Of a stretch of 64,000 bases of DNA, positions 1 through 64,000 are shown piece by piece. Origin of the DNA: Pseudomonadota bacterium (lineage in GTDB: Archaea > Thermoplasmatota > SW-10-69-26 > JACQPN01 > JAJPHT01); assembly GCA_021325135.1 (NCBI GenBank), contig JAJPHT010000045.1:68456-132455 (forward strand), read 5' to 3'. The notes beneath the pieces are model-generated. The model saw only the letters and a list, made by a program, of their open reading frames with translations, was not told the origin of the DNA and made no database searches. A program made the position numbers and the translations under genes. The first letter of the stretch is position 1, and each line of letters begins with the position of its first letter.

Positions 1-498
1 GCCAACTGGCCCGACCTCAAGGCCAAGCCCCGCGCCGACGGCTCGTGGCCCTGCGAGGCGAACTGGTGCCACGGCGCGCCGGGCATCGGCCTCTCGCGCG
101 CCCTCGCGCTCCCCCGCCTCAAGGACCCGGCGCTCCTCGACGAGGCGCGCGTCGCCCTCGCCACCACCGTCGCGCGCCTGAGGGATGACGCGCAGGAGCC
201 GGGCCGCGACTTCACGCTCTGCCACGGGGTGGCGGGCCGCGCCGCGTGCGCGCTGCGGATCGGCCACGCCGTGGGGGGCGACGCGGGGCGCTCCGCCGCG
301 CGGGAGGTGGTGGGCGCCGCCGTCGAGGCGTTCGGCGCGCGCGCCCGCCAGCGATGGGGAGAGGCCACCGATTGGCCCAACCCCCTGCCCGCGGGGCTCC
401 ACCCCTCGCTTTTCCTTGGGGCGGCGGGGATCGCGCACCTGTTCCTGGAGCTTGACGACCCCCGGCTGCCGGGCGTCGTCGCGCCGCCGGGCGCGTAG
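1..498 (+). CDS. LanC-like lanthionine cyclase domain (3' part of a LanM/LanC-family gene, truncated by window edge)
   Basis: Frame 1 is open from base 1 and reads NWPDL...WCHGAPGIGLSR...DFTLCHGVAG...PSLFLGAAGIAHLFL. WCHG and CHG are the Zn-ligand motifs of LanC domains. Confidence 0.85.
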   Translation, partial: ANWPDLKAKPRADGSWPCEANWCHGAPGIGLSRALALPRLKDPALLDEARVALATTVARLRDDAQEPGRDFTLCHGVAGRAACALRIGHAVGGDAGRSAAREVVGAAVEAFGARARQRWGEATDWPNPLPAGLHPSLFLGAAGIAHLFLELDDPRLPGVVAPPGA

Positions 499-499
499 A

Positions 500-763
500 T
501 CAGAAGACGACGTACACGACGACGGCGAGCGCCGCGACCAGGAGGGCGCCGTAGCTCGCAAGGCGATCCGCGCGGGATTCCAGGGAGCGCCAGATCGCGT
601 AGCGGGACGGGACGGGGCCGACGGTCGCAGACATCAGGACCGCGTCTCCCTTGGTCGCAGGTTGACTTAACGGCACCGTCTCGGGTGGGGATACACCGAT
701 CGAAACGTCGGGGAGGAGCGCCGCGTCCAGGGAGGATTCAGGAGAAAGCAGCACGGCGCTCAT
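500..763 (-). CDS. Small hypothetical protein with C-terminal TM helix
   Basis: 87 aa, ATG start, ends YGALLVAALAVVVYVVF. Confidence 0.5.
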   Translation of the reverse strand: MSAVLLSPESSLDAALLPDVSIGVSPPETVPLSQPATKGDAVLMSATVGPVPSRYAIWRSLESRADRLASYGALLVAALAVVVYVVF

Positions 764-853
764 GGGGGCCGCCTTGTCCCGGGGGCGTCTTCATCCCAGC
801 GCAAGGTCCGCTGGGGACCCCGGCCCCGCAAGCTTCAGGGCCCCTCCGCCCGG

Positions 854-1441
854 GTGCCCGGCGTGGACGCGCGGGACGCCTGGCGCCGCAAGCACGCCCG
901 GGAGGCGGCGCCCTGGCGGGGGCCCGTCCACGCCGCGCCCCTGCTGGCGGGCCTCTCCGGCCGCGTGGTGGAGCTCGGCGCGGGCGGGGGGAAGGTGGCC
1001 GGCGCGCTGCCGGCGGAGAGCGTCGCCCTGGACTGGGCGCCGGAGGGGCTCCGCGACGCGGGGCGCCCCCGCCTGGTCGCGGACGCGCGCGCCCTCCCCT
1101 TCCGCGACGGCTCGCTGGACGCGCTGGTGGCCATCCACGTCCTGGGCCACCTCGCCGCGGCCGACCGCCCGCGCGCGCTGGCGGGGTGGGCCCGCGCGCT
1201 GCGCCCCGGCGGCGCGCTCGTGCTGGAGGTCTTCGCCCGCGGCGACGCCCGCGAAGGGGAGGGGCGCGAGGTGGAGCCGGGCACGTGGGAGCGCGGCGGC
1301 GTCGCGACGCACCACTTCTCCGAGGCCGAGCTTCGCGCGCTGCTGGCCGGGTGGCGCGGGGACCTCCTTGTGGAGGAGCGCCGCCTGAGGTGGGGGACCC
1401 GGCGGGCGCTGCGGGGCCGCTTCACCCGTCCCGCGCCTTGA
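854..1441 (+). CDS. Class I SAM-dependent methyltransferase
   Basis: VVELGAGGG motif I; ADARALPFRDGSLD; RALRPGG. Confidence 0.8.
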   Translation: MPGVDARDAWRRKHAREAAPWRGPVHAAPLLAGLSGRVVELGAGGGKVAGALPAESVALDWAPEGLRDAGRPRLVADARALPFRDGSLDALVAIHVLGHLAAADRPRALAGWARALRPGGALVLEVFARGDAREGEGREVEPGTWERGGVATHHFSEAELRALLAGWRGDLLVEERRLRWGTRRALRGRFTRPAP

Positions 1442-2585
1442 CGACGAACACGCAGGCGGGCTCGCCTTGGCTCTGGCAGCGGATCTCGCTGCCCAGCGCG
1501 TGCCCGCCGTGGCGCCGGGCGACGGTCGCCTCCAGGACTCCTAGCGCGATGTGGCACGTGGGCGTCGAGTGGCCGCGCCCGGCCTCCAGCATGTCGGTGG
1601 CGTGGAACTCGTAGCGGCCCGCCTCCTCGCGCGCGAGGGCGATGGCGCCCAGCCCCATGTCCCGCAGCGCCTGGAGCGTCGCGTCGAGGGATTGCCCTTC
1701 GAGGTCCGCCGCCAGCGTGCGCCCCAGCGCGCGGCGCGAGACGGCCGTCGCGGAGGAGCCCTCGGTCAGGGCGCGCAGGATGCCGCGCACGAGCTTGCGC
1801 GCGACCAGCTGCCGGCGCGCCTCCTCCTCGCCGCGCTTGCGCGCCGTGATGTCGCGCATGACGCCCGTGTAGCCGATGAGGTGGCCCTCGGCGTCGCGCG
1901 CGAGGTTGATGCTGACGCTCACGTCCACCAGGGAGCCGTCCTTGCGGCGGCGCTTCGTCTCGTGGTCGCGCAGCGCGCCCTCGGCCCGAAGCCGGTCCGC
2001 GAGGAGCTTCGACTCGTCGGGCAGGTCGGGAGGAAGGAGCATCTGGCCGTCCTGCCCCAGGACTTCCTCCTTGGAGTAGCCGAAGAGGCGCTCCGCGCCC
2101 GCGTTCCACGTGAGGAAGCGCCCCTGCGCGTCGATGGTCATGATGGCGTCGTCCGCGCTCTCCACGGCCAGGAGGAGCCGCGAGCGGGCGTCCTCCGCGC
2201 GGCGGCGCTCGGTGATGTCGATGCCCACCGCCAGGACGCAGGGCGCGCCCGCGACGCTCACCACGTCCAGGGAGACGATGCAGTGCCGCTGCGCGCCGTC
2301 CTTCCGGTAGAAGACCAGCTCCACGTTGCGGGCGCGCCCGTGCGCGCGCAATTGGGCCTGCACGTCCGCGCGGGGCGCCTCCCGCCACACGCCCAGGGCG
2401 TAGGCGCTGCGGCCGACGACCTCCGAGCGCTCGTAGCCCAGCATCTCCAGCATGTGCCGGTTCGCGTCCACGAAGGTCCCGTCCCCCATGCGCGTCAGGC
2501 TGATGGCCGCAGGCACCTCCTGGTAGACCAGGGGGAAGAGCGAAGCGACGTCGGGGGCGGCGGGCGGTTCGGACAAGCCGCGCAC
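1422..2585 (-). CDS. PAS-PAS-V4R domain protein
   Basis: Two PAS/PAC repeats (LGYERSEVVGR...DITERRRAE; WNAGAERLFGYSKEEVLGQ...RRKDGS...DITARKR) and a C-terminal V4R-like region (PTCH...EIRCQSQGEPACVF). Confidence 0.8.
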   Translation of the reverse strand: MRGLSEPPAAPDVASLFPLVYQEVPAAISLTRMGDGTFVDANRHMLEMLGYERSEVVGRSAYALGVWREAPRADVQAQLRAHGRARNVELVFYRKDGAQRHCIVSLDVVSVAGAPCVLAVGIDITERRRAEDARSRLLLAVESADDAIMTIDAQGRFLTWNAGAERLFGYSKEEVLGQDGQMLLPPDLPDESKLLADRLRAEGALRDHETKRRRKDGSLVDVSVSINLARDAEGHLIGYTGVMRDITARKRGEEEARRQLVARKLVRGILRALTEGSSATAVSRRALGRTLAADLEGQSLDATLQALRDMGLGAIALAREEAGRYEFHATDMLEAGRGHSTPTCHIALGVLEATVARRHGGHALGSEIRCQSQGEPACVFVVKARDG

Positions 2586-2645
2586 CTTTCCCTTCCCACT
2601 TACTTAACGATGACCCTTTTGCCCCAGGCGGGTCCTCTGGCTTCC

Positions 2646-3368
2646 GTGACGCGACGCCTCTATCTCGAAGACGCCTACCTGCGCGCCTGCGACGCGACCG
2701 TGCTGCGCGCCGAGGGCAACCGCGTCGTCCTCGACCAGACCGTCCTCTACGCCGAGAGCGGGGGGCAGGCGGCCGACCACGGCGTGCTGCGCTGGGACGG
2801 GGGCGAGGCGCGGGCCGTGGACTCCCAGATCGAGGGCGGGGGGCACGTGGGCGACGTCTCGCACACGCTGGAAGGCGGGACCCCGCCCGCGGGCGCCCGC
2901 GTCCGCGTGGAGGTCGACTGGCCGCGGCGCTACGGTCTCATGCGGCACCACACCGCGGCGCACCTCATCGCGGCCGTCGTCTACCGCGACTTCAAGGCCA
3001 AGTTCACCGGGGGCCAGCTCTACCCCGACCGCGCGCGCCTGGACGTGCACTTCGACGGCTGGGACCCCGAGACGCCGCGCCGCGTCGAGGCCGCCGTCAA
3101 CGCCGAGATCGCCAAGGGGCACGAGGTGAGGAACTACGACATCGGCCGCGAGGAGTTCGAGCGCCGCGACCTGCTGCGCACCGCCGAGAACCTCGTGGAC
3201 CCGAGCCTTGAGCGCATCCGCCTCACGGACATCGTGGGCCTCGACGTGCAGGCCGACGGCGGGACCCACGTGGGCAACGTGCGCGAGGTGGGCCGCGTCC
3301 TCGTGGGCAAGGCCGAGAACAAGGGGAAGGGGCACCGCCGCCTGAGCTATCAGTGCGTGGACGCGTGA
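2646..3368 (+). CDS. alaX: AlaX-type alanyl-tRNA editing protein
   Basis: TRRLYLEDAY, LYAESGGQAADHG, MRHHTAAHL, QADGGTHV. GTG start at 2646; the ORF-track start at 1551 is an antisense extension. Confidence 0.9.
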   Translation: MTRRLYLEDAYLRACDATVLRAEGNRVVLDQTVLYAESGGQAADHGVLRWDGGEARAVDSQIEGGGHVGDVSHTLEGGTPPAGARVRVEVDWPRRYGLMRHHTAAHLIAAVVYRDFKAKFTGGQLYPDRARLDVHFDGWDPETPRRVEAAVNAEIAKGHEVRNYDIGREEFERRDLLRTAENLVDPSLERIRLTDIVGLDVQADGGTHVGNVREVGRVLVGKAENKGKGHRRLSYQCVDA

Positions 3369-3418
3369 CCGCCCGGTAGGCGCCACGCTTTTGCGCCCGC
3401 CGCCCTCCGCCATGCGGC

Positions 3419-4141
3419 GTGGCGCGCGACGAGCACGGCGAATCGCCCGCGCAGGTGCGGCGCGACCTCCTCATCTCCGCGCTGGCCATCGTGAGCGTGG
3501 CCATCGGGATCTACCAGCTCGCGCACGCCAAGGAGAGCCCCGAGTTCACCTGGCTCGACGCCGTGGACCTCGGCATCGTCGCGGTCTTCATCGTGGACTT
3601 CGTCGTCCAGGCGCGCCGGTGCGGCGACTGGCGGCAATACCTCCGCTGGCACTGGTGGGAGATCCCCAGCCTGATCCCCGTGGGGGGCGCCTTCGTCACC
3701 GGCGTCCCGGGCCTCGCGATCATCCGCGGCATCCGCCTCGTGCGGCTCGTGCGCGTGCTGCGCCTCCTGCGCCTCCTGGGCCTCGTCGCGCGCTTCCGGC
3801 GCATCGGGCGCTACGTGAAGCGCGTCGTCCACCGCGCGCACCTGGGCGGCATCCTCCTCGCGGCCGCGGCGGTCGTCGCCGGGGGCGCGCTCCTGGCCTT
3901 CGCCCTGGAGTCGGACGCCAACCCGGCCTTCTCCAGCTTCGGCGACGCGCTCTGGTGGAGCCTCAACACGTTCGACAACGTCGCGTACCTGGACTTCCAG
4001 CCCGCCACCCTGGGAGGGCGCCTTCTCGCCGGCGCGCTGGAGGTGTGCGGCATCGGCTTCATCGGCGTCTTCACCGCGAGCCTCGCGGGCGCCATCCTCC
4101 AGGAGCCCAAGCCCGACGAGGAGGAAGAGGCCCGAGTGTGA
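3419..4141 (+). CDS. 6-TM voltage-gated ion channel (KvAP-like fold) with non-canonical selectivity filter
   Basis: S4 RGIRLVRLVRVLRLLR; pore helix FGDALWW; filter region TFDNVAYLDFQPAT. Confidence 0.85.
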   Translation: MARDEHGESPAQVRRDLLISALAIVSVAIGIYQLAHAKESPEFTWLDAVDLGIVAVFIVDFVVQARRCGDWRQYLRWHWWEIPSLIPVGGAFVTGVPGLAIIRGIRLVRLVRVLRLLRLLGLVARFRRIGRYVKRVVHRAHLGGILLAAAAVVAGGALLAFALESDANPAFSSFGDALWWSLNTFDNVAYLDFQPATLGGRLLAGALEVCGIGFIGVFTASLAGAILQEPKPDEEEEARV

Positions 4142-4152
4142 GGGATTCCATC

Positions 4153-4263
4153 CACTCCGTCGCGCGCCTCCCAAGCGCGGCCTGCGGGCCGCGCTGCGCG
4201 CGACTCCGTGGCAGGGGCTCTGCCCCTGCACCCCGCCAGGGGCGGGGACGCCCCTGGACCCCA
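4153..4263. repeat. Dispersed palindromic repeat family A, copy 1
   Basis: CACTCCGTCGC-hairpin-GCGACTCCGTGGCAGGGG..CCCCTGCAC..CCAGGGG..CCCCTGGACCCC, shared with copies at 33055, 49323 and 50134. Confidence 0.75.
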
Positions 4264-4314
4264 CCCACGGGCCCGACGAAAGGTTCACTCGCTCCCAGCG
4301 CGAAGAGGCCTGCC

Positions 4315-4602
4315 ATGGCGGGCGCGCGCGTCGTCCTCTTCATCACCCGGAGCGATCCCCAGGGCCGCGAGCGGCTGGGGGCGTACCTTCCGGACGGCCG
4401 CCTGGTGGACCTCCAGGCCGGCCACATGGCGATGCGCGGCGTGCCTTCGCCCTTCCTGCGCGACCGCACCGCGTTCACCTTCGGCGCGGGGCCCGCCGCC
4501 GCCACCGTGGAGCAGGTGCTCGCCTGGGTCGCCTCGCAGCAGCCCCCCGGGGTCCTCGTGCCCGACCGCAACGTGCAGGTCACCGAGCCGCTGCGGGCGT
4601 GA
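4315..4602 (+). CDS. Hypothetical protein resembling a stand-alone N-terminal domain of FAH-family hydrolases
   Basis: RVVLF...ERLGAYLPDGRLVDL...VQVTEPL pattern; genome-typical codons. Confidence 0.5.
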   Translation: MAGARVVLFITRSDPQGRERLGAYLPDGRLVDLQAGHMAMRGVPSPFLRDRTAFTFGAGPAAATVEQVLAWVASQQPPGVLVPDRNVQVTEPLRA

Positions 4603-4653
4603 CGCGGGCCCTTGGCAAAGGCAGATAACAGGGGATCGGGCGAGCAGGGGGGC

Positions 4654-5634
4654 GTGCTCCCGGCCCAGGCCTTGGGCATCCTCGCCGCCTGCCTCGTCCT
4701 CCTGAGCGGGCTGACCGCGGCCCTTGCCTTCGCGCTCTGGAGCGGCCCGCGCAAGGCCGCGCCGCCCGGGTCCCGACCCGCGCAGGCCCCTCTGTCCTGG
4801 GGCGCGCTTCTGCGGGATGGTGCCCTCCTTTCGGCCTCGCTGGGCGTCGCGATCCTGGGCATCGCCGCCCTTTGGGGCGCCTTGTCTCTCCTGCGCTGGG
4901 CGTGGACGGGCGCGCCCGGGTGGGTCGTCCTGGGCGCCCTCGTCGCGGCGGGCGGGACCTACGCGATGCGCGAGCGACGCCGCAAGCGGGCGCGCGAGGC
5001 CGCCGAGCAGGCCGCTCGCCAGGAGGCGGAGGCGCGGCAGAAGCGCGAAGCGGCCGAAGCCGGAGCGCGCCGCGCCGAGGAGGCCCGCCAGGCCCGCGCC
5101 CGCTTCGAGGAGGAGCAGCGCCGCCGCGGGCTCGTGCCGCACGCGGGGCGCGACGGCGCCACGCGCTGGGTCGCGCCCGCCGAAGCGGAGAGCCTGGCGC
5201 GCCGCGCGGCGGCGTCCGAGGAGGAGGCGATGGTGCGCGCGTGCCTCGATGCGTTCTCCCCCTCGATGCGCCACGACCACGAGCTGCCCTACCACATGGA
5301 GCTCCTCGGGTACCTCCGCGCCAGGCTTCCCGCCGCGCTGCCGGAGGTGCAGGTGGGCTCCTCGCGGCCGGACATCGTGGTGGGCCGCATCGCCATCGAG
5401 GTCAAGGGCCCCACCGACGTGGCGGCGCTCCAGACCGTGGCGGACAAGTGCGTCCGCTACGCCCAGCACTTCGACGTGGTGATCGTCGTCCTCTTCGACG
5501 TCACCGTGGGCGAGCGCATGTACGCCGAGTGGGAGCGCGGCATCGCGAGGACGTTCCCCCAGGTCGCCCTCGTCCGCAAGGCCCCGACGCGCGGGCCCGC
5601 CTCCTTCGGGAGCTACTCGTCCCGGGTCCGCTGA
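4654..5634 (+). CDS. Membrane-anchored PD-(D/E)xK nuclease-fold protein
   Basis: Three N-terminal hydrophobic helices, an R/E/A coiled coil, then E...RPDIVVGRIAIEVKG...RY. Start is uncertain (4612 or 4654). Confidence 0.7.
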   Translation: MLPAQALGILAACLVLLSGLTAALAFALWSGPRKAAPPGSRPAQAPLSWGALLRDGALLSASLGVAILGIAALWGALSLLRWAWTGAPGWVVLGALVAAGGTYAMRERRRKRAREAAEQAARQEAEARQKREAAEAGARRAEEARQARARFEEEQRRRGLVPHAGRDGATRWVAPAEAESLARRAAASEEEAMVRACLDAFSPSMRHDHELPYHMELLGYLRARLPAALPEVQVGSSRPDIVVGRIAIEVKGPTDVAALQTVADKCVRYAQHFDVVIVVLFDVTVGERMYAEWERGIARTFPQVALVRKAPTRGPASFGSYSSRVR

Positions 5635-5684
5635 GCCCCGCCGGTGTGTCGCGGCGCAGCAGGTCGCCCCCGGGAGAGGCAGCC

Positions 5685-5692
5685 CTTATATT
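5685..5692 (+). promoter_or_regulatory. Archaeal TATA box (thiolase, probably leaderless)
   Basis: CTTATATT about 22 nt upstream of ATG 5715 in a GC-rich background. Confidence 0.55.
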
Positions 5693-5714
5693 CGGAAAGG
5701 CCCGATGGCCAAGC

Positions 5715-6863
5715 ATGGCCTCGCCCCGCGAAGCGGTCATCGTCGACGCGATCCGCACCCCCTTCGGCAAGCGCAACGGCTCCTTCAAGGACACGCACCC
5801 CGAGGTCCTGGGCGCCATGCCGCTGAAGGCCTTGACCGAGCGGCTGGGCCTTCGCCCCGACGAGATCGACGACGTCATCTACGGCAACGTGACCCCCGTG
5901 GGCGAGCAGGGGCTCAACATCGCGCGCAAGGTCGCGCTCCTCGCGGGCTGGGGCGACGGCGTCGCGGGCGTGCAGCTCAACCGCATGTGCGGCTCGGGCC
6001 AGCAGGCCATCAACTTCGCCGCGCAGGGCGTCATGAGCGGCGTCAACGACCTCGTGATCGCGGGCGGCGTCGAGCACATGACGCGCGTGCCCATCGGCAG
6101 CGACGCGGGCCCCGTCTCGGAGGAGCTGGCCAACCTCTACGAGATCCTCCACCAGGGCGAGAGCGCGGAGCGCATCGCCGACAAGTGGGGCTTCACGCGG
6201 GCGGACCTCGACCAGTTCGCGCTGGAGAGCCAGCACAAGTACGCCAAGGCGCGCGACGAGGGGCGCTACAAGAGCCAGATCGTCCCCGTGCGCGTGACGG
6301 TGGACGGCCAGGAGAGGATCGTCGAGGCGGACGAGCACCCGCGCCCCACCACGGCGGAGGGGCTCGCGAAGCTCAAGCCCGTCTTCCGCCCCGACAACGG
6401 GAGGATCACGGCGGGCAACAGCAGCGGCATCGTGGACGGCGCCGCCGCGGTCGTCGTCACGAGCGCGGAGAACGCGCAGCGCCGCGGCTGGAAGCCCCGC
6501 GCGCGCATCGTCGCGCAGGCCGCCGTGGGCAGCGACCCCGTGCTTATGCTCACCGGCCCCATCCCCGCCACGAGGAAGGTCCTCGCCAAGGCCAAGCTCA
6601 ACGTGGGCGACATCGACCTCTTCGAGTGCAACGAGGCGTTCGCCAGCGTCCCCCTCGCCTGGCAGAAGGACTGCGGCGTCGACCCCAGGAAGGTCAACGT
6701 CAACGGCGGCGCCATCGCCCACGGCCACCCCCTGGGCGCCACCGGCGCGGCGCTGGTCACCAAGCTCGTCAACGAGCTGGAGCGCACCGGCAAGCGCTAC
6801 GGCCTCTCCACCATGTGCATCGGGTTTGGCCAGGGCATCGCGACCATTGTGGAGCGCCTGTAA
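5715..6863 (+). CDS. Thiolase (acetyl-CoA C-acyltransferase)
   Basis: NRMCGSGQQA, NEAFA, NGGAIAHGHPLGATG, MCIGFGQG. Confidence 0.95.
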   Translation: MASPREAVIVDAIRTPFGKRNGSFKDTHPEVLGAMPLKALTERLGLRPDEIDDVIYGNVTPVGEQGLNIARKVALLAGWGDGVAGVQLNRMCGSGQQAINFAAQGVMSGVNDLVIAGGVEHMTRVPIGSDAGPVSEELANLYEILHQGESAERIADKWGFTRADLDQFALESQHKYAKARDEGRYKSQIVPVRVTVDGQERIVEADEHPRPTTAEGLAKLKPVFRPDNGRITAGNSSGIVDGAAAVVVTSAENAQRRGWKPRARIVAQAAVGSDPVLMLTGPIPATRKVLAKAKLNVGDIDLFECNEAFASVPLAWQKDCGVDPRKVNVNGGAIAHGHPLGATGAALVTKLVNELERTGKRYGLSTMCIGFGQGIATIVERL

Positions 6864-6941
6864 GCCGGTCATCCAGGCAGGTGTGGGTCCGCCGCAGCGG
6901 ACCCACGGCGCATTGCGCCGCTGGTGCGCCAGCGGTGTCGG

Positions 6942-6986
6942 ATCGGCTTCGGCCAGGGAATCGCGACGATCGTCGAGCGCCTGTAA
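6942..6986 (+). repeat. Synonymously diverged duplicate of the last 14 thiolase codons plus stop
   Basis: Encodes IGFGQGIATIVERL*, identical to 6819-6863, with 6 third-position differences. Confidence 0.9.
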
Positions 6987-7065
6987 CACCCGGCATGCGT
7001 CAGGGACGCCGAAGGCCCCGCACCAGAAGACGTATCCTCGCGCGCCCGACCACGTCTGGTACGGG

Positions 7066-7806
7066 ATGACGTCCGACGACGTGCAGGCGGCCCTGGGCGA
7101 CACCGTCGACGCGCTGCTGGTCCTCGACGAGCCGCTCCTGAGCCCGCGATATCACGGCATCCTCGCGCGCCGCGCCACCGCGGGCATGCAGCAGGACCTC
7201 GCCAGGCTGCGCGGGCTCGTCCTCCAGGCGAACCGCGTCGCGCGCGCGGGGGCCAGGAAGTGGGCGCGCGCGTCGGCGCACGTCGTCGTCCACGACTTCC
7301 TCGATTGGGGCGAGCGGACGCTGCTGGACTCCTTCCTGAGCCTCGCCGAGACGGAGATGCGCGTCCTGGCCTCTGCCGCCCGCGCTGCCCCCACGCGGGA
7401 GATCCGCGCGGACTTCGACCAGACGGTGCTCCTCCACCGCGAGGCCGCGCGGACGCTGCGCGACGCGCTGGCGCCCCTGGACCCGGGGCGCGCCCTCGCC
7501 CCGCCGCCGCGCATGCCGGTGCGCCCCGTCCAGGAGGAGGCCGTCCCGGGGGACCTGCGCGGCCAGATCGAGGCGGCGATGCGCGGCTCCCTCGCCGCCG
7601 GACGCCCCATCCGGCAGGTCGCGCTGAGCCCCACCGCGCTGCGGCACCTCCGCGACCAGGGGTGCTTCCAGGACGGCGAGACGACGCTCCTTCAGGTGCC
7701 CGTCGTCGTCGACTTCGGCTGGGACGTGTCCGCCTTCGCGCTCCAGACGCGCGACTGTGTGCCCCTGGAGGAGATCGTCCAGGAGCGCCGCGAGCGCGCC
7801 GGCTGA
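7066..7806 (+). CDS. Hypothetical protein (helical N-terminus, alpha/beta C-terminus)
   Basis: ATG 7066, genome-typical codon usage, 246 aa. Confidence 0.6.
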   Translation: MTSDDVQAALGDTVDALLVLDEPLLSPRYHGILARRATAGMQQDLARLRGLVLQANRVARAGARKWARASAHVVVHDFLDWGERTLLDSFLSLAETEMRVLASAARAAPTREIRADFDQTVLLHREAARTLRDALAPLDPGRALAPPPRMPVRPVQEEAVPGDLRGQIEAAMRGSLAAGRPIRQVALSPTALRHLRDQGCFQDGETTLLQVPVVVDFGWDVSAFALQTRDCVPLEEIVQERRERAG

Positions 7807-7879
7807 AGGGCCACAACGCCGCAACGACGCAGCGGCCCCAGCGCAGCGCGCAAGCGCCGCCGCCCCCTCCCCGGCGCCC

Positions 7880-8065
7880 ATGCGTCGGGCCCTGCTCGCC
7901 GTGGGCGCCGCCCTCCTCAGCGCCATGGCCGCCGGCATCCTCCTCCTTCCCCACCCCGCCCCGGGGGCCGTCGGCGTCACCAGCAAGGAGGCCGGCGCCG
8001 CCTTCCTGGGGCTCATCATTCTCGTCGTCGCGATCCTGGGGCCGGATTGGAGGGACTGGTTCTGA
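7880..8065 (+). CDS. Small two-TM membrane protein
   Basis: MRRALLAVGAALLSAMAAGILLL...AFLGLIILVVAILG. Confidence 0.6.
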   Translation: MRRALLAVGAALLSAMAAGILLLPHPAPGAVGVTSKEAGAAFLGLIILVVAILGPDWRDWF

Positions 8066-8252
8066 GACGCTTCGCGTCTCAGCCTCGGTCCGCGCCGAAG
8101 GCGCGGACCGACTCGGCTGGGGGCCCTTCGGGCCCCCGGCGAGCGCCCCTTTTTTCGCAGAAATGCCCTTAGGGGCGCTCCGGCGCCGCCTTCGGCGGCG
8201 CCTGCGGCCCCTACAAGGCGTCCGGCATTTCTGCGAAAAAACGGGCGCTCGC
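8062..8252. repeat. Multi-hairpin palindromic element
   Basis: Hairpins CTGAGACGC-TTC-GCGTCTCAG, TCGGTCCGCGCC-GAA-GGCGCGGACCGA and GGGGGCCC-TTC-GGGCCCCC, plus a long stem TTTTTTCGCAGAAATGCC...GGCATTTCTGCGAAAAAA. Confidence 0.75.
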
Positions 8253-8303
8253 TGGTTCGCAAAGGGGGCAAACCTCAAGGTGCGGTCGCTTGCTTGCGGC
8301 GGC

Positions 8304-9215
8304 GTGAGCAGCCCTCTGCTTGTGGTCGGCACGGTGGCGTTGGACAGCGTGGAGACGCCCTACGGGAAGGCCTCGGACGTGCTGGGCGGGAGCGCCACGT
8401 ACTTCGCCGCCGGGGCGTCGTTCTTCGCGCCGGTGCGGCTGGTGGGGGTCGTCGGGGACGACTTCCCCATGGAGAAGCTCTCGTTCCTCCGGCGGCGCGG
8501 CGTCGACCTGGCGGGCATCGAGGTGGTGCCCGGGGGGAAGACGTTCCGCTGGGCGGGGCGATATCACCTTGACCTCAACCACCGCGACACGCTGGGCACG
8601 TGGCTCAACGTGCTGGAGACGTTCCAGCCCAAGCTCCCCGACGAGTGGCGCGACACGCCCTACGTGTTCCTCGCCAACATCGACCCCGTGCTCCAGCGCC
8701 AGGTGCTCGACCAGGTGAAGACGCCCAAGCTCACCGTCGCGGACACCATGAACTTCTGGATCGGCAGCGTGCGCCCGGAGCTGGTGAAGACGCTCGCGCG
8801 CGTGGACGCCCTCATCGTCAACGACGAGGAGGCGCGGCAGCTTGCCGGCGTCCCCAACCTCGTGCGCGCCGCGGGGATCATCCGCCAGATGGGGCCCCGC
8901 ACCGTGATCGTGAAGAAGGGCGAGCACGGCGCGCTCCTCTTCCACGAGGGGAAGGTCTTCAGCGCGCCCGCCTACCCCCTGGAGGACGTGTTCGACCCCA
9001 CCGGCGCGGGCGACACGTTCGCGGGCGGCTTCTACGGCTACCTCGCCAAGCAGGGCAAGGCCGACGAGGCCACGCTGCGCAACGCGGTGCTCTACGGCAG
9101 CGCGCTCGCCTCCTTCTGCGTGGAGCGCTTCGGGCCCGACCGCCTCGTCGACCTCACCTTGAAGGAGATCGAGGAGCGCGTCCAGGCCTTCCGGGACCTC
9201 GTCCGGGTGTCCTGA
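8304..9215 (+). CDS. PfkB/ribokinase-family carbohydrate or nucleoside kinase
   Basis: LGGSATY, VGVVGDDF, KKGEHGA, DPTGAGDTFAGG. Confidence 0.93.
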   Translation: MSSPLLVVGTVALDSVETPYGKASDVLGGSATYFAAGASFFAPVRLVGVVGDDFPMEKLSFLRRRGVDLAGIEVVPGGKTFRWAGRYHLDLNHRDTLGTWLNVLETFQPKLPDEWRDTPYVFLANIDPVLQRQVLDQVKTPKLTVADTMNFWIGSVRPELVKTLARVDALIVNDEEARQLAGVPNLVRAAGIIRQMGPRTVIVKKGEHGALLFHEGKVFSAPAYPLEDVFDPTGAGDTFAGGFYGYLAKQGKADEATLRNAVLYGSALASFCVERFGPDRLVDLTLKEIEERVQAFRDLVRVS

Positions 9216-9270
9216 GGGAGAAGAGGCGACTTCCGCTCCTTCATATACCTGGGAGAACGACGGCGCCTCC

Positions 9271-9342
9271 ATGACGACGGAGAAGCGCGAGACCCCCCGG
9301 CAGACCCCCACCGACGACGTGGACCCCTGGACCCTGCCGTAG
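9271..9342 (+). CDS. Putative 23-aa micro-protein MTTEKRETPRQTPTDDVDPWTLP
   Basis: TTCATATA about 23 nt upstream; all codons end in G or C. Confidence 0.4.
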   Translation: MTTEKRETPRQTPTDDVDPWTLP

Positions 9343-9377
9343 GGCAGCTTGAAGCCGCGGCCCGATCTCCCCTTTTC

Positions 9378-10022
9378 GTGGAGCCCGAGGCCCTTCTCTT
9401 CGATCTCGACGGGACGCTTGTCGACGGCGCCGCCGCGATCCACGACGCCTTCGAGCACGCGCTGCGCGAGACGGGCATGCCCCCCGTCCCCCGCGACCGC
9501 GTCGCCGGCATGATCGGCGCGCCGCTGCGCCTGATGTTCCGCGAGCTGTGCCAGGTGAGCGACGCGGACGCCGCCCTTCTCGTGCGCGCCTACCGCGCCC
9601 GCTTCGAGGCCGTGGCGCCCACGCTGGTCCGCCCGACGCCCGGCGCGCTGGAGGCGCTGGACCGCTTCCCCGGCACGCCCATGGCCGTCGTCACCACCAA
9701 GGCCGCCGACCCCGCGCGGCTGGTCCTCCGCGCCCTGGGCGTCGAGGAGCGCTTCGCGACCGTCGTGGGCGTGGACACCGTCCTGCGCCCCAAGCCCGAC
9801 CCCGAGGGCGTGCGCGTCGCGCTGGCGCGCCTGGGCGTCGGCTCGCGGCGCGCCGTGTTCGTGGGCGACACCGTGATGGACGTCGTCGCGGGCCGCGGCG
9901 CGGGCGCCAGGACCATCGCCGTCGCCAACGGGCACGGCGACCCGGGCGAGCTTCGCGCCGCCTCGCCCGACGCGCTCATTCCCGATCTCACGCGGCTCCA
10001 CGAGGCGGTGAGCCGGCTGTGA
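9378..10022 (+). CDS. HAD-family phosphatase (phosphoglycolate phosphatase-like)
   Basis: FDLDGTLVD, VTTK, KPDP, VGDTVMD. Confidence 0.9.
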   Translation: MEPEALLFDLDGTLVDGAAAIHDAFEHALRETGMPPVPRDRVAGMIGAPLRLMFRELCQVSDADAALLVRAYRARFEAVAPTLVRPTPGALEALDRFPGTPMAVVTTKAADPARLVLRALGVEERFATVVGVDTVLRPKPDPEGVRVALARLGVGSRRAVFVGDTVMDVVAGRGAGARTIAVANGHGDPGELRAASPDALIPDLTRLHEAVSRL

Positions 10023-10414
10023 GCGCCGACCCCGTCGACCTGCTGCGGCGCTTCCGCCGCATCGCCGTCGTGGGCTGCTCCGCGACGCCGGGCAAGGACG
10101 CCCACGAGATCCCCAAACACATGCTCCACCACGGCTATGATATCATCCCCATCAACCCCGGCGCGGCGGAGATCTTCGGCGTGCGCGCGTACCCCACCCT
10201 CGCGGACGCGCCCGGCCCCATCGAGATCGTCGACGTGTTCCGCCCTCCAGCCGAGGCGCCCGCCGTCGCGCGGCAGGCCGTGGCGGCCGGCGCCAAGGCC
10301 CTCTGGCTGCAGCTTGGCATCCGCAGCGAGGAGGCGCGCCGCATCGCCGAGGAGGCGGGCCTTCTCTACGTCGAGGACCGCTGCCTCAAGGTGGAGCTTC
10401 GGAAGCTCCGCTGA
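10019..10414 (+). CDS. CoA-binding protein (YccU-like)
   Basis: IAVVGCS, IIPINP, IVDVFRP, LWLQLGI, VEDRCLKVE; GTGA overlap with the upstream gene. Confidence 0.9.
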   Translation: MSADPVDLLRRFRRIAVVGCSATPGKDAHEIPKHMLHHGYDIIPINPGAAEIFGVRAYPTLADAPGPIEIVDVFRPPAEAPAVARQAVAAGAKALWLQLGIRSEEARRIAEEAGLLYVEDRCLKVELRKLR

Positions 10415-10496
10415 TCGCCCGCCGCGCATCGACGCAGCGGCGAAGCGCCGCACTCGCGCCATCGTCAAATAGGCGACGCGTCGCAGGCGCGCCACC

Positions 10497-11762
10497 ATGC
10501 GCCCGATCGCCTTCGCCCTCGGTCTTGCGCTCGTCCTCGCTCCCGGCCTCGTGCCCGTGTCCGAGGCGGGCCTTCTGGGAGCCTCCGGCGGAGGCACGCT
10601 CCTCGTGGGCTACTCCCCTGGCGCGCTGACGCCCGTGACGGGCCTCGTCGCCTCCCTAGGCGGCTCCATCACCGGCTCCTCGCCCGAGCTGTCGGTCCTG
10701 CGCGCGGACGTGCCCGACGTCTCCGCCGCGCTGCTTGCGCTCCAGCTTTCGCCCCTCGTCGCGTTCGCCGAGCGCGACGGGCAGGCGGTCCTCACGGGCG
10801 CCGAGTGGAACGGCGCGGAGTGGAACGTCGTCGACGAGAACGGCGCCGAATGGAACGGGGCCGAGTGGAACGGCCAAGGCTCCTCCGCGCTCCCCGACCC
10901 GGGCATCCCGCTCCAGTGGGGCCTCGTCGCGGCCGACGTGCCCCCGGCGTGGGCCGTCACCACCGGCCATCGCGCGGCGCCGCTGTGCGTCGTGGACTCC
11001 GGCGTCGACCTCTCGCACCCGGACCTCGCGGCCAACCTGTGGACGGGCCCCTCGGGCGAGCACGGGGTCAACCTCCTCTCGCCCGGCTCGCCGCCCCAGG
11101 ACGACGCGGGCCACGGCACGCACGTCGCGGGCATCGCCGCCGCCGTCGTGGGCAACCAGTGGGGCGTCGCGGGCGTCGGCAACGAGCCCATCATGGCCGT
11201 GAAGGTCCTGGACAGCACGGGCCACGGCCGCGAGTCGGACGTGGCGTTCGGCCTCGTCTGGTGCGCGACCCACGGCGCCAAGGTCGCGCTCCTCGCCCTC
11301 TCCGCCGACGGCACGACGACGCTGAAGCGCGCGCTGGCGTTCGCCTCGGACCACGACGTGCTCGTCGTCGCGTCCGCCGGGAACAAGGGGCCCTGCGCCG
11401 GCTGCGTCTCGTTCCCGGCCAGCGACCCGCACGTCCTCGCCGTGGGCGCGATCTCTCCTTCGCGCACGCTGGCGCCCTTCAGCAGCAGCGGCCCGCAGGT
11501 GGCCCTCGCCGCGCCGGGCGTTGATATCACCTCCACCTTTGCGGGCGGCCTCTACGCGACGGGCAGCGGCACGAGCCAGGCCGCGGCGTGGGTCGCGGGC
11601 GCCGCCGCCCTCGCGCGCGACGCGGGGCCGGGCCTCAGCGCGCAGGCCACGCGCGACGACCTCGTCTCCCACGCGGTGGACCTCGGGCCAAAAGGTCCCG
11701 ATCCCCTCTACGGCGCAGGCCTCCTGGACGTGCGCGCGGCCGTGGCGGCCGCCAGCGGGTAG
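10497..11762 (+). CDS. Secreted S8 subtilisin-like serine protease with GAEWN repeats
   Basis: Signal peptide; catalytic triad VVDSGVD / GHGTHVAG / GTSQAA; oxyanion SAGN. Confidence 0.92.
   Translation: MRPIAFALGLALVLAPGLVPVSEAGLLGASGGGTLLVGYSPGALTPVTGLVASLGGSITGSSPELSVLRADVPDVSAALLALQLSPLVAFAERDGQAVLTGAEWNGAEWNVVDENGAEWNGAEWNGQGSSALPDPGIPLQWGLVAADVPPAWAVTTGHRAAPLCVVDSGVDLSHPDLAANLWTGPSGEHGVNLLSPGSPPQDDAGHGTHVAGIAAAVVGNQWGVAGVGNEPIMAVKVLDSTGHGRESDVAFGLVWCATHGAKVALLALSADGTTTLKRALAFASDHDVLVVASAGNKGPCAGCVSFPASDPHVLAVGAISPSRTLAPFSSSGPQVALAAPGVDITSTFAGGLYATGSGTSQAAAWVAGAAALARDAGPGLSAQATRDDLVSHAVDLGPKGPDPLYGAGLLDVRAAVAAASG
10797..10874 (+). repeat. Coding pentapeptide repeat GAEWN-GAEWN-VVDEN-GAEWN-GAEWN-G
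   Basis: 15-nt period; synonymous variation between units (GGC/GGG, GCC/GCG, GAG/GAA). Confidence 0.95.
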
Positions 11763-11767
11763 GCGCC

Positions 11768-14014
11768 ATGTCCTTCGTCGGAAGCCGGGCAGCCCGCGCC
11801 CCCACGCGGGACGCCCTCGCGCCCGTCCTCGGCGCCACCGTGGCCGCCGGAGCCGCCGCGCTCGCGGCCGCGCTCCTGGCCGCCCTGGGCGCGCCCGCGG
11901 CCGCCTTCCTCGCCCTCGCGCCCCTCGCGCTGGGCCCCGTGCTCTGGCCCGCGACCGCGGCGTTCGCGCTCCTCTTCTTCCTCCTCCAGAAGCAGGGGTT
12001 CGTGTTCCACTGGCGCGCCGAGAGCACCAAGGTGAGCCTCGACGAGATCGCGCTCTTCCTGGGCGTCCTGGCGTTGCCGCCCGCGCACGTCGTCCTGGGC
12101 GTCGCGGCCAGCTCCCTGGCGAGCCAGGTCGTCCACCGCAGGGCCGCGTACAAGGCGGCGTTCAACGTCGCGCAGTACGCCCTGGCCGCGACGGGCGCCG
12201 CGGGCGTCGCCCTGGCGATGCGCTCGTGGGGCGTCCCCTCGCCCTGGTTCGCCCTCGCCTCGCCCCTGGTCTTCAGCGTCACGACGAGCCTCCTCGTGAG
12301 CTTCCTCTTCGGCCGCATGGAGGGCGAGCCCGCGCTGCGCGTCTTCCGCGCGCGCTTCATGCCCTTCAGCGCCATGAGCGCGACGCTGGGCGCCTCGCTG
12401 GGCCTCGGCGTCGTCGCGCTGGCGTCCCTCTCGCCGTGGGCGACCCTCGCCGCGGTCCCCGTCTTCCTCCACGTGCGCCGCTTCGGCCGCCTCGCCGAGT
12501 GGGCCGACGCCGAGCTTCGCACGCACCAGCGCCTCGCCGCCATGAGCGCGGAGGTCGCCGGAAGCGCGGACCTCGACTCCGTCGCGACGCGCATCCTCGC
12601 CGCGTGCCGCGAGATCCTCGACGCGGGCGAGGTGCGCCTCCTGCTCTCGGGCGCGCAGGGCCCGCGGGAGTGGCGCGAGGGGCCGGGATCGGCCTCGGGC
12701 TCGGTCGCGGCGCTCGTGCAGGACGCGCGCGGGCAGGCCATCGGCTCGCTCAGCGCCGGCCCCAAGCGCGGCCAGCGCGCGTTCGGCGAGCGCGAGCGGC
12801 ACCTCCTCCAGACCGTCGCGGCCAGCGTCGCCAGCGCGTCCGCCAACGCGAGCGCGCTGCGCGCGGCCGAGGCCGCGAACCGCAGCCTCTCCGAGAGCGA
12901 GTCGCGCTATCGCACCCTCTTCGAGACGTCGCGCCTCCAGCTCCACGTCCTGGACCGCGAGGGGCGCATCCTCGACCTCAACCCGGCCGCCGCGCGCATG
13001 CTGGGCCTGCCTCAGGAGGAGGCCGTGGGCCGCGCGCTGCCGGAGCTTCTCCCCGACGCCGCGGGCGTGCTGCGGGGCGCGCTGGAGGCGGGCTTCGCGC
13101 GGGGCGAGGCCCACGACGTGGAGTGCGCCTCGCGCGGCCAGCACTTCCTCCTCGACGCGCGCGCCCTGCCCGGCGAGCCCGCGCGCCTCGTCGTCTTCGC
13201 CCGCGACGTGACGCCCTTGAAGGCGCTGGAGGCCGAGCTTCGCGAATCCAACCGCGTGCAGCACGAGACAATCCGCCGCCTGGAGAACATGAACCGCGAG
13301 CTGGAGGAGTTCACGCTCTGGACGACCCACGACATGCGCGAGCCGCTGCGCAGCATCGGCACCATCGCGGGTTTGCTCCACGAGGACCTCGACCGCGGCA
13401 TCAGCCCCGAGGAGGCGCGCGACATGACGCGGCGCATCTGCGAGGGGAGCGAGCGCCTCAAGGAGCGCGTGAAGGCGCTCCACGCGTTCAGCCTCATCGT
13501 GCAGCGCGACGACGCGTTCGGCAACGTGGACCTCCAGGAGGTCGTGGACGTCGTCGTCGACAGCATGGAGGCGAAGGTGCGCGAGCGGCGCGCGCAGGTC
13601 GTCCTCCCGCGCGGGCGCTTCCCCATCGTGCGCGCCCAGCCGCACCGCATCCACCAGGTGGTGGCGAACCTCGTGGAGAACGCCCTCAAGTACGGCCACG
13701 CCCAGGAGCCGCGCGTGGAGATCGGCCACGAGGAGACGCCCGAGGGGCTGCGCCTCTTCGTGCGCGACAACGGGCCGGGCATCCCCGCGCAGTACCACCA
13801 CCGCATCTTCCAGCTCTTCCAGCGCGGCCCCGCGACGCAGGAGCCCGGCAGCGGCGCGGGCCTCGCCATCGTCAAGCGCATCGTGGAGCAGCACGGCGGG
13901 CGCGTCTGGGTGGAGAGCGAGGCCGGCCAGGGCGCGTGCTTCTACGTGCTGCTCCCCTCGGAGACCGCCCGAAAGCCATTTGAAGGGGCCGAAGGCTCGC
14001 CCGCTCGCCCATGA
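11768..14014 (+). CDS. Membrane sensor histidine kinase (multi-TM MASE9-like + GAF-like + PAS + HisKA + HATPase)
   Basis: About 6-8 TM helices with KAAFNVAQYAL; PAS (LDREGRILDLNPAA); H-box THDMREPL; NLVENALKY; DNGPGI; GSGAGLAIVKRIVEQHGG. Confidence 0.92.
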   Translation: MSFVGSRAARAPTRDALAPVLGATVAAGAAALAAALLAALGAPAAAFLALAPLALGPVLWPATAAFALLFFLLQKQGFVFHWRAESTKVSLDEIALFLGVLALPPAHVVLGVAASSLASQVVHRRAAYKAAFNVAQYALAATGAAGVALAMRSWGVPSPWFALASPLVFSVTTSLLVSFLFGRMEGEPALRVFRARFMPFSAMSATLGASLGLGVVALASLSPWATLAAVPVFLHVRRFGRLAEWADAELRTHQRLAAMSAEVAGSADLDSVATRILAACREILDAGEVRLLLSGAQGPREWREGPGSASGSVAALVQDARGQAIGSLSAGPKRGQRAFGERERHLLQTVAASVASASANASALRAAEAANRSLSESESRYRTLFETSRLQLHVLDREGRILDLNPAAARMLGLPQEEAVGRALPELLPDAAGVLRGALEAGFARGEAHDVECASRGQHFLLDARALPGEPARLVVFARDVTPLKALEAELRESNRVQHETIRRLENMNRELEEFTLWTTHDMREPLRSIGTIAGLLHEDLDRGISPEEARDMTRRICEGSERLKERVKALHAFSLIVQRDDAFGNVDLQEVVDVVVDSMEAKVRERRAQVVLPRGRFPIVRAQPHRIHQVVANLVENALKYGHAQEPRVEIGHEETPEGLRLFVRDNGPGIPAQYHHRIFQLFQRGPATQEPGSGAGLAIVKRIVEQHGGRVWVESEAGQGACFYVLLPSETARKPFEGAEGSPARP

Positions 14015-14130
14015 TCATCTGCAAGAGCTGCGGCCGCAAGATCGAGGCCTCGGAGGTCAAGTACCGGACCACCGAGAACGGCAAGAGCGTCACCATCTGC
14101 CCCGACTGCGCGAAGCAGCGCGGCATCTAG
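14011..14130 (+). CDS. 39-aa zinc-finger micro-protein (CxxCG...CPDC)
   Basis: MIICKSCGRKIEASEVKYRTTENGKSVTICPDCAKQRGI; ATGA overlap with the kinase stop; absent from the ORF track. Confidence 0.75.
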   Translation: MIICKSCGRKIEASEVKYRTTENGKSVTICPDCAKQRGI

Positions 14131-14182
14131 GCCCCACGCGGGGATCGAAAGGGTCTTCCTGGGGCCCGGGCCTCGCGAAGGC

Positions 14183-14362
14183 ATGGACCTTCTCGCTTCG
14201 CTGCCCGTGCTCTCGCGGACGCAGGCCATCGTCGCCGCGGTCATCGTCGTCGTCCTGGTCCTCCTTGCGTGGAAGTTCCTCAAGTTCGCGTTCAAGGTCG
14301 CGATCATCGTCGCCGCGGCCGTGCTCATCTACCTCGCCATCCACGCTGCGGGGATCGTTTGA
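14183..14362 (+). CDS. Small two-TM membrane protein (59 aa)
   Basis: MDLLASLPVLSRTQAIVAAVIVVVLVLLAWKFLKFAFKVAIIVAAAVLIYLAIHAAGIV. Confidence 0.7.
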   Translation: MDLLASLPVLSRTQAIVAAVIVVVLVLLAWKFLKFAFKVAIIVAAAVLIYLAIHAAGIV

Positions 14363-14419
14363 GCCGGGCGAGGCCGGGAAGCCGCCATCTTGATTCCCTG
14401 GGGCGGCGCGGTACACGCG

Positions 14420-15199
14420 ATGCGCCGGCGCATCGCCTTCCCCCTCCTCGCCCTCCTCGTCTCCGTCCTGGCCGGGTGCGCGGCCGGGCCCTCGCAGAGC
14501 TCGGCGGGCACGCCCCCCGGGACCACGCCGACGAGCGCCACGCCCGCGTCCAACGCCACCAACGACAGCGCGGCCTTCCTGCTCGTGGGCCCTGAGCTGC
14601 GCTTCCCCAACGGCACGGCCTCCACGGCGTTCCACGAGGACGACGCCATCGTCGCGCACTACGTCATCTCCCTCACGCCCGGCGCGCCCCACGACGCGAC
14701 GGCCCTCGCGGCCTACCTGGTGAACGGCAAGGTCGTCGACGTGCAGACCGTCCACCTGAGGCCCGGCGAGTCGCGCCCCTTCGACGCCGCCGTCTCCCTG
14801 GCCAACCAGACGATGCTGCGCGTCCAGGTGAAGGTGGGCGCGGCGGAGGGCGACGCCACCGCGAGCATCGTGCGCTGGCCGCGCGTCAACGAGACGTTCA
14901 TGCTGGGCAACGCCAGCGTGACGCTCACCTGGTGGGCGCACGACGCGCAGGGCGTCCACGCGGACCTCTCCGTCTGGACGCCGCCGGAGGGCAGCGTGAC
15001 CGCGCTGGACGCCGCGCTCCTCTGCCCCGGCTCCGAGGGCAAGCTCGCCTCGGGCGGCGCCCAGCCCGTCCCCATGGCGCCCGGCCAGGCGGCCGCCTCC
15101 TCGCTGGACTTCCCGCCCTGCACGTGGCCCTACGGCCTGGCGCTGTCCGCTTCCGACGCGGGCGGGACGCATCTCGGCCGGGTCCTCTTCGGGCAGTAG
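14420..15199 (+). CDS. Predicted lipoprotein with beta-rich (Ig/CARDB-like) domains
   Basis: MRRRIAFPLLALLVSVLAGC lipobox, S/T/P linker, LRPGES motif. Confidence 0.75.
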   Translation: MRRRIAFPLLALLVSVLAGCAAGPSQSSAGTPPGTTPTSATPASNATNDSAAFLLVGPELRFPNGTASTAFHEDDAIVAHYVISLTPGAPHDATALAAYLVNGKVVDVQTVHLRPGESRPFDAAVSLANQTMLRVQVKVGAAEGDATASIVRWPRVNETFMLGNASVTLTWWAHDAQGVHADLSVWTPPEGSVTALDAALLCPGSEGKLASGGAQPVPMAPGQAAASSLDFPPCTWPYGLALSASDAGGTHLGRVLFGQ

Positions 15200-15311
15200 C
15201 CCATGCGATATCAAGGACGGGACAAGGTCCCCTGGGGCCCGGGCCCGCTCAGTTTCCCTGCGCATCCACAAAGGGGAAGGCTGGCCCCCGCCGAGAAGGG
15301 GACCAGTGCCC

Positions 15312-16193
15312 ATGAGGAAGCTCCTGATCGCGGTCGCGCTCCTGGCGCTGGCCGCCACCCTTCCCGCCGCGTCCGCCCTCGAGGCGCGCGTCAGCGTCCA
15401 GGCCCGCGCGCCCGACGCCGCGCTCCCCCAGGTCCCGGCGATCCCCGCGGCGCCCCACGCCTCCCTGACCCCCCTTCCGCACGTCGCGGTCCCCGCCCCC
15501 GCGCTGCCCGTGGGCGCCAAGGCCTCCGCGGGCGGGGCGGACCTCACCATCACCCCCGCCTCGGCGCCCCAGGCCGCGCCCGACCCGGCGCCGGACGCCG
15601 CCGCGAAGCTCGTCCCCCTCGCCCGCAAGGCCGCGCCCCCCGCCATCGCGGCGGCCGGCCTCTTCGCGCTCCTCCAGTCGCTGGGCGCCTTCCGCTTCGC
15701 CGGCGCGGGCGCCTTCGCCCTCTACTCGCGCCTCACGCGCAGCAACCTCCTGGACAACGGGCACCGCGACCGAGTCTACAAGCTCATCCAGGAGTCGCCC
15801 GGCCTCAACGTGAGCGAGATCGGCCAGCGCGCCGGCCTCGGCTGGGGCACCACGGTCTACCACCTCGACCGCCTGGAGCGCGAAGGCTTCGTCGCCGCCG
15901 AGCGCGCGGGCCTCTCCAAGCGCTTCTTCGCCGTCGGCCTGGTCGACCGCGAGACGCGCCGCACCACCGCGCAGCTCAAGGACGGCCCCCGCCGCGACGT
16001 GGCCGCCGTCCTCCTCGCCACCCCGGGCATCACCCAGAGCGAGCTTGCCGCCACCCTGGGCATGAGCGCCTCCGCCGCATCCAAGCAGGTCACCAAGCTG
16101 GAGAGCGCGGGGCTCGTGCGCCGCGAGCGCGACTGGAAGACGGTGCGGCTCTTCCCGGGGCCCGCCCTCTCGGCGGCGCCGCTCCCGGCGTGA
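15312..16193 (+). CDS. Signal peptide/TM-anchored double winged-helix transcriptional regulator
   Basis: Signal peptide, Pro/Ala linker, TM, then LYSRL...RDRVYKLIQESPG...WGTTVYHLDRLE and a second HTH (PGITQSELA...SKQVTKLESAGLV). Confidence 0.8.
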   Translation: MRKLLIAVALLALAATLPAASALEARVSVQARAPDAALPQVPAIPAAPHASLTPLPHVAVPAPALPVGAKASAGGADLTITPASAPQAAPDPAPDAAAKLVPLARKAAPPAIAAAGLFALLQSLGAFRFAGAGAFALYSRLTRSNLLDNGHRDRVYKLIQESPGLNVSEIGQRAGLGWGTTVYHLDRLEREGFVAAERAGLSKRFFAVGLVDRETRRTTAQLKDGPRRDVAAVLLATPGITQSELAATLGMSASAASKQVTKLESAGLVRRERDWKTVRLFPGPALSAAPLPA

Positions 16194-16208
16194 TCGCCAC
16201 AGGGGCGC

Positions 16209-16763
16209 TCAGAGCGGCGCGATCCGCCCGAAGGAGCCCAGCGTCACGATGGCGGGCTCGTCCTCCAGGCGCTCCTCGCGGCCGTCGGCCCACCACACGG
16301 CGCCCTGCGCCTTGCCGCGCAGCGCGAGGTCCACGCCCCAGCAGGTGAAGCGCTTCGAGCCCCACACGGGCCGGCCCTCGCCGCCGTAGGGCGCCTGCTG
16401 CGGCGTCGCGTCCGCAGGCGCCACCAGCGTCATCTCCGCCAGCGCGATGGGGCCCACCTCGGCGCGCAGCATGCCCGCGACCACGCGCCCGTCGCCGCGC
16501 TCGGTGAGGAGCAGGTCGTCCTCGGGCACGCGGTGCGTCTCGCACTCGGGGTAGCGCTCCGCCATGAAGCGCGCGCCCGCCTCGGAGGAGACGTACACGG
16601 TGGCCGGGACGCTGGTGGAGGCGCCCAGCACGATGAAGACGTCGAAGACGCCGTGCGTCGGGCTGCGGATGCGGCACCACTCGAAGCGGCCCTCGACGTG
16701 CGCGAAGGGGGCGAAGAACTCGTAGGCGACGCCGGGGCCGTCGGGCGGGCGCAGGAAGCTCAC
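16209..16763 (-). CDS. Hypothetical protein
   Basis: GTG start (VSFLRPP); genome-typical codons; beta-rich. Confidence 0.6.
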   Translation of the reverse strand: MSFLRPPDGPGVAYEFFAPFAHVEGRFEWCRIRSPTHGVFDVFIVLGASTSVPATVYVSSEAGARFMAERYPECETHRVPEDDLLLTERGDGRVVAGMLRAEVGPIALAEMTLVAPADATPQQAPYGGEGRPVWGSKRFTCWGVDLALRGKAQGAVWWADGREERLEDEPAIVTLGSFGRIAPL

Positions 16764-16981
16764 GCGGCGCGCAGGCCGCGACGCTGGCTTGAGCCTTCGC
16801 CGCGGGGCGGCGCCGCGGCCAAGCCCCCTGGCTTCCGACGCGCCGCCCGCGAGCTTGCTCCCCCTTTGGGGCCGCTCCGGCGGTGCGGTCCAGAACTGAC
16901 ATGCCCTGGGACGCCGCACGAGCACCCGAGGGCCATGGAGATCCGAAGACGAGGCTCCCCATCGCCGGGCGGGCCGGGCCC

Positions 16982-17548
16982 GTGACGACCTACCAGCCGG
17001 AGCAGTGGGAAGGCTTCTTCCTGGCGGTCGGCGGGGGCGCTGCGGTCCTCACGGGCCTCGTCGTGGTGGCCATGTCGATGCACCTGCCCGTGATCACGGC
17101 CGACCCCGCGCTCCGGCATCGCGCCCGGATGATCCTCGCGAGCCTGGCGGGCGTGTTCATGCGCTGCTCGCTCGCCCTCATGGGCGGCCAGGACGGACGC
17201 GCGGTCGCCATCGATCTCTTCGCCGTCTGCCTGGTTCTGGTCGTCCTCAACCTGCGCAGCTACGCCCCCGTCGCGAAGAGCCACGTGGCGCATCGCGTCT
17301 CGCGGCTGCGGACGATGGGCGGGATCGCCTGCTACGGCGCCGAGATGATCGGCGCGGCCCTCCTGTTCTCCGGCGTGGGGTGGGGGCTCCACGTGGCCGC
17401 CGTCGCCATGGTGGCCAGCTTCGCCGTCATGATCAGCAGCTCCTGGCTCCTCCTGCTCGGGGTCCGGCCGGACGAGAACCCTTCTCCGGAGGACGCCCGC
17501 GGCGTGGCCCGGCGCGTCCGGCTGCCGTCGCGGGACCCGCGGGGATGA
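16982..17548 (+). CDS. Conserved-type membrane protein (about 5 TM)
   Basis: WEGFFLAVGGGAAVLTGLVVVAMS N-terminal motif. Confidence 0.7.
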   Translation: MTTYQPEQWEGFFLAVGGGAAVLTGLVVVAMSMHLPVITADPALRHRARMILASLAGVFMRCSLALMGGQDGRAVAIDLFAVCLVLVVLNLRSYAPVAKSHVAHRVSRLRTMGGIACYGAEMIGAALLFSGVGWGLHVAAVAMVASFAVMISSSWLLLLGVRPDENPSPEDARGVARRVRLPSRDPRG

Positions 17549-17920
17549 CGCCGCGCGCCCAGAATGCGGGGCCGAGGGCTGTCCGAAGCTCCCCTGTCGC
17601 CGCGCGCTAACAGTGCAATTCCTCGTCCGCAAGCGGGCATCACACCGCCGTGCGGCCTCCTTTTCCTGACCCGCGCGCGGGCTTCTCGGGGAGCGGGACT
17701 TCTTCTGCGGCCCCCGGTTGAACCGCGATCAACGCATGAGGCTCGCGCCTCGCTCCAGCGGTGGCCCAATGGCCAGGGACCCGTGTGCGCCCTCCCCGCG
17801 GGGGCCCCGTCACAGGTCGGGGGCCGGTCGTGGAGCGGGCAAGCCCCCTCAGGCCTCCTCGCGGATAGCCTTTCCGGCGCGCGCGAAAACCCTTTGAGCG
17901 GGGCGTGGCTTGCCGCGCCG

Positions 17921-19474
17921 ATGGCCGTCCGCCGGCTGCTGCCCCTCCTGCTCCTCGTGGTCCTCCTGGCGCCCCTGGCGAGCGCGGAGGACGCGCCGGT
18001 CATCGTGGAGCGCGCGGACGCCGGGGGCCTCTCCGCCGACGTGGGGCAGGACGCGACGGCCGTGCTCGCGCTCTCGAACCTCAACCCGTCGACGGACTTC
18101 TACGTGAACGTCCACGTGGACGGCGCGCCGGGCTGGTCCGTGCGCGTGCAGCCCAACGACTTCCTGCTCCCGGTCCGTCCGGCGGCGGGGCGCGTGCCCA
18201 CCAACGTGACCGTGACGTTCAGCGCGATGGAGCGGCCCCGCGCGGACGCGGTCTTCCACGTGAACGTCAGCATCGTGAGCACCGCGACGGGCGCGCTCAC
18301 GAGCGTCGTGCAGGACGTCGCCGTGGCCAACGCCGCGCCGCCCCTCGTGCTCGAGGCGTTCCAGAACCCGCTGGGCCCCCCGCTGGACAACGTGTGGGGC
18401 ACGTTCCTCCTGGACATGGCCTTCTGGGTGGTCGCCTCCGTGGCGGCCGTCTTCGCGGGCAACTGGGTGATCCGCGTCGCCACGCTGCGCGCCGCCAAGT
18501 ACGTCTCCACCGAGATGGCGCAGAAGCTCAGGCTGCCCCTCTTCCTCTTCGCGCTCTCGCTGGGCTTCTCGTCGAGCCTGCACGTGCTTCCGCGCAACTT
18601 CTTCACCGAGGAGGTCGCGCGCATCGCGCTGGCCATCGGCGTGGGCGTCTTCGGCCTCTACGTGCTCTACAAGCTCATGGACGCCGGGCTCTACTACTAC
18701 GAGAAGGAGATCGCGCCGCGCACCGAGACGAAGATGGACGACGTGATCATCCCCGTCGTGCGCAAGGTGGGCGTCGTCGTGCTCTGGGTCGTGGGCGGCG
18801 TGCTCACGCTGCGCCAGCTGGGCTGGGACCCGACGGTCATCTTCGCGGGCGCCTCCATCGCGGGCATCGTGATCGGTTTCGCCGCGCAGGACACGCTGGG
18901 CAACCTCTTCAGCGGCGTCTTCATCATGCTCGACCAGCCCTTCGTCGAGGGCGACGACATCATGCTGGAGACGGGCGAGACGGCGCGCGTGGAGACCATC
19001 GGCCTGCGCACGACGCGGCTTTACAACTACATGACGCACGAGAGCATCATCGTGCCCAACAACGGCCTCGCGTCCAAGCGCATCGTCAACCACACGGGGC
19101 CCGACTCCAAGTACCGCCTCTCCGTGGACGTGGGCGCGGACTACGGCTCCGACCCCGAGACGGTGCGCCGCGTCCTCCTCCAGGTGGCGGAGGCGCACCC
19201 CAAGGTCCTCAAGGAGGCGCCCTGGGAGCCGCGCGTGCGCTTCAAGAGCTTCGGCGACTCCAGCCTGGACTTCACGCTGCGCGTCACGATCCCCGAGTTC
19301 AAGGACCGCAACGAGATCGCCTCCGACCTGCGCTTCGGCATCAAGAAGGCCTTCGAGCAGAACGGCATCGACATCCCCTTCCCCCACCGGACGCTCGTGG
19401 TCAAGGGCGACGGAGCGGCCAAGGTGCTCACGCCCTCCGTGGACTCCCCCGACGCTCCCCCGAAGAAGCGCTGA
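17921..19474 (+). CDS. mscS: MscS mechanosensitive channel with N-terminal extracellular beta domain
   Basis: GFAAQDTLGNLFSGVFIMLDQPF, IGLRTTRL, VPN, FGDSSLDF, GIDIPFPHR; signal peptide at the start. Confidence 0.9.
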   Translation: MAVRRLLPLLLLVVLLAPLASAEDAPVIVERADAGGLSADVGQDATAVLALSNLNPSTDFYVNVHVDGAPGWSVRVQPNDFLLPVRPAAGRVPTNVTVTFSAMERPRADAVFHVNVSIVSTATGALTSVVQDVAVANAAPPLVLEAFQNPLGPPLDNVWGTFLLDMAFWVVASVAAVFAGNWVIRVATLRAAKYVSTEMAQKLRLPLFLFALSLGFSSSLHVLPRNFFTEEVARIALAIGVGVFGLYVLYKLMDAGLYYYEKEIAPRTETKMDDVIIPVVRKVGVVVLWVVGGVLTLRQLGWDPTVIFAGASIAGIVIGFAAQDTLGNLFSGVFIMLDQPFVEGDDIMLETGETARVETIGLRTTRLYNYMTHESIIVPNNGLASKRIVNHTGPDSKYRLSVDVGADYGSDPETVRRVLLQVAEAHPKVLKEAPWEPRVRFKSFGDSSLDFTLRVTIPEFKDRNEIASDLRFGIKKAFEQNGIDIPFPHRTLVVKGDGAAKVLTPSVDSPDAPPKKR

Positions 19475-19485
19475 GCCCGCCGCTG

Positions 19486-19621
19486 CTTGCCTCCCTGGTC
19501 AAGGGTCCAAAGAACGCGATGAGCGCGAAGAGCGCCAAGGACGCGACGAAAGGAGACTTCGCGACCTTGGCGCTCTTCGCGCTCTTTGCGTTCTTTGGAC
19601 CCGCAAGACCAGCGAGGCAAG
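19486..19621. repeat. Long inverted repeat built of 9-nt units
   Basis: 44-bp arms (19503-19546 and 19559-19602) with 3 mismatches; units like AGCGCGAAG/AGCGCCAAG; an outer stem extends further. Confidence 0.85.
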
Positions 19622-19697
19622 CCATTCGGGCTCGGGCGCGTTCGCGCGTTGATCCAAAAGCGCCAACCTGCCGCAGGCTGCCGGGGGCGCGACGCCC

Positions 19698-21326
19698 ATG
19701 GAGTCCGTGTCCCATCGCCCTGCGAGCAAGCTTGCCTGGAGGGACCTCCGGTGGGGCGCGCTCCTGAAGCACGCCTGGCTGCTGCCCATCCTCGCCCTCG
19801 CGCTCTGGCTGCGCCTCGCGGGTATCGGCGACCACCACCTCTACGGCGACGAGGCCGAGTACGCCATCGTCGCGCGCTACCTCAGCCGCGACTTCCTGTT
19901 CCTCTCCTACCCCGCCATCGATCCGTTCTCGACGGCTCCGTTCGTCTCGCAGCCGCCGCTGCTCCTCTACGTGACGGCGCTCTTCATGCGCGTCATGGGG
20001 CCCACCGACATGGCGGCGCTCCTGCCGCCCATCCTCTTCGGCACGGCGACCGTGGCCGTCACCTACGCGCTGGGCAACCGGCTGGGCGGCCGCTTCGTGG
20101 GCCTCGCCGCCGCGGCGGTCATCGCGGTGCTGCCCTTCCACGTGCAGATGAGCCGCCGCGCGATGCTCGACTCGGGGTTCGTCTTCTTCGTCGCGCTCAC
20201 GGCGTACTTCCTCGTGCGCTGGCTCCAGACGCGCACGCGCGGCTCGGCGCTGGGCGTGGGCATCGCGGGCGCGTGCGCCGCGCTGGCGAAGCTCCCCGGC
20301 GTGCTGATCCTCTTCGTGGCCGCCATCGCGTTCGTCGCCGCGGTGGGCCTCGTCGTCGCGCGCCGCGCGCGCGGCAAGGCCACGCCCGCCGAGGTGCGCG
20401 AGACGCTGGTGCAGGGGGGCCTGGGCGTGGCGCCTGTCGTCGTGGGCGCGCTCCTCTACCTCGCGCTCCTCTGGAAGCTCCAGGCCATCACGAACCTCTG
20501 GGTGAAGCTCATCTGGCAGGCGGGCCGCGTCAACACCGCCAGCGCCGCCTTCGTGGACGTCGCGCAGCAGACGCGCGACTGGTCGTGGTACCTCACCGAC
20601 CCCAAGTTCAGCTTCGGCGCCGAGTTCGGCCGCCCGATCCTCGTGCTGGGCCTCCTTGGCCTGGCCATCGGGCTCGCCCGCTTCCTGAGGCGCCCCGCCG
20701 CGCGCCTGGAGCACCTCGTCGCGCCCCTGGCGGCCGTCGTCATGGCGGCGTTCTTCTTCTACAGCGACCGCAAGGAGGGGTTCTACCTCCTGCCCTTCGC
20801 GCCCTTCCTCGCGCTGGGCGTCGGCTTCGCGGGCGCCGCGCTGCGCGACCTGCTCGCGTGGGCGAACATCCGCCTCACGCGCGACGGGGCGCCGCGCTTC
20901 GCCCCCATCGCCATCGGCGTCGCGGCCATCCTCGTCGCGGTGCCCGCCTACGGCGCCGCCAACGACAGCTATCACATCTTCGCCCTGGGCGAGTCGCAGG
21001 AGAAGTACCTGGGCGAGGGCACGCAGGAGGCGGCGGACTACATCCACCAGCACGATCCCGACGCCATCCAGTACGGCACGCTCCTGGGCCGCTTCACGCT
21101 CTACTGGTACAACGAGCAGCCCGCGTACCACTGGTACGTCGACCACACGTTCGTCGAGAGCCAGATCGAGGCGGGCCACCTCAAGTACGTCGTCAAGGAC
21201 AACTACATCGGCCTGCCCTTCGACGACCAGTACCTCAACGACCTCATCAACCAGCACCACGGCAAGCTCGTGGCGGAGTACCACCACGGATGGGGCAAGG
21301 TGCAGGTGTTCGAGGTATCGCCCTGA
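19698..21326 (+). CDS. GT-C (ArnT/PMT-like) membrane glycosyltransferase
   Basis: LYGDEAEY, QPPLL, SRRAMLD, LAKLPG; about 12 TM helices. Confidence 0.85.
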   Translation: MESVSHRPASKLAWRDLRWGALLKHAWLLPILALALWLRLAGIGDHHLYGDEAEYAIVARYLSRDFLFLSYPAIDPFSTAPFVSQPPLLLYVTALFMRVMGPTDMAALLPPILFGTATVAVTYALGNRLGGRFVGLAAAAVIAVLPFHVQMSRRAMLDSGFVFFVALTAYFLVRWLQTRTRGSALGVGIAGACAALAKLPGVLILFVAAIAFVAAVGLVVARRARGKATPAEVRETLVQGGLGVAPVVVGALLYLALLWKLQAITNLWVKLIWQAGRVNTASAAFVDVAQQTRDWSWYLTDPKFSFGAEFGRPILVLGLLGLAIGLARFLRRPAARLEHLVAPLAAVVMAAFFFYSDRKEGFYLLPFAPFLALGVGFAGAALRDLLAWANIRLTRDGAPRFAPIAIGVAAILVAVPAYGAANDSYHIFALGESQEKYLGEGTQEAADYIHQHDPDAIQYGTLLGRFTLYWYNEQPAYHWYVDHTFVESQIEAGHLKYVVKDNYIGLPFDDQYLNDLINQHHGKLVAEYHHGWGKVQVFEVSP

Positions 21327-21336
21327 AACAAACGGT

Positions 21337-21397
21337 CGTCGCGCGCGCCGCAGCGCGCGCACCCACGGGGGTTTCAGGGGGCGAAGCCCCCTGACGT
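21337..21397. repeat. Repeat family B, single-arm copy
   Basis: CGTCGCGCGCGCCGCAGCGCGCGCACCC..GGGGCGAAGCCCCCTGACGT matches the reverse complement of 29522-29582. Confidence 0.8.
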
Positions 21398-21559
21398 GAA
21401 GCCCCGCTCCAGCCGACGGCCAAACTCGGGGATTTTTCTCGGCCTCGCGCGCGGGCGTTCGCGCCTGGAGAATCCCCTCGCGGAGCCCGCGCACGAGGGC
21501 CCATCACCCGCTCGCCACGACTGGGCAACGTCCAAGCGAGGGGACTCCGATCCCGCTTC

Positions 21560-21877
21560 GTGGACTGGCGCGTCGCGGTGAAGCCCGCCAAGGGGGGCTG
21601 CGCGCTGGAGGTGGAGGTCGTGCCCGGCAGCCGCGAGAGCCGCTTCCCCGCGGGCTTCAACGCATGGCGCGGGCGCCTGGAGGCGAAGGTCCGCGCGCCC
21701 CCGGAGGAGGGGCAGGCCAACGCGGAATTGGTGGGCCTCGTCGCCGACGCGCTGGGCGTCCCGGCCTCGTGTGTGCGCGTGGGGGCCGGCGCGACCTCGC
21801 GCCGCAAGACGCTGCACGTCGAAGGGCTCGCGCCGCAGGAAGCGGCCGCGCGCCTCGCCGCAACGATGGGGCCCTAG
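21560..21877 (+). CDS. DUF167/UPF0235 family protein
   Basis: VVPGS, KVRAPPEEGQANAELV, GATSRRK. Confidence 0.9.
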   Translation: MDWRVAVKPAKGGCALEVEVVPGSRESRFPAGFNAWRGRLEAKVRAPPEEGQANAELVGLVADALGVPASCVRVGAGATSRRKTLHVEGLAPQEAAARLAATMGP

Positions 21878-23277
21878 GTCGCACCCCAGCCCGGGAACGC
21901 GGCGCGCAGGGGCTGGCTGCCGTGCCAGACCTGGAGCGCGCCGCCCGAGGCGTTGACGGCGGCCACCATGCCGAAGGTGCCATCGCCCCAGAGGTCGCCC
22001 ACGGCGACGCCGCTGCGCGTGACGGGGGGCGTCGCCAGGAAGCCCTTCACGCCGCCTCCGGCCAGGTCGAGGAGGAGCAGCCCCGTCCGCCCGTCCTTCG
22101 TGCCCGGCGCGATCACCACCTGCTTGCCGTCGCCCCGCACGTCCGCGACGGCGAAGTCCTTGTTGCTCTCCGCGGCGTTGAGGTCGCGGTGCCAGATCTC
22201 CTTGCCCGTCGCGGAGAAGAGGAACGCATGGCCGGGCCCGACGCGCTCAAAGTTGCCGGGCTTGTGGCCGATGGTGTTCCAGTCGCCGCCCAGGATCACG
22301 GGCCGGCCCCCGACGCTGAGCACGATGGGCCGCGTGTGCGTGAGGGGCGCGCCCCACGAGGGCTGGGCCTTCCAGAGGAGCTGCCCGTTGGGGCTCACGG
22401 CGAAGAGGACGAAGTGGTCCCGCGTGAAGTCGGTCGCGTCGTGCGCGTCGCGGGCGCCGAAGACGACCTCCGGGTGCCCGTCGCCGGTGAGGTCGGCCAG
22501 CGTGGGCGCGGCGGGAATGCTCGCGGGCGTGACGTAGGCCGAGGCGCGGAACGTCCAGCGCGTGGCGCCCGTCGCGCCGTTGAGCGCGTAGACGGTCCCC
22601 GCGTCGTTGGCGACGACCACCTCGCGCCTCCCGTCGCCGTCGAGGTCCCCGACGCTGGGCGACGCGTGGCCGCCGGGGATGGCGCGGGCCCAGAGCGTCG
22701 TGCCGTTGGCCCTCACGGCGAAGACCCCCGTCTCCTCCGTGACCACCACGACGTCGAGCTTGCCGTCGCCGTCCAAGTCCGCGACGACGGGCGTCGCGTC
22801 CATGGTGGTGAAGGACTGGTACGGGTTGTAGCGATGCTCCCAGACCTTGACGAAGGCCAGGTGCGTCGCGTTGCTGGCCGCCGGGCTCACCTCGAAGCGC
22901 ACGACCACCGCGGCCGTGTCGGCGACGACCACGTCGAGGCGGCCGTTGCCATCGAGGTCGGCCACGACGGGCGCGTTGATGGGCCCGCTGACCCCTTCGA
23001 AGGAGTAGCACGCCGACGTGCAGCCCGCGTTCCCTGGCGCGAACCGGGCGAGCACGGCTCCGGTCGCGGGGCTCACGACGTACACGCTGCCATCGTCGCT
23101 CTGCACGACGGCCTCGGGGCGCCGGTCCCCGTTGAAGTCCGCCAGGGCGATCTGGAGGCCGTTGAACGGTCCGGCGCCCGGCGAGATCGTCCGTTGCAGG
23201 CTCGCCGTGGCCGCGGCCGGGGGGCTCGCCAGCAGGCCTGCCAGAAGCAGGATCGGGACCGATCGTCGGAAGAGCAT
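21874..23277 (-). CDS. Secreted FG-GAP/beta-propeller repeat protein
   Basis: Signal peptide MLFRRSVPILLLAG; repeated ADLDGDGxxDVV motifs. Confidence 0.85.
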   Translation of the reverse strand: MLFRRSVPILLLAGLLASPPAAATASLQRTISPGAGPFNGLQIALADFNGDRRPEAVVQSDDGSVYVVSPATGAVLARFAPGNAGCTSACYSFEGVSGPINAPVVADLDGNGRLDVVVADTAAVVVRFEVSPAASNATHLAFVKVWEHRYNPYQSFTTMDATPVVADLDGDGKLDVVVVTEETGVFAVRANGTTLWARAIPGGHASPSVGDLDGDGRREVVVANDAGTVYALNGATGATRWTFRASAYVTPASIPAAPTLADLTGDGHPEVVFGARDAHDATDFTRDHFVLFAVSPNGQLLWKAQPSWGAPLTHTRPIVLSVGGRPVILGGDWNTIGHKPGNFERVGPGHAFLFSATGKEIWHRDLNAAESNKDFAVADVRGDGKQVVIAPGTKDGRTGLLLLDLAGGGVKGFLATPPVTRSGVAVGDLWGDGTFGMVAAVNASGGALQVWHGSQPLRAAFPGWGAT

Positions 23278-23577
23278 GGCATACTTCCGTGCAGGCGGCG
23301 GCTTGGCAACTCTGGAACACGACGCCCACGCCGGGCTCCGGCCGCTTGGCAAAGGTTTTAACACCCGAGCCGGCATGGGCGGCGCGAACCGGGAGACCCC
23401 GCGTCTCCTCGTCCACCATTCACCATCCTTCGGACGTGATGGGCCTCGGCCCGCGTCCGCGTATGCCCCCTTCCTTGGGCAGGCGACCCGGCGAACCGCG
23501 CCGGCGACCTCCGCGGCCTGGCACCCTGGCCCCAGTGGAGCCGATCCTGCGGCGTGCCCGGTTCCAGGAGACACACG

Positions 23578-25290
23578 ATGTCCAACTCCACCAACATCGA
23601 CCCGACCACGACCAAGTATCTCATCCGGGCCTCCATCGCCGCCGAGGGCGTCATCGAGAAGCCCGACGTCGTGGGCGCCATCTTCGGCCAGACCGAGGGG
23701 CTCCTCGGCGAGGACCTGGACCTGCGCGACCTCCAGAAGAGCGGCCGCATCGGCCGCATCGAGGTCATCATCGACTCCAAGAAGGGCAAGAGCACGGGCG
23801 ACATCCACCTGCCCTCTTCGCTCGACAAGGTCGAGACCGCCATCCTCGCGGCCGCGCTGGAGAGCATCGACCGCGTGGGCCCCGCCAAGGCGGAGATCAA
23901 GGTCCGCGGCATCGAGGACGTGCGCAGCGTGAAGCGCGACGCCGTCATCGCCCGCGCCCGCGAGCTTCTCGCCACCATGGGCGAGATGGGCCAGGGCGAG
24001 AGCGCCTCCATCATGGAGGCCGTGCGCGACTCCGTGCGCGTCGAGGACATGGTCAGCTACGGCCCCGACCGCCTCCCCGCCGGCCCCAACGTGAGCAAGT
24101 CCGACTCCATCATCGTCGTGGAGGGGCGCAACGACGTCGCGAACCTCCTCAAGCACGGCATCAAGAACGCCATCGCGGTCGAGGGCACCAACGTTCCCAA
24201 GACCATCATCGACCTCTGCAAGGACAAGAGCGCCATCGCGTTCGTGGACGGCGACCGCGGCGGCGAGCTGATCCTCAAGGAGCTTCTCCAAGTCGCCGAG
24301 ATCGACTTCCTCGCCCGCGCGCCCCGCGCCCACGAGGTCGAGGAGCTGACGCAGAAGCAGCTCATCAAGGCCCTGCGCAACAAGATCCCCGCGGACCAGT
24401 TCACCGAGCTCTACTCCCTGGAGCAGGGCCGCGCCCGCGACACGCGCGACAACCCCCGCGGCGGCGACCGCCGCGGCCGCCCCTCGGGCCGCGGCCACCC
24501 CGCCGACGCCGAGGAGGACGAGGACGAGGACGTCGACCTCACCTCCCCCATCGAGGGCGTCGACATGACGCCCATGGTGCAGCCCCAGCGCCGCGAGCAG
24601 CCGCGCCAGGAGCGCCGCGAGGAGCGCGCGCCCCGCGAGGACCGCGAGGAGCGCCGCGACGACCGCCGCCGCGAGGAGCGCGGCGAGCGGCGCGACCGCG
24701 GCGAGCGCCGCGACGAGCGCGGCCCGCGCGAGGACCGCCGCGAGCCCCGCGAGGAGCGCATGCCGCGCGAGGAGCGCGAGCGCGAGGCGCCCCGTGAAGA
24801 GCGTCGCCCCCGCGAGGAGCGCCGCGAGCGCAGGCCCGCCGAGGACGCCGACGCGCGCCCCCGTGCCGAGCAGCGCCGCCCCGTGGAGGACGCCGAGGAG
24901 CGTCCGGCCGAGCGCCGCGCCCCGCGCGAGCCCGTCGAGGAGCCCGCGGCCGCCGAGATGGCGGAGCCCGCCGAGCCCGCCCGCCCCAAGGGCGACCGCG
25001 AGGGCAAGTACCTCGCGATCCTGGAGGAGCTCAGCGGCAAGCTGCAGGCCGTCATGCTCAACGACGCCTTCGAGCGCGTCGGCGACAAGGTGGCCGTGCG
25101 CGACCTCGCGGACACGCTGAAGAAGGACACGCCCGGCGTCACGCAGGTCGTCTTCGACGGCGTCGTCACGCAGCGCCTCATCGACATCGCGATGGACAAG
25201 AAGATCGCGACCCTCGTGGGCGTCAAGACGGGCAACATCACCAAGAAGCCCGCCGGCGTCGAAGTGGTGACCCGCGCGGACCTCGCCTAG
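23578..25290 (+). CDS. dnaG: Archaeal DnaG-like primase/exosome subunit
   Basis: KPDVVGAIFGQTEGLLG, GRIGRIEV, TOPRIM VVEGRND...DGDRGG, FDGVVTQRLID; long R/E-rich insertion. Confidence 0.95.
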   Translation: MSNSTNIDPTTTKYLIRASIAAEGVIEKPDVVGAIFGQTEGLLGEDLDLRDLQKSGRIGRIEVIIDSKKGKSTGDIHLPSSLDKVETAILAAALESIDRVGPAKAEIKVRGIEDVRSVKRDAVIARARELLATMGEMGQGESASIMEAVRDSVRVEDMVSYGPDRLPAGPNVSKSDSIIVVEGRNDVANLLKHGIKNAIAVEGTNVPKTIIDLCKDKSAIAFVDGDRGGELILKELLQVAEIDFLARAPRAHEVEELTQKQLIKALRNKIPADQFTELYSLEQGRARDTRDNPRGGDRRGRPSGRGHPADAEEDEDEDVDLTSPIEGVDMTPMVQPQRREQPRQERREERAPREDREERRDDRRREERGERRDRGERRDERGPREDRREPREERMPREEREREAPREERRPREERRERRPAEDADARPRAEQRRPVEDAEERPAERRAPREPVEEPAAAEMAEPAEPARPKGDREGKYLAILEELSGKLQAVMLNDAFERVGDKVAVRDLADTLKKDTPGVTQVVFDGVVTQRLIDIAMDKKIATLVGVKTGNITKKPAGVEVVTRADLA

Positions 25291-25299
25291 GCGAGGTCA

Positions 25300-25385
25300 A
25301 GGGCGGGTCGCGAGGGGCTTCGGCCGCCTCGTGACCTGCCCCTCCGCGGGGCCCCTGGCGAGCAGCCGCGGGCCCCCTTTGTTCT
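25300..25385 (+). terminator. Putative terminator hairpins after dnaG
   Basis: GGGCGGGTCGCGAGG..CCTCGTGACCTGCCC and GGGGCCC..GGGCCCC followed by a T-rich tract. Confidence 0.4.
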
Positions 25386-25778
25386 CCTATCCTCTTTCTG
25401 GCTAGCCCGGCGTCAGCTTCAAGTCCGGCTGCCCAAGTGGCGCCTCCGTCGTCCGTCCGGCGCTGACAGGCTCCCTGCCGGCACGCGGTCGTCCATCGGG
25501 TCGCTACCTTCCTCTGCTTCCAGTGCGCTCTTTATGTGCCCGAAACGGGTCCGTCGGGAGGAGGTCAACCGGGCCGGATTTCCGTCGCCGCGGCGACAAT
25601 TCGTCGTGTCTGTCGTTGTCATGCACGGAAAACAACCTGAAAACCGGATTCATGACGTTGGCAACATAAGGCCCATGACCGGGCGACGTGGATTTCCATT
25701 GCATCCGGCGGAACGACGGGCCTGGCACCAAGGTTTATCTACCCTCGGGTTTTAATAGGGGTGCAACGGGTGGGTTCG

Positions 25779-26066
25779 ATGCAGAAGGATGAACTGATCC
25801 AAATGCACACCCTGCTTTGCCAGATCAAGAACCACCTGCAGAGCACCGGTGTCGTGAACGGCGACTCCTTCGTGGAGTACGAAAACCTCGGCATTTCCCC
25901 GGTGCACGTGCACCGCTCCAAGGGCGACCACAAGCGCGCCATCTTCCTCCTCGGGAAGGAGTTGGCCCAGTTCGCCTCCCGGGGCGAGCTTTCCGGCCCC
26001 GCGCTGGTGAGCAGCCGCTTCGCCGCCCTGGCCGCCAACCGCGAGCGCGTGGCGGCGCGGCTTTGA
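25779..26066 (+). CDS. UPF0058 family protein
   Basis: MQKDELIQMHTLL...YENLGISPVHVHRSKGDHKRAIFLLG; TTTTAATA at 25750-25757. Confidence 0.88.
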   Translation: MQKDELIQMHTLLCQIKNHLQSTGVVNGDSFVEYENLGISPVHVHRSKGDHKRAIFLLGKELAQFASRGELSGPALVSSRFAALAANRERVAARL

Positions 26067-26204
26067 CGTTGACCTGTCAATCTTTTGGCGGAGGTGGGCG
26101 CAGGTGCGCGCACGTCGTCCCGCCCGCGCTCTCTTGACCCGACCCGGGAGCTTGTGGGCCTACGTCCGCCCTCTTATGCGCACGTCCCCGCAGCCGGTCC
26201 GTCC

Positions 26205-26648
26205 TCACGCGATGAGCTTCGTCATGAGGTAAGCATCCTCCCCGTCGGCGTAGTACTTCGGGAGGATCTTCCTCTTCTCGAACCCCAGCCGCTCGTAGAG
26301 CCGGATCGCGTTCTCGTTGGTGACGCGCACCTCCAGGTTGATGCGGCGGATGGCGCGGTGGAGGAACCGCTCCTCGAACAGCTTGACCAGCCGCGCGCCG
26401 ATGCCCTTGCCGCGGGCGCGCTCGTCGACGGCGAGGATGAGGATGCGCGCTTCGTAGGCGCGCTCGATGACGCCCAGGAGGAAGCCTTCGATGCCCTCCT
26501 TGCTCTCGCAGACGATGAAGCCCTCGGGGTAGAGGTCACCCAGCTGGAGGAAGAGGCCGCCGTCGTAGCTCTCGTTGAGGCTCCGGTTCGCGAGGCGCAC
26601 CACCTCGAAGAGGTCGTCGTGCTCGAAGTTGCGGAAGTGGAGCAGCAC
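26205..26648 (-). CDS. RimI/Ard1-like GNAT N-acetyltransferase
   Basis: LAVDERARGKGIG, LEVRVTNENAIRLYERLGF, YYADGEDA. Confidence 0.9.
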   Translation of the reverse strand: MLLHFRNFEHDDLFEVVRLANRSLNESYDGGLFLQLGDLYPEGFIVCESKEGIEGFLLGVIERAYEARILILAVDERARGKGIGARLVKLFEERFLHRAIRRINLEVRVTNENAIRLYERLGFEKRKILPKYYADGEDAYLMTKLIA

Positions 26649-26709
26649 GTCACGGGGCGATGCGCGGCCCTGCCCGTTGGCTTTTTCGGTCTTGGGGCGC
26701 TCGCGTCGC

Positions 26710-27132
26710 GTGGAGCCGCTGCCCTCGTCCCTCGTCGCGCGCGTGGCGAAGGCGCGGCGCGTCGTGGAGGTGGGGGCCGGCGCGCGCTTCGAGACGGCGC
26801 TGGCGGTGGCGGCGCTGGGCCCCGAGGTGCTGGTCACCGACGTGGACGCGCGCGTGCTGGCGGCGCCCGCTCCGTTGCGCGCCCTCGTGCACGACGTCGT
26901 GCGCGGTGATCCCCGGCTTCTGGGGCCCGCGGACGTGGTGCTGGCGGTGCGGGCGCCCGAGGAGCTTCAGCTTCCCATCGCCCGCGTGGCGCGCCGCCTG
27001 GGCGCGGACCTGGCGCTGCGGCCGCTCAAGGACGAGTGGGCGGACGTCTCGGAGGCGTTTCCCCGGTGGGAGGCGCTGGGAGCGGGGTGGCGCTGGCACG
27101 CGCGGCCATCGAGCGATGGGCGCGAATGGTGA
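26710..27132 (+). CDS. UPF0146-like protein
   Basis: VVEVGAG, VTDV, AVRAPEELQ, ADLALRPL. Confidence 0.7.
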   Translation: MEPLPSSLVARVAKARRVVEVGAGARFETALAVAALGPEVLVTDVDARVLAAPAPLRALVHDVVRGDPRLLGPADVVLAVRAPEELQLPIARVARRLGADLALRPLKDEWADVSEAFPRWEALGAGWRWHARPSSDGREW

Positions 27133-27157
27133 AAGGGGGCGGCGCCGAGGACGGAGC

Positions 27158-27256
27158 ATGAAGGTCATGCGGACCCTGGCCATGGCGGCCCTCGGATTCG
27201 GCGCCTACGCGGCGTACAAGCGATGGCGCGACAACCGGAAGACGCTCAACGCTTGA
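27158..27256 (+). CDS. 32-aa single-TM micro-protein
   Basis: MKVMRTLAMAALGFGAYAAYKRWRDNRKTLNA. Confidence 0.5.
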   Translation: MKVMRTLAMAALGFGAYAAYKRWRDNRKTLNA

Positions 27257-28427
27257 GGTCGTACTCGGTGGCGCCCAGCGCGTAGAGGATGCCCTTGAGG
27301 TTCTCGCGGCTGAGGCTGCCCGAGGCGGCGCGCTTGAGGATCTCCTTGGCGTTGAAGGCGATGCCGAGGCCCGCGTTGCGGATCATGATCTGGTCGTTGG
27401 CGCCGTCGCCCACGGCCACGACCTCGTCGCGCTTGAGCCCCTCGCGCGCGGCCAGCTCCTCCAGGATCTCCCCTTTCCTGTGCATGTCGATGACGTCGCC
27501 TTCGACCTCGCCGGTGACGACGCCGTCGCGGATGACGAGCCGGTTGGCGAACGTGTAGTCGAACCCCAGCTCGCGCTTGAGGCGGTCGGTGAAGAAGGTG
27601 AAGCCGCCGCTGATGAGGGCGAGGCGGAAGCCCATCTCCTTGAGCGCGCGCACGAGGTCCTCCGCGCCGGGGGTGAGGCGCAGGCTGCCGGCGACTGCCT
27701 CCAGGTCCTGCACGGTGAGCCCCTTGAGCATCTTCACGCGCTCGCGCAGCGCCTCGCGGAAGTCCATCTCGCCGCGCATGGCGCGCTCGGTGATGGACGC
27801 GACGTGGGCCTCGACGCCGGCCGCGCGCGCAAGCTCGTTGATGACCTCGCCGTCGACGATGGTGCTGTCCATGTCGAAGACCACGAGGCGCTTGGTCGTT
27901 CGGAACATGCTGTGCGGCTGGATGACGGCGTCCACGCCCACGCGCTCGCAGGTGCGGCGGATGGCGTGGCGCAGCTGCTCGAAGTCGGCGCCGCGCACGT
28001 CGATCCACATCTCGAAGGCCATGAGGTCGCCCTGCGCGACGTGGTGCATGCGCTCGATGTTGGCCCGCGCGTCGGCGATGGTGCGCGTGATGGCCGCCAT
28101 GACGCCCGGCTTGTCGCTGCCCACGATGGTGACGACGCGCACGTCCTTGCTGCGCATCGCGGCCTCGCGCTCGACGACCTCGGCCTTCACGTCCACGCCC
28201 ACGTCGCGCCCGCGCAGGGAAAGCTCGTAGGCGAAGCGGTAGAGGTCGAGCCCCGGGGGCAGGTCGGCGGGCTCGATGAGCATGACCATGGAGAAGAGGC
28301 CGTAGATGGAGGACTGCTCGACGTGGACGATGTTGCCGCCCAGGTCGGTGACGGCGCCCGACACGTCCGCCACGAGGCCCGGCCTGTCGCGGCCCAGGGC
28401 GGTGAGGGCGATGATGCGGTCCGTCAC
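27246..28427 (-). CDS. serB: Phosphoserine phosphatase with two ACT domains
   Basis: GRDRPGL and GSDKPGV ACT motifs; FDMDSTIV; SGGF; GDGAND. Confidence 0.95.
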   Translation of the reverse strand: MTDRIIALTALGRDRPGLVADVSGAVTDLGGNIVHVEQSSIYGLFSMVMLIEPADLPPGLDLYRFAYELSLRGRDVGVDVKAEVVEREAAMRSKDVRVVTIVGSDKPGVMAAITRTIADARANIERMHHVAQGDLMAFEMWIDVRGADFEQLRHAIRRTCERVGVDAVIQPHSMFRTTKRLVVFDMDSTIVDGEVINELARAAGVEAHVASITERAMRGEMDFREALRERVKMLKGLTVQDLEAVAGSLRLTPGAEDLVRALKEMGFRLALISGGFTFFTDRLKRELGFDYTFANRLVIRDGVVTGEVEGDVIDMHRKGEILEELAAREGLKRDEVVAVGDGANDQIMIRNAGLGIAFNAKEILKRAASGSLSRENLKGILYALGATEYDLKR

Positions 28428-28539
28428 GACCTGCGACCGGCCGCGCCCCCATTTGCCGGTTTCGCTCCCTCGCCATCGCCCGCCGTGACCAGCCGCGGCC
28501 CCGCCCCGTCCTCAAGGCAAGGCGCGCGGAGAGGGGGGC

Positions 28540-29466
28540 ATGCTCGCCGGCACCCTCTCCCGCGCCTTCCCCCTCTCTTCCCTCTCCGACGGCCTCGCCG
28601 ACCTCGTCGCGCAGGCGAGCCCCGCCGTGGTGCAGCTTCGCGCGTGGCGCGAGGCGCGCTCCGGGCCGCCCACGGGGAGCGGCAGCGGCTTCCTCGTGAG
28701 CGCGCGGGGCCGCCTCCTCACCAACCACCACGTCACCGAGGGCGCGCGCCGCCTGGAGGCCGTGCTGCCTTCGGGCGAGACGCGGGAGGCGACGCTCCTG
28801 GGGCGCGACCCGCACACGGACCTCGCCGTGCTGGAGATCGAGAAGCCCGACGCGGACCCGCTCCTCCTGGCGCCGCCGGGCGATCTGCGCGTGGGCGAGA
28901 TGGTCCTCGCCATGGGCTCTCCCTTCGGCCTTGCCGGGAGCGTGAGCCTCGGCATCGTCTCGGGGCTGGGGCGCAGCCTCCGCTCGGGGTCGGGCCGCCT
29001 CATCGAGAACGTGATCCAGACCGACGCGCCGCTCAATCCTGGCAACTCGGGCGGGCCGCTGGTGGACATGCGCGGGCGCGCCGTGGGCGTGAACACCGCC
29101 CTCTTCCTCCCCGCGCAGGGCATCGGCCTCGCCATCCCCGCGAGCACGGCGCAGCTCGTCCTGGACGAGATCCTCCAGTTCGGCCGCGTGCGCCGCGCGT
29201 GGCTGGGCGTCGTGGGGCAGACGCTCGCGCCGCCGGGCCGCAAGGGGGGCATCCTCATCCACCGCGTGGAGCCCGGCTCGCCCGCCGAGGCCGCGGGGCT
29301 GGAGCCCGAGGACGTGCTCGTGGGCCTGGAGGGCAAGGAGGTGGACGGCCTCGACGCGCTGCTGCGCGCGCTTCCGCGCGAGGCCATCGGCCGCGAGGTG
29401 GAGCTTGGCGTGCTGCGCGGCCGCAGGCGCCTCGCGCTGCGGGCGCGGCTCGCCGAGGCGCCTTAA
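28540..29466 (+). CDS. HtrA/DegP-like serine protease with PDZ domain
   Basis: GSGSGF, TNHHV, TDLAV, IQTDAPLNPGNSGGPL, GSPAEAAGL. Confidence 0.92.
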   Translation: MLAGTLSRAFPLSSLSDGLADLVAQASPAVVQLRAWREARSGPPTGSGSGFLVSARGRLLTNHHVTEGARRLEAVLPSGETREATLLGRDPHTDLAVLEIEKPDADPLLLAPPGDLRVGEMVLAMGSPFGLAGSVSLGIVSGLGRSLRSGSGRLIENVIQTDAPLNPGNSGGPLVDMRGRAVGVNTALFLPAQGIGLAIPASTAQLVLDEILQFGRVRRAWLGVVGQTLAPPGRKGGILIHRVEPGSPAEAAGLEPEDVLVGLEGKEVDGLDALLRALPREAIGREVELGVLRGRRRLALRARLAEAP

Positions 29467-29469
29467 GCG

Positions 29470-29590
29470 GAGGGTTCGGGGGCGCAGCTCCCTGACGTTT
29501 TCACTTGGTGCTATTACGATTACGTCAGGGGGCTTCGCCCCCCGAACCCCCCTCGGGTGCGCGCGCTGCGGCGCGCGCGACGGCTTGCTT
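29470..29590. repeat. Repeat family B, inverted doublet with 23-nt spacer
   Basis: GGGTTCGGGGGCGCAGCTCCCTGACGT-spacer-ACGTCAGGGGGCTTCGCCCCCCGAACCC. Confidence 0.85.
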
Positions 29591-29989
29591 CTAGGGCCCG
29601 ATGCTGGACGGGATGCACTTGGTGATGTCGTTGATCTCCACCGAGGGCGGCACGGTCCCGATGTAGATGCACGGGTCGGAGGCCAAGGTCTGCGCGACGA
29701 CGCCCTCCTGCGGGTCGGCCGCGCTCGCGACCTCGTAGGCCGCGTAGCCCGCGGGCACCTGCGCCTGCGCGGCGGTGGGCGGAAGCGAGGCGAGGGGCGT
29801 CGCCGCGCCGTCGTGCAGCCCGTAGACGACGTAGCCGTCCACGTTCCCGGGCGCGGGGACCCACGCGACGAGCACCGAGGTGGCGGACGCCTGCACGGCG
29901 ACGGCCGCGATGGGCTGCGAGCCGTCGAGCGGCCCGGCGGAGGCCAAGGGGAGGAGGAGCAGCAGGGGAAGGGCGATGGGGAGACGCAT
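29591..29989 (-). CDS. Small secreted protein, FN3-like
   Basis: Signal peptide ending LASA; SVLVAW..GNVDGYVVY..YEV; C-terminal Cys pair. Confidence 0.7.
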   Translation of the reverse strand: MRLPIALPLLLLLPLASAGPLDGSQPIAAVAVQASATSVLVAWVPAPGNVDGYVVYGLHDGAATPLASLPPTAAQAQVPAGYAAYEVASAADPQEGVVAQTLASDPCIYIGTVPPSVEINDITKCIPSSIGP

Positions 29990-30291
29990 GTCGGTCGACC
30001 GGGCCCCTCATGGACCTCAGCGCCATAATGCTATCGCAGGCGGCACTCGGGGCGCGGCCTTCGCTCCCGATCGTGGAGGATTGTTAGCGAAGCGCGGGCG
30101 GCGACCTTCTCGGACCCTTGCAGGTCCGGGCGAAAATTCCCAGGCGGGCGCGGGCGGGAGGTTGCGCCTTCCGTGGAGGATTCTGGTGAAGTCCACCCCC
30201 GTTTTCCCTCGCCTCCGCGCCCAGATCAACGAGCGACGGCATAACGTCATACGGGGCAAGCGCGTTAGCGCGCCCCAGGTCAGGATTGGAG

Positions 30292-31806
30292 ATGAAGCTG
30301 GGCACGTTTGTTATTGGCATCCTGGCGGCGGTCGCGCTGGCGGCGCCGTCGGCGGCCGCGGCCGAGCCCGCATCGGGCACGCTCACGGTGGAAGGACCCG
30401 TCGCGCTGGGCGACGGCGCCCGCGTGGAGGCGGCGCCCCTCGCCGTGCTGCTTGACGATGCCGCGGGGCTCGCTACGCTGGAGATCCGCGCGGCCGCCGC
30501 CCGCGTCTGCTTTTACACTGCGTACGTCGTCGAGGGCTCCGGCGTCGCCGCGCAGTGGCCGCAGCTCCAGGGCGGCTGCGAGGAGCGCACCAGCGTCGTG
30601 CTCACGGCGGGCCGCGACGCCTCCGCCTCGGGCTGGCTGGGCGCGTACCCGGGCCCCGGCTCGCGCGTCGACGCCGCGTGGAGCCGCGCCACTGCCGAGT
30701 CGCGTCCCCCCTCCACCCTGCGCAGCCCGGGCCAGGCGACGGGCAGCGTCGCCTCGGACCCGGGCGCGACGTTCCCCTTCTACGACGCGCGCATCGACCG
30801 CCCCTTCGTGCAGGTCGACGGCGTGGGCGCGCTGCGGCTCGCGGGCCCTGGCGCGGTAAAGTTCCTGGGGCCCGCGGTCCACCTCTCCTCCTCCCAGGGG
30901 AGCGCGGACTACGCGACGGGCGAGCGCTCCAGCGACGGGGCGATCCAGTCGCGCGCCCGCTCGTGGCTCTACGTCTCCTTCGACGACGCGACGCTGGACC
31001 TCAGCAGCGTGGCGCCCGTCGCCCTCGCCACCGCCGAAGCCCATGCGAGGGCCGGCGACGTGCAGGTGCGCGCGCTGGGCGGCTCGCTGCGCGCGGGCCC
31101 CGCCACCTACCGGCCCGCGGCGGGCGAGGCCGACGTGCTGCGCGGCGACCTCTCCGCGACGCTCTCCCCGGACAGCGGCGGCTCGGCGTCGCGCATGGAC
31201 GTCGAGGGGCAGCTGGCGTTCACCACGTTCGTCCGCGAGCGCGCGGGGCCGCTCCCCTTCGCGGGCCCCTCCGGCGCGGCGCCCCTGGGTCTCGTCGCCG
31301 TGGGCGCGGTCGTCGCGGGCGGCGGCGCCGTCGCGTGGGCCCGCAGGCGCCGCCGCGGCGTGCGCGTGAGCCTGAGCGCGGCCGCCTGCCTGGAAGAGGC
31401 GCGCAACGCGGAGTTGGCCCGCGACCCCGAGCGCGCGCTCGCCTGGGCGCGCCGCGCCGCCCAGGCCGAGCCCGAGGACGGCGCGATCCTCCTTGAGCTG
31501 GCGTGGCACCTGGACCACGCGGGCCAAGCCGCCGAGGCGCTCGCCGCTCACGCCGCCGCGCTCCGCCTCGCGGCCCCGCACGACGGGCGCGCCCACCTGG
31601 AGATGGCGTTCTTCCTCGCGAAGCGCATGCTCGACGTCGAGGGCGCCGAGGCCGAGATCGTGGAGGCGCTGCGCCGCGACCCCGCGCTCCTGGCCCAGGT
31701 CTTCATGGAGGAGGAGGTCCTCGCCGCGCTCTCGGGCCGCAGCGCCTTCGAGCGCGCGGTGCGGCGCGCCGAAGCCCACGACGACGCCAGCGCCGCGCTC
31801 AGCTGA
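30292..31806 (+). CDS. Secreted beta-rich ectodomain + TM + cytoplasmic TPR-like protein
   Basis: Signal peptide; TM LGLVAVGAVVAGGGAVAW followed by RRRRR; TPR-like helices (ALAWARRAAQAEPED, EALAAHAAALRLAAP). Confidence 0.7.
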   Translation: MKLGTFVIGILAAVALAAPSAAAAEPASGTLTVEGPVALGDGARVEAAPLAVLLDDAAGLATLEIRAAAARVCFYTAYVVEGSGVAAQWPQLQGGCEERTSVVLTAGRDASASGWLGAYPGPGSRVDAAWSRATAESRPPSTLRSPGQATGSVASDPGATFPFYDARIDRPFVQVDGVGALRLAGPGAVKFLGPAVHLSSSQGSADYATGERSSDGAIQSRARSWLYVSFDDATLDLSSVAPVALATAEAHARAGDVQVRALGGSLRAGPATYRPAAGEADVLRGDLSATLSPDSGGSASRMDVEGQLAFTTFVRERAGPLPFAGPSGAAPLGLVAVGAVVAGGGAVAWARRRRRGVRVSLSAAACLEEARNAELARDPERALAWARRAAQAEPEDGAILLELAWHLDHAGQAAEALAAHAAALRLAAPHDGRAHLEMAFFLAKRMLDVEGAEAEIVEALRRDPALLAQVFMEEEVLAALSGRSAFERAVRRAEAHDDASAALS

Positions 31807-32122
31807 TCCTATCGCGGCGCGTCGAGAGCCCTTCCGCCATCGCGTCCTCCACCGCCAGCAGGCTCTCCGCGACGCGGCGGCCCCACGGCGTCAGCCGGAT
31901 GGTGGCCGCCTGCACCGCGCCCTGCCCCGTGTACGTCGTGCGGATGAGGCCCAACTCTTCGAGGCGCGTCTGCACCTGCTTCGCCGTGTAGGGCGAGGCC
32001 TGCGTCGCGGCGTGGAACTGCCGCACGTTGAACGGCTCGTCGACCGCCATGCGGATGAGCACGCTGGCCTCGGGCGACTCCAGGGCATCCAACGCGGCGG
32101 CGAGACGGCGCGGTCGCATCAT
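31799..32122 (-). CDS. Winged-helix DNA-binding protein
   Basis: RLEELGLIR...IRLTPWGRRVAE wing motif. Confidence 0.7.
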   Translation of the reverse strand: MMRPRRLAAALDALESPEASVLIRMAVDEPFNVRQFHAATQASPYTAKQVQTRLEELGLIRTTYTGQGAVQAATIRLTPWGRRVAESLLAVEDAMAEGLSTRRDRIS

Positions 32123-32628
32123 GATGCGAAGTGCGACCGGCAAGAAAAAGGCATCGCCAACACGACCCGCATTCAGGGTGTGGATCAACGGATCGAAAAT
32201 CGACTGCGTATCTTTTATGCTTGAAGAACGCCCCTCGGGGGTTCGCGCGGGGTCGCGTGTGCCGGCGCGAGCGGGGAAAGCGACCGCTGCACCCACCCCG
32301 CGCCCCCCGGGGCCGCCACGGTCGAAGTCTTGGGCCCCGGGGTTTTCTTATTGAGAAGAAGCGCCGCCGCGGAGAGGATCAAACTGTGGGAGGCTGTCGT
32401 TGGTTGGGAGGCGTCTGCGCGGCGGCGGGGCAAGGGCGATGGCGTCCGGACGCGCCGGGGCGATGGCCCTTGACGGCGGAAAGGGCCCCCGGAGGCGCTT
32501 GAGCGTCACGCGCCCACCCCGGGGAGTGCGGCCCTGCAGCGACGCCCCTGCGCCCCTGTTATGCCCGAGGCGCCCCTTCCGGAGTTCCGACACTCTTTTC
32601 AACGATCCCACGCGCACACCATTCTCCG

Positions 32629-32895
32629 ATGGCCGACGCGAGCCCCCCACCGCCCGTCATCGACGAGCTGCTCCAGGCCCATCGCGCCGTGGACGAGGCC
32701 AGCGCCGCCTGCGACCGCGCCTTCCGCATCAGCCTCGAAGCCCCCCGCGGCGAGAGCCGTGCCGCCCGCCGCGCCCTGGACGAGGCCGAGCACGAGCTGG
32801 AGATCGCCCTGCGCCGCCTCACCGACGCCCGCAACGCCCTCGACACCCTCCACCATCCCACCGCCGAGGACGAGAAATCCTGGGGCGCCCACTGA
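32629..32895 (+). CDS. Small helical/coiled-coil hypothetical protein
   Basis: 88 aa; genome-typical codons. Confidence 0.6.
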   Translation: MADASPPPPVIDELLQAHRAVDEASAACDRAFRISLEAPRGESRAARRALDEAEHELEIALRRLTDARNALDTLHHPTAEDEKSWGAH

Positions 32896-33054
32896 GTCCT
32901 CCCCCGCGGTGACACGCACCGCTTATTCTCTGCCCCCGGGACTTGGCCACCCGGAAGCCCGCCCCGCAATAGGTCCTCGACCTGTTCCATCCCACGACCC
33001 ATCGGTTCCCCCAACCTGTTTCGTCCCGCGGGGCGGGCTTTCTTTTCCTTTCAT

Positions 33055-33269
33055 GCACTCCGTCGCACGCGCTTTCGCGCGTGCGGACTTCGTGGCAGAG
33101 GGGGTGGCTTCCCCCTCTGCACTCCCCCCGCCGGGGGGCTCCGCCCCCACGGACCCCCCGCCAGGGGGCTCACGCCCCCTGGGAACCCCCACCACGAAAC
33201 GGGGGCTCCCTTGCTGGGGCTCGCAAAATAGGGGGCTCCCTCGCTGGAGGTCCCAGACGAGTGAGGGGC
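33055..33269. repeat. Repeat family A, long copy
   Basis: Near-identical to 49329-49545 over about 150 nt, then more diverged up to ACGAGTGAGGGGC. Confidence 0.9.
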
Positions 33270-33447
33270 GCTTGGTGGAGTTCTCGACAGGGAGCATCGC
33301 CCTGATGGACGACCGATCGTGACGGGCCCTTTCTGGTGGGTCGCGATGGGGGAGCGCCGCGGGGCGCGGGGGGCGTCCGCCACGAGGGAGGGGGAGCGCC
33401 TTGTGGGGGCGGAAAACCCCATGAACCCCTCTCCCGTTCGCGGCGAC

Positions 33448-35337
33448 ATGGCCATCCACAAGGTCGCGGTGCTGGGCGCGGGGAACATGGGCTCGGGCAT
33501 CGCGCAGGCGTTCGCCCAGGCGGGCTTCGACGTGCACGTGCGCGACGTGAAGCCCGAGCTGGTCCAGAAGGGGCGCGAGCGCATCGAGGGGCCGCTGCGC
33601 AAGCGCGTCGAGCAGGGCAAGACCTCCGCCGCCGAGGTGGACGGCATCATGGCGCGCCTCCACGGCACGACCGACGTCCACGAGGCCGTCAAGGACGCGG
33701 ACCTTGTCATCGAGGCCGTCTTCGAGGACCTCAAGGTCAAGAAGGAGGTCTTCGCCGAGGCGTCGAAGCATGCCAAGGCCGGCGCGATCTTCGCCACCAA
33801 CACCTCCTCGCTCTCTGTCACCGACCTGGCCGCCGCCACGGACCGCCCCCGCCAGGTCGCGGGCCTGCACTTCTTCTTCCCCGCCGCCGTCAACAAGCTC
33901 GTCGAGGTCGTCGCGGGCCGCGAGACGGACCCCCGCGTCGTGGACGACCTCGTGAAGGTCAGCCGCGCCATCGGCAAGGTGCCCATCCCCACCGCGGACG
34001 CCTACGGCTTCGCCGTCAACCGCTTCTTCGTCCCCTGGGTCAACGAGGCCGTGCGCCTCCTGGAGGAGGGCGTGGCCGACGTCGCCACCATCGACGCCGC
34101 CGCCAAGGAGGCCTTCGGCATCGGCATGGGCCCCTTCGAGCTGATGAACGTCACCGGCGTCCCCATCTCCCTCCACGCCGAGCGCACGCTGCACGCGGGC
34201 TTCGGCGCCGCCTACGAGCCCGCCCGCCGGCTCGTCCACCAGGTGGAGGTCGAGAAGAAGGACTGGACCCTGGGCGGCGCGCCCGACCCCGCGCGGTTCG
34301 AGGCCGTGAAGGACCGCCTCCTGGGCGTCACCTTCGGCATCGCGGCGCGCCTCGTGGAGGAGGGCGTCGCCACCGCGGTCGACGTCGACAAGGGCGCCAC
34401 CGTGGGCCTGCGCTGGGCCAAGGGCCCCTTCGCCATGATGAACGCCATGGGCACGAAGAAGGCCCTCGCCCTCGTGGAGAAGGTCCACGCGCGCTGGGGC
34501 GCCTCCTTCCCCGTGAGCCAGGAGCTTCGCCGCCTCGGCGCCGCCAACGCCCCGTGGGACCTCCCCCTCGTGCGCCTGGAGAAGGAGGGCCACGTCGCGG
34601 TGCTCACCATCGACCGCCCCGAGGCGTTGAACGCCCTCAACCCCAAGGTGCTCCACGACCTCCAGAAGCAGGTCCAGGCCGCGGCCGCGGACCCCGAGGT
34701 GCGCGTCCTCGTGGTGACCGGCGAGGGGCAGAAGGCGTTCATCGCGGGCGCCGACATCAAGGAGATGGCCACCAAGAGCGTCGCCGACGCGCGCCGCTTC
34801 ACCGAGCTTGGCCAGCGCGCCATCCGCGAGCTGGAGCTTTGCGGCAAGCCCGTCGTCGCGGCCGTCAACGGCTTCGCCTTTGGCGGCGGCCTGGAGCTTG
34901 CCCTGGCCTGTGATATCATCCTCGCCAGCGACAAGGCGCTCTTCGCGCTCCCCGAGGTCACGCTGGGCATCCACCCGGGCTTTGGCGGCACGCAGCGTCT
35001 CCCGCGCCTCGTGGGCCCGCAGAAGGCCAAGGAATTGATCTTCACCGCGCGCCGCTTCGACGCGGCGGAGGCCAAGGCCCTCGGGCTCGTCCTGGACGTC
35101 GTCCCAGCGGCGGACCTCATGAAGCGCGCCATGGCCCTCGCCAACGCCATCGCCAAGAACGCACCCATCGCCGTGGGCCTCGCCAAGGCCAGCGTCAACC
35201 GCGGCCTCGACGTGGACCTCAACACGGGCCTCGCCTACGAGCTGGAGGCCGTGAGCCAGTGCTTCGCCACCGAGGACCAGAAGGGCTCCATGGACGCCTT
35301 CGTGAAGAAGACGACGTGGGAGATGAAGGGGAAGTAG
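33448..35337 (+). CDS. 3-hydroxyacyl-CoA dehydrogenase / enoyl-CoA hydratase fusion (archaeal domain order)
   Basis: GAGNMGSGIA, EAVFED, ATNTSS, GLHFF; then ALNALN, FIAGADI, GGGLELA, PEVTLG, GGTQRL. Confidence 0.93.
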   Translation: MAIHKVAVLGAGNMGSGIAQAFAQAGFDVHVRDVKPELVQKGRERIEGPLRKRVEQGKTSAAEVDGIMARLHGTTDVHEAVKDADLVIEAVFEDLKVKKEVFAEASKHAKAGAIFATNTSSLSVTDLAAATDRPRQVAGLHFFFPAAVNKLVEVVAGRETDPRVVDDLVKVSRAIGKVPIPTADAYGFAVNRFFVPWVNEAVRLLEEGVADVATIDAAAKEAFGIGMGPFELMNVTGVPISLHAERTLHAGFGAAYEPARRLVHQVEVEKKDWTLGGAPDPARFEAVKDRLLGVTFGIAARLVEEGVATAVDVDKGATVGLRWAKGPFAMMNAMGTKKALALVEKVHARWGASFPVSQELRRLGAANAPWDLPLVRLEKEGHVAVLTIDRPEALNALNPKVLHDLQKQVQAAAADPEVRVLVVTGEGQKAFIAGADIKEMATKSVADARRFTELGQRAIRELELCGKPVVAAVNGFAFGGGLELALACDIILASDKALFALPEVTLGIHPGFGGTQRLPRLVGPQKAKELIFTARRFDAAEAKALGLVLDVVPAADLMKRAMALANAIAKNAPIAVGLAKASVNRGLDVDLNTGLAYELEAVSQCFATEDQKGSMDAFVKKTTWEMKGK

Positions 35338-35338
35338 G

Positions 35339-35797
35339 TCAGAGGTCCGCGTCGAGGCGCTCCGCGAGATAGCCCTCGACGTCCCCTCCGCCCGCGAGCA
35401 CGCGCTTCACCCACGCCTCGCGCTCGTGCCACTGCACCGCGAGGTCCCACACGCACACGCTGGGGTTGTTGCCCGGCGCGGGCGTCAGCGCCGTGGGCGC
35501 GTCCCCCGGGGCGGTCCACACGTGGTGGTGCAGCTCGTTCTCGTCCGCCCACCAGTCGAGGAACGCGAACACCGCGCCGCGCCCGTCGTGCACGCCCAGG
35601 AAGCCCACGCCGTAGTTGCCCGCGCCCGGAGCGGGGAGACTCTTGCGCGCGGCCTCCTTGGCGGCGGCCACCGCCTCGGGGCGCGCCAGCGGCCGGCCCT
35701 GCGCGATGCTGTAGACCTTGAGCCGCCAGCCGTCGGGCTCCCAGAGGCCCAGGAAGCGGACGGGGCGCAGCGAGTGGGGCCCGCGCAGCGGGATCAT
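35339..35797 (-). CDS. Conserved hypothetical protein
   Basis: WRLKVYSI, GVGFLGVHDG, DWWADENELHH, CVWDL motifs. Confidence 0.7.
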   Translation of the reverse strand: MIPLRGPHSLRPVRFLGLWEPDGWRLKVYSIAQGRPLARPEAVAAAKEAARKSLPAPGAGNYGVGFLGVHDGRGAVFAFLDWWADENELHHHVWTAPGDAPTALTPAPGNNPSVCVWDLAVQWHEREAWVKRVLAGGGDVEGYLAERLDADL

Positions 35798-35849
35798 GCG
35801 TCCGCAGAGACGCTCCGCGGCTTGAGCCTGCCCGAAGGGCGCCGTCCTG

Positions 35850-36962
35850 ATGCACGGGCGCGCCCTTCCCCCGGGCGTGGCCGCCAGCCTCACCCTCCTG
35901 CGGGTCCGCGGCATCCCCGTCCGGCTGCACGTCACGCTCCTCCTCGCGCTGCCCCTCTTCGCGTACCTCATGGCGGCCGCGTACTTCACGCCCGCGGGCG
36001 CCGCGCCCGACGCGCAGGCGTGGGCCTGGGGCGCGCTCCTCGCGGTGGGCCTCTTCGCCAGCGTCCTCCTCCACGAGCTGGCCCACAGCCTGGCCGCGCT
36101 GCGCTTCGGCGTCGCCGTCCGTGATATCACGCTGCTGCCCGTGGGCGGCGTGTCCGCGTTCCGCCGCATGCCCCGCGAGCCCGCGGCCGAGCTCTGGATC
36201 ACCTTCGTGGGGCCGCTCACGAACCTCGTCCTCGCCGCGCCGCTCCTCGCCGCGTGGGCGCTGGGCCTCGTCCCCGACGCGGGGTGGTCGCGCTTCGTGG
36301 AGTGGCTGGGCTGGACGAACCTCTCCCTGGGCCTGTTCAACCTCCTGCTGCCCGCGTTCCCCATGGACGGCGGCCGCCTCGTGCGCGCGCTGCTCGCGCG
36401 TCGCATGGGCCTCGCGCGCGCGACGCACGTCGCCGCCGGCATCGGCCGCGGCGTGGCGCTCCTCCTGGGCCTGGGCGCGCTCCTCCTGGGCAACCTCCTC
36501 CTCGTGCTCGTGGCGATCTTCGTCTTCTCGGGCGCCAGCGCCGAGGAGCATGCGACCGTGCTCGTGGAGGCGCTGGCCGCCTATCGCGCGGGCGACCTCG
36601 CGGCCCGGATCGAGCCGCTGGAGCCCGACGCCGCCGCGCGGGACGCCATCGCCCGCATGCGCGCCGAGCGGCGCCTCGCGCTGCCGGTGGCCCGCGACGG
36701 GAGGCCCGTTGGCTTCGCGCGCCTGGAGGCGCTCGCGCACGCGCCGCCCGGCTCGCCCGTGGAGGCGCACGTCGCGGCCGCGCCCGTGGTGCCCGCCGAC
36801 CTCCCCGCGTCGCAGGCCGCCGAGACGATCTCGCAGGAGCGCTCCCCCGCGCTCGTCGTCGACGCCCAGGGGCGGCTCGCGGGCGTGCTCACGGGGGAGG
36901 ACCTGGAGCGCGCGGCCGCCATCGAGGAGATCCTCAGCCCACCCACAGCCCCGCGTACATGA
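35850..36962 (+). CDS. Site-2 (M50) metalloprotease with CBS domains
   Basis: HELAH, GPLTN, FNLLLPAFPMDGG; CBS pair. Confidence 0.92.
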   Translation: MHGRALPPGVAASLTLLRVRGIPVRLHVTLLLALPLFAYLMAAAYFTPAGAAPDAQAWAWGALLAVGLFASVLLHELAHSLAALRFGVAVRDITLLPVGGVSAFRRMPREPAAELWITFVGPLTNLVLAAPLLAAWALGLVPDAGWSRFVEWLGWTNLSLGLFNLLLPAFPMDGGRLVRALLARRMGLARATHVAAGIGRGVALLLGLGALLLGNLLLVLVAIFVFSGASAEEHATVLVEALAAYRAGDLAARIEPLEPDAAARDAIARMRAERRLALPVARDGRPVGFARLEALAHAPPGSPVEAHVAAAPVVPADLPASQAAETISQERSPALVVDAQGRLAGVLTGEDLERAAAIEEILSPPTAPRT

Positions 36963-37932
36963 GCGCGAAGACCGCGTTCACGGCGGCGAAGGTGAGCGAG
37001 CAGAGGATGACGCCCTGGATCATGGCGGGCGCGTCGCGCGCCTTGCCGATGAACGCGTGGTACTCCCACACGAGGAGCGGCGCGAAGACGAGGAGGATGG
37101 GCAGCATGCGGCGCGGGATGACGAGGTCCGCCGCGCTCAGCGCGAGGGCGCCCACGTTGGACGCGACCCAGCACGCGAAGCCCACCGCGTAGGCGCGCTT
37201 GCGTCCCAGCCGGGTTGCGAACGTCGCGTAGCCCGCCGCGAGGTCGGGCTCCAGGTCCACGATGGTCGTGGGCACGTACACGGCCGCCGCCACGAGGAGC
37301 CCCTGCGGCAGGAACGCCCACGGCGCGGCGGAGAGGGGCGCAGCCAACGACCACCCCGCCAGCGCGGCCAGCGCGCCCACGCCCACCGCGTTCACCAGCA
37401 CGTCCGCGCCGGGGCGCGTCTTGAGGCGGGCGGGCGGCGCGCTGTAGAGCCACGCCAGGACGAGGCAAGCGAGGAGGAGAAGGCCGAACGCCGCGCCCGC
37501 CAGGAGGCCCGCCCCCAGCGCGAGCGCGGCCGCGACGTAGGCCGCCGCGTGCGCCCAGCCGCGGGAGACGACGCCCTGCACGAGGGGGCTCGACGCCTTG
37601 CGCGGGTTCACGCGGTCGCTCTCCAGGTCGTGCACGTCGTTGATGAGCAGCGTCGCCAGCCAGACGAGGGGTCCCATGGCGAGGGCTGCGAGAAGCCAGC
37701 CGCGCGCGTCGCCCCACCACGCGGCCAGCGTCGCGAGGAAGTCCGCGCTGGTGGCGCCGCGCGCCGCGGCAAGCTCCCAGAACGAGGCCCAGCGGCCGAA
37801 GCCGGGCGCCAGCTCGTGGGACGCAAGGAGCCAGCCCACCTGCATGGGGACTAGCGTGACGAGCCACACCTCCGGGCGCGAGAGGCGCCAGAGGTAGAGC
37901 AGGAGCCTCGCGCGCTCGCCCTTCGCCTCCAC
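36934..37932 (-). CDS. UbiA-family prenyltransferase
   Basis: LSRP, INDVHDLESDRVNPRK, YSAPPARLK, DLEPD. Confidence 0.88.
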   Translation of the reverse strand: MEAKGERARLLLYLWRLSRPEVWLVTLVPMQVGWLLASHELAPGFGRWASFWELAAARGATSADFLATLAAWWGDARGWLLAALAMGPLVWLATLLINDVHDLESDRVNPRKASSPLVQGVVSRGWAHAAAYVAAALALGAGLLAGAAFGLLLLACLVLAWLYSAPPARLKTRPGADVLVNAVGVGALAALAGWSLAAPLSAAPWAFLPQGLLVAAAVYVPTTIVDLEPDLAAGYATFATRLGRKRAYAVGFACWVASNVGALALSAADLVIPRRMLPILLVFAPLLVWEYHAFIGKARDAPAMIQGVILCSLTFAAVNAVFALMYAGLWVG

Positions 37933-37971
37933 GCGCGGGAAGCGGGGCGGGGCGTCTTCAAGGCGCGGTGC

Positions 37972-38127
37972 TTACTGCCTGCGGGGCCGCCGGGCGGACT
38001 CCCGGGCCAGCGCGTAGGCGAGCAAGAGGATGCTGCCCGCGGCGGCCAGCGGCGCGTCCCAGAGCGCGCTGAAGAGGAGCAGGCCGAAGCCCGCGGCCAC
38101 CAGCGCGTCCTCGACGTTGCGGGACAT
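37972..38127 (-). CDS. Small two-TM protein (51 aa)
   Basis: MSRNVEDALVAAGFGLLLFSALWDAPLAAAGSILLLAYALARE. Confidence 0.5.
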   Translation of the reverse strand: MSRNVEDALVAAGFGLLLFSALWDAPLAAAGSILLLAYALARESARRPRRQ

Positions 38128-38200
38128 GGCCATCAGGCATGATATCGACGGCCATGGACCTTGAAGGGATCGGAGATTCCAAGGGACATCCAGGGACCTG

Positions 38201-39103
38201 TCAAGGTGGGGGCGCCACGTCCGCGTCCAGGAACGCGATCACCTTCGCCTCGTAGCCCGCGGGGTCCGCGCCGTGCGAGCCGACGTGGTACGCCTTCGGC
38301 TCCAGGAGCCACTGCGAGCCCGGGGGCGCCGCGTCGAACACCGCGCGGCCGTCCGCGTCGGGGAGCGCGATGTCGTCCGAGCCTCCCTGGATCACGAGGA
38401 CCGGCGCGCGCAGCGCGTGGACGGCCTTCACCGGCTGGTTCTGCGCGACGTCCTCGTGCACGAGGCGGCTCGCGAAGAAGACCGCCAGCGGCCCGAAGGG
38501 GTACTTGGGCAGGTGCGTGAAGTGCGTGATGCTGTGGCTCGCGATGTTCTCCAGCGTCGCGAAGCCGCTGTCGTCCACCACGGCGCGCACGGGGAGGTCC
38601 TCCGCGGCGTTGATCGCGGCGGCCGCCCCCATGCTGAGCCCCAGGAGCGCGACGTGCCCCATGGGGACGTCCCCTCGCGAGGCGAGCCACCCCCACGCGG
38701 CGTCCACGTCCTTCACCTCGTCGATGCCGACGGTGGTGTGGTCGCCGCCGCTCTCGCCGTGCGCGCGGAAGTCGAAGGCCAGCACGTTGTAGCCCGCCGC
38801 GTGCAGGAAGGGCGCGTAGGCGAGGCTCTGGTTCTTCGACTCGCCGTAGCCGTGCAGGACGACCACGGTCCCCTTGGCGGGCGAGGCGGGCATCCACCAG
38901 CCCACGAGGGGGATGCCGTCGGAGGCGTTGAACGCGACGCGCTGGTAGGCGAGGCCCACGTCCTCGGGCGTGGCCGTGGGCGCCGCGCGCGGCGGGTGGA
39001 CGAGGCTCTGGGCGGATTGATAGCTCACGAAGGCGACCGCGCCGCTGGCGACGACGAGGACGGAGACGGCGAGCGCGATGGCGGCCTTCCAGAAGAGCCT
39101 CAC
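38201..39103 (-). CDS. Membrane-anchored alpha/beta hydrolase (paralog 2)
   Basis: HGYG, DFRAHGES, GLSMG, IQGGSD, AYH. Confidence 0.9.
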   Translation of the reverse strand: MRLFWKAAIALAVSVLVVASGAVAFVSYQSAQSLVHPPRAAPTATPEDVGLAYQRVAFNASDGIPLVGWWMPASPAKGTVVVLHGYGESKNQSLAYAPFLHAAGYNVLAFDFRAHGESGGDHTTVGIDEVKDVDAAWGWLASRGDVPMGHVALLGLSMGAAAAINAAEDLPVRAVVDDSGFATLENIASHSITHFTHLPKYPFGPLAVFFASRLVHEDVAQNQPVKAVHALRAPVLVIQGGSDDIALPDADGRAVFDAAPPGSQWLLEPKAYHVGSHGADPAGYEAKVIAFLDADVAPPP

Positions 39104-40017
39104 GGCGGCGCCTCCTGGAGGCTCTGCGAGAGGAACGAGAGCACGCGCCCCTCGTACTCGGCCGCGCCTGCGCGCAGCGCGTCGGTGTGCGCGGCGCCGG
39201 GCACGACCCAGAGCTGGGCGCGCGACCCGGCGGCCTCCTGGAGCGCCACGCCGTTGTCCGGCGGGACCAGCGCGTCCTTGCCCCCCTGGATGAGGAGGAG
39301 CGGCTGCTGGCCGTCGCGGGCGGCGCGCGCGGGGTCGTCGTCGCCCGGCGCGTGGCCCGTCATCCACGAGGCGAAGAGGATCGTCGCGTCCCCCACCTGG
39401 GGCGGCAGGTTCGTCGCCTGGTGGAGGGAGCGGCCGGCCACGGCGGCGAGGCTCGCGAAGCTGCTGTCCGCGACCACGGCCTTGACGGCGGGCAGGCGCG
39501 GCGCGGCGTTGATGGCGGTGGCCGCGCCCATGCTCCAGCCCAGGAGCGCCACGGCGCCCGCGCCGCCGCGCGCCTCCAGCCAGCCCACGGCGCCCTCCAC
39601 GTCCTTCGTCTCCTCCACGCCCAGCGTCGTGTGCGTGCCGCCGCTCTCGCCGTGCGCGCGGAAGTCGAAGGCGAGCACGTTGTAGCCCGCCGCGTGCAGG
39701 AAGGGCGCGACGGCCAGCGACTGCTGCTTGCTGGCGCCATAGGCGTGGAGGAACACCACCGTCGCGGAGGCGCCCGGCGCGGGCATCCACCAGCCCACGA
39801 GGGGAACGCCGTCGAGGGAGGAGAACGTCACGCGCTCGTAGGGGATGCCGAGGTCCGCGGGCGTCTGCGTCACGGGGACGCGGGGAGGGTGGATGACGTG
39901 GTCCGCCGCGTACCACGCGATGCCGGCCACGCCCAGCGTCGCGGCCACCAGCGCGACGGCGAGCCCCCCTGCGCCCCACGCCAGGGCGCGCCGGTGACGC
40001 GGGGAGCCGACAAGCAC
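39100..40017 (-). CDS. Membrane-anchored alpha/beta hydrolase (paralog 1)
   Basis: HAYG, DFRAHGES, GWSMG, IQGGKD, GAAH. Confidence 0.9.
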   Translation of the reverse strand: MLVGSPRHRRALAWGAGGLAVALVAATLGVAGIAWYAADHVIHPPRVPVTQTPADLGIPYERVTFSSLDGVPLVGWWMPAPGASATVVFLHAYGASKQQSLAVAPFLHAAGYNVLAFDFRAHGESGGTHTTLGVEETKDVEGAVGWLEARGGAGAVALLGWSMGAATAINAAPRLPAVKAVVADSSFASLAAVAGRSLHQATNLPPQVGDATILFASWMTGHAPGDDDPARAARDGQQPLLLIQGGKDALVPPDNGVALQEAAGSRAQLWVVPGAAHTDALRAGAAEYEGRVLSFLSQSLQEAPP

Positions 40018-40167
40018 GGCTCCTGGCCTCGTCCTCAGGACGTACTTGACGGTATGCCCGCGCGCGCTGTGGCGGGAGCGTGCGGGGAGGAAAGCGAGGG
40101 CTCCGCCGCCGGAGGATTGACGCGACCGTCACAACCCCTTTGGCGCTGCGACGCCAGACGGCGCGGG

Positions 40168-40524
40168 ATGGCGCCAGACCACGTCAGCGGCGGAGCCAGG
40201 AGGGACGCTCGCTTCGCCACGCGGCTTTCGGAGCGCGCCGCCGAGCGCGCGCACACCCTCCACCGCATGCGCGGCGGCATCATGGTGGTCATCTCCCTCA
40301 TCACGGGCGCCAGCGTGTTCACGTTCCTCATCTGGGCCGTCTTGGTCGTGACGCGCCAGCCGGGCGCGCCCAACGTGGGCATCCTGGGCTACGTCATCGC
40401 GCAGCTGATGAACGTCGTCGTGCTCTTCCTCGCGTGGATCACGCTGGAGGCCCTGGGGCGCATCGAGCGCGAGACCGACCGCGTGCAGCAGTTCATGGAC
40501 AACGTGTACCGCCGCATGCCGTGA
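40168..40524 (+). CDS. Two-TM membrane protein
   Basis: Two hydrophobic helices; genome-typical codons. Confidence 0.65.
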   Translation: MAPDHVSGGARRDARFATRLSERAAERAHTLHRMRGGIMVVISLITGASVFTFLIWAVLVVTRQPGAPNVGILGYVIAQLMNVVVLFLAWITLEALGRIERETDRVQQFMDNVYRRMP

Positions 40525-40586
40525 GAGGTAACAGCGGCGTCCGGCGAGCCAAAGCTCAAAGCCGGAGGGTGGATGTTACCTGTCGG

Positions 40587-40907
40587 ATGGATGCACCCCG
40601 CTTTGAGTCCTACACGTCCCTCGCGGCCGCCGCGGCCGCGCTCACCGCCGAGGCCGCGGCCCTCGCCACCCGGGCCGCTGGCCCCGCTGGCCGCCACCGC
40701 GCCGTGGAGCGCGCGGTCCTCATCGCCACGGAGGCCGCCCGCGACCTCGACCAGTGCCCCGGGCGCGACGACGCCTACCGCCTCTGCGTCTCTAGCCTCT
40801 GCGCCGCCAGCATCGCGCTGGCCGAGGCGAAGAACGCGCTCGCCGACGTGCCCCGCCTGCCCGTCCTGGCCCCCGAGCCGGTGGCGGGCGCGCCGTGGGC
40901 GCCCTGA
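40587..40907 (+). CDS. Ala-rich hypothetical protein
   Basis: MDAPRFESY...; 106 aa. Confidence 0.5.
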   Translation: MDAPRFESYTSLAAAAAALTAEAAALATRAAGPAGRHRAVERAVLIATEAARDLDQCPGRDDAYRLCVSSLCAASIALAEAKNALADVPRLPVLAPEPVAGAPWAP

Positions 40908-40968
40908 AGGGACGCCTGGAGAACGCGCGTTCAGGACGCCTTATCGCCCACGGGGCGGAGGCCCGGCC

Positions 40969-41325
40969 ATGACGCGCCCGTTCGTCGGCACGGCCCTCGC
41001 GTGCACCCTGGCCTTCCTGACGCCGTGGGCCATCCTCTCGGTCCTCCTCCCGCAACCCTGGCGCGTGGAGGGGCTGGCGCTCCTCTCGGGCCTGGGCGGC
41101 CTCCTCGTCTGCTCCGGCGTCTGGGCCAGCCGCAAGGCGCAGACGCTGGGCCTCGACCCGGAAGGGTGGGCCTTCGCCGCCGTCGTGACGGCCGGCTACG
41201 CCAACGCCGTCCTCCTGTTCAACCCCAAGCCGCGCCCCTCCCTGGCGTACCTCTGCCACGAGTGCGGCCGCGAAGGACGCCTCCACGAGCCGTTCTGCTT
41301 CGGGTGCGGCGCGGTCGGCGCATAG
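40969..41325 (+). CDS. Membrane protein with C-terminal zinc ribbon
   Basis: Three hydrophobic segments, then CHECG...FCFGCG. Confidence 0.7.
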   Translation: MTRPFVGTALACTLAFLTPWAILSVLLPQPWRVEGLALLSGLGGLLVCSGVWASRKAQTLGLDPEGWAFAAVVTAGYANAVLLFNPKPRPSLAYLCHECGREGRLHEPFCFGCGAVGA

Positions 41326-41340
41326 AGCAGGATCGTTTAC

Positions 41341-41453
41341 GCCGCGCCGCAGCGCGGCGACCCAAGGGGGGTTCGGGGGGCTCGCCCCCTGACGTTTCGT
41401 ATCCCCTGATCAAACGGTCAAAACGTCAGGGTGCTGCGCCCCCCGAACCCCCC
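41341..41453. repeat. Repeat family B, inverted doublet with 27-nt spacer
   Basis: CGCGCCGCAGCGCG..GGGTTCGGGGGGCTCGCCCCCTGACGT-spacer-ACGTCAGGGTGCTGCGCCCCCCGAACCC. Confidence 0.85.
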
Positions 41454-41555
41454 ACTTTTGCCGGTACCCCAAGCCAGATGCCCCTGGCAAGGCTCGCGCA
41501 AGGTGCGGATACGCTTATGAACAGGATGCTGGATGGTCGCGCGTCCGGGACCCCC

Positions 41556-42728
41556 ATGTCCGTGCTTTCTGCCCCCTCGATCCGCGACCGGGCCCGCGCC
41601 CGGGGCGAGCCCGCGTGGCTGGCGGACGTCCGCGCCGAGGCCTTCCAGCGCTTCGCCGGCATGGAGGCGCCCCGCTGGCGGCGCACCGACCTCTCCGGCG
41701 TCGACCTGCAGGGGCTCGCCCGCCGCGCCGCCGACGCGCCCGCCCCCGCCGTCAAGGCCCCCAAGCAGACGGGCGTGCTGGTCATGCCCCTGGCCGACGC
41801 CGCGCGGGAGCACCCCGACCTCGTGCGCCCCCTGGTGGGCATCCACCCGCGCGCCGACAAGTGGGAGATCCTCCAGACTGCGCTCTGGTCCTCGGGCCAT
41901 CTCGTCTTCGTGGAGAAGGGCGTCGAGGTGGCGGAGCCCCTGGGGCTGGAGGAGCGCGTCGCCCCCGCCGGCGCCCTCGCCCGCGACGTCGTCGTCCTGG
42001 AGCGCGCCGCCAAGGCCACGCTCCTCTCCCGCCAGCGCGGCGCCTCCAAGGGCTCCCTCGTCCTCGCCGGCACCGAGGTCGAGGTCCGCGACGGCGCCTC
42101 CCTCTCCCTCGCCACGCTCCAGGACCTGGACCACGGCGCGCACCTCCTGGGCTCCCGCCGGGCCACCCTGCGCCGCGACGCCACCCTCTCGTGGGTGGAC
42201 GGCCAGTTCGGCGCGGGCACGTCCGTCGTCGTCAACGAGACCACGCTCTCGGGCCCCGGCAGCAACCTGCGCTTCATCGGCGCGTTCTTCGGCAGCGCGG
42301 GCCAGCACATGGACGTCACCAACTCGGCGTTCCACGACGGCGCGCACACCTCCTCGCAGCTGGACATGAAGGGCGCGCTGACCGAGGACGGCTACTCGGC
42401 CAACTACTCCATCGTCAACATCGGCCCGCAGGCGCGCAACGCGTCGGGCCACCAGCACCAGGAGACGCTCATCCTCAGCGAGGGCGCGCGCGCCGACGCC
42501 ATCCCCAAGCTGGACGTGGAGAACAACGACGTCTCCGCGAGCCACGGCGCGACGGTGGGCCAGGTGGACCCCGAGCAGCTCTTCTACCTCCAGGCGCGCG
42601 GCTTCCACGAGCTGGCGGCCAAGCGCCTCATCGTGGAGGGCTTCTTCGGCCCCCTGCTGGAGCAGGTGCCCGTGGAGGAGGTCCGCGAGGAGCTTCGCGG
42701 CGCCCTCGTCGGGCGGCTGAAGGGTTGA
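41556..42728 (+). CDS. sufD: Fe-S assembly protein SufD
   Basis: WRRTDL, ARADAIPKLDVENNDVSASHGATVGQVDPEQLFYLQARG. Confidence 0.9.
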   Translation: MSVLSAPSIRDRARARGEPAWLADVRAEAFQRFAGMEAPRWRRTDLSGVDLQGLARRAADAPAPAVKAPKQTGVLVMPLADAAREHPDLVRPLVGIHPRADKWEILQTALWSSGHLVFVEKGVEVAEPLGLEERVAPAGALARDVVVLERAAKATLLSRQRGASKGSLVLAGTEVEVRDGASLSLATLQDLDHGAHLLGSRRATLRRDATLSWVDGQFGAGTSVVVNETTLSGPGSNLRFIGAFFGSAGQHMDVTNSAFHDGAHTSSQLDMKGALTEDGYSANYSIVNIGPQARNASGHQHQETLILSEGARADAIPKLDVENNDVSASHGATVGQVDPEQLFYLQARGFHELAAKRLIVEGFFGPLLEQVPVEEVREELRGALVGRLKG

Positions 42729-42753
42729 AGGAGTAGGCGGACCAGGTGTGACC

Positions 42754-43977
42754 ATGCTCGACGCGAAGGCCGTGCGCAGGGACTTCCCCATCCTGGACCG
42801 CAAGGTCTCTGGCGGGAAGCCCCTCGTGTACCTGGACAACGCGGCGACGACGCAGAAGCCCACGCAGGTCATCGACGCGATGGACCGCTACTACCGCGAG
42901 ACCAACAGCAACGTCCACCGCAGCATCCACGAGCTTGGCGAGCGCGCGACGGAGCAGTACGTCGCGGCCCACGAGCGCGTGGCCGAGTTCATCGGCGCCT
43001 CGTCCTACGAGGAGATCGTCTTCACCAAGAACTGCACCGAGGCGCTCAACCTCGTGGCCTACAGCAGGGGCCTGCGCGAGCTGAAGCCGGGCGACGAGGT
43101 CGTCATCAGCCAGATGGAGCACCACAGCAACTTCGTGCCCTGGCTGGAGGTCTGCCGCCTCACGGGCGCGAAGCTGCGCATCGTGCCGCTCACGCCGGAG
43201 GGCATGCTGGACATGGCCGCCTACGAGGCCGCGCTCTCGCGCCGCACGCGCCTCGTGAGCCTCACCGCCATGAGCAACGTGCTGGGCACCATCACGCCGG
43301 TCAAGGAGATCGTGAAGCTGGGCCACGAGGCCGGCGCCACGGTGATCATCGACGGCGCGCAGAGCGTCCCGCACTCGGCCACCGACGTGCGCGCGACCGG
43401 CGAGGACTTCCTGGCCTTCAGCGCGCACAAGATGCTGGGCCCCACGGGCATCGGCGTCCTCTACGGCAGGCGCGAGAAGCTCCTGGAGATGGAGCCCTTC
43501 CTCTTCGGGGGCGAGATGATCGGCCGCGTCACCAACGAGGGCGCGACGTGGAACGACCTCCCCTGGAAGTTCGAGGCGGGGACGCCCGTCATCGCCGAGG
43601 CCGTCGGCCTCCACGCGGCCATCGACTACCTGGACGCCCTGGGCATGGACGCCATCCACCAGCACGAGCGCAAGCTGGTGGAGCGCGCCTTCGAGCGCCT
43701 CGCGCACCTCCCCGTGAAGATCATCGGTCCTCCCCCCTCCAAGCGCGGCGGCCTGGTCGCCGTGGAGATGGAGGGCATCCACGCCCACGATCTCGCCAGC
43801 CTCCTCAACGACCAGGGCGTCGCCGTCCGCGCGGGGCACCACTGCGCGCAGCCGCTCATGAACGCCCTGGGCATCGCGAGCACCGTGCGCGCCTCCTTCT
43901 ACGTCTACAACACGCCCGCCGAGGTCGACGCCTTCGTCGCCGCCTTGGAGCACGCGAGGAAGGTGTTCCAGCTGTGA
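42754..43977 (+). CDS. sufS: Cysteine desulfurase SufS
   Basis: YLDNAATTQKP, EHHSN, FSAHKMLGPTG, RAGHHCAQP. Confidence 0.95.
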   Translation: MLDAKAVRRDFPILDRKVSGGKPLVYLDNAATTQKPTQVIDAMDRYYRETNSNVHRSIHELGERATEQYVAAHERVAEFIGASSYEEIVFTKNCTEALNLVAYSRGLRELKPGDEVVISQMEHHSNFVPWLEVCRLTGAKLRIVPLTPEGMLDMAAYEAALSRRTRLVSLTAMSNVLGTITPVKEIVKLGHEAGATVIIDGAQSVPHSATDVRATGEDFLAFSAHKMLGPTGIGVLYGRREKLLEMEPFLFGGEMIGRVTNEGATWNDLPWKFEAGTPVIAEAVGLHAAIDYLDALGMDAIHQHERKLVERAFERLAHLPVKIIGPPPSKRGGLVAVEMEGIHAHDLASLLNDQGVAVRAGHHCAQPLMNALGIASTVRASFYVYNTPAEVDAFVAALEHARKVFQL

Positions 43978-44435
43978 CAGACGGAATCGAGGACCGGATC
44001 GCCCGGGGCTCCGCCCCGAACCCCTCTGGGGCTGCGCCCTCGGGCGAGGACATGTACCGCGAGCACATCCTCGACCACTACAAGCACCCGCGCAACTTCG
44101 GCGTGCTCAAGCCCGCGGCCGTCGACCACGAGGCCAACAACCCCCTCTGCGGCGACCAGATCCGTCTCACGTTCAACGTGAACGACAAGGACGAGATCAG
44201 CGACGTGAAGTTCACCGGCCGCGGCTGCGCCATCTCGCAGGCCAGCGCGAGCCTCCTCACCTCCCGCGTCAAGGGCAAGCCCCTCTCCGAGATCAAGGCG
44301 ATCGACCGCGACCAGGTCGTCCAGATGCTCGGCATCCCCATCAGCCCCGTGCGCCTCAAGTGCGCCCTCCTCTCCCTCGCGGTCCTCCGCGAGGGCATCG
44401 AGATCTACGAGAAGAAGCTCCCTCCCCCTGGATGA
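43974..44435 (+). CDS. sufU: SufU/IscU-family sulfur transfer protein
   Basis: [28 protein letters not shown]; GTG overlaps the sufS stop (alternative ATG at 44052). Confidence 0.9.
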
Positions 44436-44439
44436 TATC

Positions 44440-45189
44440 ATGGCCAACGTCCCCGAGCTTGAGATCAAGAACCTCCACGTCTCCGTCGAGGAGAAGCCCA
44501 TCCTCAAGGGCGTGAACCTGAAGGTGCAGAAGGGCGAGGTCCACGCCCTCATGGGCCCCAACGGCTCGGGGAAGAGCACGCTCTCCTACACGCTCATGGG
44601 CCACCCCAAGTACCAGGTGACGCAGGGCGACATCCTGGTGCGCGGCAAGAGCATCCTGGAGCTGCCGCCTGACGAGCGCGCCCGCCAGGGGCTCTTCCTC
44701 GCCTTCCAGTACCCCATGACGATCCCCGGCGTGACCGTGCAGAACTTCCTGCGCGCCGCCTACAACGGCAGCAAGGGGAAGGACCTGACGCCCCTGGAGT
44801 TCAACATGATCCTCCTGGAGAAGATGCGGAAGCTGGGCGTCGAGCCGCAGTTCGCGCGGCGCTACGTCAACGAGGGCTTCTCCGGGGGCGAGAAGAAGCG
44901 CCTGGAGGTGCTCCAGATGGCGATCCTGGAGCCCACCGTCGCCGTGCTCGACGAGCCCGACTCGGGCCTGGACATCGACGCCGTGCGCATCGTCGCCGAC
45001 GGCATCAACGCCTACAAGGGCCCGCAGAACGGCGTGCTCATCATCACGCACTACCAGCGCATCCTGAACTACGTGAACCCCACCAAGGTCACGGTCATCC
45101 TCGACGGCCGCGTCGTCAAGGACGGGGGCCCCGAGCTGGCGCTCCAGCTTGAGGACAAGGGGTACGACTGGCTCCGGCCGGTCGCCTGA
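44440..45189 (+). CDS. sufC: Fe-S assembly ATPase SufC
   Basis: [42 protein letters not shown]. Confidence 0.95.
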
Positions 45190-45360
45190 CCCGTCCGGCC
45201 ACCACCGCCGGTGGGCGCGACGCCTTGACGCACCGCCAGGGCCGCCGAGGTCATCGATGAAGAAGCTCCGCCTGCGGATGCTCCACGAGCCGCGGCCGCG
45301 CGCCTCCCATCGACGAGGCGGCCACGCCGCTCAATAGCGGCCACGCCCAAGCCCGCTCCC

Positions 45361-46440
45361 TTGCGACCGAGCCTGCGCCCCCGGGAGACGCCCCGCGCCT
45401 TCGCGGCGCCCCCGCTTCTGCGCGTCGCCCTGGAGACGCGCGCCTCGCCCGCGGGCGGCGTGCTGGACCCGCCGTTCCGGTGGGACGACGTCCTCGACGG
45501 CCTGCCCCCGCGCCCCCAGGAGCGCGACCCGCCCGCGTACTGCGTCCGCGGCCCCGAGGTGCTGGCGGGGACGTGGCGCGTGGAGACGGCCCTGGTCGTG
45601 CGCGCGCAGGGGCGCCTCGTGGAGGCGGAGGACCGGCTTTGCGTCACGCGGCGCGCGCTGGCCGGGGCCATCCAGACCGAGCGCGCCGTCGTGGGCGCAC
45701 GATTGGAGGAGGCGAAGCGGCGCGGCGTTCCCGCGGGCCTCCTCGACCCCGCCCGCGCCGCGACGAAGGGGCTCGCCGCGCTGCCCGATCGCCTCGGCCA
45801 GGCGGCGCGCCGCGCGCGGCACGCCCTCGCGACGCGCGAAGGGCGCAGGATGCTCTGGGCGGGGCTGCGCGATCCGCACCGCCTTCACCCCGAGCAGAAG
45901 GCGGTCGCCCTCTTCACCGGGACGTGCGCGCTCCTGGGGCTCCTGCTCCTCGCGCACCTCGCCGTGACGCTGGTCGCGCCGCGCTTCGCGGTGCCGTGGC
46001 GCTCGGGCGTGCTGCTCTTCCTTTACGGCTACGTGAGCAGCGTCGGCATCCCGCTCCCCTGGGAGCCCGCGCTCCTGGCGGGCGCGGTGATCGTGGGCCC
46101 CGTCGTGGCCATCGCCGTGGCGCTCCTGGCGAAGCTCGTGGCGGGCTACATGGTCTTCTTCGTGGGCGACGAGGTCAACGAGAAATTGGAGCGCCGCGCC
46201 GCGCGCTCCCCCCTCTTCGCCAAGGGGCTGCGCCTCGCGGAGGCGTTCGCGCGCCGCTTCGGCGTCTTCGCCATGGCACTCTTCATCTTCACGCCGGGGC
46301 TCCCCGACGCGGTCGCGCTCTACGTCTTCGGAAGCCTGGGCATGCCCGTGCGGCGCTACCTGGCGGGCATCCTCGTGGGCGCCGCCGCGCTGGACCTCGT
46401 CGTCGTGTACGGCGGGCTGCGCGTGCTGGGGATCGGGTGA
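45361..46440 (+). CDS. Membrane protein with C-terminal DedA/VTT-like domain
   Basis: IPLPWEP, FTPGLPD..YVFG..GMPVRRY. Start uncertain. Confidence 0.6.
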   Translation: MRPSLRPRETPRAFAAPPLLRVALETRASPAGGVLDPPFRWDDVLDGLPPRPQERDPPAYCVRGPEVLAGTWRVETALVVRAQGRLVEAEDRLCVTRRALAGAIQTERAVVGARLEEAKRRGVPAGLLDPARAATKGLAALPDRLGQAARRARHALATREGRRMLWAGLRDPHRLHPEQKAVALFTGTCALLGLLLLAHLAVTLVAPRFAVPWRSGVLLFLYGYVSSVGIPLPWEPALLAGAVIVGPVVAIAVALLAKLVAGYMVFFVGDEVNEKLERRAARSPLFAKGLRLAEAFARRFGVFAMALFIFTPGLPDAVALYVFGSLGMPVRRYLAGILVGAAALDLVVVYGGLRVLGIG

Positions 46441-46678
46441 GAATGGGGCGGGGCGCCGAGGTTGAGGCGATGGCGCCCCGCCGTGGAGGCGCCCCCCGGG
46501 TTTGGAGTAGGAGGCTCCGGGGGGCTGGCCGTCCCTTCGGAGGTTCGAAGGGGCTGCCGAGGCGCTCCAGAGTCCCATGGCGGTTAGCCTTTGTGGAGGA
46601 CAGGTGCAGAGCCCAACCCCTCGTCTCCACCTATCCACCGTGGCGAATGGAATGTTACTGGGGTTACAGGGCTTGGCG

Positions 46679-47425
46679 TTATCCGGGGAGGAGCGAGCCG
46701 TGGGACTTCTCGCCGTAGCGCACCGCGACGAGGTTGTAGACCTCCGCCTGCTCGCCGATCTGGTAGGAGAGGTCGTTGCCGTAGTCGGCCGAGAAGACGT
46801 GCACCGCGAAGATGCGCTGCTGGCTCTTGTCCGGGAAGACCTCCACCATGCGGTGCTCGAAGCGCGCAGCCTGGAGCACCTCCCCCCAGGGGAGCGTCAC
46901 GGAGGGGCGGCCCGTGTAGAGGACGTTGGCGTACACCGCGTCAGTCTCGCCCGGGTAGGTCTGGTTGTACTGGTAGGACGAGTTGCGCAGCACGCGGTCG
47001 GGCAGCCGCGGCGAGTACGTCGTCTGGAAGCCGTGCGAGTCGGTGAGGTTCGCCACCGTCCAGTTGGAGGCGTCGATCCAGCGCGAGTACGAGGCGCGGG
47101 GAGTGCTGCCCGCGACGCCTTCCGTCTCCTGCGTCACGAAGAAGGTCGCGTTGCCCACCTGCGCCTCGCGCACGACGCGGATGGTCCTCGCGTGGCCGCT
47201 GGACGTCTCGTAGTCCCACGCGTCGCCCACGTGCCACGTCGCGTTGGTCACGTAGCCCGGATCGCTGAGGTCGGGCGTGGGCGGAGGCTTCGTGCTGGGC
47301 GTGGGCGTCGGCGGCACGACCGAGACGTCGGTGGGCTGCGCGAGCCGCTCGTCCCCCGCGCCGTGGCCCAGGCAGCCCACGAGCCCCGAGGCCAGGAGCG
47401 CCAGGATCGCGGCCCGCCATCTCAC
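46679..47425 (-). CDS. Predicted lipoprotein
   Basis: LLASGLVGC lipobox, P/T linker, WHVGDAWDY. Confidence 0.7.
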   Translation of the reverse strand: MRWRAAILALLASGLVGCLGHGAGDERLAQPTDVSVVPPTPTPSTKPPPTPDLSDPGYVTNATWHVGDAWDYETSSGHARTIRVVREAQVGNATFFVTQETEGVAGSTPRASYSRWIDASNWTVANLTDSHGFQTTYSPRLPDRVLRNSSYQYNQTYPGETDAVYANVLYTGRPSVTLPWGEVLQAARFEHRMVEVFPDKSQQRIFAVHVFSADYGNDLSYQIGEQAEVYNLVAVRYGEKSHGSLLPG

Positions 47426-47511
47426 GAGAGGGGCAAGCCGGGCCCGCCTCAAAAAAGCCCCGTCCCAGCGCGGGATGGCGTTTATCTACAGGACCCGCGT
47501 AGCGTGGCCGC

Positions 47512-47943
47512 ATGAAGGTCCAGAAGGGCGACACGGTCGCCGTTCGCTACACCGGCCGCCTCGACTCGGGGGACGTCTTCGACAGCAACGCCGAGTCGGG
47601 GGAGCCCCTGGAGTTCCAGGTGGGCGCGGGGCACGTCATCCCCGGCTTCGACACGGCCGTCATGGGCCTCGCCAAGGGCGAGTCGCGCACCATCCGCATC
47701 CCGCCCGAGGAGGCCTACGGCCCCCGCGACGAGCGCCTCGTCACCAAGCTGGACCGCAGCCTCTTCGAGGGCGGCGAGATCAGCATCGGCCAGCACCTGG
47801 ACCTGGAGGACGAGGGGGGCAACGTGTACCACGCGGACGTGGTGGACTTCGACGACCGCAGCGTCACCGTGGACCTCAACCACCACCTCGCCGGGCAGGC
47901 CCTCACCTTCGACATCATGGTGGAGAGCATCGAGCGCGCCTGA
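47512..47943 (+). CDS. slyD: FKBP-type peptidyl-prolyl isomerase (SlyD-like)
   Basis: YTGRLDSGDVFDS, IPGFD, PEEAYG, DLNHHLAGQALTF. Confidence 0.92.
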   Translation: MKVQKGDTVAVRYTGRLDSGDVFDSNAESGEPLEFQVGAGHVIPGFDTAVMGLAKGESRTIRIPPEEAYGPRDERLVTKLDRSLFEGGEISIGQHLDLEDEGGNVYHADVVDFDDRSVTVDLNHHLAGQALTFDIMVESIERA

Positions 47944-47947
47944 GAGC

Positions 47948-48619
47948 ATGGACGCGCCCAAGCCGGGACACGGCGACCACTGGCTCGCCGCCCTTGAGCA
48001 GGACGACCCGCGCCTGCGCGATGCGCTGGCGCCTCCGCTGGACGCGCCCGAAGGCGTGCGCCTCCTGAGGAGCCCCCTCACCGAGGCGCTGGACATGGTG
48101 CAGGTCACCGCGCGGCGCCGCCTCGTCACCGCGTACCCCGAGCCCCGCGCCACCGCGCTGGTCCACGTCACGCCGCGGCAGCTCTCCCTCTGGGAGACGC
48201 ACGTCGAGGGGTGGCTCGTCGTCGAGCACGAAGGCGCCGGCGCCCTCACCCTCTTCCCCACGGACCTGGCGGAGCAGGCGGCGTACTACCAGTCCGCCGG
48301 CACGCGGCGCGGCCTCGACCTGGAGATCGCGGGCATCGCGTACCTCGCCCACCGCGTGGCCGGCGAGAAAGGCGCCCCCCGCCTCGCGCCCGCCCGCCGC
48401 GCCGACGCCCGCTTCCTCCCCGACGACTACTGGTTCGAGGGGCTCGTCCACGCCGTCCACCCCGCGGGGGCCAGCGAGGTGCTGGACCTGGAGATGCAGG
48501 GCGGCCTGGAGGTCCCCGTCGTCGTGCGGGAGGCCACCGGCGCCGCGCCCGGGGACCACGCGCAGGGGTACCTGTGGCTCACGGCCCGCCGGGCCTCAGG
48601 GCCCCTCGGCAAAGCCTGA
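47948..48619 (+). CDS. Hypothetical protein
   Basis: 223 aa, ATG 4 nt after slyD; genome-typical codons. Confidence 0.65.
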   Translation: MDAPKPGHGDHWLAALEQDDPRLRDALAPPLDAPEGVRLLRSPLTEALDMVQVTARRRLVTAYPEPRATALVHVTPRQLSLWETHVEGWLVVEHEGAGALTLFPTDLAEQAAYYQSAGTRRGLDLEIAGIAYLAHRVAGEKGAPRLAPARRADARFLPDDYWFEGLVHAVHPAGASEVLDLEMQGGLEVPVVVREATGAAPGDHAQGYLWLTARRASGPLGKA

Positions 48620-48645
48620 ACGTCCGACCCTGCAGAGGGGCCCCC

Positions 48646-49182
48646 ATGCGCCGGAGCCTCGTCCTCGCCGTCGGCCTCGCCACCCTCCTCCTCGCCGGCT
48701 GCACTGCCAGCTCCAGCAGCCCGCCCGCCGCGCCCACGAAGCCGGTGGCCCAGCCCGCCGCCCCCTCCCCCCACGGCCAGGCCTCCTCGGGGAGCAACCT
48801 CCCGCCCCCCGCCGTCCCCAGCGGCTTCACCCTCAAGGACGCCGGCGACGTGCAGGGCACCTTCGAGCGCGCGTGGACGCTCCACGTCGCCGCCGTCGGC
48901 TTCCGCGACGCCCTCGTGGACTTCAACCTCACCTCCCTCCAGGACGGCGCGCCCCCCACGGCCCGCCTCCACCTCAGCCTCGTGGACGCCCACGGCAAGG
49001 AGGTCAAGGCCGACAGCCTCGGCCTGGGCACCCCCGCCAACGCCCTCGCCTGGAAGCTCTCCCCCACGGACCTCCCCGCCGCGGGCGACTACACCCTCCA
49101 CGCCACCAGCGAGCCCGGCCCCGCGGCCCTCCCCAGCGGCGGCCTCGCCAAGTTCAGCCTCTACGCCTCCCTCACCTACTGA
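48646..49182 (+). CDS. Predicted lipoprotein
   Basis: MRRSLVLAVGLATLLLAGC lipobox; Pro-rich linker; beta-sandwich ending in Y. Confidence 0.75.
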   Translation: MRRSLVLAVGLATLLLAGCTASSSSPPAAPTKPVAQPAAPSPHGQASSGSNLPPPAVPSGFTLKDAGDVQGTFERAWTLHVAAVGFRDALVDFNLTSLQDGAPPTARLHLSLVDAHGKEVKADSLGLGTPANALAWKLSPTDLPAAGDYTLHATSEPGPAALPSGGLAKFSLYASLTY

Positions 49183-49322
49183 GGACCGGCACAAGCGCCA
49201 AGTACCCGCCGCCGCCTCGCGCCGCCGCCGGCCCCCGCGTCCCCACCCGGGACAGGCGCCTGTAGCACCCTCAATGCCGCGCGGCGTCGGCACGACCATG
49301 CCGCGGGGGCCGGTTTAGGTTC

Positions 49323-49545
49323 AGCGGAGCACTCCGTCGCACGCGCTTTCGCGCGTGCGGACTTCGTGGCAGGGGGGGTGGCCTCCCCCTCTGCACTCCC
49401 CCCGCCGGGGGGCTCCGCCCCCACGGACCCCCCGCCAGGGGGCTCTCGCCCCCTTGGAACCCCCACCACGACACGGGGGGCTCCCTTGCTGACGCTCGCA
49501 AAATGGGGGGCTTGCTTTGCTGGGGTTCCACAACGAGTGAGGGGC
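49323..49545. repeat. Repeat family A, long copy
   Basis: Matches 33055-33269; its 3' module is repeated again at about 49577-49610. Confidence 0.9.
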
Positions 49546-49718
49546 ACCTCTAGCGCTCGCACCATCGGGGCGATCCTTCGCTGGCGGCCTCAGACGAGTG
49601 ATGGGCACCTCTGGTGTCGGTCGCGAGGGGAGGGCGCGGCGGGCGGCGGGGGCGGGCTTGCGCGCGGCGGCGCCGCATCGCTGCCTTGAAGCCATGGGCC
49701 CCGGGTTGGTGGCTCCTC

Positions 49719-50135
49719 ATGGCGACGGCCGTTGGCGCCGAGGACCTCAGCCCCTCGGAGGAGCTGAGCCGGACCCTTCACGAGGTCCTGCAGAGTCTCC
49801 AGGCCAGCCTCTCGGGCATCCTGGGCTCGGTCCTCGTGGACGACGCCGGCCTGCCCTTGGCGTGGGACCTCAAGGGCGGGGCCGACCCGACGCTCATCGC
49901 GACGGCCGGGGCGATGCTCTCGCGCACCAGCGACCGCTCCACCGAGATCCTCGACTTCGGCACGCTGCGCAACGTGATCCTCGCCTCGGACAAGGGCACC
50001 ATCGGCGTGTTCCGCGTCTCCGCCCGCACGAGCCTCGTCGTCCTCCTCCAGCCCTCCACCAACAACATCCTCGCCACCGTGGAGATCCACAAGGCCCTGG
50101 ACCGCCTGCGGCAGGTGATCGCGCCTGGTTTCTAG
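49719..50135 (+). CDS. Roadblock/LC7 (MglB-like) protein
   Basis: GILGSVLVDDAGLPLA, FGTLRNVILASDKG. Confidence 0.85.
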   Translation: MATAVGAEDLSPSEELSRTLHEVLQSLQASLSGILGSVLVDDAGLPLAWDLKGGADPTLIATAGAMLSRTSDRSTEILDFGTLRNVILASDKGTIGVFRVSARTSLVVLLQPSTNNILATVEIHKALDRLRQVIAPGF

Positions 50136-50275
50136 CGGAGCGCTCCGTCGCATGGCCGCCCTGTCCGGCCTCGCTGACGCGAGGCCTCCCGTCGGGCGGC
50201 CCTGCGACTCCGCGGCAGGGGGCGCGTCGCCCCCCTGCACCCCCCGACCAGGGGGCTGCCGCCCCCTGGACCCCT
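50134..50275. repeat. Repeat family A, short copy
   Basis: AGCGGAGCGCTCCGTCGCA-hairpin-TGCGACTCCGCGGCAGGGGG..CCCCTGCAC..CCAGGGGG..CCCCCTGGACCCC. Confidence 0.8.
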
Positions 50276-50320
50276 GCGTCCGCAAGGTGATGCCCCTGTG
50301 GCCCTCAGGAGGTGGTGGAC

Positions 50321-50785
50321 ATGGTTTCTGACGCGACGCTCGCGGCGCTGGAGACGACGCAGTTCGTGTGCGCGGTGCTCTGGGCCCTCATCGTCCTGCG
50401 CATCGTCTACATCCTCTCGGCGAACCCCATCGGCGAGTTCGCGCAGGAGCTTCTCTACCTGCGCGTGAAGGAGCTTCGCACCGCGGGCTACGCCGTGCTG
50501 GTGGTCCTCCTGGTGCAGGTGGTGGAGCTTCTGGTGCCCTTCCTCACGCGGCAAGGCGTCCTGCGCGACGTGGGCGACGCGCTGGTCTTCGTGGACACCG
50601 CGAAGGCGATCCTCATCCTCGTCGCCGCGCTGCTGGTGGTCCTCGTCGTGCGGCGCTACACGCACCGCGCCCTCGACCGCCGCATCCGCGAGAGCATGGA
50701 GACGCTGGCCTACCTCGAAGGGCAGCGCCGCCGGCGCCGCAGCCTGGAGCGAGGCGAGTACGCCTCGGGCGAGGAAGAGGAGTGA
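50321..50785 (+). CDS. Three-TM membrane protein
   Basis: GGAGG upstream; three hydrophobic helices. Confidence 0.7.
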   Translation: MVSDATLAALETTQFVCAVLWALIVLRIVYILSANPIGEFAQELLYLRVKELRTAGYAVLVVLLVQVVELLVPFLTRQGVLRDVGDALVFVDTAKAILILVAALLVVLVVRRYTHRALDRRIRESMETLAYLEGQRRRRRSLERGEYASGEEEE

Positions 50786-50874
50786 GGAGCCCTCATCCGA
50801 GAAATCCTGTGAACTTGATCGTGGCGGCCGAGCGCTTTTGTATCTCCCTCGGCCTTGGAGGGCGGAGACTTCCC

Positions 50875-51141
50875 ATGTCCTTCGATGCCTCCCGCCGCGT
50901 CGCCGTCGGCCTCGTGCTCACCCTGCTGGCTTCCGGGCTGCTGGCCCCCCTCGCCAGCGCGGCCCCCGGGGCCGACGCGACCCTGATCGACTGCCCCCTG
51001 CTCCCGCTCACGACCGCGGTGCAGTGCTGGGAGATCAACGCGGCCATTCTCAGGGACCAGGCGGAGGCCTTCCTGTACGACCTGACGACCCAGGTGTACC
51101 AATACGTGAAGTGCGGCATCATCGGCCCCCCATTCTGTTAG
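50875..51141 (+). CDS. Small secreted protein with 4 Cys
   Basis: Signal peptide ending LASA; mature part about 60 aa ending CGIIGPPFC. Confidence 0.65.
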   Translation: MSFDASRRVAVGLVLTLLASGLLAPLASAAPGADATLIDCPLLPLTTAVQCWEINAAILRDQAEAFLYDLTTQVYQYVKCGIIGPPFC

Positions 51142-51168
51142 GTGAACCTCTGCGAGACCTGGTCCCGC

Positions 51169-52725
51169 CTACGCCTTCGCCTTCTTGGGCGCCTTGAAGT
51201 CCCGCATCCAGCGCACCAGCAGGCGGACCCCGACGCCGGTGGACTTCTCGGGGCAGTACTCCTCGTTGAAGCGCGGCGTCGCGCCCTCGTGGTAGGCCGT
51301 GCTGGCGATGTCCAGGTGGACCCACGGGTGGTCGCCCACGAAGTGCTCCAGGAACTTGCCCGCGGTCACGCTGCTGGCGATGCGGCCCGCGCTGTTCTTC
51401 ACGTCCGCCACCTGGGACTTCACCATCTCGCCGTACTCGTCGAAGAAGGGCAGGGGCCAGATGCGCTCGTGGACCGCCGAGCCCGCCTCGCGCAGCGCAT
51501 CCAGGAGGGGCTCGCTGTTGCCCATGCCCGCGATGGCGTGGTGCCCCACGGCGACGATGCAGCCCCCCGTGAGCGTGGAGAGCTCCACGATGGCGGCGGG
51601 ATCGTAGCGCCCCGCGTAGTGCAGCGCGTCGGAGAGGATGACGCGCCCCTCGGCGTCGGTGTTCACGACCTCGATGGTCTTGCCGCTCATGGTGGTCACG
51701 ACGTCGCCGGGCTTGTACGCGCTCCCCGAGGGGAGGTTGTCGGTGAAGGGCGCGAGGGCGACGACGCGCAGCGGGAGCTTGAGCCGCTTCGCCGCGACCA
51801 CCGCGGCCATGACGGCGCTGGCGCCCGACTTGTCCATCCTCATGTTCTCCATGCCCTCGGCGGGCTTGATGGAGATGCCGCCCGAGTCGAACGTAATGCC
51901 CTTCCCCACGAGGACCACCGTGTGCTTGGCGCCCCGCGGGTGGTGGTCCAGCACGCAGAAGCGCGGCTCGCGCACGCTGCCCCGCGCGACGGCCAGCACG
52001 CCGCCCATGCCGAGCCCCTCCATCTCGCGCTTGTCCAGCACGGTGGCCTTGAGGCCGTGCTCGCGGGCCAGCGCGACGACGCGGTCGCCGTAGAGCGAGG
52101 GCGCGGCGTCGTCGCCGGACCACTGCGCCCAGTCGCGGCACTGGTTCGTCGCCTGCGCGATGACGCTGCCCACCTGCGCGCCCTCTGCCGCCTGCCGCGC
52201 CGAGGTCGCGCGCTTGTCCAGGAGGACGATCCGCGCCAGCTGCGGCCTCTCGTCCGTCTTCTCCTGCTTCTTCACGCCCTTGTAGGCGTCGAACTTGTAG
52301 AGGCCCAGCAGGGCGCCCTCGGCCATGGCCTCCGCCACGTCGCGCGGCGCGAGGCCGGCGCCGCCCACGCCCAGCAGCGCGACGTGCGCCTCCCGCGCGC
52401 CCAGGTCCCGCGCGCGTCTCGCGACGACGGCGCTCACGCGGCGCACCTTGTCCAGCGTCAGCTTGTCCACGGGCCCGAGCCCCGCCAGGAGGACGCGCTT
52501 GGCGCCGCCCTGCGCGGGGTGGACCATGACGCTCTCCTTGAATTTCCCCTTGAAGTCGCCCGCCGCGAGGATGCGCGAGAGCGCGCCGCCCGAGGCCTCG
52601 TCCACGGCCTTCGTCACCCCGCCGAACGACTCCACGCCCTCGAAGGCGTCCACGACGACGAGGTCGGACGTGACAGTGGTGAGGTCGCCCTGCTGCGCGA
52701 CGACCTCGACGGGCTTGCCTGGCAT
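51169..52725 (-). CDS. pepA: Leucyl aminopeptidase (M17)
   Basis: VGKGITFDSGG, NTDAEGR, TLTG, WVHLDIA. Confidence 0.95.
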   Translation of the reverse strand: MPGKPVEVVAQQGDLTTVTSDLVVVDAFEGVESFGGVTKAVDEASGGALSRILAAGDFKGKFKESVMVHPAQGGAKRVLLAGLGPVDKLTLDKVRRVSAVVARRARDLGAREAHVALLGVGGAGLAPRDVAEAMAEGALLGLYKFDAYKGVKKQEKTDERPQLARIVLLDKRATSARQAAEGAQVGSVIAQATNQCRDWAQWSGDDAAPSLYGDRVVALAREHGLKATVLDKREMEGLGMGGVLAVARGSVREPRFCVLDHHPRGAKHTVVLVGKGITFDSGGISIKPAEGMENMRMDKSGASAVMAAVVAAKRLKLPLRVVALAPFTDNLPSGSAYKPGDVVTTMSGKTIEVVNTDAEGRVILSDALHYAGRYDPAAIVELSTLTGGCIVAVGHHAIAGMGNSEPLLDALREAGSAVHERIWPLPFFDEYGEMVKSQVADVKNSAGRIASSVTAGKFLEHFVGDHPWVHLDIASTAYHEGATPRFNEEYCPEKSTGVGVRLLVRWMRDFKAPKKAKA

Positions 52726-52824
52726 CGGCGGCGCGAAGGGGCGCGCGCCGGGTAAGCGTTGCGAAGCGGCGCCATCGGCAAGACGGCGAGAAGCCCCATC
52801 TTGGCGCGCGTCCGAGGCGGGGCC

Positions 52825-53073
52825 ATGCCCGACGAAGAGCAGGAGCCCGCCGCGGAGGCGAACCCGGTGGGGCGCATGCGCGGAGGGGGCCGGACCGGCG
52901 AGGGCGTGGCGCGCCCCCGCGACCGCGAGGCGGCCGAGGGCGACGCCGCGGTCGAGCCCGGCTTCACGACCACCGGCCCCTCGGGGAGCGCGGGCGGCAG
53001 GGCCCTCTACGGCAAGGACCGCGAGGAGCCCGCCGAGCCCGTGGACGTCGATGCAGCCGACGAGGTGCGCTGA
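52825..53073 (+). CDS. Small acidic, probably disordered protein
   Basis: MPDEEQEPAAE...; G/E-rich. Confidence 0.55.
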   Translation: MPDEEQEPAAEANPVGRMRGGGRTGEGVARPRDREAAEGDAAVEPGFTTTGPSGSAGGRALYGKDREEPAEPVDVDAADEVR

Positions 53074-53147
53074 ACCGGTCCACGCGCAACGGCCTTACGC
53101 CCACGAGGATTTTCCCGCGCGCCCCTCGGGGCTTGTGAGTGAGACCC

Positions 53148-53465
53148 ATGCGTCTGGCTGTTGCGACCCTTCTGAGCCTTGCCTTCGTCACCGTCCTCTT
53201 CGCGCCCGCCGCCTCCGCGGGCCCGGTCAACTGCCTCGAGGTCTACCCGTGGAGCAAGCTCTGCGAGGGCGACGTGGGCGGCTTCCTCTGCGCCGAGCAC
53301 CTCTGCCCCACCTACGCGCCCCCCGCGCCCCCCACGCTCTGCACCGTGCCGGACTGCGTCCACGTGGACTGCATCCAGGTGGTCCCGTGGAGCTACCTCT
53401 GCTCAGGCAACGTGCAGGGCTTCGTCGACTACTACCTCCACGCCATCGGGCCCGTCCTGGGGTGA
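53148..53465 (+). CDS. Small secreted Cys-rich protein with internal repeat
   Basis: Signal peptide ending AASA; VNCLEVYPWSKLCEGDVGGF and VDCIQVVPWSYLCSGNVQGF. Confidence 0.75.
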   Translation: MRLAVATLLSLAFVTVLFAPAASAGPVNCLEVYPWSKLCEGDVGGFLCAEHLCPTYAPPAPPTLCTVPDCVHVDCIQVVPWSYLCSGNVQGFVDYYLHAIGPVLG

Positions 53466-53469
53466 GCCC

Positions 53470-53703
53470 GTGAAGCTGGCCCTGCTCTGCGTGTCGGCCG
53501 CGCTGGTCGCCACGGCCTTCCTCGCGCCCTCCGCCAGCGCGGCGCCCGGCTGCGTGCCCGACCTCTCGTGCATCAACCCGCAGCTCTGCTTCGCCACCCT
53601 GGGCGGCGCGTGCGTCGAGTGGCGCGACTGCCTCGAAGGCAAGCCGTGCATCCGCCCGGTGGACTGCCTGGACGGGCAGGACTACTGCCCGCCGCCCAAC
53701 TGA
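53470..53703 (+). CDS. Small secreted Cys-rich protein
   Basis: Signal peptide ending SASA; 8 Cys in about 53 mature aa. Confidence 0.7.
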   Translation: MKLALLCVSAALVATAFLAPSASAAPGCVPDLSCINPQLCFATLGGACVEWRDCLEGKPCIRPVDCLDGQDYCPPPN

Positions 53704-53944
53704 GCGAGGCTCCGGCGAGAGGCTTCTTCGGCGCGGGGCCGGGTCCCTGACCCATGCCTGACGGGTTCCCGCCCCGCGCCCTGAGAAGGCCCGGCCACGA
53801 GCGCGTGCCCGAGCCCGGCCACGAGGGGCCCGTCCGCGTCCCCCTCCGCGAGTGGGAGGAGAACAACCGGCGCCGCGACACGGCGGATGGACACGCGGGC
53901 GACGAGGCGCTGGTGGAGTGAATTTTTTAGACGAAGAGGCGCTT

Positions 53945-54298
53945 TCAAGCCAGGCGAGCGGTTCGCCTGGATTTCAGCTTCCGCCAGCCCGCGATTCCCA
54001 GGGACGCCAAACCGCCGATGGCCATGAAGTTCCCGAGATAGAACGCCGGAACTTCCCACCAAGGCGCATCGTCAACGTGGAAGCACGTGGATTGAGTCTC
54101 GTTGGACGCGGGCTGAGGGCAGTAGAGGGCCCTTCCGGGGCTTGTGAGATGGCATGTGGATTCCGACGGAGCGGCGCCCGGATCGCACACCACCCGGGGC
54201 GGAGAGCCCTGAAAATGCGGAACGTAGCCGACCCACCATCCCACGAGAAGAAGCCCCAAGCCGAGCACGATCCACGGTCCGGGACGCTTCCAAGGCAT
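53945..54298 (-). CDS. Two-TM membrane protein with 4-Cys external loop
   Basis: GGAGGAG SD-like motif; MPWKRPGPWIVLGLGLLLVGWW...NFMAIGGLASLGIAGW. Confidence 0.65.
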   Translation of the reverse strand: MPWKRPGPWIVLGLGLLLVGWWVGYVPHFQGSPPRVVCDPGAAPSESTCHLTSPGRALYCPQPASNETQSTCFHVDDAPWWEVPAFYLGNFMAIGGLASLGIAGWRKLKSRRTARLA

Positions 54299-54321
54299 GG
54301 GCTCCTCCACGCTCCTTCCCA

Positions 54322-55132
54322 TTACGCCGGGCCAAACCCGTTGTCGCACTGGGCCGTGTACTTCCACGGCATGTCGCCGGAGGAGATGCAGAACCCGTAG
54401 AGGCCATTGTCTCCGTCGTGCCCCACGTTCGTCCACCAATCGTGGTCATCGCTGGGCCAGTAGATCGAATGGAAACGGCAATCCACGTCGTTTTCGAAGT
54501 AGCCGGGTCCAAGGTCAGGCTGATCGATGCTGCACGAGTCGCAGCGCCAGCCGCCCGTGGTCGCGCACCATTGACCGCCCGATTGGGCGACTGCGAAGCT
54601 CTGCTTGCAGTCCCATGCGATTTCGTTGAACGTCGTCTCGCTGCCGGTTGTTGTCGTCATGGTCAGGTCAGTGTGGGCCGCGTAGCTCGGGCAGGGCGAA
54701 GGGCCATCGTAGGAAATGCCCGTTTTGTCAAGGGACGCCAGCGCCCTCGCCCCCGGGAGCCCTGAGGGGCCATGGAGAATCGCCACGACTGATTCGATGC
54801 TGCGGTGGCCGGGTTGAGGGTGGCCTTGTAGTCGGTGCCGTGAACCGACCATTCGACGCTGGCGCCGGTGATGCGGCAAGCCGATGCCTCCACGGTCAAT
54901 CGCACCCTCTCGATTCCTTGGTCCGCAGGGATCGGGCCGGGCGAATATCGAGCCATTCCGGCGCAAGACTGCGCGACGTGGTTGGGGACCATGGCATGGA
55001 CGAGGGTGGGCGCAGGGACCCACGGCAAGGTGGCGGGGTCCACGGGAATTCCGTGGTGGCGAGGCCGTAGGGGGTGAGCGTAAGGCCAACCATGAGAGCG
55101 GCCGCCAAAAGCAACAGCCTGGAGATTCCCAT
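54322..55132 (-). pseudogene. Secreted Cys/Trp-rich protein split by two frameshifts (or assembly indels)
   Basis: Signal peptide in one frame (MGISRLLLLAA), middle in a second (GIPVDPATLP...), C-terminus in a third (LDKTGISYDG...CDNGFGPA). Confidence 0.6.
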
Positions 55133-55233
55133 ACGCTCCCTTTCTGACCAAATCTGGCGCGCGCAAATATCTTGTGTCGCGCTTGGTGAATCAACGGTAA
55201 AAGTAGCGCGGATTGAAGGCGCCGAAATCCGCC

Positions 55234-56385
55234 TCACCGCAGGTCGCCCTTCAGCAGCGCGCCCCCGACCACCACGCGCTGGATCTCGTTGGTGCCCTCG
55301 TAGATCTGCGTGATCTTGGCGTCGCGGAAGTGACGCTCGGCGGCGTAGTCCGTGGTGTAGCCGTTGCCGCCGTGGATCTGGACGCACTCGGTGGCGGCCC
55401 ACATGGCGGTGTCGCCCGCGAAGCACTTGGCCATGGCGGCGGCGGGGCCGTAGCTCTTGCCCGCGTCCTTGAGGGCGGCGGCCTGGTAGGTGAGGAGGCG
55501 CGAGGCCTGGATGCGCATCGCCATGTCGGCGAGCTTGAACTGGATGGCCTGGAAGTCCGCGATGGGCTTGCCGAACTGCTCGCGCTCCTTGGCGTAGGCG
55601 ACCGACTCTTCGAGGCACGCCTGCGCGATGCCGAGGGCCTGGGCGGCGATGCCGATGCGGCCGCCGTCCAGCGTCTTCATGGCGATCTTGAATCCGTCGC
55701 CCTCCTTGCCAAGGAGGTTCTCCTTGGGGACCTCGACGTTGTCGAAGTAGAGCTGCGTGGAGTGCGCGGCGCGGATGCCCACCTTGTGCTCGGGCTCGCT
55801 CCAGGTGAAGCCGGGCATGCCCTTCTCCACGAGGAGGGCGCTCATGCCCTTGTGGCGCTGGGCGGGGTCGGTCTTGCAGAAGACGATGACGGTGTCGGCG
55901 TGGCCGCCGTTGGTGATGAAGTTCTTCTGGCCGTTGAGGACGTAGACGTCGCCCTTCTTCTGGGCCGTGCTCTGGCCGCCTGCGGGGTCGCTGCCGGCGA
56001 CGGGCTCGCTGAGGCCGTAGGCGCCCAGCTTCTTGCCTTGGGCGTAGGGTGTGGCGAACTTCTGCTTCTGCGCGTCGGTGCCGAAGGTGGTGACGGGCCA
56101 GAGGTAGAGGGAGTTGTTCACGGAGGCGATGACGCCGTGGCTCGCGCACACGCGCGAGAGCTCCTCGATGGCGATGGCGTAGGAGACCATGTCGGCGCCG
56201 GCGCCGCCGAGGGCGGGGTCGGTGTTGAGGCCGAGGAGGCCCAGCTCGGCCATCTTGGGGATGTTCTCGGCGGGCCACCGCTTCTCCTGGTCGGCCTTGG
56301 CGGCGATGGGGCGGACGTTCTTCTCGGCGAACTCGCGCACCGTCTGCCGGATGAGGTCCTGCTCGGGGGTGGTCTCGAACTGCAT
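55234..56385 (-). CDS. Acyl-CoA dehydrogenase
   Basis: LSEPVAGSD, LNGQKNFITNG, REQFGKPIADFQ, IYEGTNEIQR. Confidence 0.95.
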   Translation of the reverse strand: MQFETTPEQDLIRQTVREFAEKNVRPIAAKADQEKRWPAENIPKMAELGLLGLNTDPALGGAGADMVSYAIAIEELSRVCASHGVIASVNNSLYLWPVTTFGTDAQKQKFATPYAQGKKLGAYGLSEPVAGSDPAGGQSTAQKKGDVYVLNGQKNFITNGGHADTVIVFCKTDPAQRHKGMSALLVEKGMPGFTWSEPEHKVGIRAAHSTQLYFDNVEVPKENLLGKEGDGFKIAMKTLDGGRIGIAAQALGIAQACLEESVAYAKEREQFGKPIADFQAIQFKLADMAMRIQASRLLTYQAAALKDAGKSYGPAAAMAKCFAGDTAMWAATECVQIHGGNGYTTDYAAERHFRDAKITQIYEGTNEIQRVVVGGALLKGDLR

Positions 56386-56423
56386 GCGGCCCACTCTGGG
56401 CGCGCGATGGAGGGTGGGGCTAC

Positions 56424-59018
56424 TTATCCTTGATCCACGGCCGGGCGGAAGGCGGCGACGCCGCCGGTCCCCCAGACGTACGTCCATTCCTCGTAGGGGA
56501 CGAGGAGCGTGCCTTCGCCGGCGATGGGCGCGCCGTAGACGCCGGCGGCGGTGGCGTTGGGGACGGCGCCGCGCCAGAGGATCGTGCCGTTGCCGGCGTG
56601 GATGGCCCAGACGCTTCCGTCGATGGCGCCGGCGAAGACGATGCCGTCGGCGACCGCGACGCCGGCGAAGCTGCGGTCGCTCAGCGTGGAGGCCCATTGG
56701 AGCGCGCCGGTGGTGGCGTCGAGGCAGACGACGCGCCCTTCGGCGACGATGGCGCCGTACTGGCGTCCGTAGGCGGTGCTGCCGGCGCCCAGGTAGCCTT
56801 CGCCGAAGAACGTGCTGTTGGCGCGCCAGACGAGGGCGCCCGTGGCGGCGTCGAGGGCGAAGAAGTCGCCCAGCTTGTTGCCGTCCCCCACGAGCTTGCG
56901 GCCGTGGGCGTCCTGCCAGATGCGCACGGCCATCCCGAAGTCGGCGTCGGGGCCCTCGGGGTCGCCGGAGGTCCATACGTCGTTGGGGTAGGCCTGGAAG
57001 GACCAGAGAAACGCGCCCGTCGTGGCGTTGAGCGCGACGATGGCGTTGGTGCGGTTGTGCGCGGGGCTGGTGTACGCGTTGCCGGTGGCGTAGTAGAGCG
57101 TCATCGTCTCCGCGTCCAGCGCGGGGGCGCTCCACGCGGCGCCGCCGGTGAAGCCGGGGGGCACCGTGTAGAATCGCCAGTCGACGTGGCCGGTGGCGGC
57201 GTCGATGCGCAGCACCGAGCCCCGGAAGTCGGGCGTGTCGCCGTAGAAGTTCGACTCCTGGTCCGACGAGACGCCGACGTAGACCTTTCCGTCGTGGTAG
57301 GTGGGGGCGCCGTAGGCCCGCGTCGCGTTGTACGAGTCCAGCGGCGTGATCCAGAGGACGCTTCCGTTGGAGGCGTCCAGCGCGGCCAGCTCGCCCAGCC
57401 CCGTGCCCACGAAGACGCGGCCGTCCGCGACGAGGGGCGTCGAGGAGAGCGCGCCGTGGCCAAGCGCGCGGCTCCACTCCTGGCGGCCGTCCGTCGCGTT
57501 GAGGCGGTAGACGGTGCCGCCCCAGTCGCCCAGGTAGACGTGCCCCTGGAGAAGCACGGGGCTCCCCGTGACGGCGCGGGGCGTGTGGAAGTTCCAGGCT
57601 GGCGCGAGGCTCGCCGCGTTCCCGCGCGTGATGGCGGCCTCGTTGGCGTTGAGCCGCGAGTTGTCCGGGTCGCGCCCCTGCGAGGGCCAGTCCGACGGGC
57701 CCGGCAGCGGCGCGGGGGGCGGCAGCGGGTCGCGCTCGGCGAGGACGTCCAGCGCGTCCACGTAGAGCGTGCGGTTCGCGCTGGGCGAGCGGAAGGCGGT
57801 GTAGGACGCGATTTCGATCTGGTGGGGCGAGCCGTCCAGGAACGCGCGGTACGTGTAGGTCCGGTACAGCCACGAGGAGGCGTTCCAGCGGATGCGCGTC
57901 GCGTTGTCGATGCGCAGCTTCAGCTCGGGCCACGCTCCCAGGGCGGGCTCCCCCTTCGCGGTGATGGTGAACGTGACGTTGCCCGGGCCCGCGGGCGCGT
58001 AGGTCATGATGATCGAGCCGTTGCCGGCCTGCTTCCAGCGCGCGCCGCCGCTGGCCGTCGGGTCGCGCTGCGAATAGCCCCACCCCAGGCGCGCGGGGAA
58101 CGTCTCGGCCTGCACGCGCGCGGCGGGGCCCAGGGGCCGCACCGGCGCGGTCTTCGCGATGCTCACGGCGTCCGCGTGGAGCGCGCGCCCGGGCCCGGCG
58201 GCGCCCACGTCGTCGGTGAACGTCAGCGAGAGGGTGTGGTTGCCCCCGAAGAGCGCCACAGTGGCGGCGTAGGGCTTCCAGTCGGGCGCCACGTCGTACC
58301 ACGACCAGACGATGGCGCCGTCGACGCGCAGCACGAGCTTGCCCACCGTGTCCCCGGCGGGGTCCGCGCGGGCCCAGGCGGTCACGAGGAAATACTGGAG
58401 GCCGCCCGAGACGGGGAACGTCGTCGCGATGGTCGCGTGGGACCACGCCTGGCCCGCGGACGCCGCGTCGCTGGCGATGGCCGAGCCGCCCGAGCGCGTG
58501 GGGAAGCCTTCGGCCTCGCGCCAGATGGGAAGCGGGTCCCCCGAGCCCAGCACGAGGACGAGGAAGACCTCCGCCTTGTCGATGGCCAGCGACTGGGCGG
58601 CGCCGGGAGGCACGTCGGTGAGGGCGACCGAGAGCCGATGCGAGGCCTGCGCGACGGTGTCGTTGGCGACGTAGCGGACGTACGCGTCGTTGACGCGCCA
58701 GTGGCCCACCGCGCGCCCGTCGTCGAACACCGTCATCTCCGGCGCGGGCCCGCCCGACGCGCTCCCCTTCGCCCACACGCTGATCTGGTAGGTCCCGGCG
58801 TGATCACCGCTCCAGCCGGTGGAGACGTTCCCGGGGCCGTCGAGCCGCCACGCGGCGCCCCCGCTGGCCGCCGGGTCCGCGAGGAGCGAGCCCTCGTCGC
58901 GCGTGTCGAACGCCTCGCCCTCCACCACGACGTCGACGGGATGGGCCTGCGCCGGCCCGGTCAGCGGGAACGCGGCCGCGAGGACGACCAGGCTGACGAG
59001 GACGGGGACCGCGCGCAT
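56424..59018 (-). CDS. Secreted PQQ-like beta-propeller (PVA-dehydrogenase-like) with three N-terminal CBM-like repeats
   Basis: Signal peptide; three EGEAF/EAEGF/QAETF...ASGG modules; DWP, FRGSV, GGAAWS, ATGN, GPDADFG motifs. Confidence 0.8.
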   Translation of the reverse strand: MRAVPVLVSLVVLAAAFPLTGPAQAHPVDVVVEGEAFDTRDEGSLLADPAASGGAAWRLDGPGNVSTGWSGDHAGTYQISVWAKGSASGGPAPEMTVFDDGRAVGHWRVNDAYVRYVANDTVAQASHRLSVALTDVPPGAAQSLAIDKAEVFLVLVLGSGDPLPIWREAEGFPTRSGGSAIASDAASAGQAWSHATIATTFPVSGGLQYFLVTAWARADPAGDTVGKLVLRVDGAIVWSWYDVAPDWKPYAATVALFGGNHTLSLTFTDDVGAAGPGRALHADAVSIAKTAPVRPLGPAARVQAETFPARLGWGYSQRDPTASGGARWKQAGNGSIIMTYAPAGPGNVTFTITAKGEPALGAWPELKLRIDNATRIRWNASSWLYRTYTYRAFLDGSPHQIEIASYTAFRSPSANRTLYVDALDVLAERDPLPPPAPLPGPSDWPSQGRDPDNSRLNANEAAITRGNAASLAPAWNFHTPRAVTGSPVLLQGHVYLGDWGGTVYRLNATDGRQEWSRALGHGALSSTPLVADGRVFVGTGLGELAALDASNGSVLWITPLDSYNATRAYGAPTYHDGKVYVGVSSDQESNFYGDTPDFRGSVLRIDAATGHVDWRFYTVPPGFTGGAAWSAPALDAETMTLYYATGNAYTSPAHNRTNAIVALNATTGAFLWSFQAYPNDVWTSGDPEGPDADFGMAVRIWQDAHGRKLVGDGNKLGDFFALDAATGALVWRANSTFFGEGYLGAGSTAYGRQYGAIVAEGRVVCLDATTGALQWASTLSDRSFAGVAVADGIVFAGAIDGSVWAIHAGNGTILWRGAVPNATAAGVYGAPIAGEGTLLVPYEEWTYVWGTGGVAAFRPAVDQG

Positions 59019-59229
59019 GGAGGCCCTCGTGACGGGAAATCCATGGCCGTTCCGGCACACGACGCGGAAGCTAGCTTGCCGACCCGCCCGGCCCTTGCAG
59101 GAGCGCGACGCCCGCGACGGCCATGGCGCAGCCCAGCGCGCGGGGATGCAGAGGGCGCCCAGGCGGACGACGGCGCGGGGCTCCGCCTGCGGGCGGCCAG
59201 CGCGCCGGCCAGGCAAGGCGTGCGATTTG

Positions 59230-59262
59230 GTTGCACCGCAACATAGTTGTACTTTGCAAGTA
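59230..59262. promoter_or_regulatory. Putative MarR operator palindromes
   Basis: GTTGC-ACC-GCAAC and imperfect TAGTTGTACTTTGCAAGTA immediately upstream of marR. Confidence 0.55.
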
Positions 59263-59274
59263 TCAGCATCGCCT

Positions 59275-59736
59275 GTGCCCCCTTCCAGCAGGGCCCTGGA
59301 CTGCGCCGCGCTCCTGGCCGAGGCCGCCCCCGCCCTCGTCGACGTGATCCGCGAGGAGGGGCGCCGGCAGCGGAACGACCTCTCGGTGGGCCAGCTGCGC
59401 GCCATCTCCTATCTTTCGCGCCACGGCGACGCCTCGCTCTCCGACCTCGCGGCCGTCGTGGGCCTCACGCTGCCCGCCACGTCGCGCCTCGTGGACGGGC
59501 TGGTGGAGCGCAGGCTCGTGAGCCGCGCCGCCGCCACCGACGACCGCCGCAAGGTCACGCTCCACGCCACCCCCGCGGGCCGCGCCGTGCTGCGCTCCGT
59601 CCGCGAGTCCGCCCACGGCCGCCTCGCCGCGCTGCTGGAGGGCTTCCCGGCAAGCGACCTCGACGCGCTCTCCCGCGTGCTCGCCGCGCTCCAGCAGCGC
59701 CTCCCCGGCGGCTCGCTCCAGGAGGCCCCCGCGTGA
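59275..59736 (+). CDS. MarR-family regulator
   Basis: LSVGQLRAI, SRLVDGLVERRLV, DDRRKVTL, TPAGR. Confidence 0.9.
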   Translation: MPPSSRALDCAALLAEAAPALVDVIREEGRRQRNDLSVGQLRAISYLSRHGDASLSDLAAVVGLTLPATSRLVDGLVERRLVSRAAATDDRRKVTLHATPAGRAVLRSVRESAHGRLAALLEGFPASDLDALSRVLAALQQRLPGGSLQEAPA

Positions 59737-61199
59737 AGCCCCACGCGGACCGCTATCCCTGGGTCGCGCTCTCCGTGACGACGGTGGGCGCCCTGCTTGC
59801 GAGCATCCAGAGCAGCGCGCTCATCATCGCGCTCCCCGACGTCATGGCGGGCCTCGGGGCCTCCTTCCTCACCATCATGTGGGTGCTGCTGGGCTATCTC
59901 CTGGTCACCACCGCGCTTGTCCCGGTGGTCGGGCGCCTGGCCGACATGTTCGGCCGCAAGCACCTCTACAACGCGGGCTTCGCGGTCTTCACGCTGGCCT
60001 CGCTGCTGGCGGGCTTCGCGAGCCCCGCCGCGCGCGGCTGGGACCTCGTGGGCTATCGTCTGCTCCAGGGCGTCGGCGGCGCGCTCCTCATGGCCAACAG
60101 CACCGCCATCGTCACCGACGCCTTCCGCGGCAGCGGCCGCGTGGGGCTTGGCCTCGGCGTCAACCAGATCGCGGGCGCCGCGGGCTTCCTCCTGGGCCCC
60201 GTCATCGGCGGGGCCCTCACCGCCGTGGGCTGGCGCTGGGTCTTCTGGTTCAACGTCCCCATCGGCCTCTTCGGGACGCTCTGGGGCGTCCTCCGCCTCC
60301 GGCAGACCGTGAAGGGCGAGACGAGGCCCGTGTTCGACTGGGCGGGCTCCATCCTCTTCGCCCTCGGGCTGGGCGCGTTCCTCATGGGGCTCTCCCTCGT
60401 CGCGTTCCCGCTGGTCCCCTTCACGGTGGTCGAGCTGCTCATCGCGGGCGGGCTCGTCCTCCTGGCCGCGTTCGCGTGGGTGGAGCGCCGCGTCGAGCAC
60501 CCGATGATGGACCTGGGCATGTTCCGCGACCGCGTGTTCGCCGTGGGCTCGCTCTCCACGTTCCTCAACTCCCTCGCGCGCGGCGCCGTGCTCTTCATCC
60601 TCATCTTCTTCCTCCAGGGCCCCTACGGGCGCGACCCCCTCGCCGCGGGCATCCTCATGACGCCCTTCGGCGCCGCGTTCCTCCTCGTGGGCCCGCTCTC
60701 GGGGTGGCTCTCGGACCGCTGGGGCTCGCGCCTCCTCGCCACCACGGGCCTGCTCGTCTCCGCGGCGGGCCTCGCGGGGCTCGCCACCGTCACCGACCAC
60801 ACGCCCTACTGGGCCCTCGCGCTCTGGATGGTCGTCATCGGCGGCGGCTCGGGTCTCTTCAACAGCCCCAACATGAACAGCATCATGAGCCACGTGCGCC
60901 CCGACGAGCGCGGCATGGCGGCGGGCACCGCGACGATGCTCATGAACACGGGCCAGATGCTCAGCATCGCCATCGCGTTCCCCCTCGTGCTCAGCAAGAT
61001 CCCCGAGGAGATCATGATGAAGATCTTCCTCTTCGGGGGCGGCATGGCGGGCGCGCCCGACGCGCTCTCGGCGTTCCTCCACGGCATGCACGTCGCGTTC
61101 CTCCTCGCGGTGGGCATCACGCTGGTCGCGGCCGCGGTGTCGTTCTTCCGCCCGCACCACCGGCCCGCCCCCGCGGGAGCCGCGGCCGAGCAGGGCTGA
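59733..61199 (+). CDS. MFS transporter, 14-TM DHA2/EmrB-like
   Basis: GRLADMFGRK, RLLQGVGG, GWRWVFWFNVPIG; GTGA overlap with marR. Confidence 0.92.
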   Translation: MKPHADRYPWVALSVTTVGALLASIQSSALIIALPDVMAGLGASFLTIMWVLLGYLLVTTALVPVVGRLADMFGRKHLYNAGFAVFTLASLLAGFASPAARGWDLVGYRLLQGVGGALLMANSTAIVTDAFRGSGRVGLGLGVNQIAGAAGFLLGPVIGGALTAVGWRWVFWFNVPIGLFGTLWGVLRLRQTVKGETRPVFDWAGSILFALGLGAFLMGLSLVAFPLVPFTVVELLIAGGLVLLAAFAWVERRVEHPMMDLGMFRDRVFAVGSLSTFLNSLARGAVLFILIFFLQGPYGRDPLAAGILMTPFGAAFLLVGPLSGWLSDRWGSRLLATTGLLVSAAGLAGLATVTDHTPYWALALWMVVIGGGSGLFNSPNMNSIMSHVRPDERGMAAGTATMLMNTGQMLSIAIAFPLVLSKIPEEIMMKIFLFGGGMAGAPDALSAFLHGMHVAFLLAVGITLVAAAVSFFRPHHRPAPAGAAAEQG

Positions 61200-61308
61200 G
61201 GCGCGGTTTGATCGCGCCGCCGACTGCGGCTTTGGCCACAGGTGAGCCGTTCTGCCGCGCAAAATGCCGCGCGGCTCATGCCCCGGGGGCGCGCTCCGCT
61301 CCCTGCGC

Positions 61309-61857
61309 ATGACCCGCGCCGTCGCGCTCCTTCTGCTCGCCCTCCTCGTGGGCTCGGGCCTCGCCGACGCGCAGGCCACCAACGCGACCTTCCCGCGCGA
61401 GCGCGGAGGGGAGCGCGGCGGCTTCCCCTGGGCGCAGGTCGCCATGCTCACCATGGTGGCGGGCCTCGTCCTCGTGCCGCTGAACCTCTGGCGACGTGCC
61501 CTCCTCCCCAGGCTCCTGGCCGCGGGCGCCAAGGGGAAGGAGGACCTCGTCCGCGCGGGCGCATGGCTGCGCGGGAGCGGCGTCAACCTCCACATGGTCT
61601 TCGGCGCCGCCACGCTGGTCGCGGGCACCGTGCACGGGCTCACCGAGCGCCGCTCCAACTGGGAGCTGTGGGCCGGCATGGCGGGCATCCTCGCGCTCCT
61701 CGTGCTGGGCGTCACGCTCCGTTGGGTCCCGCGGCTCGCCCGGCATCGCGCGCCCGCGCTCGCCGCGAAGTGGGCCCTCACGGGCCTCTCGCTGGCGCTG
61801 CTGCTCTACGGACACTCGCTGGCGCATCCGGCGTTCGGGGGACGGCGCGGAGGGTGA
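61309..61857 (+). CDS. Membrane protein, possibly heme-binding
   Basis: Signal peptide plus about 4 TM with His pair NLHM...TVHG and C-terminal YGH. Confidence 0.55.
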   Translation: MTRAVALLLLALLVGSGLADAQATNATFPRERGGERGGFPWAQVAMLTMVAGLVLVPLNLWRRALLPRLLAAGAKGKEDLVRAGAWLRGSGVNLHMVFGAATLVAGTVHGLTERRSNWELWAGMAGILALLVLGVTLRWVPRLARHRAPALAAKWALTGLSLALLLYGHSLAHPAFGGRRGG

Positions 61858-61969
61858 GAAGGACGACCTGCGCGAAGGGGAAGCAGTTGCAGCCGGGTGC
61901 GAGCCTCTTGGGTCTTGCAGGTAACTTCCTGCAAGCGCCTATGGTCCGAAATGCGTTCGTTTCGCACGG

Positions 61970-62761
61970 TTGGTTCGCTTGCGCGTCTGGTTTGTCTTGT
62001 CTGCCGTCATCTTGGCCGTTGGCTCGTTCCCCTCGCTTCTCGCTGCCCCGTCCACTGGGGTCTCGCTCCCGCCTCCTTTGGAAGACACCTGTGAATCCGT
62101 CCCGGCCCTGAGCCTTGGGGCAGGGGGCTTGGAGGTGGCCTCTTCGCCGACCGACGCGTGTCTCCAGGCCCAGAAGTTTCCACCCGTCATCACGCTGGGG
62201 AGCCCGACTCTTTGCTTGGGCGTGCCGGGCCAGCGTGTGGACTGCGCCCAGGCCCCCTCGACGGCTCCCGACGACTCCACGGCGCTTCTCTACATCACGA
62301 TCCAGAGCGTGGACCTGTTGCCGACGACTCCCCCTCAGGTCACGGTGACGGACGGGACCGCCAATCAGGCGTTCACCAAATCGAACGGACTTCCGAACTG
62401 CGTGCTGACAATCCCTGCGCCTTGGATTGTGAAGTGCACGCCCCTGAAGAATCCTCTTCTGGGAGGCTCGTGGGACTGCCCCGATATGCTCGTGGGCGCC
62501 TCGGCCGACGGGATCACGGGGGCCGTGAACGGCACCACGCAGTGCAACAATGACACCATCGCCTGGACGGGCGACGTGGGCATCACGAACCCGACCTGGG
62601 CCGTCCTGACGGCGAACCTGGGCACCGTGGCTCCCGACGTCGAGTGCGGGGCCTACGGCATCCTGGATGCCTCAGGCCATCGTGCGCCAGCCCCCCTTCC
62701 TCCCTACACCGTCAACTGCCTCGAGCCCGGCTCGAAGGACGTCCAGCTCAACCTCAACTAG
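61970..62761 (+). CDS. Secreted Cys-rich protein
   Basis: Signal-like N-terminus, 10 Cys, more A/T-ending codons than neighbours. Confidence 0.7.
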   Translation: MVRLRVWFVLSAVILAVGSFPSLLAAPSTGVSLPPPLEDTCESVPALSLGAGGLEVASSPTDACLQAQKFPPVITLGSPTLCLGVPGQRVDCAQAPSTAPDDSTALLYITIQSVDLLPTTPPQVTVTDGTANQAFTKSNGLPNCVLTIPAPWIVKCTPLKNPLLGGSWDCPDMLVGASADGITGAVNGTTQCNNDTIAWTGDVGITNPTWAVLTANLGTVAPDVECGAYGILDASGHRAPAPLPPYTVNCLEPGSKDVQLNLN

Positions 62762-62773
62762 GTGATTTCGCCC

Positions 62774-63406
62774 ATGAACAAGCTCCTCCCTTCCCTCCTG
62801 CTCACCTTCGTATTGACCATGCCCTTCACGCCCTTCGCGCAGGGCGGCTGCGTCGACGACTCGTGCCTCGCCGCGGTCCCTGATGGGCCCCCAGACGCCT
62901 CGGCGTGCGGCCAAATCGTCGACGCGTCCACAGCCACCTTCAACGCCACCAGCGGCGCGGCCTGCGCGCGCGGCGTCATCCAGTGGCAGACGCTCCCCTA
63001 TGGCCTCGTGGTCGTGATGGTCTACAAGCCGAACGCGGCCTGCTTCGCCTGCTCCACCCAGGTCTTCCCCGCGCCGGGCTGGACGTGCACGGTGCCCACC
63101 GCCTACGGGGCTGCGAGCCCCATCACCGTCACGTGCACGCCTCCCAACTCGAAGACTGTCTACGACTGCACCACGCTGCGCGTCTTCGTGAACGCCCAAG
63201 ATTCGACGGGCTTTTCGGTGGAAGACGGAAAGGCCACGTGCGGAACCGTTTCCGCGTCCTGCGAGGCCGTCTGGGGAACCAACCGGGAGACGTGCACCAA
63301 GAGCACGCCGGCGGTTCCTCGCCAGCATCCACCCCTGGAATGCAGTCTGACCTTGTGGAACGCCTATGATGTGGCCTCCGCGACAGCCATGTGCTTCAAT
63401 CGATAG
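62774..63406 (+). CDS. Secreted Cys-rich protein
   Basis: AGGTGA SD-like motif; signal peptide MNKLLPSLLL; more than 10 Cys. Confidence 0.75.
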   Translation: MNKLLPSLLLTFVLTMPFTPFAQGGCVDDSCLAAVPDGPPDASACGQIVDASTATFNATSGAACARGVIQWQTLPYGLVVVMVYKPNAACFACSTQVFPAPGWTCTVPTAYGAASPITVTCTPPNSKTVYDCTTLRVFVNAQDSTGFSVEDGKATCGTVSASCEAVWGTNRETCTKSTPAVPRQHPPLECSLTLWNAYDVASATAMCFNR

Positions 63407-63740
63407 TCACGTAATGAGGCGCTGTTCCTCGGAGGGATTCCGGGCCTGCGCTGCGGAGCGAAGCGACATCGGAATCCCACCGCCTGAAACGGCCACCGCC
63501 GGTCCCACCGGGATGGAACGGCACCCCGCCTGGCCAATCTATTTATAGCGGCCTTCGGTTCCGCGGCCCAACTGCATCCCCGCAGGATGCGGCGCCCGAA
63601 GGCCGGGGACCATCCCGGGCGAGTCGGTCGCCGACGGGTGTCCTTGGGAAGGACGGGCAGCGCCTCGCGCGCGGCCTACGCCCGCCACTCCGCGGGAATT
63701 CAGCGGGACGCGCAAGCGCCCAGACATTGGAGGAACAACC

Positions 63741-64000
63741 ATGGCTGACAAGCCCCACATGAACGTCGTCTTCATCGGACACGTCGACGCCGGCAAGTCC
63801 ACGACCGTGGGCCGCGTCCTGCTGGACACGGGCCACATCGAGGCCCACGTGATTGAGAAGCTCAAGAAGGAGGCCGAAGAGAAGGGCAAGGCCACCTTCG
63901 AGTTCGCCTTCGTGATGGACAACCTCAAGGAGGAGCGCGAGCGCGGCGTCACCATCGACATCGCGCACAAGAAGTTCACCACGGACAAGTACTACTTCAC
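63741..64000 (+). CDS. tuf: Elongation factor 1-alpha (5' part)
   Basis: [21 protein letters not shown]...[32 protein letters not shown]; GGAGG SD. Confidence 0.97.

Follow-up and report, generated by a model that had tools for sequence, protein, structure and literature searches.

The window analysed here, a stretch of 64,000 nucleotides, carries a gene for a voltage-gated channel subunit that is flanked by an AlaX-type tRNA-editing gene and, further on, by a thiolase gene (coordinates of the channel gene and its parts are collected in Table 1). As an earlier note on this DNA had maintained, the open reading frame of the channel is intact throughout its 240 codons, and an ortholog from the same genus also begins with GTG and has an N-terminus identical to that of the window channel. 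The AlaX-type gene and the channel gene are 50 nt apart, and the sole A/T-rich spot in this gap is a C-T-T-T-T-G at 3388–3393, lying 26–31 nt before the GTG, a spacing that would suit an archaeal TATA box and a leaderless transcript. Upstream of the AlaX-type gene, on the opposite strand, a two-PAS-domain protein is encoded (1422–2585, minus strand), the C-terminus of which gave a weak, sub-threshold V4R match (27.4 bits against a cut-off of 31).

Gene surroundings were compared by all-against-all BLAST of open reading frames lying within 5 kb of the channel at 23 loci. No neighbour common across phyla was found at these 23 loci within that distance, and synteny was lineage-specific only: an AlaX-type editing gene and a methyltransferase upstream of the channel at Thermoplasmatota loci, and a large protein downstream of it at Saprospiraceae loci. 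The channel is a stand-alone gene. PADLOC returned no match for the channel itself, and an association with defence was rejected on that ground. Downstream of the channel, at 4612–5634, the window also has an open reading frame for a predicted membrane-anchored protein of 340 residues, which matched no Pfam family and gave only a weak PADLOC match, to LeoBC (E = 1e-4); a link between this frame and the channel was considered and rejected, since no counterpart lies beside the channel at any other of the 23 loci.

Table 1 The channel gene and its parts, canonical channels of the same genome, and residue counts at the positions that set the clade apart (79 clade members against 170 canonical relatives)
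Feature	Coordinates	Strand	Basis or composition
Voltage-gated channel subunit gene (240 aa, six-helix)	3419..4141	+	GTG start, TGA stop, no internal stop; ORF list and sequence
S1–S3 of the voltage sensor (residues about 10–94)	3446..3700	+	AF2 helices 10–36, 45–68, 71–94
S4, Arg every third position (R103, 106, 109, 112, 115, 118)	3716..3781	+	Read from sequence
S5 (residues 142–164), invariant Glu164 at its end	3842..3910	+	AF2 helix 142–164, pLDDT 96–98
Pore helix (residues 174–186) with W179, W180 and clade-specific Asn183 (3965–3967)	3938..3976	+	AF2 helix 174–186
Filter segment, D-N-V-A-Y-L-D for T-T-V-G-Y-G-D	3974..3994	+	Sequence; gapless KvAP alignment; column counts
S6 inner helix (residues 198–228)	4010..4102	+	AF2 helix 198–228
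Canonical TVGYGD channel, window genome (L001)	G000:C8:56225-56908
Canonical TVGYGD channel, window genome (L002)	G000:C19:34893-35327
Position 183			Asn in 78/79 clade; Asn in 0/170 canonical (Val, Thr, Ala or Ser)
Position 184			Met in 68/79 clade; Thr in 169/170 canonical
Position 185			Phe in 71/79 clade; mixed small residues in canonical
Position 187			Asn in 79/79 clade; Thr in 163/170 canonical
Position 189			Ala in 78/79 clade; Gly in 170/170 canonical
Position 191			Val or Leu in 76/79 clade; Gly in 170/170 canonical
Position 193			Phe in 72/79 clade; Ile or Val in canonical
Position 194			Gln or His in 73/79 clade; mixed in canonical
Position 208			Glu in 53/79 and Gln in 24/79 clade; Met in 152/170 canonical

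The translated gene matched the Pfam families Ion_trans (PF00520; 60.8 bits, cut-off 25) and Ion_trans_2 (PF07885; 34.8 bits, cut-off 22.5). None of the NCBIfam K+ channel equivalogs was reached, with scores of 24 bits against 300 for NF040645 (hyperpolarization-activated voltage-gated K+ channel, MVP type) and 13.6 bits against 425 for NF007828 (Kch). The best solved relatives were KvAP entries 6uwm, 2a0l and 1orq (E = 5e-18 to 2e-17), followed by Kv1.3, KCNQ, KcsA and MlotiK1. ESM Atlas returned only generic 'ion transporter' clusters and contained no model of the window protein. An AF2 model, predicted for the monomer only with the clade alignment as input and read for confidence values and secondary structure, reached a mean pLDDT of 84 (93–98 in the pore domain). 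It comprised a helix at residues 100–139 besides those in Table 1 and an 11-residue loop (187–197) between the pore helix and S6, with the S3–S4 paddle at low confidence. Foldseek placed Kv4.2, Kv1.3 and KCNQ among its best matches to this model, along with Shaker and KvAP. [quoted passage not shown]

The voltage sensor is of Kv type, with a basic residue at every third position of S4 and a charge-transfer centre composed of an acidic-x6-Phe-x2-acidic motif in S2 and an acidic residue in S3. The four residues of this centre in the window channel are Asp50, Phe57, Asp60 and Glu81, all common to canonical relatives; within the clade described below, D50 and F57 are invariant, and conservation is 90% or higher for D60 and E81. 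The same holds for the S4 arginines, each of them invariant or conserved to 90% or more; R103, R106, R115 and R118 do not vary among 71 aligned clade members, and one subclade has an S4 shorter by six residues and hence two arginines fewer.

From the turret to S6 the window channel aligns without gaps to KvAP (window channel, DALWWSLNTFDNVAYLDFQPAT; KvAP, DALWWAVVTATTVGYGDVVPAT). The filter codons read GAC AAC GTC GCG TAC CTG GAC, placing Ala189 and Leu191 where the first and second filter glycines of K+ channels would stand. The earlier note had asserted KvAP-type homology, gapless over the S4 ladder, the pore helix and the downstream D..PAT, and the loss of both filter glycines in this segment; the codons bear out the second claim, and the homology is confirmed, with a gapless alignment over the pore helix, filter and S6 (KvAP, E = 5e-18) and six arginines in S4. 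An Asp/Asn pair added to the filter, and a Glu in S6, had also been pointed out there, and these survive in part. Asn187 is invariant in the clade, while Asp186 is confined to six of its 79 members, a small subclade to which the window channel belongs (Thr or Ser is usual). Glu208 is indeed present (GAG at 4040–4042, within A-L-E-V-C-G of S6, three residues before the invariant hinge Gly211 at 4049–4051), at a position that alternates between Glu and Gln.

Three known filter classes can be set against this segment. The K+ signature T-x-G-[Y/F]-G is absent, the corresponding window residues being N-V-A-Y-L. Filters of the NaK/CNG type keep the first Gly and carry an acidic residue for Tyr, whereas the window channel has Ala189 and Tyr190. 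As for BacNav, there is no motif of the kind found there, with a pore-facing Glu/Asp ring behind a short first pore helix and with a second pore helix; the filter loop is exactly of K+ channel length, and all of the best solved relatives are K+ channels. Judged from its sequence, the window gene is a Kv/KvAP-type channel by descent and architecture that lacks the defining K+ signature.

Among 5.8 billion proteins searched, 74 clusters of closely related proteins were recovered (E = 1e-115 to 1e-39, 46–77% identity, 224–266 residues), followed by a sharp fall in significance before the canonical channels begin at E = 1e-23. All members of the first group share N-[M/V/L]-F-[T/S/D]-N-V-A-Y-[V/L]-[D/E]-F-[Q/H]-P together with L-[E/Q]-x-x-G-I-[A/G]-F-I-G, and all members of the second share T-T-V-G-Y-G-D together with Met in S6. 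An exhaustive HMMER search of 1.84 billion representatives at 50% identity yielded 7266 relatives at E ≤ 0.001 (11 at E ≤ 1e-30) and added N-V-A-Y representatives as well as a small number of looser variants, T-T-V-A-Y-S-V and T-N-V-S-Y-S-I among them. Among proteins of 467–2000 residues no fused or longer forms were found at E ≤ 1e-20, although this counts as weak evidence.

A maximum-likelihood tree was built from 69 sequences, and every glycine-free form fell on one branch (SH-aLRT 99, stem of 0.83 changes per site), with T-T-V-A-Y forms basal and T-N-V-A-Y forms with Glu or Gln in S6 nested inside. One sub-branch combines Gln208, a Trp-Phe pore helix, Leu191 and the six-residue S4 deletion. 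A look-alike, P0145, was placed among canonical channels and is accordingly regarded as an independent degenerate case. The N-V-A-Y clade is monophyletic, with members in archaea and in a number of bacterial phyla. The earlier note had proposed collecting homologs and asking whether xNVAY is conserved as a clade, and 79 relatives do keep N-V-A-Y-[V/L]-[D/E] on this branch; the opposite outcome envisaged there, with T-V-G-Y-G in close relatives and a decaying copy in the window, is excluded by the conservation of the altered filter across multiple phyla.

Nine coupled changes around the filter make up the signature of the clade (Table 1), and the altered filter is conserved as strictly as T-V-G-Y is in ordinary channels: V188 is found in 78 and Y190 in 77 of the 79 members, and Gly at positions 189 and 191 in none or one of them. 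The window channel is the sole member with Thr at position 184. Much of the remainder is unchanged relative to canonical channels, including D50, F57, D60, E81, the S4 arginines, E164 (79/79 clade members, 169/170 canonical relatives), W179, P195, T197 and the hinge G211. The spacing of 16 residues from W179 to P195 is kept in 79/79 clade members and 165/170 canonical relatives, and that from P195 to G211, also 16 residues, is kept likewise. The inner-helix stretch F-T-A-S-L-A-G-A and Gly211 are very strongly conserved in the clade. For one same-genus pair dN/dS was 0.47 overall and 0.33 around the filter, values that are only moderately low and count for little either way, given an extreme GC3 codon bias that depresses dS; the argument from conservation therefore rests on residues kept across phyla and not on dN/dS.

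Several individual sequences depart from the common pattern. One metagenomic member, P0041, keeps the first glycine (T-T-V-G-Y-L-D), and together with T-T-T-S-Y-V-D, T-N-G-A-Y-I-D and T-T-L-A-Y-S-V it forms a set of natural intermediates that could help to order the substitutions. Two members are interrupted, one by a frameshift near residue 109 (L032:6001-6695, a Planctomycetota MAG from a long-read assembly) and the other by a frameshift and a stop near residue 40 (L029:944-1622, a contig of 0.77x coverage); both interruptions are likely sequencing errors rather than true pseudogenes.

The genome to which the window belongs (3.77 Mb in 51 contigs) was recovered from a soil metagenome, and a MAG deposited as Thermoplasmata archaeon BP_742 belongs to the same genus. 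Close glycine-free relatives were present in five of the nine genomes searched in this Thermoplasmatota family, with the filters D-N-V-A-Y-L-D (window), D-N-V-A-Y-V-D, T-N-V-A-Y-L-D, T-N-G-A-Y-I-D and T-T-T-S-Y-V-D, and a sixth genome had the more distant T-T-L-A-Y-S-V. The varied filters T-T-T-S-Y-V-D, T-N-G-A-Y-I-D and T-T-L-A-Y-S-V come from loci L006, L008 and L009 (genomes G007, G004 and G008). Genomes searched from other families of the order had TVGYGD channels only. Elsewhere the clade was found in MAGs named as Verrucomicrobiota, Saprospiraceae and other Bacteroidota, Planctomycetota including Phycisphaerales, Acidobacteriota and Elusimicrobiota, so that with Thermoplasmatota six or more phyla are represented; one further MAG was labelled Halobacteriales, and there were no cultured isolates among the carriers found. 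Archaeal and bacterial sequences interleave in the tree, which fits lateral transfer.

Besides the glycine-free channel, the window genome encodes two canonical six-helix TVGYGD channels (Table 1), which are only 28–34% identical to it over the transmembrane core. One of the two lies within an open frame of 840 residues, in which at least 350 residues precede the channel domain and match no Pfam family. In another Thermoplasmatota MAG (SMAG_U14314), the end of contig DATLCC010000004.1 (L035:3-428) carries the last 45–47 channel codons, from N-V-A-Y-L-D-F-Q-P to the stop, twice in tandem about 150 nt apart, and a full-length channel copy is found on another contig (L028). This repeat, which resembles a duplicated thiolase 3′ end at 6819–6986 of the window, could be a 3′-end duplication left by an integrating element or an artefact of assembly.

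On balance, we consider it fairly probable that the product of the window gene is a working voltage-gated cation channel of the pore-loop kind, tetrameric and of KvAP-type K+ channel descent, in which the canonical four-site K+ filter has been lost and K+ selectivity weakened or changed. The clade would then probably constitute an undescribed channel type operating without the usual K+ selection. Its intact S1–S4 sensor is expected to gate the pore by membrane voltage. L-amino acids at both glycine positions would disfavour a backbone that lines up four carbonyl rings, so that the canonical four-site K+ queue presumably cannot form. The Thr of the innermost K+ site gives way to Asn187, which is invariant and stands at the pore-helix tip, and the resulting Asn ring may be the narrowest polar constriction, positioned by Glu/Gln208 and by Asn183, the near-invariant pore-helix residue predicted to lie behind the filter. 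Most members have Met in place of the Thr with which the pore helix of K+ channels contacts the filter Tyr, and the S6 residue predicted to sit beside the inner end of the filter is Glu or Gln in place of Met. Partly hydrated cations are predicted to pass through such a pore with weak or altered discrimination between K+ and Na+, the candidate preferred ions being mixed monovalent cations, Na+ or a divalent.

More tentatively, the N-V-A-Y clade may be a new selectivity class with a glycine-free Asn-ring filter that prefers Na+ or a divalent ion, derived from Kv channels independently of BacNav/Cav and passed between archaea and bacteria of the soil by gene transfer; we regard this fuller proposal as possible rather than probable.

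Continued K+ selectivity has to be weighed first among the alternatives. Asn183, Met184, Phe185 and Glu/Gln208 could compensate for what was lost, or fewer K+-preferring sites could remain. The loop length, Val188, Tyr190, Asp192, Pro195 and Thr197 are exactly as in K+ channels, and many coupled changes could be compensatory. Moreover, KcsA G77A kept its K+ preference in liposome flux assays according to work cited in PMC11251424, so that one lost glycine is in itself no proof of lost selectivity. However, in the clade both glycines and the inner Thr are replaced, and equivalent single changes cut selectivity in Shaker, BK, GIRK2, MthK and NaK2K (PMC11251424). A residue other than Gly was seen at either position in 0 of the 170 canonical relatives sampled, which would imply that K+ selectivity strictly demands glycine. 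The window genome is also already furnished with two canonical K+ channels, making the glycine-free channel look like an extra, specialised paralogue. Retained K+ selectivity is, for these reasons, unlikely in our judgement.

We likewise attach a low probability to a Ca2+/Mg2+ channel or a divalent-blocked channel, in which the Asn187 ring, Glu208 and Asp/Glu192 might serve as a high-field-strength site. Asn rings do occur in other cation pores (the N site of NMDA receptors, the GMN motif of CorA), although this is only a lead. The invariance of Asn187 at the pore helix tip agrees with such a site, as do the acidic or polar residues conserved at 192 (Asp/Glu), 164 (Glu) and 208 (Glu/Gln) and, in the window channel's own subclade, Asp186 beside Asn187. 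Against it, Gln replaces Glu at position 208 in 24 of the 79 members and Asp186 occurs in only six, leaving no conserved pore-facing carboxylate ring, and K+-selective relatives keep D192 and E164 just as strictly. The interchange of Glu and Gln at 208 makes hydrogen bonding likelier than a charged ion site, which argues somewhat against a site dedicated to divalents.

Less probable still is a non-conducting protein, either a sensor with a sealed pore domain acting in signalling or scaffolding, or a modulatory partner within tetramers formed with canonical K+ subunits. A filter devoid of glycines could be collapsed, and canonical six-helix paralogues exist in the same genome; these paralogues, however, are as divergent as noted above, and no partner gene is conserved beside the channel. 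In one Verrucomicrobia MAG (G041, possibly incomplete) the glycine-free channel is the sole Ion_trans_2 match. The whole permeation path, including Gly211 and F-T-A-S-L-A-G-A, is strongly conserved, which would be hard to explain in a sealed pore. The earlier note had offered altered selectivity (non-selective, divalent or proton) or a non-conducting or regulatory subunit as outcomes; the fully conserved voltage sensor, together with the S6 hinge and inner helix, speaks for a channel that conducts rather than for a dead subunit. Nothing except the unusual filter itself suggests a pseudogene of a decaying K+ channel or an artefact of assembly, and either is extremely improbable given an intact frame, an altered filter shared by 79 proteins from independent samples and phyla, and the synteny of the channel and AlaX-type genes across related MAGs of Thermoplasmatota. 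Hv1-like proton conduction through the sensor was also considered and set aside, as the pore domain is conserved in full and S1 lacks any conserved acidic position (L22 and S26 are invariant there).

No feature of K+ channels is conserved more strictly than the two filter glycines, for which stereochemical necessity is the usual explanation, and a natural clade with L-amino acids at both positions and all other parts of a voltage-gated channel in place offers a ready-made test of a glycine-free filter and of its choice of ion. The feature is real and conserved and should be of interest to channel biophysicists, to whom proteins of about 240 residues with no accessory domains would be convenient for expression, flux assays and cryo-EM. 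Sources annotate clade members as 'voltage-gated potassium channel' or 'ion transporter', and the former label rests on domain matches alone. A full-text literature search, covering few subscription journals, found no paper on this filter or on atypical prokaryotic Kv filters.

Among characterised channels the window channel is most readily compared with KvAP of Aeropyrum pernix (PDB 1ORQ, 2A0L, 6UWM), which matches it in six-helix layout and approximately in length, at an overall identity of about 27%. Both have an S4 arginine ladder, acidic counter-charges and S3 prolines, as well as D-A-L-W-W at the start of the pore helix, P-A-T after the filter and a glycine hinge in S6. They part at the filter, which is T-T-V-G-Y-G-D in KvAP and D/T-N-V-A-Y-V/L-D in the clade, at the pore-helix residue behind it (Val in KvAP, Asn in the clade) and in S6 (Met in KvAP, Glu/Gln in the clade).

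NaK and the CNG-type channels are non-selective tetrameric pore-loop channels with filters of the T-V-G-D-G and T-I-G-E-T kind, where partial loss of the K+ signature leaves fewer ion sites and non-selective cation conduction. They belong to the same superfamily and show what the clade channel may work like. NaK and CNG channels nevertheless keep the first filter Gly and replace the Tyr, while the clade keeps the Tyr and loses both glycines, and in sequence searches the window channel was no closer to them than to Kv channels. In KcsA the first filter glycine adopts a left-handed conformation, and reportedly (Valiyaveetil et al. 2004) D-alanine can replace it, whereas L-alanine cannot.

Engineered filters provide the closest functional parallels. 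Mutation of the first filter Gly (KcsA G77A, Shaker, BK, GIRK2) lowered conductance and K+/Na+ selectivity in most cases, with Val76 carbonyls flipped and conductance ~ 32-fold lower in KcsA G77A and PNa/PK of 0.2–0.8 in Shaker, BK and GIRK2, and replacement of the inner Thr rendered MthK (T59A) and NaK2K (T63A) non-selective; flipped Val carbonyls and co-permeation of water accompany such filter mutations (PMC11251424). Glu208 in turn aligns with the Ala of L-C-A-I-A-G-V in Kv1.3, equivalent to Shaker A463, mutation of which lowered K+/Ba2+ affinity at an inner pore site and allowed Na+ flux (Ogielska and Aldrich 1998, PMC2525752). The residue here is small and neutral in Shaker, Met in canonical prokaryotic relatives and polar or charged (Glu/Gln) in the clade. 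The positions altered in the engineered mutants (KcsA G77A/T75A, Shaker, BK, GIRK2, MthK T59A and NaK2K T63A) are thus also altered in the clade, but the former are single laboratory changes that mostly impair the channel, whereas the latter carries nine coupled natural substitutions, including that of the second Gly, whose conservation under selection implies a working alternative design.
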